The position numbers were made by a program, and so were the translations under genes. The notes beneath the pieces were generated by a model. The model ran no database searches. It was not told where the DNA came from and saw only the letters and a program-made list of their open reading frames with translations. Below are positions 1 through 25,733 of a DNA stretch of 25,733 bases, piece after piece (positions within the stretch are counted from its first letter, which is position 1; each line of letters begins with the position of its first letter). The stretch comes from a bacterium. Lineage in GTDB: Bacteria; SZUA-79; Acidulodesulfobacterales; Acidulodesulfobacteraceae. The stretch spans positions 1-25,733 of the forward strand of contig JAJXZU010000164.1 in the NCBI GenBank assembly GCA_021779895.1, written 5' to 3'.

Positions 1-7958: not shown

Positions 7959-10046
7959 ATGAAGGAAACGCTAAACATGAACAAAACAAAAAAATTTAAT
8001 ATTTTTTTTCTTTTTATCATTTCGCTTATAGCGTCTTTTGTTTTTAATTCCGCATTTGCATCTGGTAAAAACGCTATCACCTTAAAAAACTCTTCCAAAT
8101 ATTACCATTACGCTTTAAAAGGAGCCGTAAGATATAAATTGGCTGCGATTAAAGGAACTCCGGTAGTTTACGGTTATAATAAAGCCGGAAAGTTCATTGG
8201 ATACATTTTTCTTTCCACAAATTTAGTCAATATCAAGAGCTACTCCGGCAAACCCCTTATATCCCTCATATCTATCGATAAAAAAGGTATAATTAAAGGG
8301 GTAAGGGTAATACACATCGACGACCCGATTTTTTTAATAGGCATTCCCGTTACAAAGCTTTACGATTTCACCGACCAATACATAGGGAAAAATATCAGAA
8401 GCCATATATATATCGGCGGCAAAGGCAAAAACCACGTATCGGCTATAGCAAGCGCCAGCGTTACGACGGTAGCGATGGACCAGACTATTTTAATGGCGGC
8501 AAGAAGGTTTGCCGCTAAAGCCGGAATTATTAAGGCAATTCCGATAGTAAAATATAAATTAAAAAATAATTACAAACCTGAAACATGGAGCGAGCTAAGG
8601 CGGAACGGAAGCATTAAAAAATATGTTATCTCATGTTCGCAAATGGGAGTAAAAAATTGTGCGGGACCCTACGAAACATTATACTACGGCATATTAAGCG
8701 TTCCCGACATAGGAAAAAACCTGCTCGGCAATTATACGTACGGCTATCTTTCGAAAAGGTGGGAAAAAAGAAACGAGACGGCCCTTTTTGTTATCGCAAA
8801 CGGAATTACGTCCTTTCTGGGTTCAGGCTTCGTAAGGGGAGGCGTGTTCGAAAGGTTTCATCTGGAACAGGGATACAGTTCTATAATATTCAGGGACTTC
8901 AACTTCAGCTATATCTCGTCGCTTAAAATAAAAAGCGCTCCTAACTTTAAAGAAGGCGGGATATTTACGGTTCCTCTTTCTAAATTTAACCCTATTCTTC
9001 CTTTTCATATAGTCTTTACTTTCCACAAGCATGTATCGCACGGTTCCATGCTGAAAAAAGAAAGCTTCGCCACCTTTTATTCAAGCTACCATTTGCCGGG
9101 AAAATACTACATCTCAAGTTATCGTTACGTAAAGAAACTCAAGCCTTACGAGAAGGCATGGATACAATATACGCCTTATGTTATTCCGCTTATCGTGTTT
9201 CTGATTCTTCTAACCGTTATTTTTATTATTAAAGATAAATTTATAGTAAAGAAAACATCGGCAAAGGGCAGGAAAGGAATAAAATGGCTTTATTATTCGG
9301 TAATGTTTTTGTTCCTCCTATTAATAGGAATTATTAAACCTTCCCAGCCTTCGATTACCCACTTATATACTATCTACGACAGCCTGTTCGTAAGCTATAA
9401 TCCGACGCTATTCCTGCTTGACCCGCTGATTTTTATTCTTTTCGTATTTATTTTTATAACGGCGATAGTGTGGGGCAGGGGTGTTTTTTGCGGCTGGGTT
9501 TGCCCGTTCGGAATTATTCAGGAATATATTCACAGGATAAAAAACCGGATTCTTCCCGAAAAGATTGCCAAAAAAATCTCTTTAGAATTCGGCAATAAAT
9601 TTCATTTTAAGTTAATTTATTTAAAATATGCTATATTTATAATATTGATGGCGACGGCTATTATTTCTATCGCATGGGGCGAGAGGCTTGCGGAAATAGA
9701 ACCGTTTAAAACCGTTTTTTACCTGCATTTCGAAAGGCAGTGGTATTTCGTATCTTATGCTATAATACTGATAGGCATATCCGCCCTGTCTTACAGGTTC
9801 TTCTGCAAGTATATGTGCCCAGTCGGGGCTTCGTTCGGGTTGCTGTCGAAATTAAAAATCTTCAGCATAAAAAGATACGAGGAGTGCAAAAGCTGTAAAA
9901 TATGCTCCCGTTCCTGCACTATAAGGGCAATAGACGATAAAGGCAAAATCAACAGGTCGGAATGCTTTTACTGCTTAGAGTGTCAAATAAATTATAACGA
10001 CGAAAAAATTTGCCCCCATTTAATAAAGCTTAAAAAAAATAGATGA
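7959..10046 (+). CDS. nosR: NosR membrane-bound Fe-S flavoprotein
   Basis: Periplasmic FMN-binding-like domain, TM helices, GRGVFCGWVCPFG and RFFCKYMCPVG motifs, C-terminal CKSCKICSRSC and CFYCLEC ferredoxin motifs. Start could be 7977. Confidence 0.92.
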   Translation: MKETLNMNKTKKFNIFFLFIISLIASFVFNSAFASGKNAITLKNSSKYYHYALKGAVRYKLAAIKGTPVVYGYNKAGKFIGYIFLSTNLVNIKSYSGKPLISLISIDKKGIIKGVRVIHIDDPIFLIGIPVTKLYDFTDQYIGKNIRSHIYIGGKGKNHVSAIASASVTTVAMDQTILMAARRFAAKAGIIKAIPIVKYKLKNNYKPETWSELRRNGSIKKYVISCSQMGVKNCAGPYETLYYGILSVPDIGKNLLGNYTYGYLSKRWEKRNETALFVIANGITSFLGSGFVRGGVFERFHLEQGYSSIIFRDFNFSYISSLKIKSAPNFKEGGIFTVPLSKFNPILPFHIVFTFHKHVSHGSMLKKESFATFYSSYHLPGKYYISSYRYVKKLKPYEKAWIQYTPYVIPLIVFLILLTVIFIIKDKFIVKKTSAKGRKGIKWLYYSVMFLFLLLIGIIKPSQPSITHLYTIYDSLFVSYNPTLFLLDPLIFILFVFIFITAIVWGRGVFCGWVCPFGIIQEYIHRIKNRILPEKIAKKISLEFGNKFHFKLIYLKYAIFIILMATAIISIAWGERLAEIEPFKTVFYLHFERQWYFVSYAIILIGISALSYRFFCKYMCPVGASFGLLSKLKIFSIKRYEECKSCKICSRSCTIRAIDDKGKINRSECFYCLECQINYNDEKICPHLIKLKKNR

Positions 10047-11371
10047 AATACAAAATTATTTTATTTTTATTAATTGCGTCTGTTTTATTTTACCCGGCTT
10101 GCGCCCTGCCTATGACCATTTACGCGGGCGGAAGCGGCACGGCTTCCGCAGCCTCTCTTCAGAAGATATTAAATCACGCCAACCCAGGCGATACGGTTAT
10201 AGTCAAAAAAGGCATATATCAGGGCAACCTCTATATAAACAAGCCGTTAATCGTTATAGGCTTAAACTATCCAACGGTAGACTGTATTGGAAAAGGCAGC
10301 GGAATAACCGTCGATGCCCCTCACGTAAAGATAAAAGGCTTTAAGATTATTAACGACGGCAATAACCTTGGCAAAATGGACGCGGGAATACTGTTAAGGC
10401 AAAAAGCGAAATTTGCGGTTATTGATAATAATCGCATTATCGGGTCTAATTCTAACGGAATCTATGTTGACGGAGCATTCTTCGCCACGGTAGAAAATAA
10501 TTTTATTTCTTCCGAAAGAAAACTTCCTTACGGCAATAGAGGCTATGGAATTTATTTATGGAACGCGCAATACGGCGTATTCGAAAAAAATTACATAACA
10601 CGTTTTATCGGCGGATTTTACGTGATTTCTTCGCCGAATACTTATCTTTTAAAAAATATTATAATCCATGATTATTACGGAACCCATTATATGTATTCTA
10701 ACCGCGACATAGTCGCCGGAAATTTCGTCAAAGACACGATAGACGGTCTTGCGCTTATGTATTCAAGGCATATATTGGCCGCCTTAAATACTATCGTTAA
10801 CGCGAAACATAAAGGTTTTTTGTTTAATCAGGTTTTTTACGATACCGTAGTTAATAACGTCGTGATAAACTGCCATAAGGGCATGGATTTGTACGACACT
10901 GTCTATAATAAAATTATACATAATCTGGTAATCCATAACAGGATAGGAATGCACATATGGGGCGGCTCTTTTCCCAATACCGTCTATAACAATTCTTTTA
11001 TAAACAACGTCTTTCAGATTAAATTCCTTGCGCATAACGACGTTTATTGGGATTATAAAAAAAAAGGCAATTACTGGTCGGATTACAACGGCTTCAGCAT
11101 GAAAAAAAACAACGTCGGGTCACTGCCTTACAGGTCGAACTCTATTTCCAGCTATATTTACTGGAAATTTCCGATTGCAAAACTCCTGTTAAGCGGCTCT
11201 CCGGTTATCCAGACGCTTCAGTTTATAGAAAACAGCTTTCCTATTTTTACCATTCCAGGAATAGTGGATAAATTTCCTTATCTGAAGCCTACTTTCCCTA
11301 AAAAAATAATAAAAAACTCTACAAAGGACGGTTTTGTTTATGTCAAAACAGGATATGATAATGGAAAATAA
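10043..11371 (+). CDS. nosD: NosD periplasmic beta-helix CuZ maturation protein
   Basis: Signal peptide, parallel beta-helix repeats, GTHYMYS and GNYWSDY motifs; 4-bp overlap with nosR. Confidence 0.95.
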   Translation: MKYKIILFLLIASVLFYPACALPMTIYAGGSGTASAASLQKILNHANPGDTVIVKKGIYQGNLYINKPLIVIGLNYPTVDCIGKGSGITVDAPHVKIKGFKIINDGNNLGKMDAGILLRQKAKFAVIDNNRIIGSNSNGIYVDGAFFATVENNFISSERKLPYGNRGYGIYLWNAQYGVFEKNYITRFIGGFYVISSPNTYLLKNIIIHDYYGTHYMYSNRDIVAGNFVKDTIDGLALMYSRHILAALNTIVNAKHKGFLFNQVFYDTVVNNVVINCHKGMDLYDTVYNKIIHNLVIHNRIGMHIWGGSFPNTVYNNSFINNVFQIKFLAHNDVYWDYKKKGNYWSDYNGFSMKKNNVGSLPYRSNSISSYIYWKFPIAKLLLSGSPVIQTLQFIENSFPIFTIPGIVDKFPYLKPTFPKKIIKNSTKDGFVYVKTGYDNGK

Positions 11372-12356
11372 CTTAAACGAAGATTCGCCGGAATCGCTTT
11401 CGGTTATAACGGCTAAAAATATCCGAAAAGACTATAATCTTAAAGGCGGTTTTATTTTTAAAGCCTTGCGCGATATAAACCTTACGGTAAAAAAAGGCGA
11501 GGTTTTTACCATCGTGGGACACAACGGGGCGGGAAAATCTACCTTGATTAAAATTATTATGGGGCTTACGAACCCGACCGAAGGCAATTTATATATTTTA
11601 AATACCGATACTACTTTTAACCTGCCGAAAAACGTTAAAGCAAAAATAGGCTACATACCCGAAACCGTAAACTTTTACGGCAACTTAACCGGAATGGAAA
11701 CGATGAAATTTTTCGGAAAACTTAACAACGTTTATAACGAAAAACTTTTTGCGGAACTTTTAGAATCCGTAGGAATACTTAAAGCGGCCGGCAAAAAGGT
11801 AATCGCCTATTCAAAGGGTATGAGGCAGAGGCTTGCCTTCGCGGTATCGCAGATAAAAAACCCCGATATATTTATATTCGACGAACCTACCAGCGGAATG
11901 GATCCTTCAGGCATTAACGAGTTTGTTTTGCTCGTTAAATCTTTGCATAGGGACGGAAAAACCATTATAATGACGTCCCATATACTCCCGGAGGTAGAAG
12001 ATATTTCCGACAGGATATGCATTATGATGAACGGGGAGGTTACCGCGCTGGGCGGAATAAACGGCTTAATCGAAAGGGCGGGGCTTACCTCGTCGATAAA
12101 CCTGCGTTTTAAAGACCGTCGCGCCGTCGAAATAACCGCTTTCGAAAATATGAAAGCCGATTCGCTTTTAATAGACTATACGGTCGACGAAATAAACCCT
12201 GAAATTAATATCGGTTTTTTTGAAAAAAATAGAATAAAACTGCTTGATAAAATCATAGACAAATACGAAAGCGAACTTGAAGACTTAAATATTAAAAAGC
12301 CGGGGCTTTTCGAAATATATAAACATTTTTCGGTAAAGAGGGAAACTAATGATTAA
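11361..12356 (+). CDS. nosF: NosF ABC ATPase
   Basis: Walker A GHNGAGKST, signature YSKGMRQR, Walker B FIFDEPTSG. Start placed at ATG 11361 (AGGA 7 nt upstream). Confidence 0.9.
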   Translation: MENNLNEDSPESLSVITAKNIRKDYNLKGGFIFKALRDINLTVKKGEVFTIVGHNGAGKSTLIKIIMGLTNPTEGNLYILNTDTTFNLPKNVKAKIGYIPETVNFYGNLTGMETMKFFGKLNNVYNEKLFAELLESVGILKAAGKKVIAYSKGMRQRLAFAVSQIKNPDIFIFDEPTSGMDPSGINEFVLLVKSLHRDGKTIIMTSHILPEVEDISDRICIMMNGEVTALGGINGLIERAGLTSSINLRFKDRRAVEITAFENMKADSLLIDYTVDEINPEINIGFFEKNRIKLLDKIIDKYESELEDLNIKKPGLFEIYKHFSVKRETND

Positions 12357-13188
12357 TTCAAGAGTAATATTAGCTATTTCAAAAAAAGAATTTATTAATA
12401 GAATTAAAAATATCAGCCTTTTCATTCTGATTTTTATCCTGGCCCTGCTGTCTTTCGCGATATCCTATTTCGGAACAAGCCCCTTCGGCTTGACAGGCTT
12501 TCACGGGATACCGGTTACAATCGCTTCGCTTATGAGCCTTTCCATTTACTTGATACCGTTAATAGCTTTTATTCTCGGCTACGATTCTATTACGGGAGAA
12601 GAAGAAGACGGAACTATGCCTCTTTTGCTATCGTCATCGGCGACGCGCAACGAAATATATCTCGGAAAATTTATCGGACTGATATTAGTAATCTCTATTG
12701 CTATTTTTGCAGGTTACGGCATATCCGGAACGGTAATCCTTTTAAAAGGAAATGCTTCCGACCTTCTAAGCTATTCCCTTTTTATCGTTTCGTCCGTTCT
12801 GCTGGGCATTTCCTTTCTTTCCGTCGCAATTTTGATTTCGAGCTTTACGAGGTCGAGAACGGCATCTATTACTATTTCGGTTTTCTTATGGTTTTTTTAT
12901 ATTTTTATATACGATTTATTATTAATCGGAATCCTCGTCGCCACGAAAGGAAAAGCCGTATTCATCAACAATACGGTTATAGGCTCGCTGCTGCTGTTTA
13001 ATCCTGCCGACGTTTACAGGCTTTTTACCATATCTTTTATCGGCGGGTTAAAGGGCTATTACGGACTTACCAGTATTTTAACCGGAAAATTTATACTGAG
13101 TCATTTTCTTTTAATTTTTATATACATTTTATGGATTTTTCTGCCTGTTTTCTTGGGAATGTTTATTTTTGCGAAAAAAAGATATTAA
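12349..13188 (+). CDS. nosY: NosY ABC permease
   Basis: About six TM segments; LIPLIA..LGYDSITGEEEDGT..LLLS motif, YLGKF, NPADVYR. Confidence 0.9.
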   Translation: MINSRVILAISKKEFINRIKNISLFILIFILALLSFAISYFGTSPFGLTGFHGIPVTIASLMSLSIYLIPLIAFILGYDSITGEEEDGTMPLLLSSSATRNEIYLGKFIGLILVISIAIFAGYGISGTVILLKGNASDLLSYSLFIVSSVLLGISFLSVAILISSFTRSRTASITISVFLWFFYIFIYDLLLIGILVATKGKAVFINNTVIGSLLLFNPADVYRLFTISFIGGLKGYYGLTSILTGKFILSHFLLIFIYILWIFLPVFLGMFIFAKKRY

Positions 13189-13225
13189 AAAAGGCTATCA
13201 AAATAAATTAAGGAGGAATAAAGGT

Positions 13226-13492
13226 ATGGCGGATATGTTTAATAATATCGAGGATATCGCAAAGAAAAAAGAACTTGCCGATATGATAGATGAAATAACC
13301 ATGATGAAAGTCGCAATTGACGACATAAAAGCGGTATATGACGTTAAAGACGAAGACCGTCTCTTAAAAAAAATTAAAAACGGCGAGATTGCCGAACATC
13401 CGGCTTACGAGGGGTATCTTTCGATACTCCATATAAGGGACTATATAGACCACTACAGGTTAAAAATCCAGAAATTTATGGACGAATTATAA
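13226..13492 (+). CDS. 88-aa acidic cytoplasmic hypothetical protein (weak resemblance to TumA-like antitoxins)
   Basis: AGGAGG at 13211-13216 then ATG 13226 (the track start at 13169 overlaps nosY and is unlikely); helical, motif IKNGEIAEHPAYEGYL; no signal peptide. Confidence 0.75.
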   Translation: MADMFNNIEDIAKKKELADMIDEITMMKVAIDDIKAVYDVKDEDRLLKKIKNGEIAEHPAYEGYLSILHIRDYIDHYRLKIQKFMDEL

Positions 13493-13522
13493 AATTTATA
13501 ATAACCTTACGGAGTATATTTT

Positions 13523-13903
13523 ATGAAACATGAAAAAGATTTGCTTGAAAAAACAAAAACAGCGGAAGAATTTGCGGTTACGCTTGCAAACGATATAAAT
13601 TCTATGTTCGGCAATGTCCTGAAATCTCCGGCGGAAGTTAAAAGCGACGGGCTCTTGCTTCAATTTAAAGACGGCTCCGGGCTGGAATTGCATTATCCCG
13701 ATAAAAAAGAGTATTCTTTTAGTTTCTTAAGAAACGATAAACTGTTCATTATTGACACCGCCCCTGTTCACGGCGAACTCGAAACGTTTCCCAATCATAT
13801 TCATAATTTCGACGGAAAATTAATAAAAGACGAAATTACAAGCATTAACAACGAACCGGTTAAAAATATCGAAAATTTCTTAAAATTCTTCGGGTATCTA
13901 TGA
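13523..13903 (+). CDS. DUF6516/TumE-like protein
   Basis: Motif IDTAPVHGELETFPNHIH matches the D.AP.H....TFP.H.H pattern I recall for DUF6516; GGAG RBS; stop overlaps the nosX start (ATGA). Confidence 0.65.
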   Translation: MKHEKDLLEKTKTAEEFAVTLANDINSMFGNVLKSPAEVKSDGLLLQFKDGSGLELHYPDKKEYSFSFLRNDKLFIIDTAPVHGELETFPNHIHNFDGKLIKDEITSINNEPVKNIENFLKFFGYL

Positions 13904-14946
13904 GAATAAAATTAATTATTTTAATTTCATTTTTATTGTCGTCAGTTTTTATTCTAAATTCGTGCGTAAAATATAAAAAGAAAACCGTTCCTAAAAAAAT
14001 AGAAATAAAAAAATCGTTTTATTCTATGGGAACTTTCTGGGAAATTAAAGTTATTTCCGCCGTTAAAAACAGGAAAAAAGACTTAAAAGCGGTAAATCTT
14101 GCGATAAAATGCGTAAAAAAATTAGACGATATACTGAGCGATTTCAAACCTTCGAGCAACGTATCTGCTATTAATAAATACTCAGGGATTAAACCGGTCA
14201 AGGCAAGCCGCTATACTTTAAGCCTTTTAAAAATGAGCCTTAAATTTCACGGGTTAACGGAAAATTCGTTTAACGCCACAATAGGGCCGGTGATGAAGAT
14301 ATGGGGGTTTTACGATAAAAAATACACAGTGCCTTCAAGGGCAGAAATTAAAAAAGCTCTTTTTCTAAGCAATATCTCGTTTATTAAAATTAATAAAAAT
14401 ACCGTATTTCTCGAAAAAAAAGGTATGATGCTCGATTTCGGAGGCGACGGCGAAGGATACGGAATAGACGAGGCTCTTTTCGTTTTAAAAAAATACGGTA
14501 TAAAAAATGCCATGATAGACGGCGGGGGACAAATAACCGCTATAGGTAAAAATTTAAAAGGAAAGAGTTGGAAAATCGGCCTGTTAAATCCCTTGAATAA
14601 AAATAAAATATTAAAGATAATAAGATTAAAAAACGAATCTATAGAAACTTCGGCAAATTACGAAAACCGGTTTTCGCATAAAGGAAAATACTACGGACAT
14701 ATTATGAACCCGGAGACCGGATATCCGGTTGACGGCAACACCTTAAGCGACACGGTCATAGTTCAAAACAGGTATTTCCGCTACCCCTCGACCGTCGCCG
14801 ACGCGCTTTCATGTTCTTTTTTTATACTGGATAAGAATCAAATATCGGCCGTAATAAAAAAACTAAACAGGCCCGTAAAGGTTATTCTTATAAAAAAGGC
14901 CGCCGGCAAATCGGGTCTTAAGATATTATATATATTCAACCGATAA
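13900..14946 (+). CDS. nosX: ApbE/NosX flavin transferase lipoprotein
   Basis: Lipobox LNSC; MGT, FNATIGP...IWGF, DFGGDGEGY..D, DGGG, ETSANYE, HIMNPETG, ADALS motifs. Confidence 0.9.
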   Translation: MRIKLIILISFLLSSVFILNSCVKYKKKTVPKKIEIKKSFYSMGTFWEIKVISAVKNRKKDLKAVNLAIKCVKKLDDILSDFKPSSNVSAINKYSGIKPVKASRYTLSLLKMSLKFHGLTENSFNATIGPVMKIWGFYDKKYTVPSRAEIKKALFLSNISFIKINKNTVFLEKKGMMLDFGGDGEGYGIDEALFVLKKYGIKNAMIDGGGQITAIGKNLKGKSWKIGLLNPLNKNKILKIIRLKNESIETSANYENRFSHKGKYYGHIMNPETGYPVDGNTLSDTVIVQNRYFRYPSTVADALSCSFFILDKNQISAVIKKLNRPVKVILIKKAAGKSGLKILYIFNR

Positions 14947-14963
14947 CAAGATAGCAACCGAAC

Positions 14964-16211
14964 TTACGCTCCGTGCGGCACATAAACGGACACGGTGTTA
15001 GTCTCGAAAGGCTTTCCTGTTTCAGGCGAAACCAAAGACATCTTAAAGTCGTGAACGCCTGGCGATAACGCACCCTTTTTTACTCCAGCGTAAAAAATAA
15101 TCCTTTCTTTTCCGTGAGGGTTTAATACCGCAAAAGTTTTTTGCCCCTCCAAAAACTGATGATTAGAAAAAACTGAACTGTTTATTTCGGGTTTTACCGC
15201 AATCTTTTTGCCGGTAAAATTAGTAGCATTTATTACGAATTTATTTAAAAAATAACCTTTTAATTTTGGAGAATTATAATTCCAATAGTGGTATAAGTTA
15301 TAATTTGCGGCGGTAAACCTGATTTTCCCTACCCTGAAAGGCGCGAGATACATTAATCCCCCTATGGCGAATAAAACTAAAACAAGAAAACCGACTTTAA
15401 AATTCATAAAAGAAAACTTGCCGTTTTCTCCCCTGAAACCGAATTTAATAAATTTTTCTGGGCAGGCATCGACGCATTTAGCGCAGTTAAAGCAAGTCCT
15501 GAAATGCGTATTTCTCGGGTCGAAACCCTGAGGACATACGTCTTTGCAATCCGAACAGGTTTTGCATGCCGTCCCGGAAGGCTTATAACTTATGCCTATT
15601 GAATTTTCGTCCGACAGGGACGACTGCGTATAGCCGTATAGGCAGTAATCGCACATCTTTGGCCTTAATACGGTTAAATCCATTATAAACAGCGGAAACA
15701 CTACAAGCAGGGGATATACAAGGTTTTGAAAATTATACGAAGAAAAAGAATTAAAATTAATAAAATACGAAGAAACGGAGTAAGTTAAAGCGGCTGATAA
15801 AATTACTATAAACGAATAAACCGCTGTTTTTTCGGGAAAGCCGCGCTTTACTTTCGGTTTACCGCCGTTGACGGCTTTTTTATCGAATGTTTTTTTTATT
15901 CTATTTATAACGTAATCCCTGAACTCGTAAATCGTGAGCTGAGGGCAGAAAAAACCGCACCAGACCCTTCCGAACAAAAGATATATCAAGTAGCCGGCCA
16001 CGACAAGAAACGATAAAAAAAGCGTAACTTCGTAAACCGATACCGAATTTAAATATATTTGATGATGTAAAACGAATATCGAATCCGTTTTTTTGTCTAA
16101 CCGTATAAATCCTAAAACCGGAGTTAAAAATAATAAAAAGATTATTAAAATTTGGGTAAATCTTCTTAAAATCAGAAGTCCGGTAATTTTTGAATCTTTA
16201 ATTCTTTCCAT
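14964..16211 (-). CDS. ccoG: CcoG/FixG/RdxA-like 4Fe-4S membrane protein, paralog 2
   Basis: FGRVWCGFFCPQ, variant RPKMCDYCLYG, CKTCSDCKDVCP, CFNCAKCVDACP, C-terminal Ig-like domain. Confidence 0.72.
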   Translation of the reverse strand: MERIKDSKITGLLILRRFTQILIIFLLFLTPVLGFIRLDKKTDSIFVLHHQIYLNSVSVYEVTLFLSFLVVAGYLIYLLFGRVWCGFFCPQLTIYEFRDYVINRIKKTFDKKAVNGGKPKVKRGFPEKTAVYSFIVILSAALTYSVSSYFINFNSFSSYNFQNLVYPLLVVFPLFIMDLTVLRPKMCDYCLYGYTQSSLSDENSIGISYKPSGTACKTCSDCKDVCPQGFDPRNTHFRTCFNCAKCVDACPEKFIKFGFRGENGKFSFMNFKVGFLVLVLFAIGGLMYLAPFRVGKIRFTAANYNLYHYWNYNSPKLKGYFLNKFVINATNFTGKKIAVKPEINSSVFSNHQFLEGQKTFAVLNPHGKERIIFYAGVKKGALSPGVHDFKMSLVSPETGKPFETNTVSVYVPHGA

Positions 16212-16234
16212 TTTGCACCTTCTTGTTTGGGATA

Positions 16235-17485
16235 TTATTTTTTCGTTATAAAAAAAACCGTTTTTTTTGACGAAACCGTTTTCCCTTTTGAATTTAAAAT
16301 CAGGAAATCTACCGGATAAGGTCCAATTTTTAATTTTTTCCCCGTATTTCCGGCCTTGCGTATATAAAGCACGGGATAAGCGGTTACGCTTTCGTGAGAC
16401 TTTATATTCATGGAGCCGCCGGAAAAGAAATACAGTTTTAAGTCTTTGCTAACGGCTTTTAAAGTCAAATGCTTTGTTTTATCGGAGGCATTTTCGACTA
16501 TAAGCTTATACTTGTTCGCGATAATTTTATCGTTTGATATAAAAGCTTGATTTTTATTAAATATTGATTGATTTAAATAATGGTAATTAGAAAATTTAGC
16601 GATGAATATTACAAACGACCCTATCAATAAAAACAATGCAATGGATACCTTATAAAAAAAAGGCCTGTTTTTGGCTTGATTTTTTTTATCTTCTTCCAGC
16701 CCAAAGGAATAAAGCAGATTTTTTCCTTCTTCATTCCGCGAGCCGAACCTTTCCCTGCAGGCATCTATGCAGTATCCGCAGTTAACGCATTGAATCTGTG
16801 AGGTTTTTTTTCTGGGGTCTATTTTCATAAAACAGGCATCCGTGCAATTAGAACAGTCTTTGCATAAAGTATTATCGACCGGCTTGTATTCTATCCTTAA
16901 AGTTCTTGAGTCGTTAAACAGAAACTGGATAAAACCGTAAGGGCAGGCATAGATACAATATTTATGCCTTAACAGAACCATATCGAATATTATTAAAGCC
17001 GTAACTGCTCCCGCAATGAGCCACAAATACGGGGTAAGGTAATTCGGTTCCAGAAAAGCATGCTTTATAATCAAGGTCGGGGGGACAAAATACGCGATTA
17101 AATTAAACCCTATAAAGAGCGACAATACCGTCATAAAAATTAAAACCGACGCATATATAACCGGCTTTGAAACAGCGCCAGCCCTTTTTTTAATATAACT
17201 GAACAGCCCTTCGAAAATCTGCGATAATATGGTCTGCGGACAGATAAATCCGCAATATACCCTACCAAAGACTATGGAAACAAAAATAAAAGCAAATAAA
17301 ATAAAAAGCAGAAAAAGCCATAAAACGTAAAATTCGTTAATGAAATAATACCTGCCGAATAAAACGATGGTTCCTTTCAATACGTTCATTCTGATTATAT
17401 TAAGGACGGGAGCGGCTATAATAAACAGCGTGGAAATTACTAATAATATCTTGCTTATAAGTTTTATACTTATATTATATTTCAT
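16235..17485 (-). CDS. ccoG: CcoG/FixG/RdxA-like 4Fe-4S membrane protein, paralog 1
   Basis: FGRVYCGFICPQT, RHKYCIYACPYG, CKDCSNCTDAC, CVNCGYCIDAC, C-terminal Ig-like domain; cco context. Confidence 0.8.
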   Translation of the reverse strand: MKYNISIKLISKILLVISTLFIIAAPVLNIIRMNVLKGTIVLFGRYYFINEFYVLWLFLLFILFAFIFVSIVFGRVYCGFICPQTILSQIFEGLFSYIKKRAGAVSKPVIYASVLIFMTVLSLFIGFNLIAYFVPPTLIIKHAFLEPNYLTPYLWLIAGAVTALIIFDMVLLRHKYCIYACPYGFIQFLFNDSRTLRIEYKPVDNTLCKDCSNCTDACFMKIDPRKKTSQIQCVNCGYCIDACRERFGSRNEEGKNLLYSFGLEEDKKNQAKNRPFFYKVSIALFLLIGSFVIFIAKFSNYHYLNQSIFNKNQAFISNDKIIANKYKLIVENASDKTKHLTLKAVSKDLKLYFFSGGSMNIKSHESVTAYPVLYIRKAGNTGKKLKIGPYPVDFLILNSKGKTVSSKKTVFFITKK

Positions 17486-17581
17486 ATATCTATATACTCC
17501 TATACATCATAGAAACCAAACCCCGCCCCGATTCAATTCCGGTTTATTTTTTTTAGAAATGTTTTATACGGATAATGCATC

Positions 17582-17630
17582 CTGCGGCGGAGTATCCCGT
17601 CCGAGTTCGATGCGGGGTAATCCGCCGCAG
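17582..17630. other. GC-rich intergenic stem-loop (mRNA processing/attenuation element or REP-like palindrome)
   Basis: CTGCGGCGGA (17582-17591) / TCCGCCGCAG (17621-17630) perfect 10-bp stem, extended by an imperfect inner stem; no U tract on either strand. Confidence 0.6.
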
Positions 17631-17670
17631 AAGCAGAAGCGTTAAAGAAAGCGATAAAAAAATTACGGAC

Positions 17671-17805
17671 TTACCAGTAAAGATATAAGTAAACAACTCC
17701 CCAGATAACAAGCCCTGCAATGACGAACATAAGCCAGACGGGCATTGCTCCGTGTCCGGCGCTTACCTCGATGTTTGAGGATTCTTCGGAATGACTCTCG
17801 CTCAT
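17671..17805 (-). CDS. 44-aa single-TM microprotein resembling a stand-alone CcoP N-terminal helix (or a CcoQ-like subunit)
   Basis: Manual translation MSESHSEESSNIEVSAGHGAMPVWLMFVIAGLVIWGVVYLYLYW; GGAGG RBS 6 nt upstream; below the ORF-track cutoff. Confidence 0.8.
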   Translation of the reverse strand: MSESHSEESSNIEVSAGHGAMPVWLMFVIAGLVIWGVVYLYLYW

Positions 17806-17854
17806 AATAAAACCTCCATACTTTTAAATTAAAATAAAAATAACGTATAAAAAA

Positions 17855-18016
17855 TTAATGCCTTAATTTAGCGCTTCGTTCTTCGTTTTTAAGCATTCTT
17901 TTCGCTATCTCTTCAGGGTTTTTAAACTGTCCGGTTTTTATGCCCCAGTATAATAAAAAGAAAAAGCCGAGACCCATAAAAAGACTCATAAGAATAAGTA
18001 TAAGATAAAAAAACAT
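17855..18016 (-). CDS. ccoS: cbb3 oxidase assembly protein CcoS
   Basis: Manual translation MFFYLILILMSLFMGLGFFFLLYWGIKTGQFKNPEEIAKRMLKNEERSAKLRH (53 aa); W..K.GQF...E..A.RM motif; directly after ccoI with a GGGGGTG RBS. Confidence 0.85.
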   Translation of the reverse strand: MFFYLILILMSLFMGLGFFFLLYWGIKTGQFKNPEEIAKRMLKNEERSAKLRH

Positions 18017-18022
18017 TCTGAT

Positions 18023-20569
18023 TCACCCCCTTATCGTATTTAATATTGTTTCTTGAATTATTTTCTCGCCCTGCGTTTTTGCGGCGCGGCTTTTTTTAAC
18101 CCGGCGTATCTTTAAAGAATTCAGGGTTATAAAAATGCTGGATGCCATCATGGAAATTGCCGCGCTTAAAGGATTTAATATTCCTATAACCGCCAAAGGT
18201 ATGGCGATAAAATTATATATAAAAGAAAATAAAAGATTTTCCTTTATAACCTTTTTAACGCCGGAAGAAATTTTAAATAATTTTATAATGGATTTTAAAT
18301 TTCCGTTTAATAAAACCGCGTTTGAGCGGTTAAAAGGAATTTCGTATTTGGAAGGAGAAAGAATAGAAACGTCGGCTTCCTCCATTGCGGGAATATCGTT
18401 TAACCCGTCTCCGACAAACACGACCGTTCCGCTCTTTTTACCGTTTTTCAAGTTTTTTATAAATCCCAGTTTGTCTTCCGGCTTCATTTTAAAATATGCG
18501 TTTCCGGCGGGTATCCCGACTGACGAAGCAATAAAATTAACGGCGGGTTCGTTATCTCCGCTAAGCATTATAACCTTTTTTCCGGCATTGCGAATTTCTT
18601 TTACCGCCTCTAACGCGCCGTCTTTTATTCTGTCTGAAATCACGAAAAAGCATTTTAATTCATTCCTTATGCTTAAATAAACCGCCGTCGCACCTTCTTT
18701 TTCATATATATACGCTTTTTTAGATATCTCTTCCCCGACTGTTATGCCTTTTATCCTTAAAAATTCTTCGTTTCCTATGAAAACATCCGAATTTCTATAT
18801 TTTGCGCTGACGCCGTACCCGGCTTTAAATATAATATCCGAAATATCTTCTTCCCTTAAGTCGTTCCCCGCCTTTATTTTAAATGCTTCGGCTATTCTGT
18901 CGGAAATATTTTTTTCTATTAATCCCGCGATTTGCATAAATTCTTCTTTTAGACGATTCTGATTTAAATTGTCTGCGTAAGCCGTAAGAACAACTTCTTT
19001 TACAGACGGCAGCCCTTCGGTTATAGTCCCCGTTTTATCGAAAACGACCGTGTCCGCTTTATTTAAAATTTCAAACGTTTCCGCCCCGTTTATTAAGATA
19101 TCGTCTTTCTGTATTTTCGATATGGCGTTTGTTATAACTAATGGGGCGGCAAGACCGAAAGCGCACGGGCAAGCCACGACAAGCACCGAGATAAATCTGG
19201 TTACGGATAAATCAAGATTGTTCGTAAAAAAATAATAAAAAAGAAAAGTTAAAAAAGAAACGCCTACTATAACGGGCACAAAAATTTTAGATATTTCGTC
19301 TATGTATCTTAACGGCTCTATTTTCATATTATATGCCTTTTCGGCAAATCTTATCATTTTAAAAAGATAACTTTTATAAACTTCCGCCGCCGCTTTTATT
19401 TTTATTGTTCCGCCTTTATTGATAGAACCGGCAAAGACTTTTTCGCCCGATTTCTTATTTGCGGACAGCGGCTCTCCGCTGAACATAGATTCGTCAACCG
19501 TCGCATATTCGGAAATAAGCTTTCCGTCGGCGGGTATAGGCTCTCCGGCTTTAACTGACAATACGTCGCCGGCTTTAACGTCTTTTACATCGACGTCTTT
19601 TTCTATGCCGTCCGCATCTAATACTGCCGCAAAATCCGGTTTCAGGCGCGTTAAGTTATGGAGCCCCGAAAGCGAAGACCTTTTAGCCGAAGCCTCGAGA
19701 AACTTGCCGAAGGTAATTAAAATCAGTATCATGGCCGCCGTGTCGAAAAATACTCCGGAACTTTTTTTATAAAATCCGAAAGTAATAAAAGAACTGTAAA
19801 TATACGCGGATAAGACTCCGATAGAAATTAAAGTATCCGAATTATATGTAAATGAAACGAGCTTTTTAAACGCGCTCTTAAATATCGGATAACCTACGAC
19901 TAAAACTATCGCGGAGGTAAAAGTCCATAAAATAAAATGACTGTAGTTTACGATTTGGCTCCTAAGCTTTAAAAAATATTTAGAGTACAGCAGCAGCGAA
20001 AATACCATTATATTCATAGACATAAAAACGCCGAACCCGAATCTGGCGAGCAGGGAATAAGATTCTTCTTTAAGATTATCGTAGCTGTCGTCATACTCGG
20101 AAATGGAATATCCCAATTTTTTTAAAACGTTTTTTATGTTTTTTATATTAGATTCATTTTTGTCTAAATTAAGCGTAACCGTATGGCTAACCGGATTTAC
20201 TTTTGCGCTTATAACGTTTTCCTGAAGCTCCAGCGCTTTTTCGATTACCGGAATGCAGGAAGTGCATGTTACTCCTTTAATGCCGAAACTTATTTGATTT
20301 CCCGATACGTACAAAGCTGTGTAATCTTTGTCTTTTTTAAAAATAGGCACCCGACCCCTTAATTCAATATCGTTAATAATATAATCGGATATAGAACTTT
20401 CACCGTCTCCAAGGGTCAGGTATCCTATTTTACAGCCGTAACAGCAGAAGTTTAACATATAGGGGGGTGTTTCAACCTCCGCGGTTACTGGCCGTTTAAC
20501 TTTCGCCCCGCAAAAATCGCAGCTTGCGGGTTTTTGTTTTTCTTTTATTTTGTTTATAAAATCAAACAT
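18023..20569 (-). CDS. ccoI: Cu+-translocating P1B-type ATPase CcoI/FixI
   Basis: N-terminal CDFCG..FCCYGC, HMA motif CTSC, TM CPC, DKTGT, GDGLND, YN and MMASS motifs. Confidence 0.9.
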   Translation of the reverse strand: MFDFINKIKEKQKPASCDFCGAKVKRPVTAEVETPPYMLNFCCYGCKIGYLTLGDGESSISDYIINDIELRGRVPIFKKDKDYTALYVSGNQISFGIKGVTCTSCIPVIEKALELQENVISAKVNPVSHTVTLNLDKNESNIKNIKNVLKKLGYSISEYDDSYDNLKEESYSLLARFGFGVFMSMNIMVFSLLLYSKYFLKLRSQIVNYSHFILWTFTSAIVLVVGYPIFKSAFKKLVSFTYNSDTLISIGVLSAYIYSSFITFGFYKKSSGVFFDTAAMILILITFGKFLEASAKRSSLSGLHNLTRLKPDFAAVLDADGIEKDVDVKDVKAGDVLSVKAGEPIPADGKLISEYATVDESMFSGEPLSANKKSGEKVFAGSINKGGTIKIKAAAEVYKSYLFKMIRFAEKAYNMKIEPLRYIDEISKIFVPVIVGVSFLTFLFYYFFTNNLDLSVTRFISVLVVACPCAFGLAAPLVITNAISKIQKDDILINGAETFEILNKADTVVFDKTGTITEGLPSVKEVVLTAYADNLNQNRLKEEFMQIAGLIEKNISDRIAEAFKIKAGNDLREEDISDIIFKAGYGVSAKYRNSDVFIGNEEFLRIKGITVGEEISKKAYIYEKEGATAVYLSIRNELKCFFVISDRIKDGALEAVKEIRNAGKKVIMLSGDNEPAVNFIASSVGIPAGNAYFKMKPEDKLGFIKNLKNGKKSGTVVFVGDGLNDIPAMEEADVSILSPSKYEIPFNRSNAVLLNGNLKSIIKLFKISSGVKKVIKENLLFSFIYNFIAIPLAVIGILNPLSAAISMMASSIFITLNSLKIRRVKKSRAAKTQGEKIIQETILNTIRG

Positions 20570-20580
20570 AATTTAGCGTT

Positions 20581-21468
20581 TTACGCTGTTTTTTTCTGCG
20601 AAAAAGTTTTAATGTAATACAATACTTGCCATATCTGATTCGGCTTTAACGCTGTAGCCCATTCCGGCATAGAAGTATGCGGAACTCCCTGGGCTATTCT
20701 GTTATATACGTCTTTATCCTTAGAACCGTACTTTTTAATCCATTTGCCGGACGTAAAATTCCACGGTTTAGGAGTTAGGCTTGCCGCGGCCGGACCGTTT
20801 CCGTCGCCCTTAATTCCGTGGCAGCCCTGGCAGTTTGCATTATAAATTTTCATGCCTTCCTGCGCGGCCTGTGGCGAATTAGTAACAACCGCCGAAACTG
20901 CGCTTACCTGTGCGGCTTTATACTGCCAGTAGCTCTTATCCCCTGTCCCTTCGGCAACGTCGGTTCCCAAAGTCTGAAGATATGCTACGAGTTCGACGGC
21001 TCTTTTCGTCGGCTTGGCTGCGCTTCCGTTAAACAGCCACGGATAAGCCTGCATTATCGTGCCGGGCGAAACGGAATTCGGGTCGTACAAGTGCGCGTAT
21101 TGCCAGTCATTTGTATGTTTTCCGCCCTCGTCCGATAAATCCGGACCTATTCTTCTTTTACCCATAAGCATAGGCAGCTGATAATTATAAGTTCCCGCCT
21201 GCGCAACAGGACCGTAATACTGTTTTTCGCCCGAAACGGGCCTTACGAATTGCGAATGGCATACCCAGCATCCTTCGTGAATATAGACTAATCTGCCTTT
21301 TGCCGCAAGTCCCGTAATTTCACGGACGGGTTCCGGCTTTCCCTTTAAGTTTATTATCGTATGAGTGCTTTGTTTCGGCTGAAGCCAAGGAATAATACCG
21401 ACTACGACGAATCCTAAGAGGAAAAATCCAAAGCCGGCTATTAATATGACGTTACCGCTCCTTTTCAT
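20581..21468 (-). CDS. ccoO: cbb3 oxidase subunit II (CcoO) fused to a second class I cytochrome c domain
   Basis: One N-terminal TM; EGCWVCHSQFVRP, RIGPDL, HLYDP...PG.IM; second heme site CQGCH...SMPEW. Confidence 0.9.
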   Translation of the reverse strand: MKRSGNVILIAGFGFFLLGFVVVGIIPWLQPKQSTHTIINLKGKPEPVREITGLAAKGRLVYIHEGCWVCHSQFVRPVSGEKQYYGPVAQAGTYNYQLPMLMGKRRIGPDLSDEGGKHTNDWQYAHLYDPNSVSPGTIMQAYPWLFNGSAAKPTKRAVELVAYLQTLGTDVAEGTGDKSYWQYKAAQVSAVSAVVTNSPQAAQEGMKIYNANCQGCHGIKGDGNGPAAASLTPKPWNFTSGKWIKKYGSKDKDVYNRIAQGVPHTSMPEWATALKPNQIWQVLYYIKTFSQKKTA

Positions 21469-21516
21469 AAATTTATCTCCTTACTTAAATTTTTTAATTT
21501 TCGAATAAACCCGCTA

Positions 21517-22869
21517 TTAATCTGCCTGCACCGACTCTTTATTTGTTTTCCACATATTATAGAGCAAAACAAAAAAGCTCAGCACCATCATAGCTCCGGC
21601 AACCGTCCTTATAACCCAATAAGGCTGAATGTCCCATACGGTATTAAGAAACGGCACCTGCGCTATCCACAGTATGCCCTGAATTAATCCCGCCGCCCAT
21701 AAAACCATAGCCATAATGGAAAAGCCGACAAAACCCAGCCAAAAATGCCAGTTGCCGAGTTTTTTGTCCATTTCTTTTCCAGAAACGATAGGCCACATCA
21801 AATATATCGCCGCCATTATGAACAAAGAAAAGGCGCCGTATAATGCCATATGGGCATGTCCTACGACCCAGTCGGTAAAGTGGATAATTTTTTGCATAGA
21901 CCTTAAACTTTGCATAGGGCCTTGAAAACAGGTAAGAAGATAAAATACCGAACCTAAGATTACAAATTTAACCGCTATATTTTCCGTCAGCTTCGTCCAT
22001 TTCCCTTTCATAGTTCCGAAAAAGTTGGTAATAACGACCCAGACCGGTATAATTAGAAGCATACTGGTAACGATAGAAATAGTCTGCACCCATCTTGGAA
22101 TAGGACTGTAAAGGTAGTGGTGCGCGCCTGTGAACGGATAAATAAAAGCAAGCGCAAAAAATCCTATTATGGAAAGCTTATGCGAATAAATCGGCTTATC
22201 CGTGCCGATGGGAAGAACATAATACGCAATAGCAAGACCTAAAGGCGTAACCATCATTCCGACTACGTTATGGAAATAAAAACCGCTTAACATAGCGCCT
22301 TCCGTTCCGGTTGCCCAATAGTAGGGAATCCAGTTCCCGATTATATAATTAAGCGCGGACCAGACTATACCCGCCATTAAATACCATAAGCTGACGTAAA
22401 GCTGATTTTCCTGCCTCGTAAAAATAGTTCCGAAAATGTTAATGGCATAAATAACAACCGCCACTACTACTATATAATTAATCCATATAGGAATTTCGGC
22501 ATAAGGCAGCCCCTTATTATTACCCAATAAAAATTCTATTACCGCCGCTACGACTATAAAATTCCATAAAAAATAAAGAAGCCATGCGCCTCCGACCCAG
22601 AATAATTTTTGGCGGGTAAGCCTCGGCACGTAATAATAAGAAACTCCGAAAAAACCGGTAAAAAGCCATGCAAACGCAACTCCGTTGACGTGAATCATCT
22701 GCAGTCTCGGAAACGCAAAATACGGAATATTGTTTAAAAATGCGGGCCACCAAAATTTAATAGAAAGCAGAAAACCGACGGTCGTCGCAATGCACAGCCA
22801 TATAACCGCCGTAAATAAATAAGTCTTTACAAGACCTTTGTCGACATAACTGTCCAATGACTCTTCCAT
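21517..22869 (-). CDS. ccoN: cbb3-type (C-family) heme-copper oxidase subunit I, variant
   Basis: About 12 TM; HVNG (low-spin heme His), FYFHN, IYPFTGAHH (helix VII Tyr plus CuB His-His), WVVGHAH, YSHKLS. Confidence 0.9.
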   Translation of the reverse strand: MEESLDSYVDKGLVKTYLFTAVIWLCIATTVGFLLSIKFWWPAFLNNIPYFAFPRLQMIHVNGVAFAWLFTGFFGVSYYYVPRLTRQKLFWVGGAWLLYFLWNFIVVAAVIEFLLGNNKGLPYAEIPIWINYIVVVAVVIYAINIFGTIFTRQENQLYVSLWYLMAGIVWSALNYIIGNWIPYYWATGTEGAMLSGFYFHNVVGMMVTPLGLAIAYYVLPIGTDKPIYSHKLSIIGFFALAFIYPFTGAHHYLYSPIPRWVQTISIVTSMLLIIPVWVVITNFFGTMKGKWTKLTENIAVKFVILGSVFYLLTCFQGPMQSLRSMQKIIHFTDWVVGHAHMALYGAFSLFIMAAIYLMWPIVSGKEMDKKLGNWHFWLGFVGFSIMAMVLWAAGLIQGILWIAQVPFLNTVWDIQPYWVIRTVAGAMMVLSFFVLLYNMWKTNKESVQAD

Positions 22870-23015
22870 AAAAACTCCTTAAAGTTTAAATAAATAATTA
22901 GACTAATAAAAAATAGAAAATGCGATAAACTCCGCTTTGTTCACCTCCATATTATATAAATTTTATAACTTTGTTATATTTTTAATTTAAGATTAATATA
23001 ATCCTATTTATCTTA

Positions 23016-23043
23016 TTTATATCACTTGTAAAAATTTTGTCAA
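23016..23043 (-). promoter_or_regulatory. Possible sigma70 promoter for the cco operon
   Basis: Minus-strand TTGACA (23043-23038), 16 bp, extended -10 TG-A-TATAAA (23024-23016); no TGTGA-N6-TCACA box nearby. Confidence 0.45.
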
Positions 23044-23075
23044 GAAAAAAATAATGGTGCAACGGAAGAGAAGGA

Positions 23076-25733
23076 TTAATGCGCTTCAGCCCAGTTTTTT
23101 CCGACGCCGATGTTAATGGCAAGCGGAACGCCGGACAGGAGGTTTTGGGCAGTCATTAAAGGATCGACGATATCCTTAATATCGTTTATTAACGATTCCT
23201 CGACTTCGAATATAAGTTCGTCGTGAACCTGAAGAATCATCCTCGCGGATTCTTTTAATTCGGGACTGTTTTGCAGTTTTTTATAAATATTTACCATGGC
23301 AATTTTTATTATATCGGCGGCGGTTCCCTGAATAGGGGCATTAATCGCCGCTCTTTCGGAAAACGACGATAAATTTTTTATTCCCGAATTTATATTTTCT
23401 ATATAGCATTTTCTCCCGAAAGCCGTCCTGACGAATCCGTTCTGCTTAGCTTCTTTTACTGTCCGTTCCATATAATCCCAAATTGCCGGATGGTTTTTAA
23501 AGAATAAATTTATATAAAGTTTTGCTTCCTCGGCGGAAATACCGAGTTCTTTGGACAAGCCGAAAGGGCTCATGCCGTAAATTATCCCAAAATTAATTAC
23601 TTTTGCCTTCCTTCTCATATCTTTATCCACGGCATCCGCAACGACCCCGAAAATTTCAGCAGCCGTTTTTGTATGAATGTCTTCGTTATTTTTAAAACTT
23701 TCGGTTAACGCTTTATCTCCGGAAATAGACGCCATAACCCTTAAATCTATCTGGGAATAGTCCGCCGAAAGCAGAAGGCGGCCTTCTTTTGCGATAAAAG
23801 ACTGCCTTATTTTAACGCCTTCCGTCCCTGAAGCCGGAATATTCTGAAGATTAGGGCTCTGGCTTGCAAGCCTGCCCGTAGAAGTCGTTGTCTGGGAAAA
23901 AGACGTGTGTACCCTGCCGTTTTTATCGATTTCCCTTAAAAGCACGTCAACGAAAGAAGTCTTAAGTTTTATCTTGTTTCTGTATGCCATAAGACTGTCT
24001 ATAAATAAGAGATAGTCTTTTAAGGTCTTGTCTTCGTTGCCGTTTCCGAGAATTATTTCGAATTCCGTTTTTAACGTCTGAAGAACTTCTATATCTGTGC
24101 TATTTTTTTTAACCCGCTTAAATTTCATCTCGTCGAACATAACCGCACTTAACTGTTTAGGCGAATTAATATTAAATTCCCTTCCGGCTATTTTATGTAT
24201 AATACCCGTAAGTTTTTTTGAATCCGAATCTAAAGACGCGGATAAAGACATAAGCATATCTTTATCTACTTTAAACCCGGTTTTTTCCATTTCGAAAAGC
24301 ACCGCGGAAAGAGGCATATCGACTTCATAAAACAGATATTTTAAACCGGCGTCTTTTTCTATTTCTGTTTTTAATATCTTATATAAAGAATAGACCGTAA
24401 AAGCATAATTGTTTAAACCGTCTGATTTTACGCCGGCAAGCCGGTCCTCAAATTCGGTTTCTATATCGGTAAAACTATGGGAATGTTTTATCGGGTTCAA
24501 AAGATAAGAAGCTATTTTTATATCGAAATAAAGCCCGTTAACTTCAATTCCGTTATTTTCTAAAAACAGCTTTACGGCGTTTAGTCCGCAGCCTATCTTT
24601 AAAACTGAATTATCTTTCAATAAATTCATTACAATTTTATCTTCCGCGATATTTTTCGGATTAAATGACGCCGTACCTGTTTCTTGCGAATAGATATATA
24701 TAGTGTTTGATTCTCCGTCAAACAGTTCTTTATTTTTTTCGCTGAAATCGACATAAATCGAGAGACAGTCCCCAACGGCGGCATCGTCCTTTGTATCTCC
24801 GTTTGTTCCATCGGGTTTATCGTCCGGTTTATTATGTATAATTCCCAAATCTTTTACTAAAGAATTGAATTCAAGCTCCTTAAAAACTGCGTAAAGTCCT
24901 TCTTTGTTTTTTTCTTTTAAGGCAAAATCGTTAATAGAATTAAATGTTTTATGATAGGACGCATATTTTTCCGAATCGGGCGTAAAATATGCTTTGGTTA
25001 AATCTACGTCTTTATAAAATGAAGCAAGCTCCAAACTCTTATATGCGTCTTCCTTATAATTTACTAAAAGTTCTTTAAGTCTAGGCTTATGAACGGAGTC
25101 TATATTCCTATAAATACCGTCCAGGCTATGATAATCTTTAATTAAAGCAAATGCCGTTTTTTCTCCTATTCCTTTAACCCCCGGTATATTATCGGACGCG
25201 TCGCCCATAAGCGCCAAAACATACCGGTACTCATAAGGCTTTATCCCGTTTTCTTCTTCAAAGCTTTTGTCGGTTATTACCTTATTCTTAAGGGCATCGT
25301 ATATAAAAACGCCGGACGATAACAACTGCTTTAAGTCTTTATCGCTGCTTACTATACAGATAGATACGGAGCTTTCTTCAAAGTTGTTTACTATGCGGGC
25401 AATTAAGTCGTCCGCCTCATATCCGTTAAGCTTAAACGTTTCGAAGCCGAGCAGATAAGAAATATCGGTAAGATAATCTACCTGCGAAACTAAATCTTCC
25501 GGCATCCCTTTCCTATTGGCTTTATAAGCTTCATAAGACTGTTTTCTGAAACTTTCCTTGGAATCGAAAAGACAGGCGCCGTATTTTATATCAGCCTCTT
25601 TAATCAGCTTCATAAGCATCCTTGTATATCCTAGCGATGCGCCGGTCGGATTGCCCTTTGAATTTGTAAGCGGGGGGAGGGCATAATATGCCCTGTAGAA
25701 ATAAGAACTGGAATCTATTAAAAAAAGATCGGC
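23076..25733 (-). CDS. polA: DNA polymerase I (5'-truncated by window edge)
   Basis: Frame is open from 25733 (ADLFLIDSSSYFYRAYYALPPL..., 5'-3' exonuclease); polymerase motifs TGRLASQSPNLQNIP, DYSQIDLR, KVINFGIIYG, QVHDEL. Confidence 0.97.
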   Translation of the reverse strand, partial: ADLFLIDSSSYFYRAYYALPPLTNSKGNPTGASLGYTRMLMKLIKEADIKYGACLFDSKESFRKQSYEAYKANRKGMPEDLVSQVDYLTDISYLLGFETFKLNGYEADDLIARIVNNFEESSVSICIVSSDKDLKQLLSSGVFIYDALKNKVITDKSFEEENGIKPYEYRYVLALMGDASDNIPGVKGIGEKTAFALIKDYHSLDGIYRNIDSVHKPRLKELLVNYKEDAYKSLELASFYKDVDLTKAYFTPDSEKYASYHKTFNSINDFALKEKNKEGLYAVFKELEFNSLVKDLGIIHNKPDDKPDGTNGDTKDDAAVGDCLSIYVDFSEKNKELFDGESNTIYIYSQETGTASFNPKNIAEDKIVMNLLKDNSVLKIGCGLNAVKLFLENNGIEVNGLYFDIKIASYLLNPIKHSHSFTDIETEFEDRLAGVKSDGLNNYAFTVYSLYKILKTEIEKDAGLKYLFYEVDMPLSAVLFEMEKTGFKVDKDMLMSLSASLDSDSKKLTGIIHKIAGREFNINSPKQLSAVMFDEMKFKRVKKNSTDIEVLQTLKTEFEIILGNGNEDKTLKDYLLFIDSLMAYRNKIKLKTSFVDVLLREIDKNGRVHTSFSQTTTSTGRLASQSPNLQNIPASGTEGVKIRQSFIAKEGRLLLSADYSQIDLRVMASISGDKALTESFKNNEDIHTKTAAEIFGVVADAVDKDMRRKAKVINFGIIYGMSPFGLSKELGISAEEAKLYINLFFKNHPAIWDYMERTVKEAKQNGFVRTAFGRKCYIENINSGIKNLSSFSERAAINAPIQGTAADIIKIAMVNIYKKLQNSPELKESARMILQVHDELIFEVEESLINDIKDIVDPLMTAQNLLSGVPLAINIGVGKNWAEAH

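What the first reader, a model, noticed from the sequence alone, without database searches (positions are those of the whole stretch)
13226..13903. TumA/TumE(DUF6516)-like gene pair embedded and translationally coupled inside the nos operon
Seen: two small cytoplasmic ORFs with good RBSs between nosY and nosX, with no promoter, terminator or mobile-element scar evident; the second overlaps the nosX start (ATGA). The second has D-T-A-P-V-H...T-F-P-N-H-I-H (three His); the first has Y....E..L.K.I..GEI.EH..YE, loosely like TumA antitoxins. Known: DUF6516 was described as a type II toxin domain; neither protein is a recognised Nos factor. Inference: either an addiction module stabilising the block, or a domesticated pair acting in N2O reductase maturation (His-based Cu handling or stress control). 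This is the best candidate here for new nos accessory genes.
Basis: partly seen in the sequence, partly recalled or inferred. Interest (0 to 1): 0.75.

Follow-up and report, generated by a model that had tools for sequence, protein, structure and literature searches.

The report
NosP/NosQ acid-protection pair for N2O reductase
The two small genes between nosY and nosX are divergent copies of NosP and NosQ, helper proteins recently shown to let bacteria build a working nitrous-oxide reductase at low pH; NosQ descends from the same protein family as the TumE toxins but here is a fixed part of the nos operon, not a toxin-antitoxin module.

Summary
There are two cytoplasmic ORFs, orfA (88 aa) and orfB (126 aa), each with a Shine-Dalgarno site. 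The orfB stop overlaps the nosX/apbE start (ATGA). orfB passes Pfam TumE/DUF6516.

The pair is not a free toxin-antitoxin module. Within the host family, the 6 of 38 genomes that have nosZ are exactly the 6 that have the pair, always in the slot nosY-orfA-orfB-nosX. dN/dS is about 0.06-0.15, like the nos genes.

A motif scan of about 185,000 species genomes returned 80 loci. At least 78 carry the pair inside clade I nos clusters, usually nosRDFYL-orfA-orfB, in Beta- and Gammaproteobacteria.

A December 2025 bioRxiv preprint (10.64898/2025.12.16.694761) names these genes nosP and nosQ. It shows they are needed for NosZ maturation at pH 4.8 but not 6.8, and reports a cryo-EM NosZ2P2Q2 complex with zinc between NosP and NosQ. 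Its Table S5 already lists a 76%-identical orthologue of orfB.

Points the preprint's held text does not discuss:
- NosQ is homologous to validated-type TumE (HHalign 98.4%).
- The acidophile copy is the deepest NosQ branch.
- The nearest outgroup is a free-standing pair in anaerobic archaea.

Verdict: a new member of a known kind.

The parts
13226..13492 (+). orfA = nosP homologue (88 aa), an all-helical small cytoplasmic protein of the MJ0235 family (PF27273). Conserved motif E57-H58-P59-x-Y61-E62-x-Y64-L65, plus R78.
   Evidence: ORF and translation. Orthologues carry precomputed PF27273; the family is named MJ0235. 28% identity over the full length to the Trinickia dabaoshanensis NosP-position gene, also 88 aa, E 1e-11. 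Conservation. Three-helix model. dN/dS about 0.09.
13523..13903 (+). orfB = nosQ homologue (126 aa), TumE/DUF6516-fold protein. Conserved Y64, D78-T79-A80-P81-x-H83, P90-N91-H92-x-H94, D103, T106, N115.
   Evidence: Pfam TumE 27.4 bits against cut-off 23.4. 29% identity, E 4e-20, to the Trinickia NosQ-position gene. HHalign 98.4% to canonical TumE. Inside the NosQ clade with 95/89 support. Conservation. dN/dS about 0.10.
13211..13216 (+). Shine-Dalgarno AGGAGG for orfA, 9 nt before the ATG.
   Evidence: Read directly from the sequence.
13511..13514 (+). Shine-Dalgarno GGAG for orfB, 8 nt before the ATG. The 30-nt spacer between orfA and orfB keeps both genes in one reading frame.
13900..13903 (+). 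ATGA overlap of the orfB stop with the nosX/apbE start (translational coupling).
   Evidence: In relatives the two genes are tightly spaced but do not always overlap.
5144..7177 (+). nosZ (clade I-type N2O reductase), the presumed client of NosPQ. The N-terminus carries a twin-arginine motif (TRRGFL) followed by LSGC.
   Evidence: Pfam nos_propeller domains and cupredoxin. N-terminal translation.
7324..13188 (+). nosL (7324-7875), nosR (7959-10046), nosD (10043-11371), nosF (11334-12356), nosY (12349-13188): the rest of the maturation operon upstream of the pair.
   Evidence: Pfam and NCBIfam hits.
13900..14946 (+). nosX (ApbE-family flavin transferase), the last gene of the operon.
   Evidence: Pfam ApbE 229.8 bits.

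Best explanation
orfA and orfB are the NosP and NosQ of this acidophile lineage (the family that includes Candidatus Acidulodesulfobacterium).

Inferred mechanism, taken from the Trinickia work:
- The two proteins are made in the cytoplasm from the nos transcript and form a 1:1 heterodimer held together by a metal ion (Zn).
- The likely ligands are the conserved His of NosQ (H83, H92, H94) and the E57-H58 motif of NosP.
- The heterodimer docks on each side of the apo-NosZ dimer and on its N-terminal region.
- It rides with NosZ through the Tat pathway and plugs the channel to the CuZ site. The histidine ligands therefore stay unprotonated until NosDFY and NosL load copper in an acidic periplasm.

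NosQ shares ancestry with TumE toxins. In this clade the pair has been fixed as an operon component rather than behaving as a mobile toxin-antitoxin module.

Shown here: gene existence, homology to NosP/NosQ, exclusive nos linkage, purifying selection, natural fusions, and a confident heterodimer-like model.

Inferred: the Zn ligands, NosZ binding, co-export and the low-pH phenotype in this organism.
For: 1. Synteny and co-occurrence in the family. 6 of 38 genomes have nosZ, and the same 6 have orfB. The order is always nosY-orfA-orfB-nosX.

2. Cross-phylum linkage. 78 of these contain nos genes next to the orfB homologue, and 68-72 have an orfA homologue immediately upstream. The other 2 have the gene at the edge of the held stretch.

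3. The loci include taxa named as nosPQ carriers in the preprint: Paraburkholderia adhaesiva (species tested) and the genus Trinickia (T. dabaoshanensis is in Table S5). They show the same nosL-P-Q-cytochrome c-nosR layout and an 88-aa NosP.

4. Direct similarity: orfA to NosP E 1e-11, orfB to NosQ E 4e-20.

5. The preprint's Table S5 lists RZD15445.1, locus tag EVJ47_04010 (Ca. Acidulodesulfobacterium ferriphilum), as a NosQ hit. P0013, which carries that locus tag, is 76% identical to orfB.

6. Tree: orfB lies inside a clade (95/89 support) with all the nos-linked proteins. Canonical TumE and the archaeal relatives lie outside it.

7. 19 natural NosP-NosQ fusion proteins exist, matching the fused Dyella form in the preprint.

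8. An AlphaFold2 model of the in-frame read-through fusion has pLDDT 88.7 and pTM 0.84.

9. dN/dS is 0.06-0.15, and dN is comparable to nosD and nosX.

10. NosZ has a Tat motif and neither small protein has a signal-like N-terminus.

11. The lineage comes from acid mine drainage, and one member was reported to express nosZ (PMC6776010).

12. Function and structure in Trinickia: loss of N2O reduction at pH 4.8 but not 6.8, and a 2.4 A NosZ2P2Q2 structure with Zn between P and Q.
Against: Identity to the characterised Trinickia-type proteins is only 28-29%.

The gene position differs. Here the pair lies between nosY and nosX, with nosL moved to just after nosZ. In Proteobacteria it lies after nosL.

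The functional evidence comes from one non-peer-reviewed preprint in one genus, and its PDB entry 9X7X is not in the held PDB copy. I therefore could not check ligands or interface residues.

I had no access to model coordinates, so the Zn site is inferred from conservation only.

The preprint found no enrichment of nosPQ in acidic soils, so acid protection may not be the only role.

NosZ here ends its signal peptide in a lipobox. That may change the N-terminal contacts described for Trinickia.
Confidence: 0.82

Rival explanations
1. An active type II TumE-TumA toxin-antitoxin (addiction) module that stabilises the nos/cco block. orfB would be a translation-inhibiting toxin and orfA its antitoxin.
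For: orfB passes Pfam TumE and is homologous to canonical TumE, keeping the superfamily signature Y-S-F...D-T-x-P-H...F-P-x-H-x-H. The layout is bicistronic with the small partner upstream, as in TumE-TumA (PMC10584680). The nearest outgroup is a free-standing two-gene module in archaea with variable neighbours.
Against: The whole clade is confined to nos clusters in at least three phylum-level lineages (Pseudomonadota, one Myxococcota locus, and this family), with no free-standing copy among the 80 loci. There is perfect co-presence and co-absence with nosZ in the family. No own promoter was detected. There is only one TumE-like gene in the genome. orfB scores 13.9 bits against the 90-bit cut-off of the NCBIfam TumE equivalog. 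In Trinickia the deletion has a pH-dependent NosZ phenotype and the proteins co-purify with NosZ.
Confidence: 0.04
2. A nos-dedicated pair with a different job from acid shielding. Examples are a Tat proofreading or escort chaperone that holds apo-NosZ until it is export-competent, or an RNA-level regulator of nos expression that uses the TumE-type His site.
For: Linkage to nos is shown, but the acid-specific role is not tested here. The preprint found nosPQ abundance unrelated to soil pH, and found the pair in neutrophiles such as Zoogloea. The proposed co-export with NosZ is itself a chaperone-like step. The TumE family was predicted to be a nuclease-like hydrolase.
Against: The Trinickia mutant reduces N2O normally at pH 6.8, which argues against a general escort or regulatory requirement. 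The cryo-EM shows protein-protein capping of NosZ, not RNA binding.
Confidence: 0.11
3. Decaying passengers: remnants of an old insertion with no present function.
For: None beyond their small size and the lack of any assay in this lineage.
Against: Both genes are intact in all six family genomes, with saturated synonymous divergence and dN/dS of 0.06-0.15. About 50 invariant columns were found in each of the two orthologue alignments.
Confidence: 0.01

Closest known systems
NosP/NosQ of Trinickia sp. Z7 and Paraburkholderia (Wang et al., bioRxiv 10.64898/2025.12.16.694761, Dec 2025)
   Same: Two adjacent small cytoplasmic genes inside a clade I nos cluster. NosP is 88 aa in both. Conserved EHPxYExYL (P) and DTAPxH...PNHxH (Q) motifs. 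Same phylogenetic clade. Natural P-Q fusions exist. NosZ carries a Tat signal.
   Different: Only 28-29% identity. The pair sits between nosY and nosX instead of between nosL and cytochrome c/nosR. The host is a non-proteobacterial acid-mine-drainage lineage, and its copy is the deepest branch of the NosQ clade. NosZ here carries a lipobox. No functional data exist for this lineage.
TumE-TumA toxin-antitoxin superfamily (DUF6516; Durairaj et al., Nature 2023, PMC10584680)
   Same: orfB has the TumE domain (Pfam above cut-off; HHalign 98.4%, E 5.6e-15, to NF045777-type TumE). It shares the His-containing signature and the bicistronic partner-upstream layout.
   Different: Not an equivalog of the validated toxins (13.9 against 90 bits). 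The genomic context is fixed, not scattered. The partner shows no significant similarity to canonical TumA. The documented role of the clade is binding NosZ, not growth arrest.
Free-standing MJ0235-family/TumE-like pairs of anaerobic archaea (ANME-1, Methanosarcinales, Asgard, Bathyarchaeia, Archaeoglobales)
   Same: The same two families in the same order, often with overlapping stop and start codons. orfA-type HMM E 1e-14 to 1e-17 and orfB-type HMM E 1e-28 to 1e-40.
   Different: FPRH instead of FPNH in the motif. They lie outside the NosQ clade. No nos genes are nearby, and the neighbours are unrelated housekeeping genes. Function unknown.

Membership tests
NosP/NosQ (nos-cluster acid-protection pair) | Two adjacent small genes (or one fused gene) inside a clade I nosZ cluster | tested here: met
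   nosZ-L-R-D-F-Y-orfA-orfB-nosX. The same slot is used in 5 other family genomes.
NosP/NosQ (nos-cluster acid-protection pair) | Sequence homology to the NosP and NosQ of the characterised genera | tested here: met
   Against the Trinickia dabaoshanensis genes in the nosL-P-Q-cytochrome c-nosR slot: E 1e-11 and E 4e-20. Clade support is 95/89. An orthologue appears in the preprint's Table S5. The Z7 sequences themselves were not available.
NosP/NosQ (nos-cluster acid-protection pair) | No signal peptide on P or Q; Tat signal on NosZ | tested here: met
   By inspection only; no predictor was available. The N-termini of P and Q are hydrophilic. NosZ has TRRGFL followed by a hydrophobic stretch.
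NosP/NosQ (nos-cluster acid-protection pair) | P and Q form a heterodimer bridged by Zn | tested here: inconclusive
   The single-chain AF2 model of the in-frame fusion has pTM 0.84, and 19 natural fusions exist; both support association. Candidate ligands (P: E57, H58; Q: H83, H92, H94) are 91-100% conserved.
NosP/NosQ (nos-cluster acid-protection pair) | Binds NosZ and is required for N2O reduction at low pH only | not testable with these tools
   Needs biochemistry or genetics. Known only for Trinickia.
Pfam TumE (PF20126, DUF6516) | Score above the gathering threshold | tested here: met
   27.4 bits against 23.4. 27.8 bits in the genome search.
NCBIfam TumE equivalog (NF045777, validated-type toxin) | Score above the 90-bit equivalog cut-off | tested here: not met
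   13.9 bits. Homology is still clear at the profile level.
Type II toxin-antitoxin system | Toxin arrests growth; cognate antitoxin neutralises it | not testable with these tools
Type II toxin-antitoxin system | Autonomous bicistron found in varied genomic contexts | tested here: not met
   No promoter-like site stands out before the pair. At least 78 of 80 loci are inside nos clusters. Varied contexts are seen only in the archaeal outgroup.
MJ0235 family (PF27273) for orfA | Match to the family model | tested here: inconclusive
   The model is absent from the local Pfam copy. 12 of 13 orthologues carry a precomputed PF27273 hit, and the nearest Atlas clusters are MJ0235 (cosine score 0.89, which the tool rates as a lead only). 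The local scan gave only a sub-threshold DUF7342 hit (20.1 against 31.6 bits).

The most novel reading that the evidence does not exclude
NosPQ is an exapted toxin-antitoxin-like module. On this reading, an ancient free-standing MJ0235/TumE-type pair, still found in anaerobic archaea, was captured once by a bacterial clade I nos cluster and turned into a metal-bridged cap for apo-NosZ, and the acidophile copy in this window is the earliest-branching survivor.

By extension, the superfamily-wide His signature of TumE may be a partner-bridging metal site rather than (or as well as) a catalytic site. Some 'TumE-TumA' pairs outside nos clusters may then be client-specific chaperones rather than toxins.
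Probability: 0.3. Interest if true: 0.6.

Novelty: new member of a known kind. Interest (0 to 1): 0.4.

Why it matters
N2O is a major greenhouse gas. Failure of NosZ maturation at low pH is a long-standing explanation for high N2O emission from acid soils. NosPQ is the first proposed molecular remedy for that failure.

This window shows the same pair in an acid-mine-drainage lineage outside the Proteobacteria. It is deeply diverged, under strong purifying selection, and wired differently into the operon. This widens the known range of the system and gives a distant sequence for defining which residues matter.

The link to the TumE toxin superfamily and to free-standing archaeal pairs gives an evolutionary origin that the preprint does not discuss. 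It also warns that automatic 'toxin-antitoxin system TumE family protein' annotations on these genes are misleading.

Tried and rejected
I used DNA-pattern scans of genome contigs instead.
- The search for related loci with the orthologue alignment found only the same family.
- Sequence searches of the PDB, Foldseek against the PDB (best E 0.25) and VIA-align wide (best Z 5.5, below the tool's stated noise level of 7-8) gave nothing usable. The weak frataxin-like and E2-like rows for the orfB half are not evidence. PDB 9X7X is not in the held copy.
- orfA against canonical TumA: BLASTP found no alignment. HHalign gave E 0.047, no better than the negative control. A by-eye resemblance (G-E/Q-I/M-x-D/E-E/H...F/Y-x-E-W/Y) is therefore not claimed as homology.
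- PF27273 could not be searched locally and appears in no paper held.
- No mobile-element scars, composition shift, promoter or terminator were found around the pair.
- Mis-binning of the contig was considered and rejected. PolA on the same contig is 80-87% identical to genomes of the assigned genus and 71-72% to the nos-bearing genera.
The script printed nothing, and reads all sequences by coordinates.

Full report
**What is in the sequence**

The + strand of the window carries a complete clade I-type nos operon:
- nosZ, 5144-7177
- nosL, 7324-7875
- nosR, 7959-10046
- nosD, 10043-11371
- nosF, 11334-12356
- nosY, 12349-13188
- two small ORFs
- an ApbE-family gene (nosX), 13900-14946

orfA (13226-13492, 88 aa) has AGGAGG 9 nt before its ATG. 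orfB (13523-13903, 126 aa) has GGAG 8 nt before its ATG. The TGA of orfB overlaps the nosX ATG as ATGA.

Neither small protein has a hydrophobic N-terminus. NosZ begins with a twin-arginine motif, TRRGFL, followed by a hydrophobic stretch ending in LSGC.

Promoter-like and terminator-like sites are no more frequent than in shuffled sequence, and none separates the pair from its neighbours. There are no convincing flanking repeats and no composition shift.

**Family assignment**

orfB matches Pfam TumE (PF20126, formerly DUF6516) at 27.4 bits, above the 23.4-bit cut-off. It scores only 13.9 bits against the 90-bit NCBIfam equivalog for validated-type TumE.

orfA has no significant match in the local Pfam. 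Twelve of its 13 close homologues carry a precomputed hit to PF27273. The protein atlas names that family MJ0235. The model itself is not in the local library.

The genome is a 66%-complete MAG of 1.1 Mb. It has a single TumE-like gene.

**Behaviour within the host family**

Close homologues of orfB (65-99% identity) come only from relatives of Candidatus Acidulodesulfobacterium.

Among 38 genomes of the family, 6 have nosZ and the same 6 have orfB. One further genome, G028, gave only a weak partial match (E 7.7e-4) in a stretch without nos genes. In every genome with the pair, the order is nosY-orfA-orfB-nosX.

Synonymous sites are saturated between most pairs of genomes. dN/dS is nevertheless about 0.06-0.15 for both small genes, and their dN (0.14-0.15) lies between that of nosY (0.10) and nosX (0.19). 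They evolve like the nos genes.

PolA on the same contig is closest (80-87%) to genomes of the assigned genus. The contig is therefore native, even though this is the only one of the 19 searched genomes of that genus in which nos was found.

**Behaviour outside the family**

A profile HMMER search of 1.84 billion representative proteins found only 77 hits. There is a large gap between the family's own cluster (227 bits) and the next hit (85 bits). Nineteen of the hits are proteins of 200-228 aa. All 19 have an orfA-like N-terminal half and an orfB-like C-terminal half. These are natural fusions.

I back-translated the conserved motif DTAPxH-x5-[FY]PNHxH and scanned one genome for each of about 185,000 species. 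Most are from Beta- and Gammaproteobacteria: Thiobacillus, Zoogloea, Aromatoleum, Sulfuriferula, Gallionellaceae, Ralstonia, Paraburkholderia, Trinickia, Rhodoferax.

tblastn with the window's proteins shows nos genes beside the orfB homologue in 78 of the 80 loci. In the other two, the gene sits at the edge of the held stretch. An orfA homologue lies immediately upstream in 68-72 loci. The usual order is nosR-D-F-Y-L-orfA-orfB, often followed by a second nosL-like gene.

For this clade, they do not.

**Literature**

A full-text search found bioRxiv 10.64898/2025.12.16.694761 (Wang et al., 19 Dec 2025). It reports the following:
- It describes two 'previously uncharacterized' genes, nosP and nosQ, between nosL and nosR in Trinickia sp. 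Z7 and Paraburkholderia sp. L5. They are fused in Dyella.
- A nosPQ deletion abolishes N2O reduction at pH 4.8 but not at pH 6.8.
- NosZ matured at neutral pH works at low pH without the pair.
- A 2.4 A cryo-EM structure shows NosZ2P2Q2. A zinc ion lies between NosP and NosQ, NosP blocks the ion-entry channel to CuZ, and the NosZ N-terminus contacts both.
- Because P and Q lack signal peptides, the authors propose co-export with Tat-targeted NosZ.

Table S5 of the preprint gives NosP as 88 aa and NosQ as 135 aa. Several NosQ hits there are named 'DUF6516 family protein'. The table includes RZD15445.1, locus tag EVJ47_04010, from Ca. Acidulodesulfobacterium ferriphilum. My P0013 carries that locus tag and is 76% identical to orfB.

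My loci include P. adhaesiva (a species the authors tested) and two Trinickia genomes. They show the published layout nosL-P(88 aa)-Q-cytochrome c-nosR.

Against the T. dabaoshanensis genes:
- orfA aligns end to end at 28% identity (E 1e-11), sharing G-E-I-x-x-H-P-A-Y-E-x-Y-L.
- orfB aligns at 29% identity (E 4e-20).

On this basis orfA is a NosP homologue and orfB a NosQ homologue.

**Structure and conserved residues**

orfA and orfB lie in the same reading frame. I translated through the three TAA codons to obtain a natural 11-residue linker. I then folded this chain with an alignment of 125 rows: natural fusions, three similar read-throughs from relatives, and unpaired P and Q sequences.

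The model has mean pLDDT 88.7 and pTM 0.84, and only the linker has low confidence. orfA forms three helices. orfB forms an N-terminal helix, a beta-sheet and a C-terminal helix.

Across the alignment, the near-invariant positions are:
- NosP: E57, H58 (99%), P59, Y61, E62, Y64, L65, R78.
- NosQ: Y64, D78, T79, A80, P81, H83, P90, H92 (100%), H94 (100%), D103, T106, N115.

These residues are the obvious candidates for the Zn site and the P-Q interface. I could not read coordinates, so this is inference.

No solved structure resembles the model.

**Relation to TumE toxins and origin**

TumE-TumA was defined by Durairaj et al. (PMC10584680). In that work, six gammaproteobacterial TumE proteins were toxic in E. 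coli, and each was neutralised by its upstream partner.

I retrieved NF045777-type TumE genes and their partners from Gammaproteobacteria.
- A NosQ profile aligns to these TumE proteins with 98.4% probability (E 5.6e-15), over the block Y-S-F...D-x-x-P-H...F-P-x-H-x-H. NosQ is therefore a true member of the superfamily, and its three His are an inherited signature, not a nos-specific invention.
- NosP against canonical TumA is not significant.

In a maximum-likelihood tree, all nos-linked proteins plus the window's family form one clade (95/89 support). The window's family is the first branch. Canonical TumE and a set of 'FPRH' proteins lie outside.

A second pattern scan shows that the FPRH proteins belong to anaerobic archaea: ANME-1, Methanosarcinales, Asgard lineages, Bathyarchaeia and Archaeoglobales. 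Of the 13 archaeal loci, 10 have a clear NosP-like gene just upstream (HMM E 1e-14 to 1e-17), often with overlapping stop and start. None has nos genes nearby, and the neighbours are unrelated housekeeping genes.

The simplest reading is that a free-standing MJ0235/TumE-type pair was recruited into a bacterial nos cluster. The direction of this event and the number of captures are not proven.

**Verdict**

The pair is real, functional by evolutionary criteria, and a NosP/NosQ system.

The host lineage lives in acid mine drainage, and one member was reported to express nosZ (PMC6776010). This fits the published role of NosPQ.

The addiction-module reading is rejected at about 4%.

The discovery of these accessory genes has been pre-empted by the preprint, so novelty is limited to three points:
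- a deeply diverged, differently placed member in a new lineage;
- the explicit TumE-superfamily homology;
- the archaeal sister modules.

The functional mechanism in this organism remains inferred from a single preprint on proteins 28-29% identical.

Noticed in passing
window 13226-13903; L009:9833-10507 (-); L011:9542-10204; L012:9596-10255: orfA and orfB are in the same reading frame in 5 of the 6 family genomes. In two of them a single TAA and 3-6 codons separate the genes. Given that natural NosP-NosQ fusions exist, occasional stop read-through producing a fused protein is conceivable. It may equally be chance or shared ancestry.
   Followed up: partly
L023, L028, L031, L034, L039, L045, L047, L049, L055, L058, L061, L063, L073, L075, L084, L085, L089, L092-L094, L097 (downstream of the orfB homologue): Many betaproteobacterial clusters carry a second, divergent nosL-like gene right after nosQ (22-30% identity to the window's NosL). 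The window has only one nosL, placed after nosZ.
   Followed up: no
G063 and G064 (Trinickia dabaoshanensis, Paraburkholderia adhaesiva genomes): The NosQ proteins of these two genomes, from the genera characterised in the preprint, do not reach E 0.01 against Pfam TumE. NosQ of three other genomes scores 22-36 bits. The NosQ clade therefore straddles the detection limit of PF20126, which explains the mixed 'hypothetical' and 'TumE family toxin' annotations.
   Followed up: partly
window 5144-14946 versus the rest of the family: nos is patchy in the family. It was found in 6 of 38 genomes and, within the window's genus, only in this genome among the 19 searched. PolA on the same contig is typical of the genus. 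Whether this reflects repeated loss or an old within-family transfer of the nos-cco block was not resolved.
   Followed up: partly
window 14964-17485 (- strand): Two tandem paralogous CcoG/FixG-like ferredoxin membrane proteins (415 and 416 aa, about 30% identical to each other) lie between the nos operon and ccoI-ccoOP-ccoN. The arrangement is conserved in G026 and G030.
   Followed up: no
window 5144-5300: The NosZ Tat signal peptide ends in LSGC, a lipobox-like motif. If the NosZ N-terminus contacts NosP and NosQ as in Trinickia, lipidation could alter that contact.
   Followed up: no
L142:1483-3330: One canonical (NF045777-type) TumE gene has no small partner ORF listed upstream. In its place is a long ORF on the opposite strand whose identity I did not check. 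This may be an orphaned toxin gene.
   Followed up: no
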